This document shows, piece by piece, positions 1 through 64,000 of a stretch of DNA of 64,000 nt (position 1 is its first letter; every line of letters begins with the position of its first letter). Made by a program: the position numbers and the translations under genes. The notes beneath the pieces were generated by a model that did not search any database, was not told where the DNA came from, and saw only the letters and a list, made by a program, of their open reading frames with translations. This DNA comes from Rickettsiales bacterium (GTDB taxonomy: Bacteria; Pseudomonadota; Alphaproteobacteria; Rs-D84), in the NCBI GenBank assembly GCA_031262525.1, contig JAISHM010000009.1, positions 6,583-70,582 on the forward strand, read 5' to 3'.

Positions 1-217
1 CCATACTGGAACTGCCCAGCCACACCCCATCAGATGTTGAAACCGTATCTGTTGAAACCTTGGCCTTTGGGCTGCGCGACATTTCAAAAGCATCGTGCGC
101 ATTTGTAAAATCAGTATCCACCGCGCCCGCAACCTGACGCGATTGTTCGCGCGCACAACCCGCCAAAAACACCACTGCTAAAACCAACAACAAATTTAAT
201 TTTAATATTTTTTTCAT
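1..217 (-). CDS. Lipoprotein, N-terminal part only; the gene runs off the window start
   Basis: The start codon is at 215-217 on the minus strand, preceded by a GAGAG Shine-Dalgarno-like motif. The N-terminus MKKILKLNLLLVLAVVFLAGCAREQ is a signal peptide with an LAGC lipobox. The reading frame stays open to position 1. Confidence 0.5.
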   Translation of the reverse strand, partial: MKKILKLNLLLVLAVVFLAGCAREQSRQVAGAVDTDFTNAHDAFEMSRSPKAKVSTDTVSTSDGVWLGSSSM

Positions 218-244
218 ATTTAATCTCTCTGCTTCGCGATTTTA

Positions 245-1006
245 TTATTCTTCATTGGTGGTTATTACCAACACACGATTTCCCTTGTAAAATTTTGCAT
301 ACGGCACAGGCATTGCGCGACTAAAATTACGAACCAGCCCACTGGCCACATCCATAAAACGCCCCTTGAACACCGCTGACGCCTGGACTGGATATTCACG
401 TGAAGTATTCCACACCAGGTCCCAACCTTCTTTATCCGCCCAGTCTTGTAAAACACTGCGTAATGTCTGACCCGACGCAACAACCCATGAACGCACAGAA
501 TCCGTCGCCGCGCGCACCTCTCCCGAATCGGATGACACAACATCAAATTCCGCATCGTCCGCACCAGACCCAAAATTATTATAAACCGCAATATCATGGT
601 CGCTGTATAATCCGCGCGGAACCCGATTTGATTTGGATACTGCCAAAACCGCACCGCCATCATCTTCCATCATTTCCATATGCATCAGTGGCATTTGCGC
701 GCTTGCATTTTCCATATTAAAACCACCAGATACTTGATATGGTTGGGTTAAATCTGCCCCACCCGACCAAAAGCCCGCATCACCACGCCCATTAAAATTG
801 TTTTCAATGACAACCTCGGCCTCTGTCTCGCCATCAATACGAACATTATCCGTCCGCACAACCGCACCGCCATCCATATTAAAACGCACATCAGCGGCAT
901 CACCAAATTCAGGCCACACACCTGCATCGGTTGTTGCACTATCAGATGCAAATACATATCCACACGCACATGCGAACATTACAAACATAAAAAATTTCCG
1001 GAACAT
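245..1006 (-). CDS. Secreted protein with a TcpQ-like C-terminal domain (type IVb pilus / T4SS accessory family)
   Basis: A 253 aa ORF with an N-terminal signal peptide (MFRKFFMFVMFACACGYVFASD). The C-terminal roughly 70 aa, GQTLRSVLQDWADKEGWDLVWNT...YKGNRVLVITT, resemble the conserved TcpQ-family motif; this is from memory, not a search. Confidence 0.4.
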   Translation of the reverse strand: MFRKFFMFVMFACACGYVFASDSATTDAGVWPEFGDAADVRFNMDGGAVVRTDNVRIDGETEAEVVIENNFNGRGDAGFWSGGADLTQPYQVSGGFNMENASAQMPLMHMEMMEDDGGAVLAVSKSNRVPRGLYSDHDIAVYNNFGSGADDAEFDVVSSDSGEVRAATDSVRSWVVASGQTLRSVLQDWADKEGWDLVWNTSREYPVQASAVFKGRFMDVASGLVRNFSRAMPVPYAKFYKGNRVLVITTNEE

Positions 1007-1133
1007 ATATTCTTCCTTTCCAATTGGTTATCCCTATTCTAGCAATTTTTACGAATCATCGTCAAGGATTAAAAATTATAGAAAGTATATTATTTTTATG
1101 TTAAAATCTGGCAAATAAATAAAAAGGCAAAAA

Positions 1134-1658
1134 ATGAGCGCTGAAATTTTACACTTTATAACAATCGGAATCTGTTTTATATCTTTTATTATGCTGATTT
1201 TTTTGTTTATAAAAAATAAAACCCTGACATCAAAAATAAATTATTTATCCACAGGGATTACAAAAATACAATCCTTGCTGCGCGCACGGGGCGCAACAAA
1301 CGCAATCGCCGAGAATACCGAAATTATTTACCAGGACCTGTTGCAACAACTGATATCAATTGCAAATGCCGCCGATATAAAACCACGCAATACGGCCGAG
1401 CATCCCCTGTGGCAAATCGCGGGCGCGATTATGGATGAATATGCAAAAAATCCGTATGTATTGGAACAAATTCGTCGTGCAATAAAACTGGACTCATCTG
1501 TGGCGCGCGCCGCAGAAATCTATAATAACCATGCAATGAAATTCTTGGAACATTTGGAAAGTGTAGATACAGATGGGTTATTGACATCTAGTTTCAGGGA
1601 TGGATTACTGGGTCAAACAATGACTTTACTGGCCCAGGCATTGGCACTGGCGGAATAA
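1134..1658 (+). CDS. Hypothetical membrane-anchored protein
   Basis: A 174 aa ORF with one N-terminal TM helix and an ATG start. It lies directly upstream of sufB and has no recognisable domain. Confidence 0.4.
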   Translation: MSAEILHFITIGICFISFIMLIFLFIKNKTLTSKINYLSTGITKIQSLLRARGATNAIAENTEIIYQDLLQQLISIANAADIKPRNTAEHPLWQIAGAIMDEYAKNPYVLEQIRRAIKLDSSVARAAEIYNNHAMKFLEHLESVDTDGLLTSSFRDGLLGQTMTLLAQALALAE

Positions 1659-1661
1659 TTT

Positions 1662-2960
1662 ATGGCATTGGACCAAAATACAATTTTGGAAATATCAGCG
1701 GCACGCAACGAACCAAAATGGCTTTGTGATTGGCGATTGGACGCGTTTTTCAAATGGCAAAAAATGACCGAGCCCCATTGGGCTGAAATAAATTACAAGG
1801 CACTGGATTATAACGCGATGAATTATTTTAATCGCGCAAGAAAAATAGATAATTCCGACCTGCGCGAAACATACGAAAAAATGGGACTACCCAAATCAGA
1901 ACAAGACGCGTTATTGGGGATGGCGACAGATTTAGTTGTTGATTCAACTTCGGTCAATACCAGTTATCGGACAGAGTTAGATAAACTGGGGATTATATTT
2001 TTACCTATGTCGGATGCAGTGCGACAATATCCGGACCTGGTAAAAAAATATCTGGGGTCTGTGGTATCAAATTCAGATAATTTTTTTGCAGCGTTAAATG
2101 CGGCGGTATTTTCAGATGGGACATTTGTTTATATTCCGAAAAATGTAAAGTGCCCGATTGACCTGGCCAGTTATTTCAGAATTGAGACTGCCAAAATTGG
2201 TCAGTTCGAAAGAACGCTAATAATCGCAGATACGGGCGCATCAGTTTCGTATTTAGAGGGTTGCAGCGCGCCGCGCCGACCAACCCATCAACTGCACAGC
2301 GGGGTCATAGAAGTTGTCGCTTTGGATAACGCTGAAATAAAATATTCAACGGTCCAGAACTGGGCGCCCAGCGTTTATAATTTTGTGACGAAACGAGCGC
2401 GCGCTGAAAATAATGCATCGGTATTTTGGACCCAGATAGAGGTAGGCAGCGGCAAGACTTGGAAATACCCATCAACTATTTTAATGGGCGAAAATTCGCG
2501 CAGTGATTTTTATTCCTTGGCGATAACACGCGGGGAACAACAGGCAGACACAGGCACAAAAATGATTCATATCGGAAATGGCTCGTCATCAAATATAGTG
2601 TCTTATGGAATTGCATTAGAAGATTCCAAACAAACTTTTCGCTCGTTGGTGTCGTTTTCGGAAAATACATCGGATGCAAAAAATGCGTCAAAGTGCGACA
2701 GCCGTATTATCGGAAACAATGCGGTCGCAAATACATTTCCAACAATTATCCATGGGAATGGAAGAAATAAACAATCGCACGAGGCATCAACCGGCGCAAT
2801 TGACCCGTCTGCCCTGCACTATTTGGAAATGGCGGGGATTGAAACGGACGCTGCGACTGCGTTGATTATAGGCGGCATGGCGGCGCCAGTGATAAACAGA
2901 TTACCAATGGAATTTTTGGTAGAAAGCAAACAACTGATACAAATGGCATTACAATGTTAG
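1662..2960 (+). CDS. sufB: Fe-S cluster assembly protein SufB
   Basis: It carries SufB-characteristic motifs: FRIETAKIGQFERT, YSTVQNW, and HEASTGAIDPSALHY (compare E. coli HEATTSRIGEDQLFY). At 432 aa it is a short form that lacks the N-terminal Cys-rich insert. Confidence 0.85.
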   Translation: MALDQNTILEISAARNEPKWLCDWRLDAFFKWQKMTEPHWAEINYKALDYNAMNYFNRARKIDNSDLRETYEKMGLPKSEQDALLGMATDLVVDSTSVNTSYRTELDKLGIIFLPMSDAVRQYPDLVKKYLGSVVSNSDNFFAALNAAVFSDGTFVYIPKNVKCPIDLASYFRIETAKIGQFERTLIIADTGASVSYLEGCSAPRRPTHQLHSGVIEVVALDNAEIKYSTVQNWAPSVYNFVTKRARAENNASVFWTQIEVGSGKTWKYPSTILMGENSRSDFYSLAITRGEQQADTGTKMIHIGNGSSSNIVSYGIALEDSKQTFRSLVSFSENTSDAKNASKCDSRIIGNNAVANTFPTIIHGNGRNKQSHEASTGAIDPSALHYLEMAGIETDAATALIIGGMAAPVINRLPMEFLVESKQLIQMALQC

Positions 2961-3631
2961 AAATAAAAAATTTAAGTGTAAATTTTGGCGACAAGCAATT
3001 ATTGCGCGATGTAAATTTATCTGTGGCGCGTGGGGCACGACATCTGTTACGCGGGCATAATGGTTCGGGAAAAACGACCCTGGTTATGACAATTGGCGGT
3101 GCACCAGAGTTTGAGATTACGAATGGCGAAATTATTTTTGATGGGAAAAAAATAAATAATGAAAACACAACCACGCGCGCGCTGATGGGAATTTTTACAG
3201 GTGCGCAAAATGTTCCAGAAATTCCGGGTTTAACAATAACTAGTTTTCTGAAACATTCGGCTGCGGCACATCATCACTTTGATACGGGACGCGACCTGTC
3301 TATGGGGGAATTTTTACAAAACTTAGAGTCTGCGCGCACGCGTTTGGATATACCAAAAGAATGGTTAAATCGTGGGATAAATGTTGGCTTTTCTGGTGGC
3401 GAACGTAAAAAAATAATGTTGTTGCAATTGCTGATGATACGCCCAAAGTTTGCAATTTTGGACGAGCCTGATTCCGGTGCAGACGCGGCTACCCAACAAC
3501 TGATTGCAGATATTATTACTGAAATGCCGGACACAACCTTTTTAATTATTTCGCACCAGGAAAAATTTGTGCAATTGCTGTCTCCGACCGAAATATCTGT
3601 TTTGTCGGGTGGTAAAAATATGATAGAATAA
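2954..3631 (+). CDS. sufC: Fe-S cluster assembly ATPase SufC
   Basis: An ABC ATPase with Walker A GHNGSGKTT, the signature FSGGERKK, and ILDEPDSG. It overlaps the sufB stop. Confidence 0.85.
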   Translation: MLEIKNLSVNFGDKQLLRDVNLSVARGARHLLRGHNGSGKTTLVMTIGGAPEFEITNGEIIFDGKKINNENTTTRALMGIFTGAQNVPEIPGLTITSFLKHSAAAHHHFDTGRDLSMGEFLQNLESARTRLDIPKEWLNRGINVGFSGGERKKIMLLQLLMIRPKFAILDEPDSGADAATQQLIADIITEMPDTTFLIISHQEKFVQLLSPTEISVLSGGKNMIE

Positions 3632-3654
3632 CATTATAGATAACGGAGAAAATT

Positions 3655-4572
3655 ATGGCAAAAACAACAAAAAAAGAATCAACACCAAAAACATTCATAT
3701 CAAAATGGATTCTGAATGCACCATTAAAATTTGCAATTTTAACAACTATATTTTTATGGGGATTGCCATGGTTGTCGGATATAATATTTGGTTCGTTCAT
3801 TAATATATCAACACTGGTTGCGTATATTATAACACTGATAACAACGATATTTATGCTGTCGCGATGGACACCAAATGACGCATTGGATAACAAAAGTTTT
3901 ATCGCATTAAACATATCGCAACTGCTATCTATATTTATTACAACGATGGCGATGGCATTACTATCTTTTGTAATTTTCCCAATACTTGGACAAAATGGTT
4001 ATATTATAATGGTCAGTGTAATTTTAATAACAATGATGATTTTGTTTATGTTTGCGAACCTGTTATTAAAGATAAAGACTTTGTTTTGTCGCGCACGAAA
4101 CCTGGGCATAGAAAAATGGAAATTATGGTTGTGTATCCCTTTTGGAATTGAATTATTATGGTTCCCCGGATTTTTATTAAATGACTCAAAAAAGCCAGTA
4201 TTGACAGCACGTGCGAAATGGCTGGGGCGTTTAACCGAGTGGGTTATAAAAAAGCCAGAAAATACATTTATGGCCGCGATGACGATTATCGTGCTGATTG
4301 GAATATTTTCATTAAAGTCATTATTATGGTCGATCCTGTTTATCGTATTGGCGGGGCTGTTATCTGTGATGATTATTCGCTCACGCGGGACTAAAACAAA
4401 CATCGGCGGAATTTATACATGGGGCGCGATGATATTGAATTTGTTGGTTATTGGGTTGTTGGTTTATGGATTTTATTTTGTATCCCAGCAAAAACCTGTT
4501 GTCATAGACGAACAAATTCAGATTACTGAAATTGTGCCAGACGCAACCACAGAACAACCAACACAAAAATAA
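3655..4572 (+). CDS. Hypothetical polytopic membrane protein
   Basis: A 305 aa ORF with more than six predicted TM helices and a GGAG Shine-Dalgarno motif 8 nt upstream of the ATG. No recognisable family. Confidence 0.4.
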   Translation: MAKTTKKESTPKTFISKWILNAPLKFAILTTIFLWGLPWLSDIIFGSFINISTLVAYIITLITTIFMLSRWTPNDALDNKSFIALNISQLLSIFITTMAMALLSFVIFPILGQNGYIIMVSVILITMMILFMFANLLLKIKTLFCRARNLGIEKWKLWLCIPFGIELLWFPGFLLNDSKKPVLTARAKWLGRLTEWVIKKPENTFMAAMTIIVLIGIFSLKSLLWSILFIVLAGLLSVMIIRSRGTKTNIGGIYTWGAMILNLLVIGLLVYGFYFVSQQKPVVIDEQIQITEIVPDATTEQPTQK

Positions 4573-4575
4573 ACG

Positions 4576-5616
4576 ATGAATGGAATTATAATTTTTCTGG
4601 GGATTTTGCTGATACTGGTCGTGGGTAAGTCTGTATTTATACCACTGATTGTTGCCGCATTTTTGTGGTATTTAACAAATTCTATATCCGCGTATTATCG
4701 CCGTGTTATGCCATTCGGTAAAAAGTTTTGCGACGCGTCGGGAACAATGTGTCTTATATTTGATTGGACGGCGTTCAGCGCTGCGATTGCGACATTATTG
4801 GGTTTGTTGTATATTTTTGTGGTCCAGATAAAGCCTATGTTTCGCGCAATCAGTGCCCAATTGCCGACGATACAAAATAACCTGTTTTCATTATCAACAT
4901 ATATTTCGGATACATTAAATATAAATATAAATCCGTCTGTGCTGCCTGACTTGGCGGGGTTAGCGGCGAATGTAGGAATGTCAATTGGTGGTGCTGTATT
5001 ATCATTTGGAATGATTTTAATTTATCTGTTGTTTATGTTTATTGAGCAAAGCAGTTTCAGAAATAAAATCGCGGCGATATTCCCAGACACAAAAAAGTTT
5101 CGGAAATGGTCATATATATTAAATTCAATAAATACAAATATGAAAAAATATCTGTTTATGAAAACATCGGTCAGCGTGGCAACTGCTCTGCTGTCTTATT
5201 TTTGGTTAAAATATCTGGGGCTGGAATTTGCGGGTGTTTGGGCATTTGTGGTGTTTATTATGAATTATATTCCGACATTTGGCGCGATAATATCAACGGC
5301 GATGCCGATATTATATGCGGTTGCGACAATCCCAGGGTTGCAAATGCCGATTCTGATTTTAATTGGGCTGGTTTTAATTCAGATATTGCTGTCCAATATC
5401 ATAGAGCCTAAATTGACCGGCGACACATTGAATCTAAGTACCTTGGCGATTTTGATAAATTTGGTATTTTGGGGAATGATATGGGGCGCGGCAGGAATGT
5501 TTTTCAGCGTGCCGTTATTGGTTGCGACATTTGTAATTACGGCGCAATTTGATAGAACGCGATGGATTGCGGTCTTGCTATCTGCGGACGGAAAAATCCC
5601 GGATAAGGAAGAATAA
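4576..5616 (+). CDS. AI-2E (PerM/UPF0118)-like transporter family membrane protein
   Basis: A 346 aa ORF with about eight TM helices and topology typical of AI-2E transporters. The assignment rests on overall pattern, not a specific motif. Confidence 0.4.
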   Translation: MNGIIIFLGILLILVVGKSVFIPLIVAAFLWYLTNSISAYYRRVMPFGKKFCDASGTMCLIFDWTAFSAAIATLLGLLYIFVVQIKPMFRAISAQLPTIQNNLFSLSTYISDTLNININPSVLPDLAGLAANVGMSIGGAVLSFGMILIYLLFMFIEQSSFRNKIAAIFPDTKKFRKWSYILNSINTNMKKYLFMKTSVSVATALLSYFWLKYLGLEFAGVWAFVVFIMNYIPTFGAIISTAMPILYAVATIPGLQMPILILIGLVLIQILLSNIIEPKLTGDTLNLSTLAILINLVFWGMIWGAAGMFFSVPLLVATFVITAQFDRTRWIAVLLSADGKIPDKEE

Positions 5617-5640
5617 AAACTTTAAAGAAGAGAGAAAGAA

Positions 5641-6204
5641 ATGAAAGCCAGAACCAAAATAGACACATCTATAAAATTTCGTTTATTAAAAATAGTCCTG
5701 ATATGCGCGGGATTGGTTGGCGCATATTTTATTGGACATTCAACAAAAATCCAACAAAACTATCCAAAACCACGGGATACATCTATTGGGACAATGCCAT
5801 TACCAACAGATACATGTGATGCGATTGAACAAATTTTAATTGGAAAATTAACCCCAGAAGACATCAGAAATTCAGACATACAAACATATTTCAATAACAC
5901 CGAAATTTATAACACCTTATTTAAAAACGGATGTGATAACAACAAAGACACTTGGCGAGATTATGCAATTAGAAATATGGACATTGCAAAGGGGCTATTA
6001 CCATTATATGGAGCCAGGCCAGATTATTGTTATTTGGCACAATCATATTATAACATCGGAATTTATGACAAGGCATTATCCATAACCAAAATGCCAGGAT
6101 TTGATAAAAATTATTGCCCAGAAGATATACAAAAACTGATTGAACGGATGAATCCGACCCCAATAACCCATACGCCAGAAACTGATATTATTACAAATGA
6201 ATAA
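5641..6204 (+). CDS. Hypothetical protein with an N-terminal TM or signal anchor
   Basis: A 187 aa ORF with an N-terminal hydrophobic segment, ending at the terminator at 6208. Confidence 0.4.
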   Translation: MKARTKIDTSIKFRLLKIVLICAGLVGAYFIGHSTKIQQNYPKPRDTSIGTMPLPTDTCDAIEQILIGKLTPEDIRNSDIQTYFNNTEIYNTLFKNGCDNNKDTWRDYAIRNMDIAKGLLPLYGARPDYCYLAQSYYNIGIYDKALSITKMPGFDKNYCPEDIQKLIERMNPTPITHTPETDIITNE

Positions 6205-6207
6205 AAA

Positions 6208-6232
6208 TGCGGGAAAACCCGCATTTTTTTTA
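6208..6232. terminator. Rho-independent terminator, bidirectional
   Basis: The hairpin TGCGGGAAAACCCGCA is followed by a T8 run, and the opposite strand is also T-rich. It sits between convergent genes. Confidence 0.6.
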
Positions 6233-6233
6233 T

Positions 6234-6560
6234 TTATTTAACAGGTTCTGAAATACTTTTAACCCATTTATCATTACCGGCGTGGCATAATGCAATAATA
6301 AAATCTATGAATGACCATATTCCTGTTACGATTATTCCAATCAAAGTTATTGTTAAAATAGTCATCGCAATACCCTGCCCTATTTTTCCAATATAATATT
6401 TATGCGCTCCAAAAACCCCCAGAAACCACAATAATATAAAATAAACCCACCATTGTTTTTTATTAGAATTTGCTTTATTACTTGGGCAGCCACAATACGG
6501 ACATTGGTTTGCTTTATCACTAATTTTTTTACCACACTCTGAACAAAAAATCATCGCCAT
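6234..6560 (-). CDS. Zinc-ribbon / TM2-domain membrane protein
   Basis: The N-terminus CSECGKK...CPYCGC is a zinc ribbon. Two TM helices carrying the GVFGAHKYYIG motif are typical of the TM2 domain. Confidence 0.55.
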   Translation of the reverse strand: MAMIFCSECGKKISDKANQCPYCGCPSNKANSNKKQWWVYFILLWFLGVFGAHKYYIGKIGQGIAMTILTITLIGIIVTGIWSFIDFIIALCHAGNDKWVKSISEPVK

Positions 6561-6670
6561 CTTAAATTCCTTTATAAAATAAATTTATATGCGGCAGATA
6601 CGATGTTTTGGGTGGTCCGACGTGTATAAAAATACAACACAAACCACTATCACCAACCACCATCACTAAT

Positions 6671-8614
6671 TTATTGTCCTGTCTGCCAATTACGCAACTC
6701 TTCTACACCCATATCCCACAGGCAGTTTTCACGAATTGCTGTTGAACTTTTGGAAACTGATGGGTCGAAACTGGGGTCGCGTCCCGCATCCCCGCCCGAT
6801 ACACCACGCAATATCTCGTTCAATGTCACGACATTACGACATGTGTTTTGGCTGGCGTCTTGTGAATTATCGCAGTCATCCGAATCCAAAACATCTATGA
6901 CTTTTTTAATTCCATTACCCGAATTACAAACCATTGCTTTATAACAACTGGGAACATTCAATGTCTGGGCGCAATATGTTTTTACACGCGTCGTGGTCCA
7001 AGACGGATTGGATTTTTCCTGGGTGTTATAGCAATCCCAAACCTCGCTGATACAGGTGTTAAAATCGGTCAGTGCCGCAGTCGCCGCATCCGAGATATTT
7101 TGTGCCTTTTCCTGGGCAAATTCCAATCTCTTTTGTTGCAGCGCTTGTGTCGCTGCAATTTTGCTGTATGCCATATTTGTTGCCTGGGTCTTTAATGCTT
7201 CGCCATATACATCACAATCAGCATTCGCGTCCAGCGCATATTTCTGAATCACACTGCGCCGCGCATCCGCCACAGGGGTGCGTAAATTACTGTATGGGTC
7301 GCCACTGGTTGAAGTGTATCCAAAACAAACCGCATTCGCAGTTGATGAATTGCTTGGGTTCGTCACAGATATATCCCCACCATCACCAGACACACTGATT
7401 TTATCGTTATAGTTATACGGTTTGTTATTAGAGCATGTTTCATAAATTCCATTAAAGCACGAATTTAACACCCGATTACAAACATTGTTATGCGCATACG
7501 CAAACAGGTCATACCCCCACATTGACGCCAAAGTATCCGCCGACGTTGTTGTAGCATCGGCAAAGATATTTCCCGTTCCGTCTAATTGTCCAACGATTTG
7601 ACCAACATTCATAAACGAACTATATAAATTATTGTTATTATCGGTCGTGATAACATTCACCTTGTCAATCGCGCTGGCGTATGTTTCCAGATTTGCCAAA
7701 ATATCAGAATCTGTCCCATTCAACACATTCATCCAATTACTTCCCCCCAGAACAAAGTCATCACTGGCGCAATACTGATTTACGAACGCAGGCGTTGATG
7801 TATAGTTATCACACTCGGTCGTTCCAGCCAACAAAGTATGCGACGAACACCATTCATTCTTTGCGGTTTGGGAACCGACTGCCACCGCATCGCGCCACGA
7901 CATACAATTCATAACCTTTTCCGCGTCGGTCAACGACATAGCGTCCGCGACACTTTCGCCCTTACTCAGAACCAGCAAAGACAATTGACCCGAAACTTTT
8001 AACAAATCTTCCTTGGCGGTTTGTAATTGCGCCTCGACATTAGAGAATGTTTTAACACGTCCCGCGCACGCGCAACGGCGTTGCGACGCGTTTCGCGCCG
8101 TGCAAATTTCATCCATACATGCGTAATAAGACGACATGCAATTGCTGTATGCATCTGCCGAAATCAAACCCGTTGTTGGGTCAACGATATTTGAATAAGT
8201 TCCCGTGTATAACGCCGACGACAATCCCGCACTGGACGATACACTGGCACGCAAACTGCCCGAGCCAACCGATACACGCGCCGCAGTCGCATTCGGAGAA
8301 ACACCCGTTCGCGCCCGCACCGCACGCGACTGGTTTGTTGTCCGTGATGCGTTAGAGCGTTGGGACACTGCACGCGATGATTGAGTTTGACTTTGCGCGC
8401 TTCCGCGTGACGCTGTCGCGCGCGTTGAAACATTACGCGTTGGTGTTTGGGTTGCGGCCTTGGATACACTGCGCGAATTTTGCGATGCGCGCGGTGACGA
8501 GCGTCCCGAAGTTGCCGTCTGGACATTGTTGCCATACCCCGCAATTGGGTCAGCAACTGCCGGCGCGAAACAAATGCAAGCGAATAACGCGATAAACGCA
8601 ATACGAATTTTCAT
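6671..8614 (-). CDS. Large secreted cysteine-rich protein with a Ser/Thr/Arg-rich low-complexity linker
   Basis: A 647 aa ORF with a signal peptide (MKIRIAFIALFACICFAPAVA). It has an S/T/R/A-rich region of about 100 aa and more than 30 Cys in the C-terminal two thirds. Confidence 0.55.
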   Translation of the reverse strand: MKIRIAFIALFACICFAPAVADPIAGYGNNVQTATSGRSSPRASQNSRSVSKAATQTPTRNVSTRATASRGSAQSQTQSSRAVSQRSNASRTTNQSRAVRARTGVSPNATAARVSVGSGSLRASVSSSAGLSSALYTGTYSNIVDPTTGLISADAYSNCMSSYYACMDEICTARNASQRRCACAGRVKTFSNVEAQLQTAKEDLLKVSGQLSLLVLSKGESVADAMSLTDAEKVMNCMSWRDAVAVGSQTAKNEWCSSHTLLAGTTECDNYTSTPAFVNQYCASDDFVLGGSNWMNVLNGTDSDILANLETYASAIDKVNVITTDNNNNLYSSFMNVGQIVGQLDGTGNIFADATTTSADTLASMWGYDLFAYAHNNVCNRVLNSCFNGIYETCSNNKPYNYNDKISVSGDGGDISVTNPSNSSTANAVCFGYTSTSGDPYSNLRTPVADARRSVIQKYALDANADCDVYGEALKTQATNMAYSKIAATQALQQKRLEFAQEKAQNISDAATAALTDFNTCISEVWDCYNTQEKSNPSWTTTRVKTYCAQTLNVPSCYKAMVCNSGNGIKKVIDVLDSDDCDNSQDASQNTCRNVVTLNEILRGVSGGDAGRDPSFDPSVSKSSTAIRENCLWDMGVEELRNWQTGQ

Positions 8615-8693
8615 TGAAATTCCTTCCCTTTTTCTATCTTATCATAAATTATAGCATAAAGTTTTACACCCTGACAAGGATTATTTAATATAG

Positions 8694-8855
8694 TTATCGT
8701 TGCTCTGATTCCAGCATTTTTTGTTTCTTTTTATACGCAATAAACATCGGACATTTTTGCTGTTCGCACATCATTGAAAAAAAGTTGCAATCCTCGCACG
8801 GGATTTTTATTTTTGGATTTGGCTCCCATTTCGGCAAAAAACAAACATCGCTCAT
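8694..8855 (-). CDS. Small 53 aa Cys-containing protein (hypothetical)
   Basis: It is not in the ORF track because it is under 60 aa. The ATG is at 8853-8855 on the minus strand, with AAGAGGA 8 nt upstream. Translation gives MSDVCFLPKWEPNPKIKIPCEDCNFFSMMCEQQKCPMFIAYKKKQKMLESEQR. Confidence 0.3.
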   Translation of the reverse strand: MSDVCFLPKWEPNPKIKIPCEDCNFFSMMCEQQKCPMFIAYKKKQKMLESEQR

Positions 8856-8923
8856 TTTTTATTTCCTCTTACATCGAATCATAAACACATTTTTTCCAAA
8901 ATTCACTAGGAACGAGTTCGGAT

Positions 8924-8957
8924 AAAAAAAACGCGGGCAACCCCGCGTTTTTTTTTT
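8924..8957. terminator. Rho-independent terminator immediately downstream of dnaJ, bidirectional
   Basis: An A7 run, then the hairpin ACGCGGGCAACCCCGCGT, then a T10 run. Confidence 0.65.
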
Positions 8958-10080
8958 ATAACCAACCCTTTTTCTTTTTCGGCGCGCCGTCTGAAAATTC
9001 CGCCAGAGCCTTTTTTTGCTTTTCGGTCAGTTTAGTTGGCACCGATGTTGAAACCTGTATAAATAAATCGCCACCTGGGAAACCGCGTCCGCGCACACGT
9101 AATCTTTCGCCTACTTGCGTTCCAGATGGAATTTTTACATCCAGTTTTTTATCGTCAATCGTATCAAATTCAATTTCCCCACCCAGCGCCAGTGTCGTAA
9201 AAGGCACATCTGCCGCCGCATACAAATCACGACCACGACGCGCAAAACGATTGTCCGACCGAATATGAATATCTACAAAAAAATCCCCCGCTGCGCCGCC
9301 CAGCATCCCAGCCTCGCCCATACCACTGAACCGCATCCGCGTACCATTCTCTATACCAGCGGGTATTTCAACCTTTAATTCCCGGCGTTCTTGCACAATG
9401 CCAGTACCATCGCATTTACTACATTTCTTTTTTATAATCCTCCCCAGACCCGAACACTCTGGACAAACTGATTCCGTCATAAACAGACCGCGTCGCGTCC
9501 GCACGCGTCCCGACCCATCACAGGTTGGACATACTGGTGCAGGTTTTCCATCATCTGTCCCATTGCCATTGCACTTATCACATTTTACATTTGTGGTATA
9601 TTTTATTGTCTCAACCTTACCCAGATATGCTTCCTTTAATGAAATTGTAATCTCGTGCAGCATATCACGCCCTGCCCCACCAGCCGTCGCCACATCATCA
9701 TCAAAACCAAATCCGCCCCCGCCGCCAAAGCCAAATGACTTCATTGCTTCTTTTAATATGTCGTCCATACCACCGCCCATATCAAAATGAAACGCGCCAC
9801 CACCCATATTACCAAACGGATTGCCACTACCAAATCCCGCAGACGACGCAGAACCACCACCGAACGCCGCATCGCCAAATTGGTCGTATGCCGCGCGCTT
9901 TTGCGGGTCTTTTAAGACATCAAATGCATTATTGATTTCCTTGAACTTTTCTTCGGCGCCTTTATCCCCCTGATTCTTATCAGGATGATACTTCATAACC
10001 AATTTATGGTATGCGCGTTTAATGTCGGCATCTGATGCGTTTTTCGCCACGCCCAAAATTTCATAAGGATTTTTATTCAT
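8956..10080 (-). CDS. dnaJ: Molecular chaperone DnaJ
   Basis: It has a J-domain (YEILGV...HPDKN), a G/F-rich region, and four CxxCxGxG zinc-finger repeats. Confidence 0.9.
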   Translation of the reverse strand: MNKNPYEILGVAKNASDADIKRAYHKLVMKYHPDKNQGDKGAEEKFKEINNAFDVLKDPQKRAAYDQFGDAAFGGGSASSAGFGSGNPFGNMGGGAFHFDMGGGMDDILKEAMKSFGFGGGGGFGFDDDVATAGGAGRDMLHEITISLKEAYLGKVETIKYTTNVKCDKCNGNGTDDGKPAPVCPTCDGSGRVRTRRGLFMTESVCPECSGLGRIIKKKCSKCDGTGIVQERRELKVEIPAGIENGTRMRFSGMGEAGMLGGAAGDFFVDIHIRSDNRFARRGRDLYAAADVPFTTLALGGEIEFDTIDDKKLDVKIPSGTQVGERLRVRGRGFPGGDLFIQVSTSVPTKLTEKQKKALAEFSDGAPKKKKGWL

Positions 10081-10155
10081 AAATTAAAATATAGCGCAAC
10101 GACAAAAAAAATCAAGCACTTGAAATCTTTTTATTTTTGGGTTAGTATGCGACCT

Positions 10156-12138
10156 ATGGCAACAAAAAATACACAATCTTATGATGCATCTGATATCCAG
10201 GTTTTAGAGGGTTTGGAACCCGTTCGTCTGCGCCCTGGGATGTATATCGGCGGCACAGATGAGAAAGCGTGGCACCACCTGCCTATTGAAATTATTGACA
10301 ACGCTATTGACGAGGCGGTTGCCGGATTCGCAAAAAAAATCAGTGTCAGTTTAATTGACGCAAAAACAATTGAAATTTTCGATGATGGGCGCGGAATACC
10401 GGTGGGCGAACATCCAAAATTTCCGGGAAAATCGGCGCTAGAAATAATTTTTACCACACTACATTCGGGTGGGAAATTTAATAATGATGTCTATAAAACA
10501 TCTGGTGGGTTGCACGGGGTTGGCGCGGCTGTTGTGAATGCTCTGTCAGTGGAAACGATTGTACGGGTTTTTCGTGATGGATATGAATGGATACAAAAGT
10601 TTTCACGCGGGAAACCAATTGGCGGAATAGAAAAAGGCACGGAAACATCGGCGCACGGAACATCGGTTCGTTTTACATTGGACGACGAAATTTTTGGCGC
10701 GAACGCAGTGTTTAAGCCGATTAAAATCTATCGCCTGGCACGCGCAAAATCTTATCTGTCGCGTGGCGTTCGTGTGTTGTGGAATTGTAATCCGGAATTA
10801 TTGACCGATGATATGAATATCCCGGACAAGACCGAATTTTATTATCCGAATGGCTTGGCGGACCGCATGGCGCAAACAACCGCGAACAAGCCAGCCCTTA
10901 TGCCGCGTATATTTTCGGGCAATACTGATTGGGACGAAGGGTCGGGCTTTCGCGCAGAATGGGCGCTAACCATACTGACAGATGAAAACGGCGCGGCATC
11001 TGATGATGGATTTTTCGCCAGTTATTGTAATACAATTGCAACAATTGACGGCGGCACGCACGAGAGTGGTTTCCGCAGCGCGATTACGCGGGGCTTAAAA
11101 AACTATGCGGAAAAAATAGGGAACAAGGACGGGGCAAAAATCACGGCGGACGATGTTTTTGACTCGAGCGCGGTGCTTTTATCTGTGTTTTACAAAACCC
11201 CACAATTTTTGGGTCAGACCAAGGAAAAATTGAGCAACCCAGAAGTTGCAAAATATACGGATAAAGCGGTATCGGACGCGTGGGATATATTTTTGGCATC
11301 TGACCCGAAAACGGCGAATGCGATTTTGGACTTTGTAATCAACCTGGCGAACGCGCGTATTAAAACCAAGGCGGTCAAAGATATTGCACGCAAAACACCC
11401 ACCAAACGGGCGCGTATGCCGGCTAACTTGGCGGACTGCACAAAACACGGGGTTGATGGGACCGAGTTGTTTATTGTCGAGGGACAATCCGCGGGCGGCA
11501 CGGCGAAACAAGCGCGCGACCGCGCGACCCAGGCAATTTTCCCACTGCGTGGCAAAGTCTTGAATGTAATGAGTAATTCCGATGAAAAATTCACAGCGAA
11601 TAAGGAATTGACCGAATTGACCCAAATTATTGGCGCGGGAAATGCGACTGATTGGGACGAATCTAAATTGCGTTATGAAAAAATTATAATTATGACGGAC
11701 GCTGATGTTGATGGTTCGCATATTGCGGCATTACTGATGACATTCTTTTATCGTGATATGCCGTCCCTGATACATGGGGGACATTTGTATTTGTCTTGTC
11801 CGCCATTATATAAAATCACATCAGCATCGGAATCAGTTTATGTTGATTCGGACGAAGAATTGGAAGAATTAAAAGCAACAAAATATAAAAATAAAAAAAT
11901 TGAAATCAGCCGATTCAAGGGGTTGGGCGAAATGATGCCAAATCAGTTAAAGGAAACAACGATGAATCCTAAAACGCGGCGGCTGATACGAATTGAACTA
12001 CCCGCGCGGGACGATGATGGCGCCGAAGACACACAAAAGACAAAAAACCTGGTTTCTGAACTGATGGGGAAAAAGCCAGAGTTTCGTTTCAGATTTATTA
12101 CCGAGCATGCAAAGTTTGTAAAAGACCTGGATATTTGA
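10156..12138 (+). CDS. parE: DNA topoisomerase IV subunit B (ParE)
   Basis: It carries the GyrB/ParE family motifs VLEGLEPVRLRPGMYIGGT and a Toprim domain. At about 660 aa it fits ParE rather than GyrB. The track ORF starts at a TTG at 10120; the ATG at 10156 (MATKN...) is preferred. Confidence 0.8.
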   Translation: MATKNTQSYDASDIQVLEGLEPVRLRPGMYIGGTDEKAWHHLPIEIIDNAIDEAVAGFAKKISVSLIDAKTIEIFDDGRGIPVGEHPKFPGKSALEIIFTTLHSGGKFNNDVYKTSGGLHGVGAAVVNALSVETIVRVFRDGYEWIQKFSRGKPIGGIEKGTETSAHGTSVRFTLDDEIFGANAVFKPIKIYRLARAKSYLSRGVRVLWNCNPELLTDDMNIPDKTEFYYPNGLADRMAQTTANKPALMPRIFSGNTDWDEGSGFRAEWALTILTDENGAASDDGFFASYCNTIATIDGGTHESGFRSAITRGLKNYAEKIGNKDGAKITADDVFDSSAVLLSVFYKTPQFLGQTKEKLSNPEVAKYTDKAVSDAWDIFLASDPKTANAILDFVINLANARIKTKAVKDIARKTPTKRARMPANLADCTKHGVDGTELFIVEGQSAGGTAKQARDRATQAIFPLRGKVLNVMSNSDEKFTANKELTELTQIIGAGNATDWDESKLRYEKIIIMTDADVDGSHIAALLMTFFYRDMPSLIHGGHLYLSCPPLYKITSASESVYVDSDEELEELKATKYKNKKIEISRFKGLGEMMPNQLKETTMNPKTRRLIRIELPARDDDGAEDTQKTKNLVSELMGKKPEFRFRFITEHAKFVKDLDI

Positions 12139-12151
12139 TATAATCTGTTTT

Positions 12152-13108
12152 ATGAATAAATATAAACAATTCGGATTTAGTAATACAAAAAAAATGTTGG
12201 CGGCGGCCCTGTGTGGTGGATACGCGGTGCCGGCCTATAATTTCAGCAATGCGGAAACATTGCGCGCGATTTTAACGGCATGCGCGCAAACAAAGTCTCC
12301 CGTGATTTTACAGGTGTCCCCTGGCGCATTAAATTATATCGGCGCGGATATTTTAATTCCGATGGTTGTATCATATATAAAAAAGTATGCAAAAAATTTA
12401 CGCGGTCGGGTGGCATTGCACCTGGACCATGGGACGGACTTTGCGACTTGTAAAAAATGCATAGATATGGGATTTTCATCCGTGATGATTGACGCATCAA
12501 AAAAATCATTTGATGAAAATATAAAAATCACGAGACGGGTTACGCAATACGCAAAAAAGTTTAATGTATCGGTCGAGGGGGAACTGGGCCAACTGGGGAT
12601 TGAAAAAGATAAAAAACAATGTGACGAGTCAGTCTTTACAAATCCAAATGACGCGAAAATTTTTGTAGAAAAAACAGGTGTTGATTCATTGGCGGTGTCA
12701 ATTGGAACATCGCATGGGGTTTATAAATTGGAAACACCGAACCATAAATTGCGATTTGATATTTTGGTTGAATTGGAACGCACCCTTAAAAACTTTCCAC
12801 TGGTATTACATGGGGCGTCTGGCGTGCAAAAAAATATAATTACAAAAATAAATAAATTTGGTGGAAAAATTCAGGGCGCGAATGGTATGTCAAGCGCGAA
12901 TTTAATCCGCGCACGCGAAATGAATGTGTGTAAAATAAACATAGATTCGGACGCACGCCTGGCATTTACCATGGGGATTCGGGAATCATTGGCGCGTCAT
13001 CCTGATAATTTTGACCCACGTGTTTTTATGACATCAGCAATTGACGCAATGATAAAACTTTATACAGATAAAAATATAAAAATTATGGGCAGTGCGAATA
13101 AAATTTAA
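12152..13108 (+). CDS. fba: Class II fructose-bisphosphate aldolase
   Basis: It has the class II aldolase motifs (GGYAVPAYNF, LHLDHG) and Zn-binding histidines. An alternative start is at the internal Met at 12194. Confidence 0.75.
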   Translation: MNKYKQFGFSNTKKMLAAALCGGYAVPAYNFSNAETLRAILTACAQTKSPVILQVSPGALNYIGADILIPMVVSYIKKYAKNLRGRVALHLDHGTDFATCKKCIDMGFSSVMIDASKKSFDENIKITRRVTQYAKKFNVSVEGELGQLGIEKDKKQCDESVFTNPNDAKIFVEKTGVDSLAVSIGTSHGVYKLETPNHKLRFDILVELERTLKNFPLVLHGASGVQKNIITKINKFGGKIQGANGMSSANLIRAREMNVCKINIDSDARLAFTMGIRESLARHPDNFDPRVFMTSAIDAMIKLYTDKNIKIMGSANKI

Positions 13109-14073
13109 CCCAAAATTTTATTAAATGCAGCCACTATTTGTTTTTTTGCAGATTCTGCATCTGTATTAAAATTTGCCGCCGCTGCCTGGTTATGACCGCC
13201 CCCACCAAAAGATTCTGCGACCTCTCGCACGGACACATCATAATTACTGCGGAAAGATACACGAATCTCATTATCATGCGCCTCTTTTAATACAGCCAAC
13301 ACACGCACACCAACCAGATTTCGCAATTTCATAACCATTGACACCTCGCCTGAATCCAGTTTTTTATACAGCGCGTTCGGCACAATCGCAACACATAATT
13401 TTCCATTATGAAAGAATTCAGCCGATTCAATAACCGCCGCTTGGGCCATAAAATCAACCCGTGTATGCAGCATCAAATTTTCGGAAATTTCACGCGGGTC
13501 GGCACCCATATCAACCAACTCTGCGCCGACACGCAACGCCGCGCTGGTGCCTGTAAATGCAAAACCACCCGTATCCGAATACACGCCTGTAAACAAACAA
13601 GTCGCCGCGTCCGCGCTAACCCGCCAATCCCCCACGCGCGCCAATTCATATACAATTTCGGCCGCGGATGTAAAATCTGGATATGTGATATTCAGTGCCG
13701 CAAAGTCTTCGTTTGTGCGATGGTGGTCAATTTTTACAGAATCCGATGCTGCGTCAAAAAAATCACGTTGGATATCACTGAACTGATTCATATTTTTGCT
13801 GGCAATATCAACGCAAATCACCAGGTCGTATTTTTTTAATTCTGCCTTGGCAGCAAAAACAAAATCGCCCCGCCCCGGCATAAAATCATAATTTATCGGC
13901 AAATTTCCATCATAAATTATATCGGAAAATTTCCCAAAATTATCAGCAATCAACGCGCGCAACCCCAGCGCAGAACCCAATGAGTCCCCATCTGGGTTTT
14001 TATGTCCGAAAATTAAAATGCTGTTTACCGCGCGAATTTTCGCGGCCAGTTCCATAACCTGCCCTTTCATCAT
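13105..14073 (-). CDS. nrnA: DHH/DHHA1 phosphoesterase NrnA (oligoribonuclease / pAp phosphatase)
   Basis: It has the DHH motif (ILIFGHKNPDGDSLGS) and the DHHA1 motif GGGGH. Confidence 0.75.
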   Translation of the reverse strand: MMKGQVMELAAKIRAVNSILIFGHKNPDGDSLGSALGLRALIADNFGKFSDIIYDGNLPINYDFMPGRGDFVFAAKAELKKYDLVICVDIASKNMNQFSDIQRDFFDAASDSVKIDHHRTNEDFAALNITYPDFTSAAEIVYELARVGDWRVSADAATCLFTGVYSDTGGFAFTGTSAALRVGAELVDMGADPREISENLMLHTRVDFMAQAAVIESAEFFHNGKLCVAIVPNALYKKLDSGEVSMVMKLRNLVGVRVLAVLKEAHDNEIRVSFRSNYDVSVREVAESFGGGGHNQAAAANFNTDAESAKKQIVAAFNKILG

Positions 14074-14504
14074 TTTTTTGCCCTTTGTATCATTGCGATT
14101 GAGTTTTCTAGAATTATTTTTGCCGCAATTGAATCCAGTTCTTTTTTATCTTTTGTAATCTCAGACGCGGCGCTTGACGTCAGTGTTTCGTCTATAAAAA
14201 CAATCGGGACATCTGTTTTATCTGCCAAATCATTCGCAAAATCGCGCACCATTTTTGTTGTATCTGATTCCGTCCCGTCCATACGCAGCGGCAACCCAAT
14301 TACAATACCCTTTATATTATCATCACTAATAATTTTTATAATTTCATCTATCGCGCCCGACATACCACTGACCATAATTTGCGGACGCGTAAAAGTGTAT
14401 TCACGCGATACATCCGACACAGCAATGCCAACACGACGCGCCCCGGGGTCAATTCCAATCAGTCGCCCTGCATGCGGAAAATCCTTGAAATTTTCAATTA
14501 TCAT
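14070..14504 (-). CDS. ruvX: Putative pre-16S rRNA nuclease / Holliday junction resolvase-like RuvX (YqgF)
   Basis: It carries GIDPGARRVGIAVSD, the YqgF family N-terminal motif. The start is placed at the internal Met (MIIENF...) to avoid overlapping the divergent gatB start. Confidence 0.75.
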   Translation of the reverse strand: MIIENFKDFPHAGRLIGIDPGARRVGIAVSDVSREYTFTRPQIMVSGMSGAIDEIIKIISDDNIKGIVIGLPLRMDGTESDTTKMVRDFANDLADKTDVPIVFIDETLTSSAASEITKDKKELDSIAAKIILENSIAMIQRAKK

Positions 14505-14544
14505 AGTAAGATTATAAAGGTTTTTTTTTACAAAGGCAATAAAT

Positions 14545-16020
14545 ATGTATATCATTCACGGAAAAACAGGGAAATGGGAATTGGTAATCGGGCTGGAAAC
14601 CCATATAGAGGTTAAAACGAACGCAAAATTATTCAGCGGGGCAAGTGCTGATTACAAACCTACAACACCCCAAAATACCCAGGTTTCGTTTATTGACGCT
14701 GGCTTTCCTGGAATGTTGCCTGTGCTGAATCGTGAATGTGTAAATCAAGCAATTCGTTTTGGTCTGGCGATAAATGCCGATATATCAAAGGTCAGCAGGT
14801 TTGCCCGCAAACAATACTTTTACCCTGACCTGCCGATGGGATACCAAATCAGTCAGCCTGCGGATGAGCCACCCGTGGTTGGACGTGGTTATATTGAAAT
14901 TATTGGTGATGATGGCAATCCAAAAAAAATTTTAATTGAACGCGCACATTTGGAAACAGATGCTGGGAAACTGATTCACGATATGAATCCTAATAAAAGT
15001 TTTGCAGACTATAATCGCGCAGGCGTCGCCTTGCTGGAAATTGTGACCTATTTGGACACAAAAAACCCAGAAAATAATGAATATATATCCAGCCCGGACG
15101 AGGCTGAAAAATACCTGCGCCAGATTCGCGAAATCGCGCGTGCAACGGGGGTATCAAATGCAAATATGGAACAAGGCTCTATGCGCGCTGATGTCAATGT
15201 TTCTGTGCGTCGTGTTGGCGAAAAAACATTCCGCACCCGAACCGAGACAAAAAATATGGTATCATTCCGATTTATAAAAACCGCCATAGAGTATGAGGCG
15301 CGCCGCCATATTGAAATATATGAATCTGGCGGAGAGGTGTCCCAAGATACCATGCATTATAACCAAGAAGATGGCACAACATCGGTCGCACGTAGCAAAG
15401 AAGACGCGCTGGATTATCGTTATTTCCCAGACCCTGATTTATTGCCGATTATAATCACAGACGAACAGATTGAAACTATACGAAAAACAATGCCGGAAAT
15501 GCCCGCTGTTAAACGCGCACGCTTTATAAACGAATATGGATTATCGGAATATGACGCAACGCGTATTACCGAAAACGTGGATATTACATCTTGGTTTGAA
15601 ATCGCGGTTGATGGTAATTCCGCGCGTGCAAAACCAATTGCAAACTGGATGATAACTGAATTATTCGCGCACCCTGAATATGAAATGACACCAGAAAATT
15701 TACGTGAATTGGTTGATATGATTTTGGATAAATCCATAAACGGAAAACAGGCCAAAGAAATTTTTATAAAAATGTTAGACGGGGTTGCGGGTTCGCCAAA
15801 ACAAATCGCGGATAAATTTAATATCAAACAAACAACAGATTTATCATCTATTGAAAAAATTGTTGATGATGTTTTATCTGAATCCGCCCCGCAAGTAGAG
15901 CAATATAAAAGCGGTAAGGTTGGTTTATTGGGATTCTTTGTTGGCGTGGTTATGAAAAAATCAGGTGGCAGTGCAAATCCCACAATCGTCAGTGATTTAA
16001 TAAAACAAAAACTCGCTTGA
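14545..16020 (+). CDS. gatB: Asp-tRNA(Asn)/Glu-tRNA(Gln) amidotransferase subunit B
   Basis: It carries GatB N-terminal motifs (WELVIGLETHIEVKT, NAKLFSGAS) and a C-terminal YqeY-like domain. Confidence 0.9.
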   Translation: MYIIHGKTGKWELVIGLETHIEVKTNAKLFSGASADYKPTTPQNTQVSFIDAGFPGMLPVLNRECVNQAIRFGLAINADISKVSRFARKQYFYPDLPMGYQISQPADEPPVVGRGYIEIIGDDGNPKKILIERAHLETDAGKLIHDMNPNKSFADYNRAGVALLEIVTYLDTKNPENNEYISSPDEAEKYLRQIREIARATGVSNANMEQGSMRADVNVSVRRVGEKTFRTRTETKNMVSFRFIKTAIEYEARRHIEIYESGGEVSQDTMHYNQEDGTTSVARSKEDALDYRYFPDPDLLPIIITDEQIETIRKTMPEMPAVKRARFINEYGLSEYDATRITENVDITSWFEIAVDGNSARAKPIANWMITELFAHPEYEMTPENLRELVDMILDKSINGKQAKEIFIKMLDGVAGSPKQIADKFNIKQTTDLSSIEKIVDDVLSESAPQVEQYKSGKVGLLGFFVGVVMKKSGGSANPTIVSDLIKQKLA

Positions 16021-16075
16021 CGCATTGTATATTGGCGTTAAAAGAATTTAATAAAAAAATACAAAAGGATATAAT

Positions 16076-16258
16076 ATGCATAAAATCATACAAAATTTAA
16101 TAAATCATTTATGTAAACTTTATAAACATCATTTTATATTTGCTAACGAATTTAACAAAAAGAAAAATGAAATTATCAACGAAATCAACGAACAAAATAA
16201 AGAACAACAAAAATTAAATCGCAATTTTAAACAAATGGCTGACAGGCAATACTTTTAA
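16076..16258 (+). CDS. Small Lys/Asn-rich hypothetical protein
   Basis: A 60 aa ORF immediately upstream of miaB, with no domain. It may not be a real gene. Confidence 0.2.
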   Translation: MHKIIQNLINHLCKLYKHHFIFANEFNKKKNEIINEINEQNKEQQKLNRNFKQMADRQYF

Positions 16259-16261
16259 TTT

Positions 16262-17530
16262 ATGAAAACATTTTTTATCCAAACTTTTGGTTGTCAGATG
16301 AATGTCTATGACGGGCAAAAAATTGCCCAGATGCTGCGTGCGCGCAATATGACCCAGACAGAAAATTTAACTGATGCCGATGTAATTATTTTGAATACTT
16401 GCGCGGTGCGCGCCAAGGCAACGGACAAGGTATTTTCCGCCCTGGGAAGAATCAGAAAACAAAAAAAACCGGATGCTATTTTTGGAATTGTTGGGTGCGT
16501 TGCGCGCGAAAGCGGGCCGGACGCATTTCGCCGAATTCCCGAATTAAATTTTGTTCTGGGACCGCAATCATATCATAAATTACCAGAAATTTTGGATAAC
16601 CCTGATGCAAAATTATTAAACACTGATTTAAGTGGATTGGAAAAATTTGATGAATTGCCACACGAATCAGAATCTGGAAATATGGCGTATATTCCAATTC
16701 AAGAGGGTTGCGACCATTGTTGTACTTATTGTATTGTCCCATATACACGCGGACGCGAATTGTCCCGCCCTTTTGATGATGTAATGAACGATGTTAAAAC
16801 GGCAGCGATGGGCGGCGCAGTTGAAATATGCTTTCTGGGTCAAAATGTAAATGGTTATAAATTTTCATTGGCAAATTTAATCAAAGAGACAGCAAAAATA
16901 GAATCGGTTAAACGTATCAGATTTACATCCAGTTATCCAACAGAAATGACTGATGATTTAATAGACTTATTTTCGATCGAACCAAAATTATTACCATTTC
17001 TGAATATGCCAATACAAAGTGGCAGTCCCGATGTATTAAAGAGAATGAATCGTCCATATTCATTGGAACTATATATAAATATTATAAATAAATTGCGCGC
17101 TGCGCGCCCAGATATACAAATATCATCTGATTTTATTGTGGGATTCCCCGGCGAATCGGATGATGATTTTAAGCAAACTTGCGATATTGCAAAACAGATT
17201 AAATATATAAACTCTTACTCGTTCAAATACAGCCCACGTCCACATACGGCGGCCGCAATAATGCAAAATCAAGTTCCAGAAAACATAAAAAAAGAAAGAT
17301 TAAAAATTCTGGACGATATTTTGATGGAACAAAATCGCGCGTTTAATGAATCATGCATTGGATGCGCCCTGCCCTGTTTGTTCGAAGGTGACGATAAAAC
17401 TGGAAACAATATGATTTACCGCAGTCCTTATATGCAACAAGTTGTCGTATCTGGCAAGAATGGCGACACAATTGAAACAATAAAAATTACATCTGCGAAC
17501 AAATCATCTTTGCGTGGTAAAATCGTTTAA
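16262..17530 (+). CDS. miaB: tRNA-i6A37 methylthiotransferase MiaB
   Basis: It has the MTTase N-terminus (FIQTFGCQMNVYDG), the radical-SAM motif CDHCCTYC, and a C-terminal TRAM domain. Confidence 0.85.
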   Translation: MKTFFIQTFGCQMNVYDGQKIAQMLRARNMTQTENLTDADVIILNTCAVRAKATDKVFSALGRIRKQKKPDAIFGIVGCVARESGPDAFRRIPELNFVLGPQSYHKLPEILDNPDAKLLNTDLSGLEKFDELPHESESGNMAYIPIQEGCDHCCTYCIVPYTRGRELSRPFDDVMNDVKTAAMGGAVEICFLGQNVNGYKFSLANLIKETAKIESVKRIRFTSSYPTEMTDDLIDLFSIEPKLLPFLNMPIQSGSPDVLKRMNRPYSLELYINIINKLRAARPDIQISSDFIVGFPGESDDDFKQTCDIAKQIKYINSYSFKYSPRPHTAAAIMQNQVPENIKKERLKILDDILMEQNRAFNESCIGCALPCLFEGDDKTGNNMIYRSPYMQQVVVSGKNGDTIETIKITSANKSSLRGKIV

Positions 17531-17566
17531 CCCCAATAAACAATGCGTCAAGAACGAATTATAAAA

Positions 17567-18763
17567 TTAAAAATTAGTTGATAATTTAGCACCAAAATTA
17601 TAAAACAAATCATCACAAAATTTTGATATTCCACCATTTAACAACACCGAAAATTCATCCGCTGTGGAAGCAATCTGAATCCCACCACCGAATGATTTTA
17701 TATCACCACGCGCCATAGCGGATAAATAATAATCTGATTTTATCCCACCCGTTTCATCATAAAAACCTATGCGTCCGCCACCACCTGCATAAAATTCAGA
17801 CGATTTTGTATCGACAATTTTATCAGTTGAGTAATGAATACTGATATTTGGTTTAATATAAAATCCATTATAATCAACCAAACTATAATCCATTATAAAA
17901 TCGCCATATAATGTATAACCCGTTGGATTTTGTGCCGCCGAACCATCAGTATTAAATATCATATAATTATCTGTATTTATATCTGTTATTGCCGCGCCCA
18001 CACGCGCAAAAATTCCAACCGCGCCCAATATATTTACACTGGTCATTAAATTCGCGTTGTAAAAATTACCAGTAATTTGGTCATTATAATCTGTGGCCGA
18101 AAAGTTTCCATATTTTAACCCCAAACCAAAATAAAAGTCATCTGTGCCGACTATTTGTAGATTTGTCCCGATGGTCCATATATTTTTATTATCTGAAAAA
18201 ATTATATTTCCGTTCAACCCTGTATCAAATCCGAGGGCCCCATATCCGAATGCGTCCAGCGCGTTTGATAATTTCAACGGATATAATAATTTTTTATGAT
18301 TGTATGCGGCCGAATTTTTTATAATTCCAACAATTGCCCCACGGCTAAGCGCCGAATCAAGTGATTTCAATAACCCCATATTTTTACCACTTTGACGCGC
18401 GGTTGTTATAAACTTTGTATATGAACTTTCCGCACCAAAAATTTCTGTGTAATCTGTTCTCCGAATTAAATCCAGATATAAATTTCCACCCGCCCTGTAT
18501 GAGGACGCACTGAACATTTTATCTATATCTGGCGTCATCAAAGTAAAAAAATCAAGTTGTGTTATATTACGCACCAACAACATATCATCAGATAAAGACA
18601 CACCCGACAAATCCAGCCAGTACATATTACTATGTTGTGAATTTTGTATTGCATTTCCATAAACAACATCAAACGCCAATGACGAATTTGGTGCGCACAA
18701 ACCAACAACATAACACACACCGATACCCAATATACTCAAAAATTTACATCTATGATTTTTCAT
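17567..18763 (-). CDS. Outer-membrane beta-barrel protein (hypothetical)
   Basis: The signal peptide is at the internal Met (MKNHRCKFLSILGIGVCYVVGLCA). Alternating amphipathic strands and a C-terminal Phe (…LSTNF) are typical of OMPs. Confidence 0.5.
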   Translation of the reverse strand: MKNHRCKFLSILGIGVCYVVGLCAPNSSLAFDVVYGNAIQNSQHSNMYWLDLSGVSLSDDMLLVRNITQLDFFTLMTPDIDKMFSASSYRAGGNLYLDLIRRTDYTEIFGAESSYTKFITTARQSGKNMGLLKSLDSALSRGAIVGIIKNSAAYNHKKLLYPLKLSNALDAFGYGALGFDTGLNGNIIFSDNKNIWTIGTNLQIVGTDDFYFGLGLKYGNFSATDYNDQITGNFYNANLMTSVNILGAVGIFARVGAAITDINTDNYMIFNTDGSAAQNPTGYTLYGDFIMDYSLVDYNGFYIKPNISIHYSTDKIVDTKSSEFYAGGGGRIGFYDETGGIKSDYYLSAMARGDIKSFGGGIQIASTADEFSVLLNGGISKFCDDLFYNFGAKLSTNF

Positions 18764-18887
18764 AACCCCTCTCTGTAAATTATGAATTAAATCCGATGTA
18801 AATTTTACCCAGGGATAAAATCCCAATCAAGAAAAAATGTGTCAATACAAGATAAAAAAAATGCGGAGCCAATTCCCCGCTGTTTTC

Positions 18888-19322
18888 TTATTTTTGTTTT
18901 TTGTTATCTAAACACAAAACAATACACTCTGATACCACGGGTTCATAAACACAATTATATTCTTGATGTTTATACGGGCTATTTTGGTCAATCTTCAAAG
19001 TATTAGCCGAAATCGTTTTTTGACCAAAATCTGTCATAACAGAACATGCACTTTTATTAAAGTCATTATAAGGGCATTCTTTATTGGCGCAATATAACTC
19101 ATTTGTAAACCGGTCAAACCTCATTGAATCCTTTATATATTCACGCATCATATCTTTGATAACATTCTTTTTGGCGCAAAATTTGTTATACAAAGGTATC
19201 AAATCATACCTTTGCTCCCAGCATTTTTCATTGGTCAATTTACAAAGATTTATTCCTTGGGCATCAAACAAACAACATTTTGTATTGTCACATTGGAAAG
19301 CATAAACATAATGTTCGCACAT
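18888..19322 (-). CDS. Cysteine-rich hypothetical protein, 14 Cys in 144 aa, with no signal peptide
   Basis: An ATG ORF with Cys spacing C..C....CC and similar. No recognisable family. Confidence 0.45.
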   Translation of the reverse strand: MCEHYVYAFQCDNTKCCLFDAQGINLCKLTNEKCWEQRYDLIPLYNKFCAKKNVIKDMMREYIKDSMRFDRFTNELYCANKECPYNDFNKSACSVMTDFGQKTISANTLKIDQNSPYKHQEYNCVYEPVVSECIVLCLDNKKQK

Positions 19323-19381
19323 ATTGACCGCCTTTTATGTTGCTCTCTCCACAAAAAATACCCTAGGTTTATAAAAATCTC

Positions 19382-19459
19382 TGGGGCGAGATACGCGATT
19401 CGAACGCGCGACATTCAGTACCACAAACTGACGCTCTAACCAGCTGAGCTAATCCCGCC
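19382..19459 (-). tRNA. tRNA-His (anticodon GUG) with genomically encoded G-1 and 3' CCA
   Basis: A manual cloverleaf fold gives a D stem GCTC/GAGC, an anticodon stem TCAGT/ACTGA with loop TTGTGGT, a 7 bp acceptor stem GCGGGAT/ATCTCGC, G-1 paired to C73, and CCA. Confidence 0.85.
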
Positions 19460-19523
19460 ATAAAGTTTTCCAATTATAACCGTTATTTCAAAAAATTCAA
19501 CTATTATTTGCAAACAGACAAAG

Positions 19524-20378
19524 TCATAACTTTGTTGTTATTTTTTTCATATACTCAAAATCATCTGGGCGACATACGATTTGCAAATTCCTGACCCTGG
19601 CACCTTCTTTGAAACTAGTTGATGAAAAGTCAATAATTTTACCAGTATCATAATCCATAAAATTTATTCCCATACAATTTAACGCCGCCCATGAACCCGC
19701 CATATCCCATACATATGCATTAAAATAATATGCCCGTCCGCGGCCTGTCGCCATATATAATAAATGAACAACAGCGGAATAGAAACCAGAAATCGTATCG
19801 TTTTTTGAAAGATTTCTTACATTTATATAAATTGCCCTATTGTGAGCAGCCAATATCAAAGCCCGTGGATCAACGGGTTGTTTTTTTAGTTGCATAATTT
19901 TCTCGCTTTTTTTGAAAGCATTAGTTATCCAAAATGCGTTTTTGCCATCGCTGTAAACAATTTCACCCAATACTGGGGCATAAATAATACCCGCATAAGG
20001 CTTTCCATTACGCAGAATACCAACAGAAATACCAAACATTGGAATTTGTAAAGAATATGTTAGTGTGCCGTCAATTGGGTCCAAGACAAATTGCCATTCA
20101 TGCTTTAAAGCAGCGTCTATGGGTTTGTCGCCTAGTTTCTTGATATTTTCTTCATCTATAATAATATAATCCAGGTTTGAAAAATGTTCTTTTACAAAGC
20201 GCGCGAATAAATCGCTAATTGCCAAATCTGTTTCTGTAACAATATCTGTAATTTTTTCAGACTTGTAATTTTGAGTATGTTTCCCATGATAGTTCTTCAG
20301 TGCGATTCTTCCTGCGGATTTCATAAAATCAAAAAACAATGATAAATTTGGTATTGTTTTGGTCTTTTTCATATTCAT
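19524..20378 (-). CDS. Inositol monophosphatase family protein (SuhB-like)
   Basis: It has the IMPase motifs WQFVLDPIDGT and a metal-binding DPIDG. Confidence 0.75.
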   Translation of the reverse strand: MNMKKTKTIPNLSLFFDFMKSAGRIALKNYHGKHTQNYKSEKITDIVTETDLAISDLFARFVKEHFSNLDYIIIDEENIKKLGDKPIDAALKHEWQFVLDPIDGTLTYSLQIPMFGISVGILRNGKPYAGIIYAPVLGEIVYSDGKNAFWITNAFKKSEKIMQLKKQPVDPRALILAAHNRAIYINVRNLSKNDTISGFYSAVVHLLYMATGRGRAYYFNAYVWDMAGSWAALNCMGINFMDYDTGKIIDFSSTSFKEGARVRNLQIVCRPDDFEYMKKITTKL

Positions 20379-20445
20379 TATCCCAATAACTAATTAAATG
20401 CAAGTGCCATTATATTATAAAAACAGCGGAAAAGAAACAAAGTTT

Positions 20446-20796
20446 TTAATGTATCTTGACGCTAACTTGCCCGCAGACTTCATAATTATTTTTTGATTGC
20501 GTGGCTGAATATCGAATTACGCCAGCCGGAAAAGTTTGCACTAATTCTTTTGCACGCGGTAAATTCCGCACTAAAAATATCTTGTTTTTCACAGCCCGCA
20601 CTATCGGGTTTTTTATATTACGCAAACAATTTGATTTATACCAACTGATTAAATAAATTCTGTCGCCAATTATTTTTAAGTCAAATGGATAAAATTTACA
20701 ATCAAAGGGCTTTTCATCTTTACACAAACAACCACAATCACCACAATATTCGCACATCGCTGTATTTTTACGAAATTCTATATTTTCAGTAGGCAA
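20446..20796 (-). CDS. YkgJ/UPF0153-like Cys-cluster protein, with an uncertain start
   Basis: It has a CEYCGDCGCLC motif. The ORF starts at a TTG. A further CNYFGCNNCRDFCC motif lies in-frame upstream but has no start codon before the stop at 20878-20880. Confidence 0.4.
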   Translation of the reverse strand: MPTENIEFRKNTAMCEYCGDCGCLCKDEKPFDCKFYPFDLKIIGDRIYLISWYKSNCLRNIKNPIVRAVKNKIFLVRNLPRAKELVQTFPAGVIRYSATQSKNNYEVCGQVSVKIH

Positions 20797-20892
20797 AACA
20801 AAGGGGTATCCGATTTTATCCAGATGTCCACAACAAAAATCACGACAATTATTACATCCAAAGTAATTACATTGGGTTTACATTACGACACC

Positions 20893-21633
20893 TTAGCGTC
20901 CGCCGCGTCCTGTATATTCCCATGTGTCAAATACTTTCCTGTTTTCTGGAATCAGTATTTCTGACCATGGTAATCGGTGGCGCGCCAACTCTCTGCTGGC
21001 ATTGCCGGCAATAACCATTAAATCCAATTTACTATAAAACAATTCTTGTTTTACAACCGCTGGGTACAACTGATGTTCAAATGTCAATCCAATTTGTTTC
21101 AGTGTATCCAGGTTGATATTTTCCGGAATCATAAACCCAATTTGCGCAATTCTTTCCCCTGCATCAACCTGGGGGATTACATGATGCACTGTGCAACCCG
21201 TCGCCGTGTCCCCATCACGAAGCGCATCCGCATACGCATCGGTCGCACCGACATGTGCAAATGGAGTAATCGCGGGATGGATATTTATAATTTTATATTG
21301 TGATGCAATCTGTGGCGGCAAAATCAGCATATACCCCGCCAAAACAATTAAATCAAAATTATGCTTTTCTAAAAATTTTATTAAATTTGACCAATCGCGT
21401 GGTTTTGGAAACACGCCCGCCCCATCTGTTTTAATCAACGGACTGGGAATATATTGGGTTTCTATACTCAGTTTTTGTTTCATACGCGCATAAACGCCGG
21501 CCTTGTCGCCCGATTTATCCGAAGCGCAATAAAAATCCACAGGTAAATTATCCAGACGAATTGAACGGACCAACGCCTCGGCATTAGAGCCACTTCCCGA
21601 CGCCATAATTAAAACTTTTTTTCTATCTGCCAT
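20893..21633 (-). CDS. Formyltransferase, PurN (GAR transformylase) family, with a C-terminal extension
   Basis: It has the PurN family motifs VLIMASGSGSN, DLIVLAGYMLIL, IINIHPA and HHVIPQVDAGERIAQ. At 246 aa it is longer than canonical PurN. Confidence 0.6.
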   Translation of the reverse strand: MADRKKVLIMASGSGSNAEALVRSIRLDNLPVDFYCASDKSGDKAGVYARMKQKLSIETQYIPSPLIKTDGAGVFPKPRDWSNLIKFLEKHNFDLIVLAGYMLILPPQIASQYKIINIHPAITPFAHVGATDAYADALRDGDTATGCTVHHVIPQVDAGERIAQIGFMIPENINLDTLKQIGLTFEHQLYPAVVKQELFYSKLDLMVIAGNASRELARHRLPWSEILIPENRKVFDTWEYTGRGGR

Positions 21634-21772
21634 AATAAAACACCTTTATTTTCGTAAAGCATAGCATACAAATCCCAAAAATCAAGCAACCCAAGAACCA
21701 ATACTAAGAATGAAATCCTATAAGAAAAATTTCGGATTTATGGTAAAATTACACAAAGCAAAGGAATCGAAT

Positions 21773-22807
21773 ATGAAAAAAACAAACTTGTTTTTAATTA
21801 CTGGGGTTATGTGTGGGGCGGCGGTTACCGCATCTGGAAATTCAGGTATAATAATCCAAGAAAATTGGGCACCAATCTGGGCAGCGCCCGCACTGATTGG
21901 GGAACAAGCGCGAGGTTTAAGTTTGGACATACACGAACACGCAATGGTAAATGATGGTGTATGGCGCGATGATTCTGATTCCTTGGTATGGGGACGATAT
22001 AATTATACAGATGTAAAAAATTCAGATACTTTTGACGCGGCGGGCGACATTCATACTTTTAATATGGGGTTTGATGTACAATATGATGATAACGCGCGAC
22101 TGGGCGGATTTGTCAGCACACGACACGGAACTTTTGATATGACAGGCACCAGTATTATGGACGGAACAAACACGGCTGCGACAAAAACAAAAATATATTC
22201 TTATTTGTTGGGGGGATACAGTTATTTAACGTTTGACAATTTCTGGCTGACCAATGTTGCGTATGGCGGAATACACCAAACGAAATTGGATTACGAACCA
22301 GGAATAACAATGGAATCACTGGCCGCAGAATTTGGGACATCGGCGCAACTGGGGTATAAATTCCGTTTTGATGAGCAATTTACGATTTCGCCGATTGTGA
22401 ATGCGCGCTATACAATGATTACTTACGGGGATTTGGGGGTGGATAACGCCTCATATGTAAAAATGAAGGCAACCCCGAAAATGGACCTGGAAGACTTTGA
22501 TAATCTACACCGATTTGACGTGGACATCGGGATAAAGTTTGCGCAAACATTTGGAACAACTGACGGAGTGCATGCGACATTGCATTTAACGCCATCGGTC
22601 GCACGCAGTTTTAACGACACCTTTTATTCCGAATTTGTAGGTATGGGGGATTACCATTTTAATCTGAATAAAACGATTTGGCGTATTGGCGGTGGAGTTG
22701 TTATGTCGGTCTATAATTACCTGGATTTGGAATTTGGTGCGCGATATAATCAGTCGCACGGATATAAACGCACAGACTTTACATTGGGCGCGAAATTGAT
22801 GTTCTGA
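21773..22807 (+). CDS. Outer-membrane beta-barrel protein (hypothetical)
   Basis: The ATG at 21773 gives the signal peptide MKKTNLFLITGVMCGAAVTASG. The protein is beta-strand-rich and ends in a C-terminal Phe (…GAKLMF). Confidence 0.5.
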   Translation: MKKTNLFLITGVMCGAAVTASGNSGIIIQENWAPIWAAPALIGEQARGLSLDIHEHAMVNDGVWRDDSDSLVWGRYNYTDVKNSDTFDAAGDIHTFNMGFDVQYDDNARLGGFVSTRHGTFDMTGTSIMDGTNTAATKTKIYSYLLGGYSYLTFDNFWLTNVAYGGIHQTKLDYEPGITMESLAAEFGTSAQLGYKFRFDEQFTISPIVNARYTMITYGDLGVDNASYVKMKATPKMDLEDFDNLHRFDVDIGIKFAQTFGTTDGVHATLHLTPSVARSFNDTFYSEFVGMGDYHFNLNKTIWRIGGGVVMSVYNYLDLEFGARYNQSHGYKRTDFTLGAKLMF

Positions 22808-22833
22808 TACAGAATACATTCTTATAAAACAAC

Positions 22834-22862
22834 TTGCATTTTATACGGCGTATGATATTATT
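22834..22862 (+). promoter_or_regulatory. Candidate sigma70 promoter for tRNA-Ala
   Basis: TTGCAT, a 16 bp spacer, then TATTAT, with the tRNA 5' end 11 nt downstream. Confidence 0.4.
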
Positions 22863-22872
22863 TTTCTCATTC

Positions 22873-22949
22873 GGGGTTGTAGCTCAGTTGATTAGAGCGC
22901 CTCGCTGGCAGCGAGGAGGTCGTGGGTTTGAGTCCCATCAACTCCACCA
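22873..22949 (+). tRNA. tRNA-Ala (anticodon GGC) with encoded CCA
   Basis: A manual fold gives an acceptor GGGGTTG/CAACTCC with the G3:U70 alanine identity pair, an anticodon stem CCTCG/CGAGG with loop CTGGCAG, and a T loop TTTGAGT. Confidence 0.85.
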
Positions 22950-22980
22950 AATAAATTTAATAACCCTGGGGGGAATTCCG

Positions 22981-23922
22981 ATGAAAAAAATCCTTGTATC
23001 TATATTTGGAATGTTGGTGGCGCTGCCTGTATTGGCGACCGATGACACAATTGCGAACGCGACAGAATTGACTGAATCTGTGGCAACTGCGACGGACACA
23101 ATAAAATCAGACATTGGCGCGGCGGCAACCGAAATAAACGCTGCAAATCCGGACGCGAAATTTCCAAACGGGTTAAAATTTGGTATTGGTGCATCGGCAA
23201 CTGGTGGGGTTGATGGCTTTGTCGGATATAATAATAAAAAGTTTGATTCTTTTTGGTGGAAGCGATTGGGTCTGCGCGTCAATTATTCAACAACATCACC
23301 AGTTAAGTCACTGATTGCGCGCGGTGTTGATTCTGCGATTGGCGATGGGGTTGAATTGGGCGATGATATTAAAATAGACAGCGGAAAAATCAGTGCAACA
23401 AACTTTGGCGCAGTGGTTGATTTTTATCCATTCGGGGATACTTGGTTCCTGGGCGGGTGGAGAATTTCTGGCGGTTATGTCAGCGGGAAACTGAATGCGG
23501 ATACAAACCTGGCTGGGGAAATCCCGGGGATTCCGGGCGCCCCAATTGAATTTACATTGGGTCATACAAAATATCGTTATAATGACAGTAATTTTACAGG
23601 CAATGCAAAAGTAGATTGGAAGTATTCTGGGCCATACGCTGGGACTGGGTTTGATTTGGGTTTATTTGCGGGGATAAAAATTTATCTGGATGCGGGCGTT
23701 GTATTTACCAGCAAAACTGCGCAACTGGGGCTGGATATTCCGTTGAATAATAAATTAGAAAAGTTGAATACATCAACTGGACTATGGCAAAATGTTGAAA
23801 TTGCGGGATTACAATCAGAATTTGATAAAATAAAGGCTGATGCAATCGCCGAAGGTCAGGAAGAGTTAGATAAATTGACATTCTTTCCGATTATTAAATT
23901 GGGGCTGATGTATCGTTTTTAA
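22981..23922 (+). CDS. Outer-membrane beta-barrel protein (hypothetical surface antigen)
   Basis: The track ORF N-terminus overlaps the tRNA, so the start is reassigned to the ATG at 22981, which gives the signal peptide MKKILVSIFGMLVALPVLA. The protein ends in a C-terminal Phe (…LMYRF). Confidence 0.55.
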   Translation: MKKILVSIFGMLVALPVLATDDTIANATELTESVATATDTIKSDIGAAATEINAANPDAKFPNGLKFGIGASATGGVDGFVGYNNKKFDSFWWKRLGLRVNYSTTSPVKSLIARGVDSAIGDGVELGDDIKIDSGKISATNFGAVVDFYPFGDTWFLGGWRISGGYVSGKLNADTNLAGEIPGIPGAPIEFTLGHTKYRYNDSNFTGNAKVDWKYSGPYAGTGFDLGLFAGIKIYLDAGVVFTSKTAQLGLDIPLNNKLEKLNTSTGLWQNVEIAGLQSEFDKIKADAIAEGQEELDKLTFFPIIKLGLMYRF

Positions 23923-23925
23923 CAG

Positions 23926-23958
23926 AAAAAAAAATCCGCCATTCGGCGGATTTTTTTT
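23926..23958. terminator. Rho-independent terminator, bidirectional
   Basis: An A9 run, then the hairpin TCCGCCATTCGGCGGA, then a T8 run. Confidence 0.65.
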
Positions 23959-23964
23959 GTTTTA

Positions 23965-24312
23965 TTATTTTTCAAATTCGCGTTCTTTTCCAGATGTGTT
24001 GCGAAAAAACCATCCATATTCGTCCAATACTTCCTGGTATAAAACATCTGCATCTAATCGTTCGTTCCACCCGGCAACAGTCGGCCACGCGGTCAAAAAC
24101 CCCTTAAAAGTGCGTGTCTTTTTAAGCGCTTTATCAGCCATCCAGTAATACATACTATCTGGATGAGATGATTTTTTTATATGTGACGCTTCATCCAACA
24201 ACATAAACCACAAAGTACTATTACTCAGCAACCATGCCAGAAATATCGGCAAAATAACCTTGTTTGCTTTTTTTATAATTTTACGACCTACATTATATTT
24301 CAACCCTGTCAT
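23965..24312 (-). CDS. Hypothetical small membrane protein
   Basis: A 115 aa ORF with one TM helix (ILPIFLAWLLSNSTLWFMLL). Confidence 0.4.
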   Translation of the reverse strand: MTGLKYNVGRKIIKKANKVILPIFLAWLLSNSTLWFMLLDEASHIKKSSHPDSMYYWMADKALKKTRTFKGFLTAWPTVAGWNERLDADVLYQEVLDEYGWFFRNTSGKEREFEK

Positions 24313-24398
24313 TATTTATCCTTTGTTTTATTACTATGATTATATCATAACAAATAATATATGTTTGTCAATAAACAGATTTTATATTTTATACACTC

Positions 24399-24426
24399 TT
24401 GCTTTTTATAGAAAAGCCTGTATAAT
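24399..24426 (+). promoter_or_regulatory. Candidate sigma70 promoter for tRNA-Lys
   Basis: TTGCTT, a 16 bp spacer, then a perfect TATAAT, with the tRNA starting 10 nt downstream. Confidence 0.45.
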
Positions 24427-24436
24427 TAGGCAAATC

Positions 24437-24512
24437 GGGTGCGTAGCTCAGCTGGTAGAGCAAGTGACTCTTAATCACTGGGTCTGGGGTTCGAGTCCCC
24501 ACGCGCCCACCA
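24437..24512 (+). tRNA. tRNA-Lys (anticodon CUU) with encoded CCA
   Basis: A manual fold gives an acceptor GGGTGCG/CGCGCCC, a D stem GCTC/GAGC, an anticodon stem AGTGA/TCACT with loop CTCTTAA, and a T loop TTCGAGT. Confidence 0.85.
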
Positions 24513-24694
24513 CTTAAAAAGATTGAATTTATGCCGTTTTAACGGATTTTTTTATTTTTTATAAAAAATACACTGGATTCTTTCGGGATTATTTTCTATG
24601 ATGGTAATGGAAGGAAAAGATGCCAAAATTCAATGATTTTGATATGGAAGCTTAGAAAGATACACTTGGCGATGTCTGGACGGATTCGCTGTGG

Positions 24695-25342
24695 ATGATT
24701 GACCGACGAGACAATAGCGGCAAGCACAGCGGTTTTTATCACGGCAACTTTGTTCCGCAAATCCCACACCAATTTATAAGGCGTTTTACCAAGGCGGGCG
24801 ATACCGTGCTTGACCCGTTTATGGGTTCTGGCACAACGGCGTATGAGTGCGAAACTCTTGCGCGAAACTTTGTCGGAATTGATAACACTTCAACACAATT
24901 TAATCAACGGATTCGTTCTGATATCAAAGATTTTTATAAAAATAAAAAATGCGTGATGCTTGGGGTAAATGGTTTTTCCGAAAATACCAAAATTGAAATT
25001 GACCACAAAGACGGACGCAAAAATGACGACCGCGTATCAGATTTAGCGGGGCAAAAGTTAGAGGATTTTCAACCTCTCTGCAAAGCCGCCAATGACGCAA
25101 AACGCCATTTCTGCAAAAAGTGCAAGGAAACAAATTGTCGTTGGAATGCAAAAAACATTTTGGGCAATCCATATCCTTTTTATGCGGGCGACGAACATTA
25201 TGACGAAAAATTGGGCTGTGTTGGGTGCTATCAATACGACCCTGTGGAATACAGAAAGCAATCCGTGAAACGCATTGCGACAGAGGCATCAAAGAACACA
25301 TCCGATTTTATTATGAAAAAACTTTATGGCGACGACGAATGA
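24695..25342 (+). CDS. Truncated N4/N6 DNA methyltransferase C-terminus (motifs X and I) joined to an HNH-like nuclease domain; possible pseudogene or fusion
   Basis: The N-terminal 55 aa, YHGNFVPQIPHQFIRRFTKAGDTVLDPFMGSGTT...FVGID, match the C-terminal AdoMet motif (HPTQKP...VLDPFxGSGTT) of PF01555-type methylases. The DPPY catalytic part is missing. An in-frame TAG lies at 24653 just upstream. The C-terminal part has an HNH-like EIDHKDG...N...LCKAANDAKRH motif and a Cys cluster. Confidence 0.5.
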   Translation: MIDRRDNSGKHSGFYHGNFVPQIPHQFIRRFTKAGDTVLDPFMGSGTTAYECETLARNFVGIDNTSTQFNQRIRSDIKDFYKNKKCVMLGVNGFSENTKIEIDHKDGRKNDDRVSDLAGQKLEDFQPLCKAANDAKRHFCKKCKETNCRWNAKNILGNPYPFYAGDEHYDEKLGCVGCYQYDPVEYRKQSVKRIATEASKNTSDFIMKKLYGDDE

Positions 25343-26370
25343 ATTACATCGGGTCTAAACTATCTTTGTTGGAATTTTTAGACGCGGGCATAAAATCCGT
25401 TGTTGGCGATGATGCAAAAAATTGCCACACTTTTTGCGACTTGTTTGCTGGCACGGGTGCGGTTGGGACATTTTTCAAGAAAAAGAAAAAATTCAAGGTT
25501 ATTGCGAACGATTTGCAATACTATGGCTATGTCTTGAATCGCCATTATATTGGCAATCATCGTGAGTTAAAGTTTGCTGGACTTAGTGGACACACAGCGG
25601 AACAGGTTTGTGAATATCTGAATAATTTACCAGCACAGCACGGATTTATTTATAACAATTATGCGTCTGGTGGCGGCAGTGAGCGTCTTTATTTCAGCGA
25701 TGAAAACGCCGGTCGTTGCGATGCAATTCGTGCGCAAATTGAAAATTGGAAAGCGGACGGCAAAATCAATGAAGACGAGTATTATTTCTTGCTGACGACT
25801 TTACTTGAAAACATAGACAAGGTTGCAAATACTGCGTCCGTTTATGGTGCGTTCCTTAAAAAATTAAAATCGTCTGCATTGCGTCCGCTGGAAATGCGCC
25901 CAGCACCGCTGTTTATAAATGATGCGGAACACAATGTTTATAATGCCGATGCAAATCAATTGGTGCGTGAAATTGAAACGGATATTTTATACCTGGACCC
26001 GCCGTATAACGAACGCCAATATGCCAGCAATTATCATATGTTGGAAACCATCGCAAAATATGATGCGCCAGAAATTAAAGGCAAAACAGGCCTGCGGAAT
26101 TATGCGGCGCAAAAATCTGATTATTGTTCGCGCGCCAGTGTAAAGCGGGCTTTTGCAGATTTAATTAAAAACGCAAAGGCAAAATATATTTTCTTGTCTT
26201 ATAATAACGAGGGGTTAATGACTCTGGACGATGTGCGTGAGATTATGAGCACCCGCGGAGAATATGGTGTCTTTACACAAGATTACAGACGGTTCAAGGC
26301 AGATTCCGCCCGCAATAATTCCGCCGATAAAACCACCGAATACTTGCATTGGCTTCGGGTTGAAAATTAA
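25339..26370 (+). CDS. Dam-family (D12 class, alpha) N6-adenine DNA methyltransferase
   Basis: It has MNYIGSK, motif I FCDLFAGTGAVG, and the catalytic LDPPYN. Its ATG overlaps the upstream stop in an ATGA arrangement. Confidence 0.8.
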   Translation: MNYIGSKLSLLEFLDAGIKSVVGDDAKNCHTFCDLFAGTGAVGTFFKKKKKFKVIANDLQYYGYVLNRHYIGNHRELKFAGLSGHTAEQVCEYLNNLPAQHGFIYNNYASGGGSERLYFSDENAGRCDAIRAQIENWKADGKINEDEYYFLLTTLLENIDKVANTASVYGAFLKKLKSSALRPLEMRPAPLFINDAEHNVYNADANQLVREIETDILYLDPPYNERQYASNYHMLETIAKYDAPEIKGKTGLRNYAAQKSDYCSRASVKRAFADLIKNAKAKYIFLSYNNEGLMTLDDVREIMSTRGEYGVFTQDYRRFKADSARNNSADKTTEYLHWLRVEN

Positions 26371-26607
26371 AATCATATTCATCAATTTCTAATCATTTTA
26401 TTAAAATTATTGTTAAGAGCGGGTTAATATTTTATAAATTGCGATTTACCATTTGCAGCCCACAGAAACAAAATATTCTGATATAATAATATGATAGGGT
26501 TTGGGACATATAGCGGACATAATGGGGACATATTTGAATAAAAAGTCAGCTAGTCAGTATAAAATCCGCAGATTTCTGCGCCTTTAACTATGCACGGCCT
26601 TTTAATT

Positions 26608-26650
26608 CTTAATCACTGGGTCTGGGGTTCGAGTCCCCACGCGCCCACCA
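26608..26650 (+). repeat. Direct repeat of the 3' 43 nt of tRNA-Lys (attR-like islet boundary)
   Basis: An exact copy of tRNA-Lys positions 34-76 including CCA. No 5' half of a tRNA is present here. Confidence 0.8.
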
Positions 26651-26673
26651 ATTTCACAAAAACTAAAATAATC

Positions 26674-27900
26674 TTATTTCAACTGCTTATTTGGGTCGTA
26701 TGCCTTGGTTCCTTTACGAATCTCGAAATGTAATTGTGGCTCGGTCACTTTACCCGTTTTGCCGATTGTCCCAATCTTTTCACCACGCGCAACCCGCACA
26801 CCACGACGCACCAGCATAGAATCCAGATGCGCATAAACCGATAACCAACCATTCGCATGCTGTATAATAATCAAATTTCCCATACCTTTTAACTCATTCC
26901 CAACATAAGCAACTGCCCCGCCTTCGGCCGCACGCACCGCCGTGCCAGACTTTGCGCCGATGTTTATCCCATCGTTATACAATCCATTCTTTTTATACCC
27001 AAATCCAGACAAAATTTTACCACGCACAGGCCATGTAAATTTCATAGACGATTGCGCCGCCACACGCGGCAGAGGTTTTGACGGGCTGGACGATATTTTT
27101 TTATTTTCGGTTTTTGTTTTAACCGCTGATTGCTCTGCGACTGGTGTCGTTTTTGTTTTTACGGAATCCGATTTAACAGGGGGTTCAGTTGATTTAACAC
27201 TTGGCGCTTCCTTTACAACAAATACCCGGACACTGGCGGGCAAATCCAATTTTTGCCCAACCCGCAACGAATACGGAGCCGCAATTTTATTGGTCGTTGC
27301 CAAAGAATGTAAATCCACAGAATACTGACGACTGATTGAATACAGCGTTTCCCCATTCTGCACAATATGCACACGCGCCGTGGGCAGTTTTAACTTTTGA
27401 CCGACCGATAACGCAAACGGCGCCGTCAATTTATTAGCATCTACCAAATCGCGTAATGGAGTTTTATGTTTATTTGCCAATGAATACAGGGTATCCCCAC
27501 GCGCCACAACTATTTCCCTAGATGTGGTGGGCGTCGCATCTTTTTTTTGTGCGACTACTGGTTGTGCGCGATTTGGCACCAATAAAACATCATCTGTGGC
27601 ATTATCATCTATTTCTGGTTTTTGGACTACTTTTGGTGCTATCTTTTTTTGCGCGGGCTGCACAGGCATTGAATAATCGCCTGCATCCGAGTATTGCACA
27701 TAATCAGAATTTTTTGCAGACGCAACATAGTCATCACGGGTCGCCGTTACCAATGGCGCATCGTTTGTTTTTTTATTTTTTGTCCCCTGCCCCACATTCT
27801 CTGAATCATATCCCAAATTAGAAATTTTATCATGCAAATCACAACCCGCCACAGCGACACAAAACACGCACAGAAAAATTGTTTTTATTATCTGTTTCAT
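26674..27900 (-). CDS. nlpD: LysM-domain M23 peptidase (NlpD-like murein hydrolase activator)
   Basis: It has a lipoprotein-like signal (…VAVAGC), two LysM repeats (GDTLYSLANKH, GETLYSISRQY), and a C-terminal M23 domain (HLDSMLV…QLHFEIR). Confidence 0.75.
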   Translation of the reverse strand: MKQIIKTIFLCVFCVAVAGCDLHDKISNLGYDSENVGQGTKNKKTNDAPLVTATRDDYVASAKNSDYVQYSDAGDYSMPVQPAQKKIAPKVVQKPEIDDNATDDVLLVPNRAQPVVAQKKDATPTTSREIVVARGDTLYSLANKHKTPLRDLVDANKLTAPFALSVGQKLKLPTARVHIVQNGETLYSISRQYSVDLHSLATTNKIAAPYSLRVGQKLDLPASVRVFVVKEAPSVKSTEPPVKSDSVKTKTTPVAEQSAVKTKTENKKISSSPSKPLPRVAAQSSMKFTWPVRGKILSGFGYKKNGLYNDGINIGAKSGTAVRAAEGGAVAYVGNELKGMGNLIIIQHANGWLSVYAHLDSMLVRRGVRVARGEKIGTIGKTGKVTEPQLHFEIRKGTKAYDPNKQLK

Positions 27901-27925
27901 AATTGGAATTATATCATAATTTTTA

Positions 27926-28633
27926 CTATTTTTTCATAAACAAAATCGCAATCCCAAACAGCGATAACAAAGACATCGCCAATATACATTGCGATACTAT
28001 ATCCGGCGGTGTTAAAATCGCTGCAACAATAAACAATCCAACAATTACATAACGCGAAGATTTAATAACTGCACGACGCGACAACACCCCCAATCTGTTT
28101 AACAAAACCATAACCAATGGCAATTGAAACGACAATCCAAAAATTTTTAACATCCCAATCACAAAAGACAAATAGTTTTTAGTCGCTGGTAAAAAAATTG
28201 TCGGCACTGGCGCGCTACGATTTAATTCCACAAAAAAACCAAAAACAATTGGAAATAAAACATAAAAAGCAAACCCCATTCCAATTAAAAATAATAACGG
28301 GGATAAAACCAAAATCGGCGCGATTAAATACTTTTCGTGTGCGCGTAGTCCCGGTGATACAAACGCCCACAAATGCCATAAAACAAAAGGTGCAGACACA
28401 AACAAAGCAAACAAAATACTTAAATCAAATTGAATCATTAAACCATCAGCAACGCCCGTATATAACATTTGACCGCCATAAAATTCGCCCAGTAATGGTG
28501 ATGATAAAAATTCTTGCAACGATGGCGCGACAAACCACCCCACACCAAAACCAACACAAAACACCAACAAAACCCACCCCAAGCGACGCCGCAATTCCGA
28601 AAAATGTTGCAATAATGTCATCTTATCACTCAT
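27926..28633 (-). CDS. tatC: Twin-arginine translocase subunit TatC
   Basis: It has six TM helices and the TatC N-terminal motif LLQHFSELRRRL. Confidence 0.85.
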   Translation of the reverse strand: MSDKMTLLQHFSELRRRLGWVLLVFCVGFGVGWFVAPSLQEFLSSPLLGEFYGGQMLYTGVADGLMIQFDLSILFALFVSAPFVLWHLWAFVSPGLRAHEKYLIAPILVLSPLLFLIGMGFAFYVLFPIVFGFFVELNRSAPVPTIFLPATKNYLSFVIGMLKIFGLSFQLPLVMVLLNRLGVLSRRAVIKSSRYVIVGLFIVAAILTPPDIVSQCILAMSLLSLFGIAILFMKK

Positions 28634-28896
28634 TTCTTTCGCGCCTTTTTCTTTGGTGTTGCAAAAGCCCCCATCACATCATCGGTTGTTTGACTGATTA
28701 TTTTATCCATTGGGATTTCGCGCTCAACCTGGTCGCGAATAGATTCTGTTGCATCTGTAATTTTCCAAATAATTTCACGAACAAACTTTACCACGCGCGC
28801 CAAACCTCGAAAAACAGAGGGCCAATTTTTCGCTGGAATTATCGCCATTGCGACGACAATAATTACAATAAATTCTGATAAACTGATTCCAAACAT
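28630..28896 (-). CDS. tatB: Twin-arginine translocase subunit TatB
   Basis: It belongs to the TatA/B family (MFGISLSEFIVIIVVAMAIIPAKNWP) and is translationally coupled upstream of tatC. TatA is encoded elsewhere at 46910. Confidence 0.6.
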   Translation of the reverse strand: MFGISLSEFIVIIVVAMAIIPAKNWPSVFRGLARVVKFVREIIWKITDATESIRDQVEREIPMDKIISQTTDDVMGAFATPKKKARKK

Positions 28897-28899
28897 TTT

Positions 28900-29517
28900 T
28901 TATTCGTAATAATCGTCCCCAAACGCATCATTTGTTATTGTTTTGTGTTTTTTTATCTGGAAATAGTTTTTCCCAAAATCTGTTTTCGTCTTTAATCCTG
29001 AAAATTTAACATCTGTCTGTGTCCCTGTGGCATCGGTCACAACCCATGAATTTAATGACACAGGATTTGAATTAAAAACAACCCGCATATTACCCATACC
29101 TTGATTTCCCTTTATATGCATTTTTAATGAAAAAGTATTTTTATTTTTTTCAGTTTCAGACACAACTATGTCCGCGCCGGACAAGTCTATTTTTTTTCTG
29201 ATTAAAATTCCAGCAGGCGTGCTGGTCAGCGGAATCGTTGTAATCTGGTCCAGCCCGCTGTCAATAAAATATAAATCTGTCCCATCAGAAATCAGTTGTA
29301 TCGGAGATTTTTTATAATCCAATCGCACCCGCCCAGGCCGCAACATATCAAATGTCCCGCTGTCTGTTTTGCCATTTGCAATTTGCGTAAATTTCCCCGT
29401 CAATCCCGTAATAGAATTCAGATAAGTTGAAGCCGATTTAACCAATGATGACTCTACCGCAGAATGCGCAGACAACGACACCACAAATAATAAAATAAAT
29501 GTTAAAAGTTTTTTCAT
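28900..29517 (-). CDS. lolA: Outer-membrane lipoprotein carrier protein LolA-like
   Basis: It has a signal peptide. The GKFTQ motif and the size fit the LolA fold family. Confidence 0.55.
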   Translation of the reverse strand: MKKLLTFILLFVVSLSAHSAVESSLVKSASTYLNSITGLTGKFTQIANGKTDSGTFDMLRPGRVRLDYKKSPIQLISDGTDLYFIDSGLDQITTIPLTSTPAGILIRKKIDLSGADIVVSETEKNKNTFSLKMHIKGNQGMGNMRVVFNSNPVSLNSWVVTDATGTQTDVKFSGLKTKTDFGKNYFQIKKHKTITNDAFGDDYYE

Positions 29518-31238
29518 ATTGCTATATCCTCTAAAACGAATTGCACAGATTTATTTCCATTATAATCATTTTCTTTTAATCGTCCCAACATTTTTATTTT
29601 ACGATTTACATTTGCATCGTCCATTAAAAATTCACCAACATTTGTTTGGGTTAAATTAAATCCGACAAAATCCAGGGTACGCCCATCACTGCCCCGAACG
29701 CGCCCACGCAGATGCCCGCCATCACGTCCCATTGTTGTGGCATACATCAAAACACCACCATTTAATATCAGCATAGGTTCTGGATTTCCCTGACCGAATG
29801 GCGATAATGCCGACATTTTATTTACCAAACCCATATTTGCCGCAGACGCGTCCAGTTCCGCATCAGCGGTAATTATCTGTTCGGTCGCGCCATCACCCAG
29901 TTGTGTGCGCACCGCGCTTTCTACAAATTCGCAAAAATTATTAAATTTATCCGAGTTTAATGAAAATCCCGCCGCCACAGAATGCCCGCCACCCTCGGTC
30001 AAAATCCCAGCGGTCAATGCATCATGAATTATTTTCCCTAGGTCTATGTCCTCTGTGCTGCGCCCACTGCCGTTTATTTTATCATCAACGCGTGTCGCAA
30101 CCATTGTCGGCATATTATATTTATCCTTTAAACGCCCTGCGATAATTCCCATAACCCCACAATGCCAATCATCACCACACAATAACAAACTCTTTTTCCC
30201 AGACGACACACAATTATTCGCCATATCGGTTGCCGCCAACATAATCTGGTTTTGTATTTCCATTCGTTCAGCGTTCATTACATTTAATTTATCTGCCAAA
30301 TCATTCGCAATTAAAATGTTATCCGTCAGCAACAATTCCAACGCAGGGGCCGCCGAATCCAGTCGCCCCGCCGCATTCAAGCGCGGTCCCAGTGCAAAAC
30401 CCGCCGCATATACCGATGCAGATTTTACCTTTGCAACACGCATCAGCGCGGACAATCCTATATTTTTTCGTAAATCCAAAATACGTAATCCTGTTGCAAC
30501 AAACGCGCGATTTAACCCAATCAGCGGCATAGTATCGCAAATCGTTCCCAATGCCACCAAATCCAATAAATCCATCAAATCCAAATCAACATTTATTTCA
30601 CGCGCCCGCAATTCACGATTTAATGCAACCAAAAACATAAACGCAACACCAACCCCCGCCAAATAATTTAATCCCGATTCGTCGTCAGTGCGTTTTGGGT
30701 CAATTACAGCGTCTGCATCTGGAATTTTATTATCGGGGTTATGATGGTCGGTTATAACAACATCCATCCCCAGTTCTTTGGCACGTTGAACCTCATTCAC
30801 TCCGCTGATACCGCAATCCACAGACAGCAATACACCTGCGCCATCTGCGGCAAATTTTTCTATGGCGTTTATGTTCAGACCATAACCCTCACCCTCGCGG
30901 TCTGGCAAATGCCACATAACACCCGCGCCACATGCGCGCAAGAATTTAACCATAATCGCGGTTGATGTAATCCCATCAACATCATAATCCCCAAAAACCG
31001 CAACCTTTTTCCCAGATACAATCGCATCAGCCACAACAACGACCCCACGCTGCATATCGCGCAGAACGAACGGGTCCGGCATATAATCCTTAATCTTTGG
31101 GTCCAGAAATTTTTGTACATCTGTATCAGATACAATCCCACGACTGCATAAAATTTGTTTTAATAAATCCGAATCGCAATTATTATCTGATAATGCCCAC
31201 ACACGCCCCATTACCGAGCGTTCTACTATCTTTTTCAT
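29514..31238 (-). CDS. recJ: Single-stranded-DNA-specific exonuclease RecJ
   Basis: It has DHH motifs (VFGDYDVDGITS, VITDHH), a DHHA1 GGGH motif, and a C-terminal OB-fold domain. Confidence 0.9.
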   Translation of the reverse strand: MKKIVERSVMGRVWALSDNNCDSDLLKQILCSRGIVSDTDVQKFLDPKIKDYMPDPFVLRDMQRGVVVVADAIVSGKKVAVFGDYDVDGITSTAIMVKFLRACGAGVMWHLPDREGEGYGLNINAIEKFAADGAGVLLSVDCGISGVNEVQRAKELGMDVVITDHHNPDNKIPDADAVIDPKRTDDESGLNYLAGVGVAFMFLVALNRELRAREINVDLDLMDLLDLVALGTICDTMPLIGLNRAFVATGLRILDLRKNIGLSALMRVAKVKSASVYAAGFALGPRLNAAGRLDSAAPALELLLTDNILIANDLADKLNVMNAERMEIQNQIMLAATDMANNCVSSGKKSLLLCGDDWHCGVMGIIAGRLKDKYNMPTMVATRVDDKINGSGRSTEDIDLGKIIHDALTAGILTEGGGHSVAAGFSLNSDKFNNFCEFVESAVRTQLGDGATEQIITADAELDASAANMGLVNKMSALSPFGQGNPEPMLILNGGVLMYATTMGRDGGHLRGRVRGSDGRTLDFVGFNLTQTNVGEFLMDDANVNRKIKMLGRLKENDYNGNKSVQFVLEDIAI

Positions 31239-31282
31239 ATCTTTCTATCTTTTTTTTATTATCAGAACTATTTTACATTTTA

Positions 31283-32947
31283 TTATTGAAAAAGCAAAGG
31301 CATAATACCATCCATTATTGCGCCCGCTGTTGGCGCGGCATTCATACTGGCGGTCCGCAATCCCCATGTTTCTTTTATTCCCTGTGGTTCGTCCAATACA
31401 ACCATCATAATATATTGCGGAGATTCAATTGGAAATACCGCCGTAAAGGATGTTAAATTTCGCGACCGGTCAATTTTTCCACCAACTCTTTTTTCCGCAG
31501 TCGCTGTTTTTCCACCGATATTTATACCCGCAACGCGCGCGCTTTTACCGCCAGATACTTCGGAAATACGCAACATTATTTTACGAATTTCATCTGATAC
31601 CTCGGGTGAAACAACCCGCCTACCATAAATTTTTCCAACCGGACGTTTCAGAATTGTAGGGGAAACATAAAAACCCGTTACAACCGAATTCACCGCCAAC
31701 AATACATGCATCGGCGTCGCAGAAATTCCATGTCCGAACGACACCGTAGCGCGCTCCACAGGTCCCCATTTTCGTGGCATTCCTGGGCGTTCGGTCCGAC
31801 CAAACTCCAAACTCAGTGGCTTGTCCAGATTTACGCGCTCGAAAAATTCAGGTTGCGCATCAGATGGCAAATCACGCGCAATCTGGACACTGCCGACATT
31901 GCACGAATACAACATTATTTCATCTGGCGTCATATAGGGATGTAATTTTGTCGTTTTTTTCAGACTTTGCACATCACGAATAGTTGTCGCCGTGCGTCCA
32001 AATTTGTCAGGGATTTTATAAGGCTCGTCCACAAAGTATTTTTTTGTTATTCCATTTTCAATTGCCATTGCTGTATTAAAAATTTTATAAACCGAGCCCA
32101 TTTCATAAACGCCGCGAATTGGGTAAAACATACGATTTTGGATTGAATCCGCATTTCTATCTTCGGGGTCAAAGTCCGGAAGCGATAACATCGCAATCAT
32201 TTCCCCAGTGCGCGAATTCATCAACATCCCCATCGCCGCACGCGCACCGAACTTATGCATTGCACCCGACAATTCACGATAAAATACGGACTGGACACGC
32301 GAATCTATGGACAGGGCCAACGCACCGGAATTTTCCGAAAGATATTTATCACGCGTTCTCTCTATTCCCTCTAACCCGTGCAAATCATTTCCAACAAATC
32401 CAACAATATGCGACATCAAACGGCGTTTTGGATACAAACGACGTTCTGTTTCTTCAACCTCGAACCCCTCAATCCGCGAGGCTTTTACTGCGGCGCGTTG
32501 CTCATCAGACGCGTATTTTTTCAAATACACAAATTTGCGCCCGCCCCGAATAGAATTTAATGCATCCGCAACCGATATTTCCGGAATTATATTGTGAATT
32601 GTGTTTGCCGCAAAGTCAAAGTCTGCAATCTTTTGTGGTCGTAATGTAATATGACCAGATGTGATATTTTTTGCCAAAATATCACCATTTCTATCCACTA
32701 TATCTGCGCGCGTCGCCCCCCAAGAATTATTACCGACACCTGTGCGTGTGCGGTCTGTTCCCTCTATCCCCAAAAACAAAGTCCGCGCAATAAAAATAAT
32801 TATCGCAATTACAAACAGACCATAAATAATTTGCAACCTTGACCGAGCGGCGCCAGTCCCCCCACGCGTTCCACCATATTGCAAAATATCGGTTCCAACA
32901 TTAAACATCTGTATTTGGTGCCTCTTGAATCGGGATATCAACGACAT
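31283..32947 (-). CDS. ftsI: Peptidoglycan D,D-transpeptidase FtsI (PBP3)
   Basis: It has an N-terminal TM helix, a PBP dimerisation domain, and a transpeptidase domain with SVYK (SxxK) and KTG(T/A) motifs. Confidence 0.8.
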   Translation of the reverse strand: MSLISRFKRHQIQMFNVGTDILQYGGTRGGTGAARSRLQIIYGLFVIAIIIFIARTLFLGIEGTDRTRTGVGNNSWGATRADIVDRNGDILAKNITSGHITLRPQKIADFDFAANTIHNIIPEISVADALNSIRGGRKFVYLKKYASDEQRAAVKASRIEGFEVEETERRLYPKRRLMSHIVGFVGNDLHGLEGIERTRDKYLSENSGALALSIDSRVQSVFYRELSGAMHKFGARAAMGMLMNSRTGEMIAMLSLPDFDPEDRNADSIQNRMFYPIRGVYEMGSVYKIFNTAMAIENGITKKYFVDEPYKIPDKFGRTATTIRDVQSLKKTTKLHPYMTPDEIMLYSCNVGSVQIARDLPSDAQPEFFERVNLDKPLSLEFGRTERPGMPRKWGPVERATVSFGHGISATPMHVLLAVNSVVTGFYVSPTILKRPVGKIYGRRVVSPEVSDEIRKIMLRISEVSGGKSARVAGINIGGKTATAEKRVGGKIDRSRNLTSFTAVFPIESPQYIMMVVLDEPQGIKETWGLRTASMNAAPTAGAIMDGIMPLLFQ

Positions 32948-33206
32948 TTATATTTTTCTTGAACCCAATAGATTCGTAATTTTGATACACAGATGCAACG
33001 CGCGCACGCAAAACATCAGGACGCACCATAGTGGATAAAACCGCCTGGGCCTGGGCTGTTTCTTGTTGTGTCTTTACTATATTCGCATTTATCCGTGCCA
33101 TAGAGCGACTTTGCGCGCGATAGCATACCTGTAATACAATGCCGATTACAAACATTGCAACAACCAGCCCCACACCTATTCTGAAGACCCGTTCATCATT
33201 ATTCAT
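32901..33206 (-). CDS. ftsL: Cell-division protein FtsL-like
   Basis: A 101 aa single-TM protein immediately upstream of ftsI and overlapping it; this is the alphaproteobacterial FtsL position. Confidence 0.45.
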   Translation of the reverse strand: MNNDERVFRIGVGLVVAMFVIGIVLQVCYRAQSRSMARINANIVKTQQETAQAQAVLSTMVRPDVLRARVASVYQNYESIGFKKNINVVDIPIQEAPNTDV

Positions 33207-33579
33207 TTGCGCCCATTATATCATAATTTTCTAAAAAATTTATCACGGACGATACCCCATTTATACGCCCTGTCCCCAGATTTAATTTCAGCGAATTAAA
33301 TTCATCCGATAAATTTTTTATTCCATCGTTTTTCATTGCAATAATTATCCAAACCAATCCCCGCACCAAAACCGAATCCGCATCGCCATAAAAACCATTC
33401 TTATCCTTGCAAATTATTACACGCGAAGCGCAACCTGAAATCTCTGTGCACGCAGTGTTTATTAGTGTTAAAGAATTTTGGTGTCCAATTTCCATAACAT
33501 ATTCCAGACGCATTAAATCGTCCGTCATTGTATCCATAACTGATTTTATTTCTGCATATTTCATCTCACCAACCGCCAT
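33199..33579 (-). CDS. sufE: Cysteine desulfuration protein SufE
   Basis: It has the SufE motifs, including the active-site Cys in EISGCAS and VRGLVWI. Confidence 0.7.
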   Translation of the reverse strand: MAVGEMKYAEIKSVMDTMTDDLMRLEYVMEIGHQNSLTLINTACTEISGCASRVIICKDKNGFYGDADSVLVRGLVWIIIAMKNDGIKNLSDEFNSLKLNLGTGRINGVSSVINFLENYDIMGANE

Positions 33580-33874
33580 CTGTTAAATCCAGTTCTATAC
33601 GCGCCGCGTTCGTCATACGCGAAATATCCCATGCGGGCGACCAAACCAATTCCACATCAACCGACTTTACATCTTGAACCGCGCCAACCGCGACGCGCAC
33701 CATTTGTAAAATTTCTTCGGACATAGGGCATGTTGGACTGGTCATTGTCATCTGGATATTCACGGCATTATCGTCCATAATTTTTATATCGTAAATCAAC
33801 CCCAGGTCCCAAACATTCACGGGAATTTCTGGGTCAAAAACCATCTTTAATGCAGCAATAATTTTATCATTCAT
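33566..33874 (-). CDS. sufT: Fe-S assembly protein SufT (DUF59/MIP18 family)
   Basis: It has LKMVFDPEIPVNVWDLGLIY and TMTSPTCP, which are DUF59 hallmarks. Confidence 0.65.
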   Translation of the reverse strand: MNDKIIAALKMVFDPEIPVNVWDLGLIYDIKIMDDNAVNIQMTMTSPTCPMSEEILQMVRVAVGAVQDVKSVDVELVWSPAWDISRMTNAARIELDLTDGGW

Positions 33875-34911
33875 AATTGTAAAATCTTTTTTATAATTTG
33901 GACAACTATCTTTACTTCATCTATTGTATTCCATGCCCCCAGTGATAAACGCACACTGCCCGAGATTCCCAAACGCTGATGCAAAAAAGATGCGCACATA
34001 TTTCCGACACGCACACATACCCCATTCGCGCCCAACAGAGCCCCAACATCAAATACATTCATACCATCAACATAAAAACTGATAATAGATGAGCCACGCG
34101 AAGAAATCAGTTTAATCCGCGGCATTTGTTCTAACTCTTGATACAAAACATTTGTTAAATCCTGCACATATTTGCGCATTTCGTCTGTATTTTCTTTTAA
34201 CGCGGCGGGTAATCCCATAATCTGGGTCAGCGGCAGGGTTCCAGCCTCGAAAGCGGCGGGTCCCATACCATTAAATTGTCCGCCACCAACGCGGTCGGAA
34301 ATCCACTTATCCGGTTCGCGCAAATATAAAACCCCAAGGCCCGTATCCGCGCCAATTTTATGCGCAGAAAATACCAGCGCATCACACCCCATTTTTTTTA
34401 CATCTATTTGTTTATGTGGTGCCAACGCCGCCGCATCAACAATTATAATTTTATTCGGGTCCCGTGGAATCCTGTTTTCAGAACCCAAAACATTTGACAT
34501 AGCCGTAATAACCGCCGCATCACATTCTGGCAAATTTTTATAATCAAAATTATCGTCTAGTTCACATAAAATAGTCTTACACTTTTTTGCAAAAGGCAAT
34601 CGCGCCGAATGATGGTCAATATCGGATACTGCCACAACCGAATCGGGGGGCAACATATTCGCCAAACGATTTAGCCCATCGGTTGCGCCCGATGTAAAAA
34701 TAATCTGATGTGCTTTTGCGCCAATAAAATTTGCGACCGACGCGCGCGCTGCTTCCAATGCATTATCAACAGCATTCGCGCGCGAACACACGCCCCGCCC
34801 CGCATTAGCGTACCCATCGCGCAAAAATTCGGTTTGCGCCGCAATCACAGATTCAGATTTTAACGCACTGGCGGCAGAATCTATATAAATGATTTTATTC
34901 CCGTTTGTCAA
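33871..34911 (-). CDS. sufS: Cysteine desulfurase (class V aminotransferase, SufS/IscS-like short form)
   Basis: It has a PLP-lysine context (SAHKIGADTGLGVLY) and an aminotransferase class V fold. It forms an operon with sufT and sufE. Confidence 0.7.
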   Translation of the reverse strand: MTNGNKIIYIDSAASALKSESVIAAQTEFLRDGYANAGRGVCSRANAVDNALEAARASVANFIGAKAHQIIFTSGATDGLNRLANMLPPDSVVAVSDIDHHSARLPFAKKCKTILCELDDNFDYKNLPECDAAVITAMSNVLGSENRIPRDPNKIIIVDAAALAPHKQIDVKKMGCDALVFSAHKIGADTGLGVLYLREPDKWISDRVGGGQFNGMGPAAFEAGTLPLTQIMGLPAALKENTDEMRKYVQDLTNVLYQELEQMPRIKLISSRGSSIISFYVDGMNVFDVGALLGANGVCVRVGNMCASFLHQRLGISGSVRLSLGAWNTIDEVKIVVQIIKKILQL

Positions 34912-34981
34912 TTTACGATTATCCTTGCTTTTTATGGGGTTATTATACTATTCTTTTCCGACAAATCAACCAAAGGGGAAA

Positions 34982-35302
34982 ATGATGGCATTATCACACG
35001 CAAACGATGAAAATTTTAATAGTTTAACTGCGAATGGTTTAGTACTAGTAGATTTTTGGGCATCTTGGTGCGGTCCTTGTCGTATGTTTGGACCAATTTT
35101 TGAATCGTCTAGCGAAAAATTTACTGATGTAAAATTTGTAAAATTCGAAATTGACGAGGGGAATAAACGCATACCCGCGACATACGGGATTCGTTCTATA
35201 CCATCAGTATTGGCGTTTGTTGATGGGGAATTAAAGGAAGTCCGCACAGGTCTGATGGACGAAGATACACTGGCGGATTGGATTCGCGAATTAAAAGGAT
35301 AA
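34982..35302 (+). CDS. trxA: Thioredoxin
   Basis: It has the WCGPC active site. The start is reassigned to the internal ATG (MMALSH...), since the track ORF N-terminal extension is non-homologous. Confidence 0.85.
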   Translation: MMALSHANDENFNSLTANGLVLVDFWASWCGPCRMFGPIFESSSEKFTDVKFVKFEIDEGNKRIPATYGIRSIPSVLAFVDGELKEVRTGLMDEDTLADWIRELKG

Positions 35303-35305
35303 AAA

Positions 35306-35737
35306 ATGGTAAAAAATTACAAAGCAATTGTATTGGACCCAAAATACACACCAAAGAAAACAGAAAAATATATGTCCGAAGAACAAAAGGCATATTTTTA
35401 TCAGTTATTAAATGCACAACGTGCAGAATTATTATCTGCCATAGATGAATATATGAATGATTTATCGGAAAGCACGAACATTGACGCAATGGACGGCGCC
35501 AATGACGAGGGTGACGATTCAACCGCTATACAATCATCGGATATGTTGCAAAAAATGATTGGGCGCAATCGTAATGCGGTTGGTTTAATTGACAATGCGT
35601 TGGACAGATTGGAAAACGGAACATACGGGTTCAGTGTCTTATCCAACGAAGAAATCGGATTAAAGCGTTTAATGGCTCGTCCATTGGCGACACTGACCAC
35701 CGCTGAACAAGAAGAACACGAACACGCCGAAATATAA
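35306..35737 (+). CDS. dksA: DksA/TraR-family RNA polymerase-binding factor with a Cys-less zinc-finger region
   Basis: It has a coiled-coil with acidic-tip aspartates (DAMDGANDEGDD). The C-terminal GTYGFSVLSNEEIGLKRLMARPLATL aligns with the DksA C4 finger, but all four Cys are replaced. Confidence 0.55.
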   Translation: MVKNYKAIVLDPKYTPKKTEKYMSEEQKAYFYQLLNAQRAELLSAIDEYMNDLSESTNIDAMDGANDEGDDSTAIQSSDMLQKMIGRNRNAVGLIDNALDRLENGTYGFSVLSNEEIGLKRLMARPLATLTTAEQEEHEHAEI

Positions 35738-35740
35738 TAA

Positions 35741-35771
35741 TAAAAATGGCGCATTGCGCCATTTTTATTTA
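35741..35771. terminator. Rho-independent terminator, bidirectional
   Basis: The hairpin ATGGCGCATTGCGCCAT is followed by TTTTATTT. Confidence 0.6.
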
Positions 35772-36410
35772 TACAAAAAACAGAATTTGTTTTACAGCAT
35801 CTGGGTGTAATTTTTTCACCAACCGCCAAACACCTTCTATTTGTTTTGGCGCGGACGAAAAAATATGTAATTCGCGGGCGGGCGAAAAATTTTCAGCCAT
35901 CAACATTCCATAAAAATTTGCGATATCCACGTCTTTATCAGACAAAACTAAACCCTGTCCCGCGCCGTCTATATCATTTATATCCGCACATCTTGTGCCC
36001 CACCCAATTGGGGGTATCGCGGATATATCGGACACAAAAACAGCGCCATGATTAAAAAACAAATCTGGGGCCACAGGTTTTAATTCTGTCGTCAATTTAC
36101 CTAAAACATCTGGTGCTACAAAGATATGAACTCCATACGCCCCCGCGCGATACATCGAATAAATATCGCCAACAACCTGTTTAATATCAAAATCCTGGGG
36201 CACGACATATCGCGACCATATTTTAACATTTGATTTTTCCAGCCAGCGCCACATTTGGGATGTTGTATCATACGCGACCGATACAGCACGCGCACCAGCG
36301 CCGATTGCGCGGTCCGCAGAAAAAGCACAACCCCGTGAATCCATCGCGTCATCACACAACAACGCAATGTTATTTTTTACTTCTAAGAAAATATCAGAAT
36401 AATCTATCAT
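35769..36410 (-). CDS. Hypothetical protein
   Basis: A 213 aa ORF with good coding character and no confidently recognised domain. Confidence 0.4.
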   Translation of the reverse strand: MIDYSDIFLEVKNNIALLCDDAMDSRGCAFSADRAIGAGARAVSVAYDTTSQMWRWLEKSNVKIWSRYVVPQDFDIKQVVGDIYSMYRAGAYGVHIFVAPDVLGKLTTELKPVAPDLFFNHGAVFVSDISAIPPIGWGTRCADINDIDGAGQGLVLSDKDVDIANFYGMLMAENFSPARELHIFSSAPKQIEGVWRLVKKLHPDAVKQILFFV

Positions 36411-36455
36411 TTTATTATTACTAGTTTATCATATTTTTGGTATAATTATCTGGTT

Positions 36456-37433
36456 ATGAGAAAAAAATTTAATATCTTACTGATTGACCTGTTGTGGATT
36501 GTGGCGATTGCTCTGTTCGCATCTTTTTGGTTTAACATTCGTTTTAATTTTAATATCTGGTCTGGCGCGCATTGGGAATACCTGTCTGCGGCCCAGTTAT
36601 CACCAACTGGGGTTGTATCATCTTTTTATATTTCTGGGATTGTGTTTGTGGCGTTATTTTTATTTGGTATATTTATAATCAACCACCCACGTAATTCTGG
36701 GATACGCGCAAATAAAGCAGATTCACCCGCAACCGAATTGCATGCGCCACTACCAAATAATTTACAGCCATTGGGGATTGACCCGAATTATTCCCCATTA
36801 CCTTCGGCACCTGTATTACCACGTCCGCCGCGTATTCTAAACTCAATCAACGCACCGATACCACCGCGCAACCCAAGCACTCCGATTGCGGCCCCCATAC
36901 CCACAACACCAGATAATACAGAAGTAATAAATTCAGAACTGGAAAATCTGTTTTCATCATTGAATTATATGGTGGTGCGCCCCCTGCCCCGAATCAGCGG
37001 GCAACAATATAATATGTTTGCACTGGGCAATAATGAGGTTATGTATCTGGGGCTGTATGATTTACACACCGGGAATATAACTGCGGGCGATTCGTTAGAC
37101 GCGCAATGGACTGATGAGATGGGTTATAAATTTAATAGCCCTGTTAAAATAATGGCGAATGCTTTACATAAAATACGCGATATGATTTCCAAAACACTGG
37201 ATGACGAGATAAAAATACAAATAAATGGTTTTATTGTTATGAATAACACCAGCATAACAAACATAGGAATCGCAAATCAACTGGGCCGGGACGCAAATAT
37301 ATCTGTGTATAACTCGGTTGATGAATTGCGCAATAATATCGCTATGAACACTGCACCTACAACACCAGACGCATCAGAGACATTCGTATCATACACAGAA
37401 TATATGACGACACTGGTACAAACACTGACATAA
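36456..37433 (+). CDS. Membrane-anchored Pro-rich protein with a C-terminal globular domain that may be NERD-like
   Basis: It has two N-terminal TM helices, a Pro-rich linker (PLPSAPVLPRPPRIL...), and a C-terminal roughly 170 aa domain. It is the first gene of a tight three-gene operon. Confidence 0.4.
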   Translation: MRKKFNILLIDLLWIVAIALFASFWFNIRFNFNIWSGAHWEYLSAAQLSPTGVVSSFYISGIVFVALFLFGIFIINHPRNSGIRANKADSPATELHAPLPNNLQPLGIDPNYSPLPSAPVLPRPPRILNSINAPIPPRNPSTPIAAPIPTTPDNTEVINSELENLFSSLNYMVVRPLPRISGQQYNMFALGNNEVMYLGLYDLHTGNITAGDSLDAQWTDEMGYKFNSPVKIMANALHKIRDMISKTLDDEIKIQINGFIVMNNTSITNIGIANQLGRDANISVYNSVDELRNNIAMNTAPTTPDASETFVSYTEYMTTLVQTLT

Positions 37434-37439
37434 AGAACA

Positions 37440-37952
37440 ATGCAACACACACAAACGACCGCTATTCGCAGACTATCTGAAATGTTTATGGATGATATCC
37501 CTGTAACCGAGGTCGCGGTAAAATCCAACATAACAATTCCAAACGATTGGTTCCAAACCTATATACGGGTTCGACGTGATTTTATGTCGTCTTTGTCTGA
37601 TTCTATCCCTGAATTAGCATTTATGAATCTGCCCCAGGATATTTTTATGGATTTGCTGATGGGGCGTAAGTTGCCACCAGATACATCATTGCGTTTTCGT
37701 ATTCCCTTGTGGTTGGGCGGCGAAATATCTGTGGATAATATGTTTATGACACGAACATTTCCAAACTCGCATAATCTGGATAGATTTATCATAGAGCAAT
37801 CAGGCGCTGCGACAATGTGGCTGCCGAATCCGGTTAAAAAGATTTATATTTCGGCGCATACTGCGGGCGGTGGCGACGGGGGAAATGCTACATCAGACAG
37901 ACTATCACAATTGGCGGCGGGCATAGTCGCATCAAACAGGGGGATGGAATGA
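37440..37952 (+). CDS. Hypothetical protein, second gene of the operon
   Basis: A 170 aa ORF starting 7 bp after the upstream stop. No recognisable domain. Confidence 0.4.
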   Translation: MQHTQTTAIRRLSEMFMDDIPVTEVAVKSNITIPNDWFQTYIRVRRDFMSSLSDSIPELAFMNLPQDIFMDLLMGRKLPPDTSLRFRIPLWLGGEISVDNMFMTRTFPNSHNLDRFIIEQSGAATMWLPNPVKKIYISAHTAGGGDGGNATSDRLSQLAAGIVASNRGME

Positions 37953-38392
37953 CAACCGACGAATTCTTATCCTGGGCAACGACCCGTGGCGTCAAATTAT
38001 TACCCAAAATACAAATGGGGGAAATTGCGTCTGCGAATTTGACTATACAGCATCAGCGTATTGCAATGATGCCGATTTCGCTGATGAACTTTTATCAAAA
38101 CATAGCGGGCGGTGCATATCTGGGAAACGCGTATATTTTTGGTATTGCTGACTCAAAGGAATCTGGACAAACAACCTATGAAATACCTGGGATTATATCT
38201 GTAAATCGTGAATTATCGGGATTACAGGCAGTAACAGGTCGCACTATTTTTGGGCGAAATGATTTGTTTTGGTTTGGTTTTGATGCCTTTGGAAAGTTTT
38301 ATATGTTAAATAATATAAATCTAAAACCTGTGCGACAATACGATGATTTATATCGTGCAATGACGGATTGCCTGGCGATTGGAAAAATATAA
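37949..38392 (+). CDS. Hypothetical protein, possibly SUKH/SMI1-KNR4-like and immunity-protein-like
   Basis: A 147 aa ORF whose start overlaps the upstream stop (ATGA). The sequence pattern KLLP...FYQNIAGG...IFGRNDLFWFGFDAFGKFY resembles the SUKH superfamily; this is from memory. Confidence 0.35.
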   Translation: MTTDEFLSWATTRGVKLLPKIQMGEIASANLTIQHQRIAMMPISLMNFYQNIAGGAYLGNAYIFGIADSKESGQTTYEIPGIISVNRELSGLQAVTGRTIFGRNDLFWFGFDAFGKFYMLNNINLKPVRQYDDLYRAMTDCLAIGKI

Positions 38393-38398
38393 CCTGCT

Positions 38399-38602
38399 AT
38401 GAAAAAACTCTCGGTAAATATATCTGGACACCAAACCTCTATCAGTATAGAACCAGAATTTATGGCGACATTACAAATTTTGGCGCGGCGACGCGGGGAA
38501 TCGGTCGCAAAAATAATCCATGACATTGACATGGTACGCGCACCGAATACAAATCTGTCCAGCGCGGTCCGTATATGGGTACTGCAACAAATGAAATTAT
38601 AA
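38399..38602 (+). CDS. Ribbon-helix-helix domain protein (RHH_4 family)
   Basis: NISGHQTSISIEPEFMATLQILARRRGESVAKIIHDIDMVRAPNTNLSSAVRIWVLQ matches the GHxTSxSLExxF...LSSAxRxxVL pattern of this alphaproteobacterial family. Confidence 0.65.
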   Translation: MKKLSVNISGHQTSISIEPEFMATLQILARRRGESVAKIIHDIDMVRAPNTNLSSAVRIWVLQQMKL

Positions 38603-38846
38603 ACTGGTGGTCAATACTGGTAATACGCGTTACACCAACGCTGACTATAACCCACAGCACAAACTCTACACTCTACACTCTGAAATCTGCGCCCCAGGAT
38701 TGTGATTTTTTGCCTGTGAAATCTTACCTAGGAATTTCAGTTGAATTATTTTATAAATTCAACTATAATTGAATAAAAGCCTAGGAAAAAGTTATTGTAA
38801 AAAATATACTTCCTGGCAAATGGTTAAAGCACAAAGGAGAAAAAGT

Positions 38847-39092
38847 ATGACACATAATAGCATCTGGGGCGCGATTGAAAAATTCGCGGCCGACCATAAT
38901 TTATCCTGTTCTGGGCTGGCCAAAAATAGCGGTCTGGACCCGACAACATTCAATAAATCCAAGCGTTGGAGCCGCGAGGGTCAGCCACGCTGGCCATCAA
39001 CCCAGTCTATTGCGAAAATCCTGTCTGCGACACATTCGGACATTTCAGAGTTTGCAAAATACCTGGGGTCAGATGCATCTGAACAAAGATAA
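38847..39092 (+). CDS. Helix-turn-helix transcriptional regulator (Cro/CI-like)
   Basis: The start is at the ATG at 38847, with AAGGAG 8 nt upstream. The motif IWGAIEKFAADHNLSCSGLAKNSGLDPTTFNKSKR...RWPSTQSIAKIL matches a conserved small alphaproteobacterial HTH family. Confidence 0.6.
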   Translation: MTHNSIWGAIEKFAADHNLSCSGLAKNSGLDPTTFNKSKRWSREGQPRWPSTQSIAKILSATHSDISEFAKYLGSDASEQR

Positions 39093-39095
39093 AAC

Positions 39096-39126
39096 ACCGA
39101 CCCATTCCAATGGGTCAGTTTTTTGA
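39096..39126 (+). terminator. Rho-independent terminator
   Basis: The hairpin GACCCATTCCAATGGGTC is followed by a T7 run. Confidence 0.6.
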
Positions 39127-39213
39127 TTATATAAAATAATTATATATTTTGATTGTTTAATATATACATTCCCTTATTGGTTGTATTTTCGCAAAATATA
39201 AAAATTTGATTTT

Positions 39214-41163
39214 ATGATATGGATTTACTATGATACCCCAAAAGGTATTCTGTTGGCGCAAATTTTTATAGATTTTCACGATAAACGATGGGAAAAATAC
39301 GACATAGATTTTTCGTATATTGCGGACGCGGTGCTGACCGAATTAAAGATAACCATAAATCCAGAAATATCATTGGTTTTAACCAATGACACCGAAATCC
39401 AGAAATTAAACCGCGAATACCGCGGATTGGATAAATCCACCAATGTTTTATCGTTCGAGACCGGCGACCCCGAATTACTGGGGGATATATTTATATCGTA
39501 TGACACAACAATGCGCGAAAGCGGAAAGTCAGAATTTATAAATCACACAACCCATTTAATAATTCATGGTATTTTACATCTGTTGGGGTATGACCACATA
39601 GATGACAAAGACGCGGATAAAATGGAGGCGTTGGAAATAAAGATATTAAAAAAATTAAAAATTAAAAATCCATATAAATCGCGAATCACCCCATCTGTTA
39701 TTATCGTACCCATTGCATTGGGCGCGGTGGCAAGTTTGGGATTTGCACCATTTCATTTATGGTTTTTAACAATCATTGCGTTTTGCGCAATGTATTTTAT
39801 TACAATTAAATCAGAAAAAATTATTTTACCCGCGGCGTTGTTTGGGGCATCATACGCGATTACAAATTTCTGGTGGGTATTAAATTCAATTTTTGTGGTT
39901 CCAGAATTGGCATCACAATTTGCGATTTTTACAATCCCGGGGTTGATTGGAATTGGATTGGTTGGGGCAGCGATTTTTTCACTCCCTTTTATATTGTTAA
40001 AACCTTTAACCCCAGGAACGAATGCGTCGGGCGCGCGACGTCCATTTATTTTCGCAGTGCTATGCGCAACGCTTTTTTATCTGCGCGAGTGGTTATTTAC
40101 TGGATTCCCTTGGAACCCTGTTGCGAACATTTTTATAAACAGCGGCGCAATCGCAAATTCAATGTCCGCAATTGGTGCGATTGGATTATCTTTTATAATT
40201 ATGGGATTGACTGCTGGGATTGCAGAGTTTATAAATAATAAGAAAGTAAAATTTCCATTAGTTGCATTTTCTGTTTTGTTGATAATCGGCGCATGGTTTG
40301 GATATAAAAATATGGAACGGATTCGCATCTTGCCCGATTTACCCCAAACAATCCGTATTGTTCAACCGGCATATTCACAATTACAAAAGGCAACCCATTC
40401 GCGCCAAGACATGATAAAAAACGCGCAAAAAAACATAGATACACTTGTTGCGATTGCGCGACATAATACCGGTGTAAAACCAGATATAATAGTATTTCCA
40501 GAAACAGCATACCCATTTATAATTGACCACAACACAAAGAATATAAACACACTTAAAAAAATTAAAAAGCCAATAATTATGGGCGCGAATACCTATCAAA
40601 ACTGGGGGCATTTTAATTCAATGATTATGATAAACAAAACTGGACGGGTTGAAAAAATATACTCTAAATCGCACCTGGTTCCATTTGGGGAATATCGCCC
40701 TTTTGGGGACATTATTCCAACACCTGGACAATTGACGAAGGGTAATGGCGCAGAGATTATAAATTTTTCAGGATTAAACTTTGCGCCTGCGATTTGTTAT
40801 GAAATTATTTTTTCAGACTCGTTGGTGCCGCGCAATGCCATGCCAAATATGATAATAAACATAACAAATGATACTTGGTTTGGCGCAACGCCGGGCACTT
40901 ATCAACATTTGGATATGGCGCGGACCCAGGCGATTGAAATGGGTCTGCCGGTGGTGCGTGCGAATTATTCAGGAATATCGGCGTTTATAAACGCAGACGG
41001 AACGATACGAACATCATTACCTGTTGGTGTGGCGGGGGTTTTGGACGCGCGGGTTGGCGGCACGATTTTTACCCCATACCGCCAACTGGGGTTGCATAAA
41101 ACATTTATTTTAATTTTATTATTTTCAATCGTGATGATTTTTATAACCCGTAAAAAAGCATAA
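39214..41163 (+). CDS. lnt: Fusion protein: YbeY endoribonuclease domain plus apolipoprotein N-acyltransferase Lnt
   Basis: The N-terminal roughly 150 aa carry the YbeY motif HTTHLIIHGILHLLGYDH and the tail MEALEIKILKKLKIKNPY. The ORF then continues without a stop into Lnt, which has TM helices and a CN-hydrolase domain (…PFGEY…, catalytic Cys region). It is a single 649 aa ORF. Confidence 0.7.
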   Translation: MIWIYYDTPKGILLAQIFIDFHDKRWEKYDIDFSYIADAVLTELKITINPEISLVLTNDTEIQKLNREYRGLDKSTNVLSFETGDPELLGDIFISYDTTMRESGKSEFINHTTHLIIHGILHLLGYDHIDDKDADKMEALEIKILKKLKIKNPYKSRITPSVIIVPIALGAVASLGFAPFHLWFLTIIAFCAMYFITIKSEKIILPAALFGASYAITNFWWVLNSIFVVPELASQFAIFTIPGLIGIGLVGAAIFSLPFILLKPLTPGTNASGARRPFIFAVLCATLFYLREWLFTGFPWNPVANIFINSGAIANSMSAIGAIGLSFIIMGLTAGIAEFINNKKVKFPLVAFSVLLIIGAWFGYKNMERIRILPDLPQTIRIVQPAYSQLQKATHSRQDMIKNAQKNIDTLVAIARHNTGVKPDIIVFPETAYPFIIDHNTKNINTLKKIKKPIIMGANTYQNWGHFNSMIMINKTGRVEKIYSKSHLVPFGEYRPFGDIIPTPGQLTKGNGAEIINFSGLNFAPAICYEIIFSDSLVPRNAMPNMIINITNDTWFGATPGTYQHLDMARTQAIEMGLPVVRANYSGISAFINADGTIRTSLPVGVAGVLDARVGGTIFTPYRQLGLHKTFILILLFSIVMIFITRKKA

Positions 41164-41189
41164 ACTTGTCCTTTATAAAGGACAAGTTT
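41162..41189. repeat. 28 bp perfect palindrome AAACTTGTCCTTTATAAAGGACAAGTTT, copy 1, acting as a bidirectional terminator
   Basis: A perfect inverted repeat followed by TTTATTT, between the convergent lnt and CYTH genes. Near-identical copies are at 41822 and 62142. Confidence 0.7.
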
Positions 41190-41221
41190 ATTTCACTAAT
41201 CACTATCACCATCCACCAGCA

Positions 41222-41752
41222 CTAATGATTATTCGCTATGATTAAATCTGGATACCCGCATCTGGATACAATATCTTCATCGCGCAGCGATAACATATTC
41301 TGATATTTTTGTAATATAGGCAACGCGATACTTTCATCCGCACCTTCTACTTCTATCTCAATAAAAGTCCCCAGTCCCACAACATTATCCAAAACAATTT
41401 CGCATTCATTATTTTTGAATTTCATTCTTGTTTTATCAACAACTGCTTTTATCTGGTGATTTAATCCAATCATCATATATTTCAATTTTTCGTAATCATC
41501 ACCAGACACAGACATCTCGGTCTCTTTGGTTGATAATTCAGATATTATTTCATGAAAATCAAACGAATATTTATTTTTTATTTCATCATGGCGAAGCCGT
41601 AAATAAATTCTTTTTCCGTTTATTTTCTCATTATTCACAAAATAAGTATCTATTTGATGGGAATATCCCTTTTCTATAAAACCATTACAAACCAGTATAT
41701 TTTTTACTTTATCAAAATCAGCCAATGTTCTGAATTTTCTTTCAATTTCCAT
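41222..41752 (-). CDS. CYTH-domain protein (class IV adenylate cyclase / triphosphatase-like)
   Basis: The N-terminus MEIERKF matches the CYTH signature EIERKF. The size fits at 176 aa. Confidence 0.6.
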   Translation of the reverse strand: MEIERKFRTLADFDKVKNILVCNGFIEKGYSHQIDTYFVNNEKINGKRIYLRLRHDEIKNKYSFDFHEIISELSTKETEMSVSGDDYEKLKYMMIGLNHQIKAVVDKTRMKFKNNECEIVLDNVVGLGTFIEIEVEGADESIALPILQKYQNMLSLRDEDIVSRCGYPDLIIANNH

Positions 41753-41821
41753 GGGATTCTCCTGGGTTTAGGATTTATTTATATAATAATAAACTTTTTT
41801 TCACAAAACAAGGAATAAAAG

Positions 41822-41847
41822 CACTTGTCCTTTATAAAGGACAAGGT
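41822..41847. repeat. Palindromic repeat copy 2 (core CTTGTCCTTTATAAAGGACAAG)
   Basis: A 22 bp perfect palindrome core identical to the other copies, upstream of the CYTH gene and downstream of ftsK. Confidence 0.6.
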
Positions 41848-41946
41848 TTTAATTCTAAATTATAAATTATAAATTGACCACTACCCCGCGGCGTTGCCGC
41901 ACCCCTTCGCCAGCGAAGGGGAATACCACATTCCCCAAACCTGAAT

Positions 41947-44169
41947 TTACAAAATCTGTCTTTTATTATTTGCGTCGGGGGCGGATAAAATACCCTCGCA
42001 CTCCATACGTTCAATAAAGCCCGCGGCCTTATTATACCCAACACCCAGTCGCCGTTGAACATAGGAAATCGTTGGCTTTTTATCACGCACCACATATTCA
42101 ACCGCCGCGCGATACAGGTCCGCGTCTTTATCCCCCTTACCCATTGGCATTCCGGGAATTGCGGGCGATAACCCCGCAAATCCGCCCTCGCCCTCGTTAT
42201 CACCAATACCCTCAACATAACTGGGCTCAAGTTGTTTGCGTATAAAATCACAAGTATTTTTCATATCTTTATGCGATACCAATGGCGTATGCACACGAAC
42301 TGCTGCCTTACCATTATCGGACAACAACATATCCCCAAACGGCAGCAATTGTTCCGCGCCAGTTTGCCCCAGAGAGGTCTTGGAATCTATGCTTGAAAAC
42401 GCCTGGAAAGAAATTCGCGCCGGGAAATTTGCCTTTATCGTTCCTGTGATAACCGATGTATCTGGGCGCTGTGTCGCTAAAATCAGATGTATTCCCGCCG
42501 CACGCGCCTTGGCCGCCAGACGCTGGACACAGGCCTCGACCTCTTTACGCGCCAGCGACATTAAATCTGCAACCTCATCAACAATCAAAACCAGATAAGG
42601 TATTTTTTCCAGTGGAATTTCCTGTGTCTCAAACTCCAACGCACCTGTTTCTGGGTCGGTTCCAACCGCAACCTGACGCGTAATTGTTTCACCATTCGCG
42701 ACCAATTCTTCTATTTTTTCATTATATTCAGAAATTTTCAGCACGCCCCCCAGTTGCTGCATTTTTGCATAACGCTCGTCCATCTCGCGCACTGCCCACT
42801 TTAAGGCATTTACAGATTTCGCAGGGTCATTTTTTATAATCGGGCACATCAAATGTGCGATGTCATCAAACACACCAAAATCCAAACCCTTTGGGTCTAT
42901 GATAATAAGGCGGCATTCATCTGGCGCGAATTTATAAAGCAAAGACATTATTATAGATTGCACAAAAACCGATTTTCCGGTTCCGGTATGCCCCGCAATC
43001 AGCAGATGAATCATCTTGGTTAAATCAAAATAAAATGGTTCGCCCGATACATTTACCCCCAGCGCGAGCGGCACCGCAAACGGAGAATCCTCGAATTTTT
43101 CATTTTCAACCAATGGACGGAACAATACAGGTTGGCGCGATAAATTCGGTAATTCTATACCAATAACATTTGTGCCACTGATGTGTGCGATACGAACTTT
43201 TTCTGCGGACATACGAACTTTTAAGTCTTCTGCTATATCAGTAATTTTTGCTGTGCGGACACCCTGACCCGGCTCAAACTCATAAATCGTTACAACGGGT
43301 CCCGGACGAATCCCGACGATTTTTCCATCTATTCCGAATTCTTCTATGTGCGCCTCTAACATGGTCGCCAGGCGACGCAGTTCCGGCGTTATAACACTTT
43401 TTGCCAACGCCCCCCGTGTCAGCAGCGATGGTGGCGGTAATTCATATTCAATATCATCTGGCGCAGAATCAGCAACGACCGCCGCCGTTTTTTTTGCGCG
43501 GGCGCGACGCGGTTTTGGCTCTTCTTCTATTTCTTCTTCATCTGCTTCTTCTTCCGCAGTTTCTTCTTCATCTGGCTCGCTGATTGGGCGCAGACGCAAT
43601 ATATTTATCCCCCAACGCAAAGCGCGCCAAATACGCGATGACACAGCGCGAACATCCGACCATTTTATATGCAACAAAATCCCCGCCATTAAACAAAAGA
43701 CCGCAATAAATAAAATCCCAAATAAAAATTCCAAGCCACCAACAATTTTTCCAATATCCGTCGCAGCAATCGCGCCAACCACACCGCCCCATGATTTTGA
43801 TACTGCAATTGCGCCGAACCCGAATGCCCCAATTATGGTTGTGATAAATGCGCGAGTAATATCAAATTCAGGTGCAAGAGATTCCCAGCGCAACATCATT
43901 GAAATCCCGCATCGCGCCAAAAATAAAAACACGAATAAGCTAGGGATAAAACCAATCCCATAAATACAAAACGAGATAAAGTTTCCGATTAAACTTTGAC
44001 GACCCAGGCTGGACGCTGTCATAAACCCATCCAGCGCAGGGTTATGAAAAATCAACACAAAACAAAACCACAACCCCAATAAAAACAAAGCCGCACCAGA
44101 TGCGCGATATATCGCAGCGCGCGCCGCATCACGCACCGAATCGGGTAAAAAATTTTGCTTCTTTGCCAT
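41947..44169 (-). CDS. ftsK: DNA translocase FtsK
   Basis: It has N-terminal TM helices, an acidic/Pro linker, Walker A AGHTGTGKS, and a C-terminal gamma winged-helix domain. Confidence 0.9.
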   Translation of the reverse strand: MAKKQNFLPDSVRDAARAAIYRASGAALFLLGLWFCFVLIFHNPALDGFMTASSLGRQSLIGNFISFCIYGIGFIPSLFVFLFLARCGISMMLRWESLAPEFDITRAFITTIIGAFGFGAIAVSKSWGGVVGAIAATDIGKIVGGLEFLFGILFIAVFCLMAGILLHIKWSDVRAVSSRIWRALRWGINILRLRPISEPDEEETAEEEADEEEIEEEPKPRRARAKKTAAVVADSAPDDIEYELPPPSLLTRGALAKSVITPELRRLATMLEAHIEEFGIDGKIVGIRPGPVVTIYEFEPGQGVRTAKITDIAEDLKVRMSAEKVRIAHISGTNVIGIELPNLSRQPVLFRPLVENEKFEDSPFAVPLALGVNVSGEPFYFDLTKMIHLLIAGHTGTGKSVFVQSIIMSLLYKFAPDECRLIIIDPKGLDFGVFDDIAHLMCPIIKNDPAKSVNALKWAVREMDERYAKMQQLGGVLKISEYNEKIEELVANGETITRQVAVGTDPETGALEFETQEIPLEKIPYLVLIVDEVADLMSLARKEVEACVQRLAAKARAAGIHLILATQRPDTSVITGTIKANFPARISFQAFSSIDSKTSLGQTGAEQLLPFGDMLLSDNGKAAVRVHTPLVSHKDMKNTCDFIRKQLEPSYVEGIGDNEGEGGFAGLSPAIPGMPMGKGDKDADLYRAAVEYVVRDKKPTISYVQRRLGVGYNKAAGFIERMECEGILSAPDANNKRQIL

Positions 44170-44217
44170 ACCCGCATTTTATCATAAATTTAGTATCAGC
44201 GCCAGTATCGGCTGGTA

Positions 44218-44250
44218 ATAAAAAAAAGCGGCGTTCGCCGCGATTTTTTA
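44218..44250. terminator. Terminator-like hairpin flanked by A and T runs, upstream of ftsK at the left edge of the second R-M island
   Basis: An A8 run, then GCGGCGTTCGCCGC, then a T6 run. Confidence 0.5.
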
Positions 44251-44498
44251 TTACGCGACAAACTGGTCTGGGGTGGTCTGGCATAGTCCGCCCACGCCCC
44301 GCATTGTCTATATTCCACTTTTATTGTCTTTGTATCATAATGTCTGTAATTGTCCGGCATTGTCTGCCAAGAAAAGACATATTACAGACATAGAATTTAG
44401 ACACAGAACGGACATATACTGCGTAAGTTTATGTCTTTCAATATAAATCTGGATATAAAACTCTGGACTTTATTTGTGAATTTTCATACAATGCAGTT

Positions 44499-45392
44499 AT
44501 GATTGAAAAGAATAAAATACATTTGCAAGATTGTATTATTGGCATAAAGGAATTGCCAAACGATTCTATGGATATTATTATCGCTGACCCGCCTTATAAT
44601 ATCGGAAAAGATTTTGGAAATAATTCTGATAAACGCAGTGATAGGGATTATATTGAGTGGGTAAAACTATGGTTGCTTGAATGTCAGCGTGTGTTAAAAC
44701 CAACAGGAACAATGTTTATTTACGGATTTGATGAAATCTTAGCCCACATTTCCGTTTTATTACCGATTGAACGGCAAAGGTGGCTTATCTGGTATTACAC
44801 AAATAAAAATGTTCCGTCATTAAATTTTTGGCAAAGAAGCCACGAATCTATAATTTGTTATTGGCGTGATAAACCATTATTTAATCGTGACGAAGTTCGT
44901 GAACCTTATACTGACGGATTCTTAAATGGCAGCGCTGGACGCACAAGACCCGCAGGGAAAGGCAGATTCGCCGCAAATGGTGGTAAAGAAACAATTTACC
45001 AAGCAAATGAAAACGGCGCTTTACCGCGCGATGTTATTTCCCAATCAACGCTTGCTGGTGGTGCTGCATTAAAAGAAAGAATCATTTATTGTAAAGATTG
45101 TAAATGTATTGTTGAACCAACAAAACGAAAAGAACACGATGGGCATAATTTAATAATCCACCCAACGCAAAAACCTTTGGAACTTACCGACAGACTTATA
45201 AAATCGTGCAAACCAAACAAAAAATATAATGTTTTAATTCCATTTTGTGGCAGCGGTTCAGAATGTATATCTGTATTGCAAAATGGTGGTAATTATATTG
45301 CGTATGAAATCAACCCTGATTATGTCTTGCTTGCTGAAAAAAATATAGAAAGTATGAATAAGAAAAAACAACCAAATTTATTTGGAGAATAA
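44499..45392 (+). CDS. Beta-class N4/N6 DNA methyltransferase (PF01555 type)
   Basis: It has the catalytic IIADPPYN near the N-terminus and the AdoMet motif HPTQKPLELTDRLI...VLIPFCGSGSE at the C-terminus. The local region is AT-rich. Confidence 0.8.
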   Translation: MIEKNKIHLQDCIIGIKELPNDSMDIIIADPPYNIGKDFGNNSDKRSDRDYIEWVKLWLLECQRVLKPTGTMFIYGFDEILAHISVLLPIERQRWLIWYYTNKNVPSLNFWQRSHESIICYWRDKPLFNRDEVREPYTDGFLNGSAGRTRPAGKGRFAANGGKETIYQANENGALPRDVISQSTLAGGAALKERIIYCKDCKCIVEPTKRKEHDGHNLIIHPTQKPLELTDRLIKSCKPNKKYNVLIPFCGSGSECISVLQNGGNYIAYEINPDYVLLAEKNIESMNKKKQPNLFGE

Positions 45393-45394
45393 AA

Positions 45395-46027
45395 ATGCAG
45401 AAATTACTAAATAAGGGAAATTTTAAGAAAATAGATGAAGTGTTTTTAACCAAAAGCATTGACGCTTTTCAGCAAATTACAAACATTCAAACAGAATATG
45501 AAAAACTGGATACAGATACTTTTATGAATGAAGTTAGGGATTCTATTGCTGCAAAGTATCTACACTATACCCACGTAAACATAGAAAAACACGGCTTTGA
45601 TGCTAGAAGAAGTTCCGCAAACAAAGACTTTGAATTTGATTATTTAGAAGTAAAATCCGCAAGTTATGATGCAAAATCTTGGCAAGCAACTTTTAATGAT
45701 ACAAATTTAGAAAAAGCGAATTTATTCAAGGAGAAAAATATTTATTTGGCTTTATCTGTTTGGCGTGCCGCATCTGAATTATTGTTTGTTGTTTATGGTA
45801 AAAACAAGGAAATTGGTAATTTTTTAGAGGCAAAAGTTAAATGGTTTAAAAAAGGAAATACTGTTCGTAGCACGCAATCCATAACCATTTCAGATTTAAT
45901 TTGTAAATATGGATTCAAAGTATATGCTGTGCATAAAACACCAAATGAGATTTTTGATTTGTTTCAGGTAAGAAATGGTTGTAGAAAAATACCAAGAGAT
46001 TCTATATTATCAATTACGGATTTATAG
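45395..46027 (+). CDS. Putative type II restriction endonuclease partner of the methylase
   Basis: A 210 aa ORF starting 3 bp after the methylase stop. It has a PD-(D/E)xK-like element, DFEFDYLEVK. No other homology was recognised. Confidence 0.45.
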   Translation: MQKLLNKGNFKKIDEVFLTKSIDAFQQITNIQTEYEKLDTDTFMNEVRDSIAAKYLHYTHVNIEKHGFDARRSSANKDFEFDYLEVKSASYDAKSWQATFNDTNLEKANLFKEKNIYLALSVWRAASELLFVVYGKNKEIGNFLEAKVKWFKKGNTVRSTQSITISDLICKYGFKVYAVHKTPNEIFDLFQVRNGCRKIPRDSILSITDL

Positions 46028-46149
46028 GTATTTTATGCCTAAAATCCACAAAAAAAGACATATGTTAGACATAGAATGAACGGATAAAAATAAAATCGCC
46101 CGCAAGGTTATATTTCTTGCGTGTTTCATTTTTCGGATCAGGTAATTTT

Positions 46150-46740
46150 TTAATACTGTGTGTATTTATAATTTCTAACAAAAGGCTGAAACTTTATAAA
46201 ACATTCTTGTTTTAATTTTTTAATCGCCTTGCTTGATTTTATAAAATTTTGCGCGAATTCTTTATTGTTTAAATCTCTGTTTGATTTCGTATTACGCCAA
46301 ATACGTCCGTATTTTAATGGAATGTTTCTCATTTCCGTATTATAGAAACCCATTATACTCATAATTTCTGATTGCGCTGATTGCGAGAAACGCTTTATTG
46401 TAAAATAATCTATGTTCGGCTCTTTATAAAATACATCCAACCTACCATCCAGAATAAACAAAATTTTATCATTATACAAAGTATCTTTTTTACGAATCCA
46501 TATACCTTTTTGATTTATATAATTATTCAAACTGGCCAAAGTTGAATAATAATTCAAAGGTTCTATTCTAAACAACCTTTGATTCTCATTAAAAATAAAT
46601 TTCAAATCGCCAGAATTTTGATTATCCGACATTATTTCAGATTTTGTGATAATATGTTGTATTTTACCAAAGGTCATAAAACTGACCGTGTCCACATCAT
46701 AATCAACCACCAAACCAACTAAACTTGTGTTATTTTGCAT
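46150..46740 (-). CDS. Hypothetical protein in the AT-rich accessory region
   Basis: A 196 aa ORF with an ATG start and no signal peptide. It is preceded by a TTGACA-16-TATATT candidate promoter with a G8 tract upstream. Confidence 0.4.
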   Translation of the reverse strand: MQNNTSLVGLVVDYDVDTVSFMTFGKIQHIITKSEIMSDNQNSGDLKFIFNENQRLFRIEPLNYYSTLASLNNYINQKGIWIRKKDTLYNDKILFILDGRLDVFYKEPNIDYFTIKRFSQSAQSEIMSIMGFYNTEMRNIPLKYGRIWRNTKSNRDLNNKEFAQNFIKSSKAIKKLKQECFIKFQPFVRNYKYTQY

Positions 46741-46849
46741 ATACTACTCTTTTAATTATAATCACAATATAATACATAATTATAAATTGTCAATAAAAAT
46801 TTTTTTATTGACATAACGATGGGGGGGGAAATACATACCCTTTAACCAT

Positions 46850-46886
46850 AAAAACAAAAACCCGCAAGTCTATATTTACTGCGGGT
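46850..46886 (-). terminator. Rho-independent terminator downstream of tatA
   Basis: On the minus strand, the hairpin CCCGCAGTAAATATAGACTTGCGGG is followed by TTTTTGTTTTT. Confidence 0.5.
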
Positions 46887-46909
46887 TTTATTTTATGTAC
46901 ATATAATTT

Positions 46910-47155
46910 TTATTTTTTCTTTACCGGTTTTTTAGCGGCGGGTTTTGCAACCTTTTTTGCTGACTTTTTTGCAACGGATTTTACAGATTTTTCTTTATCC
47001 CCGTCTGTTTTTTTACCACTTTCTTTTTTAATTTCTTTCTTGAACACATTTAACCCGTTTGCCAGATTACGCATCATATCTGGGATTTTGGCGTGTCCGA
47101 ACAAAACCAAAATCAAAATTACAATTAAAAGTATTTCCCAAAAACCTGCTTTCAT
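46910..47155 (-). CDS. tatA: Twin-arginine translocase subunit TatA
   Basis: It has the TatA family N-terminus (MKAGFWEILLIVILILVLFGHAKIP) with an amphipathic helix and an acidic/basic tail. Confidence 0.65.
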   Translation of the reverse strand: MKAGFWEILLIVILILVLFGHAKIPDMMRNLANGLNVFKKEIKKESGKKTDGDKEKSVKSVAKKSAKKVAKPAAKKPVKKK

Positions 47156-47180
47156 TTTATAATCCTTTGTTTATGTTTTA

Positions 47181-47939
47181 TTACCGCGCCACATAGCAAT
47201 CAAGGCCGTCTGATTTCGCATTACGACAAAATCCATTCGCATCCGCAGAATTATTAAACCCAACGCGCAGACGGTATGTTGTTTTGCCGCCTGACAATAC
47301 CGCATCTTGAATTACGAAACTGTGTCCTGAAAACAAACTGGTGTGTGCGCCTGAAATTTTCTTTTGCGCAGATACGGCTGCGCTGCGCGTGCTGTATGAC
47401 CCGAATTGCACATAATAATTACTGGATTTTGCCGCTGGGGTTTGTGCTGATTTCGGTGCTGGTTTTGCCGCCGCAACCTCTACTTTTTTTGGCGCAGGTT
47501 TTGCAACCGGCCGTGGCTTTGGTGGTTCCACCTTGGCCACTTCCTTGAACACTACCTCTTTTCTGTTTTCAATTTCACGCACAGGCGCGGCCGCAGGCAC
47601 TGGCTGGGCGGTTGGCGCCGCCGCCACTGGCACAGGTTGCGGTACAGGCTGTGGTGCGGGCACTTGTTGTGGCGCGGGTGCGATTGGCGCAACCTGCCCT
47701 GCCGCTGGTATTGGCGCAGTTAAATCTATTTCAACAGAATCGGAACTTGTGCCACTACTGACTATGCGCACTATAATATAGGTCGCCAAAATAACCACAA
47801 TCAACGCCGCACCAAATAACAACCATGGTTTGCGCGGACGCGAACAAGATGCGGCGACCTCTAATTCTTCATCAACCTCGGGCAATTCAATTTCATCTTC
47901 CAGGTCCAACAAATCTAATTTTTCATTTTCATCGGCCAT
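47181..47939 (-). CDS. SPOR-domain cell-division protein
   Basis: It has an acidic N-terminus, one TM helix, a Pro/Ala-rich linker, and a C-terminal SPOR domain (YYVQFGSYSTRSAAVSAQKKI...YRLRVGFNNSADANGFC). Confidence 0.65.
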   Translation of the reverse strand: MADENEKLDLLDLEDEIELPEVDEELEVAASCSRPRKPWLLFGAALIVVILATYIIVRIVSSGTSSDSVEIDLTAPIPAAGQVAPIAPAPQQVPAPQPVPQPVPVAAAPTAQPVPAAAPVREIENRKEVVFKEVAKVEPPKPRPVAKPAPKKVEVAAAKPAPKSAQTPAAKSSNYYVQFGSYSTRSAAVSAQKKISGAHTSLFSGHSFVIQDAVLSGGKTTYRLRVGFNNSADANGFCRNAKSDGLDCYVAR

Positions 47940-48057
47940 TGGCGTTCTCCTTATCTTTATGTATAAATTATTATATCATAAAAAATACAATAAAAAAAAT
48001 AATAAATAAAAATAAATCGCGACGAATGCCGCGATTTATTTTAACCTTATATTTATA

Positions 48058-48408
48058 TTACCAACCGGTGGTAACATTTGGACAAGATACGACCTGATCA
48101 TTCATCAAAAACTGTAATAAGACACCAACACTGAATAACAATACAAATCCGGTAATTAAACCAATCAAATGTTTTTTACCATCAGTATCCCATTTGTATT
48201 CTTTTTTGGTAATCGCATCCCAGCCAATACTGGCAATAACAAAGGCCGCACCAACAAACGCCAATGTCCGCAAGATACCAAACACGCCCTGTAATTTTGT
48301 AATCAGTTCGCACAACCCGGCATTTTCCGGTGCCGCCGCGTGTGCCGCGCCAGCCATCACAATAGCCAATCCCGCAAATGTTATTATTTTCATAATTTTT
48401 TTATTCAT
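48058..48408 (-). CDS. VirB2/TrbC-like type IV secretion pilin (orphan)
   Basis: A 116 aa ORF with a long signal peptide (…AGAAHAAAP). Two hydrophobic helices separated by a short loop, and the GLCELITKLQGVFGILRTLAFVGAAFVIASIGW pattern, resemble VirB2. Confidence 0.5.
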   Translation of the reverse strand: MNKKIMKIITFAGLAIVMAGAAHAAAPENAGLCELITKLQGVFGILRTLAFVGAAFVIASIGWDAITKKEYKWDTDGKKHLIGLITGFVLLFSVGVLLQFLMNDQVVSCPNVTTGW

Positions 48409-48474
48409 AGTTTTTTCTCCTGTATAACTTTATTGTCTATATTATACCACAAAAAACATATTAAACAAATTATT

Positions 48475-48612
48475 TTATTTTGGCAATTTTCCAAAATTCG
48501 GTGGAACAATCAACGCGTCATTTTGTTCTACAATAGGCTCGCGCGCGCAATCACAACACGCGGACAACCCCAGCGCACAAACCAATCCAAAAATTAAAAA
48601 TATCTTGTTCAT
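48475..48612 (-). CDS. Small lipoprotein, 45 aa
   Basis: The ATG at 48610-48612 on the minus strand has AGGAAAA upstream. The signal MNKIFLIFGLVCALGLSAC contains an LSAC lipobox. The upstream part of the track ORF overlaps thrS and is rejected. Confidence 0.4.
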   Translation of the reverse strand: MNKIFLIFGLVCALGLSACCDCAREPIVEQNDALIVPPNFGKLPK

Positions 48613-48628
48613 AATTTTTTCCTTTCTT

Positions 48629-50362
48629 TTATTCTGGAAATTTAACCGCCGCCGACATTTCACGGACAAATTCCAATACAGATTTTGTTTCTTGGGCATC
48701 AACCCCCAATCTGCGCAAAGTAATCGTATTATCCGCCATTTCCTTGTCCCCGACAACACCGATAATCGGGGTTTTCGCCAAGGACAATTCACGAATTTTA
48801 TAATTTACTTTTTCCGCGCGCAAATCCGCCCGCGCCCGCACGCAAACATTTTTTAATTCCGCAACAACTGAGCGCGCATAATCATCAAACCGCTCTGACA
48901 CTGGCGCAATCACGACGGGCTCTGGCGACAACCACAACGGCAAATTCCCGCCCGTGTTTTCAATCAACATTCCCATAAAGCGTTCAATAGAGCCCAACAT
49001 TGCGCGATGCAACATAATCGGGCGATGCTTTTGTCCGTCTTCCCCGACATAGGATAAATTAAATCGTTCTGGCAGATTCATATCCAATTGGATTGTGCCG
49101 CATTGCCAAACACGTCCAATTGAATCATGCAAATAAATATCTATCTTTGGTCCATAAAATGCCGCATCTTGTTGCGCAATTTCATACGGAATTTTATTAC
49201 TTTCCAATGCGTGTTTTAATGCCCCCTCGGTAAAGTCCCAGGTTGTATCATCACCAATCCGAAATTCTGAATCCTTGCGCGTCGCCAATTTTACAGAGAT
49301 ATCATCAAATCCAAATTTAGAATAAATATCTTTTACAAAATCCATAATTTTAATAACCTCACGTTCCAGTTGCGCCTCGGTACAAAAAATATGCGCATCG
49401 TCTTGGGTAAATTCGCGCACCCGCATAATCCCGTGCAGGCCGCCCGCCGCTTCATAGCGATGAACTTTGCCAAATTCTGCCACATACAATGGCAAATCTT
49501 TATACGATTTTATACCCTGACCGAATACCAGCATTCCACCTGGACATGACATAGGTTTTATACAAAATTGACGACCATCTTCGGTTTGTCCGCTATAATT
49601 ATGTTCGCCATACTTTGCCCAATGCCCAGACGTTTCCCATAAACTTTTATCCATCAGTCCTGGCGTTGAAATTTCCAAGTACCCTGCCCTTTCTTGACGC
49701 ATGCGCACATATTCAATCAAACGACGATAAATATAATATCCCTTGTCATGCCAAAATACGCTGCCTGGCGCAAATTCAGGTTCAAAATGAAACAGGTCCA
49801 TATCGCGCCCGATTTTACGATGGTCGCGCTTTGCGGCCTCTTCCATTTGTTTCTCGAACGCCACCAAATCGTCCGCGTTTGCAAAAGCATCAACATAAAC
49901 CCGCTGCATCATTTTATTTTTAGAATCGCCACGCCAATATGCACCCGCGACACTACGAACTTTGAAACCATCGCGCGGCAAATCTTTACTTGATTCTACA
50001 TGCGGACCGCGACATAAATCTGTAAAATCACGAAAAGTATAAACAGACAACTTTTCCCCCGACGCGTCATACTCATTTAACCATTCCATTTTATAAGGCT
50101 GGTCCGCGAAAATCTGTTTTGCCTCGGACAAAGACACTTCGCGCCTTTCAAACCGACCATTTGATTTAATCAGTTCGCGCATTTCTTTTTCAATTTTTGG
50201 AAAATCATCTTCGGTAATCTTATATTCCATATCAAAGTCATAATAGAACCCATTTTGGGTTGCGGGACCGCCACCAAATTTTACATCCGGCCATATTTTT
50301 TTTACCGCCGCCGCCAAAATATGCGCCAAAGAATGTCTAATTATTTCAATATCGTATGCCAT
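48629..50362 (-). CDS. thrS: Threonine--tRNA ligase lacking the N-terminal TGS (N1) domain
   Basis: It starts at the N2/editing domain (IEIIRHSLAHILAAAVKKIWP) and has the class II core motifs and an anticodon-binding domain. At 577 aa it is shorter than the typical roughly 640 aa. Confidence 0.85.
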   Translation of the reverse strand: MAYDIEIIRHSLAHILAAAVKKIWPDVKFGGGPATQNGFYYDFDMEYKITEDDFPKIEKEMRELIKSNGRFERREVSLSEAKQIFADQPYKMEWLNEYDASGEKLSVYTFRDFTDLCRGPHVESSKDLPRDGFKVRSVAGAYWRGDSKNKMMQRVYVDAFANADDLVAFEKQMEEAAKRDHRKIGRDMDLFHFEPEFAPGSVFWHDKGYYIYRRLIEYVRMRQERAGYLEISTPGLMDKSLWETSGHWAKYGEHNYSGQTEDGRQFCIKPMSCPGGMLVFGQGIKSYKDLPLYVAEFGKVHRYEAAGGLHGIMRVREFTQDDAHIFCTEAQLEREVIKIMDFVKDIYSKFGFDDISVKLATRKDSEFRIGDDTTWDFTEGALKHALESNKIPYEIAQQDAAFYGPKIDIYLHDSIGRVWQCGTIQLDMNLPERFNLSYVGEDGQKHRPIMLHRAMLGSIERFMGMLIENTGGNLPLWLSPEPVVIAPVSERFDDYARSVVAELKNVCVRARADLRAEKVNYKIRELSLAKTPIIGVVGDKEMADNTITLRRLGVDAQETKSVLEFVREMSAAVKFPE

Positions 50363-50405
50363 TTTTTATCCCTATATTTATTCCAATTATTATAGTTTCT
50401 TTTTA

Positions 50406-51164
50406 TCAAAAGTCAATAATACTACCAAAAAGGACGGCAAAAAAGAAACACACCGACCCGCCAATTACAAACAAATGCCAAATCGTATGACTGAATTTTA
50501 ATTTCCGCCACAGATAAAATATAATCCCCAACGAATAAGACAATGCCCCCGCCAACATAAACCATAACCCCCGCACTGGCACACTTTCAATCACCCACGG
50601 CAAAATAAATAATATGGTCCAGCCCATAATCAGATATAATAAAACAATCCATTTTGGTTGTTCTTTGGGTTTTTTAATTTTCATAATTGTGCCAACAATC
50701 GTAATCGCCCACAATAATCCAAACACAGACCAACCAATCGGGCCGCGTAAATTCACCAAACAAAACGGAGTGTATGTTCCCGCAATCAGCGCATAAATCG
50801 CGACAGAATCCCAAACCTCAAAAAAACACTCGGACTTTTGCCCTATCATTGCATGACACATTGTTGAACCGAAATAAAGCGTAAACATAGTCAATCCAAA
50901 AATCGCGCAAGACACCAAAGCCCATGGGTCACCCTTTAACGCGGCGAAAACACATAATATGGTCAGACCCGCAATCGCGAGTCCTATACCAATCCCATGT
51001 GTCAAAACATCCATCACCCATTCTGATTTTGCTGGCGCGCGTTCCCAACGAAATAATCCCGCGGCACGCATTGCGCACAGCAATCCATTTGCGTGCTGGT
51101 CTGATTTTATCCGTTTTAGTTTTTGTTTAACTTGCTGACGCTTTTTAATAATTTTTTTCAACAT
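50406..51164 (-). CDS. Hemolysin III family (PAQR/YqfA) membrane protein
   Basis: It has seven TM helices and conserved His residues (THGIG, …HxxxH). Confidence 0.7.
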   Translation of the reverse strand: MLKKIIKKRQQVKQKLKRIKSDQHANGLLCAMRAAGLFRWERAPAKSEWVMDVLTHGIGIGLAIAGLTILCVFAALKGDPWALVSCAIFGLTMFTLYFGSTMCHAMIGQKSECFFEVWDSVAIYALIAGTYTPFCLVNLRGPIGWSVFGLLWAITIVGTIMKIKKPKEQPKWIVLLYLIMGWTILFILPWVIESVPVRGLWFMLAGALSYSLGIIFYLWRKLKFSHTIWHLFVIGGSVCFFFAVLFGSIIDF

Positions 51165-51169
51165 TTTAT

Positions 51170-52879
51170 TTATCCATTTATTATTTTATTTATTCTATTT
51201 TTTACCATTCCCGGGCGATGTTTTTCCATAACCTGCATTATTGAATACAGGTCGGGGGTTTGCGCACGCCCCGTAATCGCAACACGCAAATTCATCGCAA
51301 CATCACCATTTTTTATATCCATATCTGATGCAATTTGGACAATTTTATTCCACCATATATTTTTATCATCATTTTCGTTAAAGCCACGGACGAATGCGTC
51401 CAGCGCGTTTTTATTATATTCAAATTCGGTGTTTTGTGTATATCCGAATTGTTTATATTTTTCTGGCAATTCATCTTTATCAAAAAAGAAACAGATAGAT
51501 TCCACTGTCTGTTTCCAAGTAATAAAATCTTTTCTAACCCGTTTCGGATTATCCCGTTCAATACCAAAAATATCTATTAAATAATCCTGGTGTTTATCTA
51601 TAAATAAACGCATACCAGATAAAGTATATATTCCCGACGAAACATAATCTGTATGAGTGTATGCCAGCGATAAACCCGCTGGATTCCAATCGGACATCTG
51701 TTTATAAATTTCCCCTGCGCTCAACCCTGCAATATACTCTTTTGCCCACCAATCCAATTTATCAGGATTATACAGCGCGCCCGATGTTGGTATTTTTTTA
51801 ATGTTTATTTTATAATCATCTTTACGCCAATCTAATCCTGGATTTTTTGTTTTTTCTTCTTCATAACGACTGGACATTATATTTAACAAGTACTCTAATA
51901 CGGCATTCGGGGGATACCCTTCTTTTATAAAATAATCTACATTTGCCTCGGGGTCTTTGCGTTTTGATATTTTGCGTTGTTTGCCAGTTTCATCGTCAAT
52001 CTTGTCAATCGTGCTGGTATGAACATAAACAGGTGGCGTCCATCCAAGCGCCCCAAACATTTGCAAATGTTTTGGCGTTGATGGCAACCATTCTTCACCG
52101 CGTACAACATGCGTTGTTCGCATAAAATGGTCATCAACAACATGTGCAAAGTGATAGGTTGGCAAACCATCTGTTGATTTAATTATAATTTCATCAACAT
52201 TATTTTCAGGCATCGCAATAGAGCCGCGCGACGCGTCTTTTACAAAAACTTTTCTAGACGGGTCACCATCGGAATAAAAACGAATACTGGGGATTTCACC
52301 ATTATCCAAATGCGCGATTATTTCAGATTCCGATAAATCGCGGTCGCGCGCCCACGCGCCATAAATCCCAGTAGGCTCGCCATTTTCTGTTTGCTGTGCG
52401 CGAATATCAGATAAATTTTCCGCTGTCAAAAAACAAGGGTATGCCGCACCACGACGCAAAAATTCCGCCGCAACGCTGTGATAAATATCTTTGCGATGAC
52501 TTTGTAAATAAGTCCCGTAATCGCCCTTGCTTTCTATTTCATTATTTGCATTAAATACAGGACCTTCACCCGATTGCAACCAAAACGCGTTTTGTGTTCC
52601 CATAATTAAACTGATTGCGCCATCAACCTCTCGCGCGATATCTGTATCTTCTATGCGCAGCATAAAAACACCATCCGATTGTTTTGCCAATTTCCAATTT
52701 AACAACATCTGATACAAACCACCAATATGCATATAACCCGTTGGGCTTGGGGCAAAACGCGTTACCATTGCGCCATCTGGCAAATTACGCAGTGGAAATT
52801 TTTGTTCCAGTTCCGCAATTGTATATTTTGCATTGGGCAGTAATCTTTTTATTAAATTCTCTGATAAACCTGGGCGCAT
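51170..52879 (-). CDS. gltX: Glutamate--tRNA ligase with an extended C-terminus
   Basis: It has the class I HIGH motif (PSPTGYMHIGG), LRIEDTD, and a KMSKS region. At 569 aa it has a long C-terminal extension. Confidence 0.8.
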   Translation of the reverse strand: MRPGLSENLIKRLLPNAKYTIAELEQKFPLRNLPDGAMVTRFAPSPTGYMHIGGLYQMLLNWKLAKQSDGVFMLRIEDTDIAREVDGAISLIMGTQNAFWLQSGEGPVFNANNEIESKGDYGTYLQSHRKDIYHSVAAEFLRRGAAYPCFLTAENLSDIRAQQTENGEPTGIYGAWARDRDLSESEIIAHLDNGEIPSIRFYSDGDPSRKVFVKDASRGSIAMPENNVDEIIIKSTDGLPTYHFAHVVDDHFMRTTHVVRGEEWLPSTPKHLQMFGALGWTPPVYVHTSTIDKIDDETGKQRKISKRKDPEANVDYFIKEGYPPNAVLEYLLNIMSSRYEEEKTKNPGLDWRKDDYKINIKKIPTSGALYNPDKLDWWAKEYIAGLSAGEIYKQMSDWNPAGLSLAYTHTDYVSSGIYTLSGMRLFIDKHQDYLIDIFGIERDNPKRVRKDFITWKQTVESICFFFDKDELPEKYKQFGYTQNTEFEYNKNALDAFVRGFNENDDKNIWWNKIVQIASDMDIKNGDVAMNLRVAITGRAQTPDLYSIMQVMEKHRPGMVKNRINKIING

Positions 52880-52891
52880 AACTTATTCCTG

Positions 52892-53578
52892 TTGTTGCTT
52901 TTTATAATTCCATATTTTATACTGAAACTTATGGAAAATCAAGACATACGGACTTTTGGACGACGCCATGGCAAAAAACTATCCACGCGCCAGCAATGGC
53001 TGGTTGATAATTTACTGCCTGCCCTTGCCCACACAGACACAGAAACTGATACAATCTTAGAAATTGGTTTTGGCGCGGGCGAACATTTAATGTATTTGGC
53101 GCAACATAATCCCGATAAAATTATTATCGGCGCAGAACCATTTATAAATGGTGTCGCGTCGTTGCTGGCAAATATCACAGATGCGCAAAATCTGGTCAAA
53201 AACGAATATAAAAACATCAGAATTTATCCAGACGATGTCCGAAAATTTTTTATTGAGAACAAAAATTTTTCACCAGAAAAAATTTATATTTTACATCCCG
53301 ACCCATGGCCAAAGGCGCGTCACGAAAAACGCAGATTGTTAAATACGGAATTTATAAAATTGCTCTTGACGCATTCGGGCGCGGGGTTAAAGGAAATTAT
53401 CATCGCAACCGACCACCTGGATTATGCAAGTTGGATAGAAGAACAAATTAAAAAAATCAACAACGCAAAATACGAAATTTCAGATATTGCGCCACAGGGT
53501 GGATTAAATACTCGTTATCATAACAAAGATATGTTCGGGGCAAATAAAACAAAATATATTATTTTATCGCCCAAATAA
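52892..53578 (+). CDS. trmB: tRNA (guanine46-N7)-methyltransferase TrmB
   Basis: It has ILEIGFGAGEHL (SAM binding) and IYILHPDPWPKARHEKRRL, the TrmB signature. Confidence 0.75.
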   Translation: MLLFIIPYFILKLMENQDIRTFGRRHGKKLSTRQQWLVDNLLPALAHTDTETDTILEIGFGAGEHLMYLAQHNPDKIIIGAEPFINGVASLLANITDAQNLVKNEYKNIRIYPDDVRKFFIENKNFSPEKIYILHPDPWPKARHEKRRLLNTEFIKLLLTHSGAGLKEIIIATDHLDYASWIEEQIKKINNAKYEISDIAPQGGLNTRYHNKDMFGANKTKYIILSPK

Positions 53579-54841
53579 TTTTGCGAATCGTGATTGTTTC
53601 TTATTTGTTATTTTTTTTGTATTTTCTGCCGCTAATTTTTTTGTTCCATCCTTGAAATTTTTTGCATTTTCCGGTGTCAGGAAAAATGTTTTTGATAATA
53701 AATTTGGGCTGTTCAATATATTTTGTGTTGTTTGCGGACCAAAAGATTCTTTTATTATATCATATATTTTTTTACCCCCTGGAACACGCGCATTCTTTAT
53801 TTTTGTTATTATCTGTCGCGCACCACCCAACTTACCATTACGCAAATCATCACGCATTTTATCAAAGTCATTTGATTTTAACGCTGTAACAGATGTAGCG
53901 CCATTCGCAGATTTTATTTCCGGAATATCACCAATATAATCATCCAAATTCAGATATACCAAGGCCTCGTGACAATGGCGGTCAATTAAACCGCTGAATC
54001 CGTTTGTTGGCAAATCCGCCAAAAAACTGGCGCATTTTATCGGGTCTTTGTAATTTTTTTTCACAAAATTACATAATTTGCGCCCGAGTAATTCGTTGTT
54101 ATAAGTGCATGAAAAAATCGCCACAAATTCATTTAATGATAATTCTGTCCCAATTAAAAGTTTTCGCATATTTTTATATACGCGCCCGTTTTCGCGTTTC
54201 TTTGCCCAAGCGGCGATCGCGCGATAGGCGCGATTTCCACCAATACTAAAATTCTTAAAAATTCCCTTGTGAGATGCAACGCGTTCCCAATTACTGGAAT
54301 TTTCATCGCCATTTTTTGGCCAATAATAAGACCCCATACCAACGGTATTTATTTTTTTACCATTGTCTGAATAAACATTCAGATTCAGCGTTTCTGTTGG
54401 AAACATAGACAGCGCGACCAACGGCATCGCATCATCAAAAAGTTTTGCAAAATCTGCATCCGAATTTATTTTATAAAGTTTTCCACGTGTTGGCTGTTTT
54501 TCTTTTACTATTTCTTTTTTTGGTGGATTATATGATTCTATTACCGCTTTTATCGCAGCGTCCCCACCAACCGCCATTCCCGACATCATTAAATAATAAA
54601 CAATATATGAATACAACGCTGGGTGACGCGCCAGGAAACTTTGTTGTCCCTTTGGTGTTTTAATCTTTGCAAATTTTTTTTGCAAAGCGTCCAATACTTT
54701 GTTATCCAGCAACAATTCTGATGATATCATCAAGGACCAACCAATACCAACCAAACCACCGCGTGCCACAGGATTGAGTCCCTTCATGTTTTTAATGTTT
54801 TTTGTTGCGCGGCGCAAAGCCCGTGTCGGATTATTTAACAT
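53564..54841 (-). CDS. Large hypothetical protein, 425 aa, with a Lys-rich C-terminus
   Basis: Good coding character, no signal peptide and no recognised domain. It is divergent from rarA with about 40 bp between the two genes. Confidence 0.4.
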   Translation of the reverse strand: MLNNPTRALRRATKNIKNMKGLNPVARGGLVGIGWSLMISSELLLDNKVLDALQKKFAKIKTPKGQQSFLARHPALYSYIVYYLMMSGMAVGGDAAIKAVIESYNPPKKEIVKEKQPTRGKLYKINSDADFAKLFDDAMPLVALSMFPTETLNLNVYSDNGKKINTVGMGSYYWPKNGDENSSNWERVASHKGIFKNFSIGGNRAYRAIAAWAKKRENGRVYKNMRKLLIGTELSLNEFVAIFSCTYNNELLGRKLCNFVKKNYKDPIKCASFLADLPTNGFSGLIDRHCHEALVYLNLDDYIGDIPEIKSANGATSVTALKSNDFDKMRDDLRNGKLGGARQIITKIKNARVPGGKKIYDIIKESFGPQTTQNILNSPNLLSKTFFLTPENAKNFKDGTKKLAAENTKKITNKKQSRFAKLFGR

Positions 54842-54881
54842 CTTGATTATCCTGTATTATATGCTATATTTTATCACAGAA

Positions 54882-56225
54882 ATGGCAAAAAAAGCGACAA
54901 AATATTCAACATTTAATTGGGGTCTAAATACCGAGGTTCCAATCACAAAAAAGAAAACAATCCAGACGGAATCACGCCCCCTGGCGGACCGAATGCGCCC
55001 CGAAAATATAAACGACATCGTTGGGCAAACCGCGTTATTGGGGGAAAACGGGATTGTGCGCCAGATGGTGGAATCTGGGAAATTGGCGAATTTATTATTA
55101 TGGGGACCGCCCGGATGTGGCAAAACAACGATTGCGCGCGCATTGGCCAATTCCACAGACCTTGAATTTATGCCGATGTCGGCGGTTTTTTCTGGAACGG
55201 CGGATATAAAAAAAGCAATGGAAGCGGCAAAAATGAACCGCGAAATCGGGCGCGGAACTTTGCTTTTCATCGACGAAATTCATCGGTTTAATAAAACACA
55301 ACAGGATACATTACTACCTTATTTAGAGGACGGCACAGTCGTGTTCGTCGGCGCGACCACCGAAAACCCCAGTTTTGAATTAAATGATGCGTTGTTATCC
55401 CGCTGTCATATCGGTGTGTTGCAACCACTATCCAGCGCGGATTTAATGATTTTATTACAACGCGCAGAATCTAAAATTGGCGCCCTGCCCATCGGCGCGA
55501 AGGCGCGAATCCACCTGTGTCAAATGGCGGACGGGGACGCGCGATTTTTATTAAATACTGCGGAATTTTTGGCGACTGCAAATTTCAAGAAACAATTGAC
55601 GCCCGATGAATTGGATAACGCAATACAAAAACGCGCCCCCCTGTCGGATAAATCTGGGGACGAGCATTATAACCTGATTTCGGCAGTTCATAAATCTTTG
55701 CGGGCATCTGACACGGACGCGGCGCTGTATTGGACGGCGCGAATGATGACATCGGGCCAGGACCCAAAATACCTGTTTCGTCGTTTAACCCGATTCGCGA
55801 TAGAGGATATTGGTCTGGCGGACCCGAATGCCATGAACATTGCGCTGACCGCTTGGCAAGTGTATGAAAGAATGGGTTCGCCAGAGGGGGACCTGGCCCT
55901 GACCGAATTGGTAATTTATTTAGCGACCGCGCCAAAAAGCATTGCGAATTATCAGGCCCAGGGCGCGGCGTATGCGGCGGCAAAAAAATATGGCAGTCTG
56001 ATGCCACCAAAGAATATATTAAATGCACCAACAAAAATGATGAAGAATTTGGGGTATGGCGCGGACTATGTTTATGAACCCCTGACCAAGACAGGATTTT
56101 CGGGACAAAATTGTTTTCCAGAAAATATGCCCCGCCAAACATTTTACAACCCGATTGAGCGTGGGTTTGAACGGGAAATTAAAAAACGATTGGATTATTG
56201 GAACAATCTACGAAACAAAAAATAA
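54882..56225 (+). CDS. rarA: Replication-associated recombination protein A (RarA/MgsA)
   Basis: It has the AAA+ Walker A GPPGCGKTT and LFIDEIHRFNK plus MgsA C-terminal domains. The start is reassigned to the ATG at 54882 (MAKKATKY...), because the track ORF N-terminus is non-homologous. Confidence 0.85.
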   Translation: MAKKATKYSTFNWGLNTEVPITKKKTIQTESRPLADRMRPENINDIVGQTALLGENGIVRQMVESGKLANLLLWGPPGCGKTTIARALANSTDLEFMPMSAVFSGTADIKKAMEAAKMNREIGRGTLLFIDEIHRFNKTQQDTLLPYLEDGTVVFVGATTENPSFELNDALLSRCHIGVLQPLSSADLMILLQRAESKIGALPIGAKARIHLCQMADGDARFLLNTAEFLATANFKKQLTPDELDNAIQKRAPLSDKSGDEHYNLISAVHKSLRASDTDAALYWTARMMTSGQDPKYLFRRLTRFAIEDIGLADPNAMNIALTAWQVYERMGSPEGDLALTELVIYLATAPKSIANYQAQGAAYAAAKKYGSLMPPKNILNAPTKMMKNLGYGADYVYEPLTKTGFSGQNCFPENMPRQTFYNPIERGFEREIKKRLDYWNNLRNKK

Positions 56226-56226
56226 A

Positions 56227-56247
56227 ACGCGGGACCCACCCGCGTTC
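56227..56247. terminator. Terminator hairpin between rarA and the convergent OMP gene
   Basis: The hairpin AACGCGGGACCCACCCGCGTT has a T-rich run on the minus-strand side. Confidence 0.5.
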
Positions 56248-56251
56248 CTAA

Positions 56252-56932
56252 TTAAAACACAACCCCGACGCGGGCGCCGAATCGGAAATCGCTTTCTTCT
56301 ATTTCATATTGCCCAAATCCCGTATATTGCGTCCTTCCATACTGACGCACAATCTTTAAGGAAAATGTTTCACGATTATACCGCGGCATTGTCGCGCGAC
56401 GAATAATTATATCGCCCCCAATTTTCCATTCATCATTAAACGAATAATACACACTGGGGCTTAAATCTATGAATGACATTCCATGCACATCATCAAAAAT
56501 CCAACTGGCCATTCCCGTCCCTGCAAATGTCCATTTATTAAAATTTTTACCAACACGAATTCCCGCAGAATACACATTGTTATACCATTCGGGCGCGGAC
56601 GAGCCACCAAAATTTATCCCAGCCAAAATATCAGTAATTATATTTTCACTTGACGCGCGATAGGTCAATTGAAATCCAACATCGGAAAATCCATCGGCAT
56701 TACCATCAAAATCTTGTTGATATTTTACATCTGCCGCCAGCGAAAAAATCCCGTTGATTCCATAACGTGCATTTAATCCGACATCCAGCAAGTCCGACCC
56801 GTATGAGCCGCCACCAATAACAACAAAATCATTTGCGTTCTCAAAATACAGGGGATTTTCAATATCAAATTCCGATGCAGACGCCATGAGCGGCGCAAAC
56901 AAAATTCCACAAAACATTAAAAACTTTTTCAT
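56252..56932 (-). CDS. Small outer-membrane beta-barrel protein (Omp25/OmpW-like, hypothetical)
   Basis: It has a signal peptide (MKKFLMFCGILFAPLMASA), alternating beta strands, and a C-terminal Phe (…ARVGVVF). Confidence 0.5.
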   Translation of the reverse strand: MKKFLMFCGILFAPLMASASEFDIENPLYFENANDFVVIGGGSYGSDLLDVGLNARYGINGIFSLAADVKYQQDFDGNADGFSDVGFQLTYRASSENIITDILAGINFGGSSAPEWYNNVYSAGIRVGKNFNKWTFAGTGMASWIFDDVHGMSFIDLSPSVYYSFNDEWKIGGDIIIRRATMPRYNRETFSLKIVRQYGRTQYTGFGQYEIEESDFRFGARVGVVF

Positions 56933-56947
56933 CTAAATTACCCCTGA

Positions 56948-58093
56948 TTAAAAATACAACAACAAATGTAATCCGTATGCAATGTCAGAGTATCCAGACA
57001 AATGCACATTTCCCTGGCAAGTTGGGTCAGACATATTAAACGCGGCTGGCGGGGTTGGTGGCTCTGCCCCACCCCATGAATACATATAAAGTTCTTTATT
57101 GGAATCAGCAGAATCATAAAATGACGCACGCGCATACAGCCCCAGAGAAAAACTTTGTAATGGTTGCCAGTAAATTGCAGCGCGCCCATAAGCCTGGCTG
57201 TGCCAATCATAATCCCCAAAGGTCGCGGATAAATCCAATCCCCACTGGTCAGATAACCGCGCAAATGTTCCGACCGACCCCTCTATATAAAATGAATTTT
57301 TTACATCAGTATTAAATGCGATGTATGCAACCTGACCCGCATCTGAAAAAATTCCGTTTCCATACGAAGTATCCGCCCAATGCAACATTGAAACATTCGC
57401 CGCGCCATAGATTGTTGTCTGCGGTGTCGCCCGATACCCCAGTTTCAGCGACCCAACCCCGATATGCGCCAGGTCCCGCGCATTCTGGTAATACGCACCA
57501 ACATTTCCAACCCAATACGCATTATCCATAAACTTCCATTGCAACCCAACGCCCCATGTGGAAACGCCACTATCAGTATTTTTATCATACGACGCCGGAT
57601 AGGAATGTCCCAAGGTGCTGGAAAACGCGTCCCAGCCCATTTCATATTTTGTTTTCGCGTATTTTATCATACCCAACACAGATATTTCGTCCGTAATCCC
57701 AAGGGACAAATCTTCACGCACCGACCATTCCGACCCCTGCCAATCACCATTCGCGCCACCCCATTTACCGGCTCCGAAAGGAATCATAAAATCATAAGTA
57801 TTTTCGGCAAATCCCAAATCGGTCAAAGATAAAAATTTTCCCGTCTGATTTTGGAAAAATGGGTCGCCCAACATTCGGTCAGCCGTCGCACTGCGCCGCA
57901 CATTGGTCGCCTTTTTTACCGGACGCGCTTCTTGTTTTTTTACAACCCTCTTTACAGGCGCAGCCTCAACAGCAGTTTTTACGCAACGTTCGCCACAACC
58001 ATCAAACTTTTGATATAACTCATGCCGACTGGTTGCCGCAATCGTCGGCAAAGATATAATCAAACCCAACAATCCAAAAATTATTTTTTTCAT
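56948..58093 (-). CDS. Outer-membrane porin-like beta-barrel protein (hypothetical)
   Basis: It has a signal peptide (MKKIIFGLLGLIISLPTIAA). It is aromatic-rich with beta-strand periodicity and ends in a C-terminal Phe (…HLLLYF). Confidence 0.5.
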   Translation of the reverse strand: MKKIIFGLLGLIISLPTIAATSRHELYQKFDGCGERCVKTAVEAAPVKRVVKKQEARPVKKATNVRRSATADRMLGDPFFQNQTGKFLSLTDLGFAENTYDFMIPFGAGKWGGANGDWQGSEWSVREDLSLGITDEISVLGMIKYAKTKYEMGWDAFSSTLGHSYPASYDKNTDSGVSTWGVGLQWKFMDNAYWVGNVGAYYQNARDLAHIGVGSLKLGYRATPQTTIYGAANVSMLHWADTSYGNGIFSDAGQVAYIAFNTDVKNSFYIEGSVGTFARLSDQWGLDLSATFGDYDWHSQAYGRAAIYWQPLQSFSLGLYARASFYDSADSNKELYMYSWGGAEPPTPPAAFNMSDPTCQGNVHLSGYSDIAYGLHLLLYF

Positions 58094-58102
58094 CTTTTAT
58101 TC

Positions 58103-58825
58103 CTATTTTTTCTTGGACAAATTATACCATATTTTTGGTATATAATAAACTATTAAATCCGCCACAACCATTCCTATGAACGCCCCCAGTAAAACATCGC
58201 CCAGATAATGCGCACCATAACACAGCCGCGACAACCCGATTAGAACCGCAAGAGCCCAACACAACCATTTTATACGCGGAAATAATAATCCAATTGTAAC
58301 CAACGCTGCAAATGATGCAATCGTATGCCCCGATGGCATTGAATAAAAAAAGTAATTATCCCCAGGCGGAAAAAATCCATAAACCCCGGCGTTTTCAAAC
58401 ATTATTGGGCGTGCGCGACCGATTAAAATTTTAAGCACCCCACCAATCGCCCCCGCAAACACAACAGAACACAGAATATAAAAACTGGGGTGGTGTAGAA
58501 CCGAAACCCAAGATGTATTTTGTTTATATTTATCATTTATTAACTTTCTATCTTTTAATTTATAAATATCAACATCTGCGCTCTGCGCTCTGCGCTCTAA
58601 TAACTTTTTAACAAAAATTATTGCTGTAAAACATATTGTATAAATAACCCACGACTTGAATCCAAATAAAATATCAAAAATATAAGCCCATTCACCATTA
58701 AATTTTCGCATAAAATACATCATGGGGATATCAAAATAATAAAAAGACAATGCGCATAAAATAGCGACAATTGCCATCGCAACACAAATCCAACCCCACC
58801 GAATTTCTGATTTATTCAGAAACAT
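58103..58825 (-). CDS. PAP2-superfamily membrane phosphatase (PgpB / lipid phosphatase-like)
   Basis: It has the PAP2 motifs KILIGRARP, PSGHT and SRLCYGAHYLGD. It contains an in-frame (GCGCTCT)x3 DNA repeat. Confidence 0.7.
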   Translation of the reverse strand: MFLNKSEIRWGWICVAMAIVAILCALSFYYFDIPMMYFMRKFNGEWAYIFDILFGFKSWVIYTICFTAIIFVKKLLERRAQSADVDIYKLKDRKLINDKYKQNTSWVSVLHHPSFYILCSVVFAGAIGGVLKILIGRARPIMFENAGVYGFFPPGDNYFFYSMPSGHTIASFAALVTIGLLFPRIKWLCWALAVLIGLSRLCYGAHYLGDVLLGAFIGMVVADLIVYYIPKIWYNLSKKK

Positions 58826-60332
58826 TTTGCGCCTTTAATAATTTACGATACGCCGTGTTATCGGTCAATAACTTTGACGCAACCGCCGCCGCCGCCGCAT
58901 CTTCCGTCGCGCCAGATTTAATAGATAGGCAACCCGCGCGCGCAGCCTTTAATGTTTCCGCGTCCATTTCCATATCCGCGTTAAAATCACGCGCGCCAAA
59001 ATCCCCATTGACGGCATTTACAACAAACAGGTCTTCTTGGGCTTTATTTCTGATATTTGATAAACAAACCATTGGAAATACCCCGCGCCCATCCAGTCCA
59101 ATCTCGCGCGCAGATAGAATTTTCCGATTTCCCAACTCTATGGTTCCGCCAATACTTACCGGAATTTTCGTAATCAGTTTTGCGTTCCCAGCGGTCGGCG
59201 TTCCAACCAAAATTCCACGAGCATTGTCATAAAATGCCGATGCGACCCCTTCGGCTGCCCCACTTGTATTTTTTGATACCAACACAACAACTGGCAAATC
59301 CGTAACGGCGTCCCCACCTGGGATAACACTCGTCAATTCTGCGCCATCGTCAATCATCATTATTGTTTTTTGTCCGATAAATAATCCAGCCAACTTTGCC
59401 GCGGCAATTTCATCACCACCCATCGCCGTGCGCATATCCAAAATTATACCAGTGCTATCCACATATTTATTCAACGCTTCATTGACTATTTTAACCGCGT
59501 TTTCAGATACATTGTAAATTATAATTTCCAGAATGCCCCCGCCCAACACATCATCAGTCCGATAAACAATGTCAGTGTCCGCCAAGACAACACTGGCGCG
59601 ACGAAGCGCAATGTCGCGCGTTCCAGATGGGGTTGCAACCTTTAACTTTAATGTCCCAGAATTAAATCCATCAAACGCAGCGGCAATTTCCGCATCGGAC
59701 ATTTTCGCAACATCCATTCCATTTATTGCGACAATTAAATCATTATCATAAATTCCTGAATTTGCGGCAGATGACCCCGCCATAACACCACTGACCCGCC
59801 AATAGCCACGCGTGTCGCGTGCGCCCGTCAGCCCAACACTGGTTAAAATCCGACCATCATCGCCGCGCGCCGCCGTATATTTGCCGTCCGCGTCCAATGC
59901 ATGTGTCATTGCCGCAATTGAAACAGAATATAATGTTGTCGCGGGCATTTTCATTACCGCGGGATTCACATCACGAACTTTTAATAATAATGCAGTTGCA
60001 ATTTGACCAAACGCATTCCAATTACCATCATCAGGGCGCGGCCAATTTCCGATAATTTCGTTCCCCGCGACAACAATTATCCGCGTATCTGTTGCGGCAA
60101 TTTTTATCCCCCGCCCCAGCGTTTCCAATGATTCCAAGGCATTTCCAATATCACGACCCGCAAAATTTGTTTTCTCTAATGCCTCAAAAATTTCAGCAAA
60201 CAGATTTGATGATTCATCAACATCCAGTCCCGACACAATGCGATTATCTGGGTCAAACAAATCCGACGCGACAACCCCTGAAATTGGGATAAAACAAACA
60301 AGCAAAAACAATGATAAAATTATTTTTTTCAT
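58812..60332 (-). CDS. ctpA: Carboxy-terminal processing protease (S41 family, CtpA)
   Basis: It has a signal peptide, a PDZ domain, and an S41 catalytic region (…GGILDMRTAMGG…, VVVLVSKNTSGAAEG). Confidence 0.8.
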   Translation of the reverse strand: MKKIILSLFLLVCFIPISGVVASDLFDPDNRIVSGLDVDESSNLFAEIFEALEKTNFAGRDIGNALESLETLGRGIKIAATDTRIIVVAGNEIIGNWPRPDDGNWNAFGQIATALLLKVRDVNPAVMKMPATTLYSVSIAAMTHALDADGKYTAARGDDGRILTSVGLTGARDTRGYWRVSGVMAGSSAANSGIYDNDLIVAINGMDVAKMSDAEIAAAFDGFNSGTLKLKVATPSGTRDIALRRASVVLADTDIVYRTDDVLGGGILEIIIYNVSENAVKIVNEALNKYVDSTGIILDMRTAMGGDEIAAAKLAGLFIGQKTIMMIDDGAELTSVIPGGDAVTDLPVVVLVSKNTSGAAEGVASAFYDNARGILVGTPTAGNAKLITKIPVSIGGTIELGNRKILSAREIGLDGRGVFPMVCLSNIRNKAQEDLFVVNAVNGDFGARDFNADMEMDAETLKAARAGCLSIKSGATEDAAAAAVASKLLTDNTAYRKLLKAQNVSE

Positions 60333-60412
60333 AATGATATTATAATAAAAAAAGCAATCTCAACGCAAGGCTAAATTTTGTTTCATTATAAAAATTCCAT
60401 TAAAATAAAAAT

Positions 60413-60468
60413 GGGGGCGCGCACCTTTTGCCCCCATTCGCCCCGACATCGCATTGCGATGGTCGGGG
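60413..60468 (-). terminator. Tandem GC-rich hairpins downstream of gene 60482..61270; the distal one is a rho-independent terminator
   Basis: On the minus strand, CCCCGACCATCGCAATGCGATGTCGGGG comes first, then GGGGGCAAAAGGTGCGCGCCCCC followed by ATTTTTATTTT. Confidence 0.5.
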
Positions 60469-60481
60469 GGGCTCGTTTTTG

Positions 60482-61270
60482 TTATTTCGCGTTCTCGTTC
60501 GACGACAACTCTTTGATACATTGCTCGGCAAGCCCGCGCACGCGCACCCAAAGATCGTAGCCGAGGGACGCGTTAAGGGTGGCGAGGCTCAGGCAATTCA
60601 AAGAGCAACAGGACGCGCCGTCCCAATTGCCCAGAGATAGCCAAAACTGCCCATCAGGAATCAAACGTTCTACTTTGTTTGTTTTTATATTATACATATA
60701 AAACATTGCAATGCCGTATTTTGATTTTTTACCAATTTTTGGTTTCTTTACTATTTTCGCATATCCTGTTTTATTTATATCCGCAGGTGCGGAAATCACA
60801 CCACACATACGCCAATCAGTATCTTTCATATAGTTATTATTTATATTTTTTTGTAATTGTGATACCCAATTTTCTGTAATCCAATCAGTATAAATTGTAT
60901 TGTTATTATCTCCATAGCCAGTTTTAAATTTATAACTATTACTGTTCTTACTGAACGTTGGTTGGTTGTCCCCGTCCAACCAAAACACACCAACAAAGTT
61001 TTCATCTTTGTTGATGATTTTATCCATCTGTTCACGCACACATTCAATAGAATTGTTTGTGTTATATGATTGTTGTGTTGTTTTATTATTTTTATCGTTT
61101 CCCAGGCGGATATTATACAATGCGGTTTTTTCTGCGTATGAAAATCCATTAATTTTATTGACATCGCGACGAATGTTACGACGGGATTCCTGGCGTGCAT
61201 TAAATTCCGCAATTACTTCATTCAAAGTTTTATCTTTTGGCAAAATATCAAACAATCTTTTACTAAACAT
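60482..61270 (-). CDS. N/K-rich hypothetical protein whose C-terminal coding end is duplicated, inverted, about 850 bp away
   Basis: A 262 aa ORF with no signal peptide. The last roughly 55 codons are GC-rich relative to the rest of the gene and lie inside inverted-repeat copy A. Confidence 0.45.
   Translation of the reverse strand: MFSKRLFDILPKDKTLNEVIAEFNARQESRRNIRRDVNKINGFSYAEKTALYNIRLGNDKNNKTTQQSYNTNNSIECVREQMDKIINKDENFVGVFWLDGDNQPTFSKNSNSYKFKTGYGDNNNTIYTDWITENWVSQLQKNINNNYMKDTDWRMCGVISAPADINKTGYAKIVKKPKIGKKSKYGIAMFYMYNIKTNKVERLIPDGQFWLSLGNWDGASCCSLNCLSLATLNASLGYDLWVRVRGLAEQCIKELSSNENAK
60525..60650. repeat. Inverted repeat copy A, inside the 3' end of CDS 60482..61270
   Basis: It matches the reverse complement of 61507..61635 at about 85 percent identity. 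The blocks CGGCAAGCCCGCGCACGCGCACCCAAAG and GGCAATTCAAAGAGCAAC.GGACGCGC.GTCCCAATTG.CCAGAGATAGCCAAAACTGC are conserved. Confidence 0.8.
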
Positions 61271-61506
61271 TTTGTTCCTCTTTTTTTAGGTTATATAATT
61301 TATATTACACACCCCAATACAATTTGTCAAGACATTATTTGGATTGTTTTAAGATTTTATAAAATATGGTTATTTATACCATATTTTATAATTTTAACTT
61401 ATTTATTTATTTTGCGAATCACGGATTATTTATATCGCGAATCGGAAAAATTATTCATATTCTTGTGCCTGTGAAAGAAATTTCATGGGTGTTGTATTTA
61501 ATACAA

Positions 61507-61635
61507 GCAGTTTTGGCTATCTCTGGACAATTGGGACAGCGCGTCCAGTTGCTCTTTGAATTGCCTGAACAACGCCACGAATAACGCGTCCAACGACAAC
61601 AACGAACTTTGGGTGCGCGTGCGCGGGCTTGCCGA
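61507..61635. repeat. Inverted repeat copy B: a silent, start-less alternative C-terminal cassette
   Basis: The plus strand reads in-frame as QFWLSLDNWDSASSCSLNCLNNATNNASNDNNELWVRVRGLADT* after an upstream TAA. The current gene end reads QFWLSLGNWDGASCCSLNCLSLATLNASLGYDLWVRVRGLAEQ.... Confidence 0.75.
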
Positions 61636-61810
61636 TACTTGAACATCAAAGTTTTGCCGACCCGCGGGACACCAATTAAAGGGTCTTTTGATACAAGGCT
61701 GAATACAACACCATGTCGTAAATACGGCAAAATACAATACGCGGGGATTGGTGCCGGTGCGGTAATTTTTACCGCACCCGCCCAACAATAAACATCAAAA
61801 GGCTTATAAA

Positions 61811-62104
61811 ATGACCGATATTCATTCTTTTTCTGACTTCGCAGAACCGCGGTTTGGTCTGTCGGGGGTAAAACGCAGAATTTCCGATATTTTGGATACT
61901 CCATTGGTCGCATTGGCATACAAAATTATCCCATCAAAAAAGAACTCTGGTGAATGCCTGCAACTACAATTTACAATAAACAATGAAAAATTCATTGTTT
62001 TCACCGGCAGCGCGGTTTTAATAGACCAATGCAAAACATACACCGAAAAATTTCCTTTTAATGCAAAAATACAAAAAATTGACCGATATTTCAGTTTTGT
62101 TTGA
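61811..62104 (+). CDS. Hypothetical protein, 97 aa
   Basis: An ATG ORF ending at palindromic repeat copy 3. No domain. Confidence 0.3.
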   Translation: MTDIHSFSDFAEPRFGLSGVKRRISDILDTPLVALAYKIIPSKKNSGECLQLQFTINNEKFIVFTGSAVLIDQCKTYTEKFPFNAKIQKIDRYFSFV

Positions 62105-62141
62105 TGTTCTCACTACATACACAAGCGGGTCAAATAAAAAA

Positions 62142-62169
62142 AAACTTGTCCTTTATAAAAGACAAGTTT
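62142..62169. repeat. Palindromic repeat copy 3 (AAACTTGTCCTTTATAAAAGACAAGTTT, 1 mismatch), acting as a bidirectional terminator
   Basis: It lies between a convergent plus-strand ORF and secF. It is followed by the same ATTTCAYTAA flank as copy 1. Confidence 0.65.
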
Positions 62170-62204
62170 ATTTCATTAACCAATATCACAAGCAACCAAC
62201 ACCA

Positions 62205-63065
62205 TTAATTTTCTTTCCGTAAATCAAAATGATACAGCACGACATTGGAAACATAGATAGATGTTATTGTTCCCATAATAATCGCGAACATCATCGCAAT
62301 TGCAAATTCGCCTAAAATTTTTCCTGCAAAGAAATACAATGCCAACATTGCCAACATTGTGGAAACAGATGTCATCAGCGTTCGCGACAACATTTCATTG
62401 ACGGATAAATCTATCAGTTGGTCCTGGGGCATCTTGGAATACTTTTTTGCGTTCTCTTCTATTCGGTCGTAATTTACAACCTTGTCATTGACCGAGTATC
62501 CAATACCAGTTAAAATAACCGCAATCGCTGTCTGATTAAATTCCAACCCCGCAATACTGAAAAATCCAAACATTAAAATAAAGTCCAAGACAAGTGAAAT
62601 CAGAGAACCAATTGCATATCCACCCTTATACCGAATCCAGATATACAACGACATCAACAAAAACGAAATTATAACCGCCATAATTCCGCCGCGTATAAGT
62701 TCGCCACCGATTTTCGGACCAACAATTTGCACCTGGGAATACTCAACTTTGTCCCCAAAGATATTTTTAATATCCGACACTGCTTGGTTTTGCTGTGCCT
62801 CGGTCGCGCCTTTTTCCAGACCAATTCGCACCATAATATTACCATTATTATCTGCCTGTAATTCTGGTTTGAACCCGCTTAAATCACTGCGCATCTTGTC
62901 AATTGTGTAATCGCTTGACACGGGTTTAACCTCTAAGGAAATACCACCCGCAAAGTCAATCCCGTAATTTAGCCCGCGCGTTATCAGCGCAACCAAAGAC
63001 AAAATAACCAGCATCGCCGAAATCCAATACGACAATTTTCTATACTTCATAAAATGCAAAATCAT
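62205..63065 (-). CDS. secF: Protein-export membrane protein SecF
   Basis: It has six TM helices and a SecF periplasmic loop (GIDFAGGISLEV). It lies immediately downstream of secD. Confidence 0.85.
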   Translation of the reverse strand: MILHFMKYRKLSYWISAMLVILSLVALITRGLNYGIDFAGGISLEVKPVSSDYTIDKMRSDLSGFKPELQADNNGNIMVRIGLEKGATEAQQNQAVSDIKNIFGDKVEYSQVQIVGPKIGGELIRGGIMAVIISFLLMSLYIWIRYKGGYAIGSLISLVLDFILMFGFFSIAGLEFNQTAIAVILTGIGYSVNDKVVNYDRIEENAKKYSKMPQDQLIDLSVNEMLSRTLMTSVSTMLAMLALYFFAGKILGEFAIAMMFAIIMGTITSIYVSNVVLYHFDLRKEN

Positions 63066-63095
63066 TTTTATATCCTTTATTTATCTGTGCGCTGT

Positions 63096-64000
63096 TTATT
63101 TTTTTATGCGGACATAGCCGATTTTTTTATTCTTTCCATTCATATACATTTCTATTATCAGTTTTGATAATGGAATACATGTAAATAATGTTGTAATAAT
63201 ACCAACCGATAATGTAACCGCAAAGCCACGAATTGGTCCAGCGCCGAATTGGAACAATACAAGCGCGCAAATCAGTGTCGTTAAATTCGCGTCCAGCACG
63301 GCCTTGAACGCCTTGTCAAATCCAGCATCAACCGCGCGCAAGGGCGTCGTTCCCGCACGGATTTCATCACGGATACGCTCAAAAGGCAGGATATTCGCAT
63401 CAACCGCCATACCCAGTGTCAGCGCAATACCCGCAATCCCAGGCAATGTTAAAACACCACCCAACAACGCCGTGATACCAATTATCATTGCCAAATTGAC
63501 CAGCAATACAATATCTGCAATTATACCAAACGCCCCATATACCAAGAACATAAATATAACAATTAAAACAACACCGATAAATGCCCCCAGTTCCCCAGAT
63601 TTAATTGTATCCGCGCCCAAGCCTGCACCAACTGTGCGTTCTTCTATGACCTGTAATGGCGCCGGCAATGCGCCACTGCGCAATAATACTGCCAGGTCCT
63701 TGGCCTCGGCCACATTGGCAAAACCACCCGAAATTTGTCCGCGTCCGCCAGGGATTGGTTCGCGAATAACTGGCGCGGTTAAAACACGTCCGTCCAAAAC
63801 AATTGCGAATCTTTCCCCAACATGGTCGGTGGTTAAACGCAAAAATCGCCGCGCACCCACACTATCAAACACGGTTGATACAACTGGGATATTATTCATT
63901 TCGTCCAGATTTGCCTGGGAATCGGTTAAACTTTCTCCGGACACCTCTACCCTGTCATAGACCGGAATTGTTTGCGCCGGATTATCTATCATCGGCAATA
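63096..64000 (-). CDS. secD: Protein-export membrane protein SecD, C-terminal part; the N-terminus is beyond the window end
   Basis: It has the SecD C-terminal TM bundle (…LDANLTTLICALVLFQFGAGPIRGFAVTLSVGI…). The frame is open to the window end. Confidence 0.8.
   Translation of the reverse strand, partial: LPMIDNPAQTIPVYDRVEVSGESLTDSQANLDEMNNIPVVSTVFDSVGARRFLRLTTDHVGERFAIVLDGRVLTAPVIREPIPGGRGQISGGFANVAEAKDLAVLLRSGALPAPLQVIEERTVGAGLGADTIKSGELGAFIGVVLIVIFMFLVYGAFGIIADIVLLVNLAMIIGITALLGGVLTLPGIAGIALTLGMAVDANILPFERIRDEIRAGTTPLRAVDAGFDKAFKAVLDANLTTLICALVLFQFGAGPIRGFAVTLSVGIITTLFTCIPLSKLIIEMYMNGKNKKIGYVRIKK

Follow-up and report, generated by a model that had tools for sequence, protein, structure and literature searches.

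A probable diversity-generating retroelement cassette with adenine-specific differences between template and variable repeats in a Rickettsiales genome

Within the 64-kb stretch of DNA from a Rickettsiales bacterium that was analysed here (hereafter the window), two short genes lie on opposite strands, with a partial second copy of one of them placed between the two. The first, which we refer to as the target gene, is a 262-aa open reading frame on the minus strand (60482..61270) that is annotated in the metagenome-assembled genome (MAG) as the hypothetical protein LBL75_02050. Its coding copy of the repeated segment, copy A, occupies 60525..60650 on the same strand and encodes residues about 208-249. 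The second copy, copy B, is found at 61507..61635 on the plus strand. It shares the reading frame of copy A but lacks a start codon, a TAA in that frame precedes it (61499-61501), and it is untranslated and rich in AAC and AAT codons. Between the target gene and copy B lies an AT-rich divergent intergenic region (61271..61506), in which there are a sequence resembling a promoter of the target gene (minus strand, 61330-61302, 10/12 matches), a perfect 14-nt palindrome (61357-61370/61378-61391) and presumably also a promoter for copy B. Beyond copy B, the plus strand carries a conserved structured RNA (61632..61748) and then a gene for a 97-aa protein, LBL75_02060 (61811..62104), which is conserved in cassettes of the kind described below and which we call the accessory gene. 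A palindromic hairpin flanked by A and T runs (62138..62173) separates the accessory gene from the convergent secF.

A repeat search resolved the two copies into two pairs of inverted arms, one of 94 nt at 86% identity (60557-60650/61507-61600) and one of 34 nt at 97% identity (60525-60558/61602-61635). A gapped alignment merges both into a single repeat of 126 nt in copy A and 129 nt in copy B, distinguished by 14 substitutions and one 3-nt gap. The initial annotation had described an inverted duplicate of the gene's 3' end, in frame and start-less, at about 85% identity to the coding copy. The inverted repeat is real, and its frame, its want of a start codon and the stop codon upstream are borne out by the sequence; the identity is corrected to about 87-89%, and the repeat ends 43 nt short of the target gene's stop codon, so that the final 14 codons (EQCIKELSSNENAK) lie outside it. 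The copies have identical blocks of 20 nt and 29 nt in common. The conserved blocks at the two ends of the repeat were each found at two places in the window and no more, and 100 shuffled sequences contained neither of them. Comparison of the target protein with the window by tblastn likewise returned a match to copy B, at 72% over 43 aa.

What the initial annotation overlooked is that the differences between the copies are nearly all located at adenines of copy B. When both copies are read in the sense of the target gene, 13 of the 14 substitutions fall at copy B adenines (binomial P = 4e-8 given 22% A in copy B); copy B thymines and copy A adenines show none. Where copy B has a mutated adenine, G, C or T stands in the coding copy. 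Translation of the two copies shows that the differences alter Gly214, Gly218, Cys221, Ser228, Leu229, Leu232, Leu236, Gly237, Tyr238, and Asp239 of the target protein and, in addition, delete one codon. Copy B is full of AAC, AAT, GAC, and AGC codons, none of which can be turned into a stop codon by changing A to any other nucleotide, and its theoretical repertoire amounts to ~1e16 peptides. Adenine-specific differences of this kind between a template repeat (TR) and a variable repeat (VR) are the hallmark by which a diversity-generating retroelement (DGR) is defined. We conclude that the locus is very probably a DGR cassette, in which copy B is the TR and copy A is the VR of the target gene.

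The same bias was found in all seven related loci examined. Substitutions at TR adenines account for 15/16 in L002, 10/12 in L004, 10/10 in L011, 14/17 in L014, 16/16 in L017, 9/9 in L018, and 13/14 in L019. In the window the single non-adenine difference is a synonymous G to C at 61579, adjoining two mutated adenines, and the only indel is the loss of one AAC from an AAC-AAC run in the coding copy. A published survey of DGRs found at least one non-A difference in 23% of elements and indels in 7%, with 74% of the indels adjoining AAC and 3-nt indels on record (Wu et al. 2018, PMC5758913), which places both of these minor irregularities within the known DGR range. They could also be claimed, together with the lack of a reverse transcriptase (RT) gene nearby, by a reading in which copy B is an inert, decaying duplication of the gene's 3' end that has no function. 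Decay of that sort would hit all bases rather than adenines, and the arrangement of the window is conserved in at least eight loci from different organisms. Because of this base bias and the conservation of the layout, we regard an inert duplication as effectively refuted and its probability as vanishingly small.

The sequences that flank the two repeats are in keeping with a DGR. The homology between VR and TR ends immediately after a GC-rich 34-nt block at the 3' end of the VR (60525..60558, minus strand), which matches the 3' end of the TR at 97% identity and is similar to the initiation of mutagenic homing (IMH) element of DGRs. The annotation had further noted strong GC-rich hairpins after both copies, and these are indeed located downstream of each. 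On the VR side, a GC-rich hairpin without a T-run lies just past the stop codon (60441..60468, minus strand) and is a candidate post-VR hairpin or cruciform; it is followed by a hairpin with a T-run (60410..60438, minus strand), the intrinsic terminator of the target gene. The same pair, a hairpin without a T-run and then a terminator, is found in L002, L014, and L017; similar post-VR hairpins are present in some relatives and absent from others. On the TR side, an extra strong hairpin (61750..61785, plus strand) stands between the conserved RNA and the accessory gene. By analogy with characterized elements, the IMH-like 3' block, the post-VR hairpin and the structured RNA after the TR would be the features expected of a DGR.

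The RNA directly 3' of the TR consists of a long-range helix and two or three hairpins. In an alignment of 12 sequences and 21 base pairs, 91.7% of cells are paired, compared with 77% in shuffles, and both sides of a pair have changed in 44 cells, compared with 15 in shuffles; in slid controls, pairing reached at most 59%. The copy in the window keeps every invariant nucleotide, and in its closing helix a G-C pair has given way to C-G by compensatory change. No match to this RNA was found in Rfam at either the gathering or the E-value threshold. DGR RTs need a spacer (Sp) RNA, and by its position the conserved RNA appears analogous to the Sp RNA of known DGRs.

The accessory gene likewise ties the locus to RT-bearing cassettes. 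Its family, compared across eight loci, consists of proteins of 97-99 aa that share 53-65% identity and 34 invariant residues; the gene in the window is intact and retains 34/34 of these. Searches of the protein against Pfam (including bAvd/PF05635), NCBIfam, and PHROGs gave no match, and tblastn with the Avd-like proteins of L013 and L022 gave no match to either the window or the DGR loci. Structure prediction indicates that the accessory protein may be OB-fold-like and perhaps a nucleic-acid binder, a reading that is tentative because the three-sequence model reached only pLDDT 57. The family is linked to RT genes in three gene orders: TR-accessory-RT (L011, L017, L018, and L030); an RT gene downstream of the target gene, from which TR and accessory gene diverge as a pair (L039 and, its RT being truncated, L014); and target-TR-RT-accessory with direct repeats (two IMG/VR contigs, L044 and L045). 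A motif scan of metagenome contigs returned 21 loci, only 6 of which contain the accessory gene; the others are probably chance matches.

Contigs carrying homologs mirror the anatomy of the window, and in L002/L003 and L004/L005 an inverted repeat of 119-122 nt lies upstream of the target gene. The locus L011/L012, from an Alphaproteobacteria MAG (WRHR01000001.1), is complete: it contains a target gene and, on the opposite strand, a TR, a 99-aa open reading frame and a 338-aa RT with an RVT_1 domain. Homologous cassettes with an RT were found in L011/L015, L017, L018, L030, L039, and L044. The RT of L011 contains the motifs IGNLCSQ and YSDD, which fit the DGR hallmarks [I/L/V]GxxxSQ and YxDD. 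Among solved structures, its best match is the 328-aa RT 8ub7_A (E = 3e-43), ahead of a group II intron RT (8e-15); 8ub7 is the RT of the Bordetella phage DGR.

These relatives bear directly on the DNA inversion switch put forward in the initial annotation, in which recombination between the copies would flip the ~850-bp segment that holds the promoter and the N-terminal coding part and would thereby fuse it to an alternative C-terminal cassette. The repeats have the geometry that such a switch would use, since they are inverted, are in frame and contain the 20-nt and 29-nt identical blocks. Inversion would not be expected to leave one-directional, adenine-specific substitutions, however, and relatives of the same layout carry an RT rather than an invertase. 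The annotation had seen no recombinase gene, and this holds: two tblastn queries taken from related loci, one a serine recombinase and the other a tyrosine integrase, matched nothing in the window, and Pfam searches of the open reading frames at 45-64 kb gave housekeeping families or none, with no recombinase among them. Furthermore, the repeats of L044 and L045 are direct, and inversion therefore cannot be the mechanism of the family as a whole. The only other assembly of the locus, a Logan contig from the source run (L001) that ends inside the accessory gene, is in the window's orientation. Taken with this evidence, an inversion switch is very improbable. The identical blocks within inverted copies do make an occasional RecA-mediated inversion physically possible, with an in-frame fusion ending in LADT before the stop codon, and rare homologous inversion between TR and VR is possible as a by-product of the inverted layout.

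A second mechanism considered in the initial annotation was silent-cassette gene conversion, in which copy B would act as a donor without a promoter and homologous recombination would carry its sequence into the expressed gene. Silent-cassette systems are known in Rickettsiales, and the start-less, in-frame copy B, with conserved flanks around a divergent core, has the form of such a donor. Gene conversion is expected to copy faithfully, yet here donor adenines are replaced by G, C or T. Only one cassette is present in 64 kb: the conserved blocks were found in the window in these two copies only, and the paralog of the target gene from the same genome (P0003/L010) has neither a repeat nor matching blocks. 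Moreover, the donor is followed first by the conserved RNA structure and then by an accessory gene whose family is linked to RTs. We hold faithful gene conversion to be very unlikely. The central idea of the initial annotation thus survives in part, inasmuch as the locus does have the makings of a system that varies the end of a gene from an untranslated in-frame donor; neither inversion nor gene conversion fits as its mechanism, and targeted hypermutation by a DGR supplants the proposed inversion switch.

In a working element of this type, the TR would be transcribed together with the adjoining structured RNA, and the DGR RT would copy the TR-RNA into cDNA while misincorporating nucleotides opposite template adenines. 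The 97-aa accessory protein may help the RT in this step. The cDNA would then replace the VR at 60525-60650, probably guided by the GC-rich 3' block common to both repeats, and each such replacement could recode about 17 codons of the target protein.

The window itself contains no recognizable RT. YxDD-type motifs were sought across the 64 kb by a six-frame regular-expression search, and none lies in an open frame; the L011 RT, used as a tblastn query, had no match in the window at either E = 1e-4 or E = 10. In relatives the RT gene either directly follows the accessory gene or lies downstream of the target gene at a distance of ~0.7 kb; in the window these positions are taken up by secF-secD and by an S41 peptidase/PAP2 cluster. 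Homology to the RT-bearing loci ends exactly at the accessory stop codon, after which no remnant of an RT 5' end was found. A search for contigs extending beyond the window, via secF (with two choices of start) and the 97-aa open reading frame, returned none. None of the named RT homologs at NCBI, among the best 120 matches, has an accession in the range of this MAG (MDR0967xxx), a check that is weak because it covers the best 120 matches only and because MAGs are incomplete. With no RT in the window, the VR is either frozen or still subject to rewriting by an RT whose gene lies elsewhere.

Within this cassette clade, the RT has been lost or damaged more than once. Cassettes without a visible RT after the accessory gene comprise the window, L014, L016, and L026; in L014 the RT is truncated at residue 154, and the contigs of L016 and L026 are too short to cover the position downstream of the target gene. 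L019 has an internal deletion that joins the accessory gene, at about codon 33, to the RT at about residue 230. Pooled by RT state, differences at bases other than A number 0/35 in loci with an intact RT and 5/45 in those with an absent or truncated RT (Fisher P about 0.05-0.06), a contrast that is suggestive of a relic. The VR of the Logan contig is identical to that of the window, which also counts toward a relic. Other observations count toward a cassette served in trans: the design of the TR, the invariant positions of the RNA and the invariant residues of the accessory protein are all intact; the AAC-slippage indel is of the type made by retrohoming; and the position of the RT in the clade is flexible, with three gene orders. 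On this evidence, we put at about even the prospect that the cassette is a recent relic whose VR is frozen, and we consider it plausible, if short of probable, that the VR is still being rewritten by an RT encoded at another site in the genome or on a contig that was not binned. The more specific proposal that the locus is a complete but RT-less "satellite" DGR module, made up of the target gene, the TR, the structured RNA and a new OB-fold-like accessory protein, kept functional by an RT elsewhere and diversifying a hitherto unrecognized, non-lectin helix-display scaffold in a Rickettsiales-like bacterium, we advance as a rather unlikely, speculative one. The RT-less state raises the question of whether cassettes like this one are served by an RT in trans or represent stages of DGR loss as genomes shrink.

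Comparison with the prototype DGR of Bordetella phage BPP-1 (mtd-avd-TR-brt) brings out both the common plan and the departures from it. Like the window, the BPP-1 element has adenine-specific TR/VR differences, a VR near the 3' end of its target gene, an AAC-rich TR that is proof against stop codons and a structured RNA 3' of the TR; its IMH and the hairpin downstream of its VR have candidate counterparts in the GC-rich 3' block and the post-VR hairpin of the window. In the window, by contrast, the TR is inverted and transcribed divergently from the target gene, the target is not recognizably a C-type lectin, the RT gene is missing, and the cassette is chromosomal and situated among housekeeping genes rather than carried by a phage. 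The accessory proteins also differ: that of the window type is a 97-aa beta-rich protein encoded, in cassettes of the TR-accessory-RT order, between TR and RT, whereas BPP-1 Avd is a helical bundle encoded upstream of the TR. DGRs that lack avd, that carry other small accessory genes (HRDC, MSL, CH1) or that have components on opposite strands are on record (PMC5758913), and among these the chromosomal elements of architectures A and C-E resemble the window in having a non-Avd accessory gene or components on different strands. In that survey, CH1 proteins are acidic and 160-169 aa long and MSL proteins 112-283 aa long, and from these two classes the 97-aa family differs in size. Every DGR in the survey of Wu et al. 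2018 (PMC5758913) has an RT by construction.

The resemblance to classical switching systems is confined to layout. In the tail-fibre segments inverted by phage Mu Gin and P1 Cin and in the R64 shufflon, as in the window, inverted repeats bracket a segment and offer alternative in-frame C-termini. Such switches depend on a site-specific recombinase of their own that acts at short crossover sites, and the ends they exchange do not differ by substitutions at adenines alone; nothing of this sort was seen in the window. Anaplasma msp2/p44, Neisseria pilE/pilS, and Borrelia vlsE share with the window a promoterless donor, conserved flanks and a single expression site. They draw on many donor cassettes that are copied faithfully, whereas the window has one donor, a transfer marked by adenine mutagenesis, and RT-linked components.

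Taken together, the window and its relatives identify a small and little-described DGR clade in MAGs of Rickettsiales and Alphaproteobacteria. The clade does not overturn the DGR mode of action as it is understood, and the features that merit note are an accessory protein other than Avd, a covarying RNA without an Rfam family and a target whose variable residues, in a predicted model, lie on the face of a helix. The cassette of the window is itself unusual on four counts, namely the accessory protein, the scaffold of the target, the divergent orientation of the TR and the absence of an RT from the window of this genome.

The target protein has few relatives. A word-indexed search returned only the protein itself (LBL75_02050, Rickettsiales bacterium), scans of genome and metagenome contigs with it found nothing, and searches against Pfam, PHROGs, and NCBIfam gave no match, while a full HMMER scan yielded 10 remote homologs. 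An AlphaFold2 model (pLDDT 78.9) shows helices at the N-terminus, a domain of alpha/beta type and, close to the C-terminus, the variable region; the target domain is not recognizable as a C-type lectin or an Ig-like fold. In this model, the helix-borne variable residues are predicted to line one face of an alpha-helix, with the rest placed in the end of a flanking strand and in a loop.

Directly 3′ of the template repeat (TR) of the diversity-generating retroelement (DGR), a conserved structured RNA occupies positions 61632–61748 (+) of the window, and it recurs in eleven related loci on other contigs (L002, L004, L011, L014, L016–L019, L026, L030, and L039). Its fold comprises a long-range helix (ACCCGG...CCGGG) and two variable hairpins, and the invariant motifs GATACTTG, CAAGGCTGGATA, and GAAAAYACRATAAC are left unpaired. 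Covariation across the window and these eleven loci is strong, and Rfam holds no family for this RNA. We regard it as a candidate new RNA family of the DGR clade that the window represents.

Two further features lie within the window cassette. A 154-aa ORF (61455–61919, −), predicted as a gene on the Logan contig of this locus and probably identical to the annotated LBL75_02055, is antisense to the TR, to the structured RNA that follows, and to the beginning of the accessory gene. No Pfam family matches it, and it looks like a spurious gene call. The divergent promoter region that separates the target gene from the TR holds a perfect 14-nt palindrome (TTATAAAATATGGT / ACCATATTTTATAA, 7-nt spacer; 61357–61391), which may act as an operator.

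The 97–99-aa accessory family, whose window member occupies 61811–62104 (+), is also encoded, at 44–49% identity, on two IMG/VR contigs predicted to be viral (L044, 4995–5300; L045, 3518–3823), indicating that its range exceeds Rickettsiales-like MAGs. Both contigs have the gene order target-TR-RT-accessory, where RT is the reverse transcriptase, and their TR and variable repeat (VR) are direct repeats. In L016 (1124–2727) and L026 (2043–2127), no RT lies 3′ of the accessory gene, and the next feature there is a tRNA gene, tRNA-Arg and tRNA-Leu, respectively. Because a 530-aa large serine recombinase adjoins the L016 tRNA-Arg gene, the arrangement suggests that a mobile element has integrated at this site.

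L014 carries a 59-nt REP-like palindromic repeat at 107–165, 2843–2901, and 5329–5387, found both at the truncated end of its RT and directly 3′ of the accessory gene; a rearrangement mediated by this repeat may have disrupted the cassette. In the decayed cassette of L019 (1532–1945; the same as L031), an internal deletion joins accessory codons 1 to ∼33 directly to RT residues ∼230–335, and its TR/VR pair has kept the adenine bias (13/14).

Avd-like genes (PF05635/bAvd), which were not found in the window or in the DGR loci, lie 1–2.5 kb upstream of target-family paralogs in L013 (8731–9078) and L022 (3490–3840), and these paralogs have neither TR nor RT nearby; this proximity may be coincidental. 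The MAG that contains the window encodes a further paralog, LBL75_04115, on a different contig (L010, 261–1010). This protein shares ∼37% identity with the window target protein and has a very dissimilar C-terminal region, and its gene is not accompanied by a repeat, an accessory gene, or an RT. GCA_031555055.1 encodes two paralogs (L009, 10001–10804; L013, 10001–10861), one of them at a contig end, whose N-termini differ and whose C-terminal variable regions differ at only two residues. These may represent two targets sharing one TR or, alternatively, a recent duplication.
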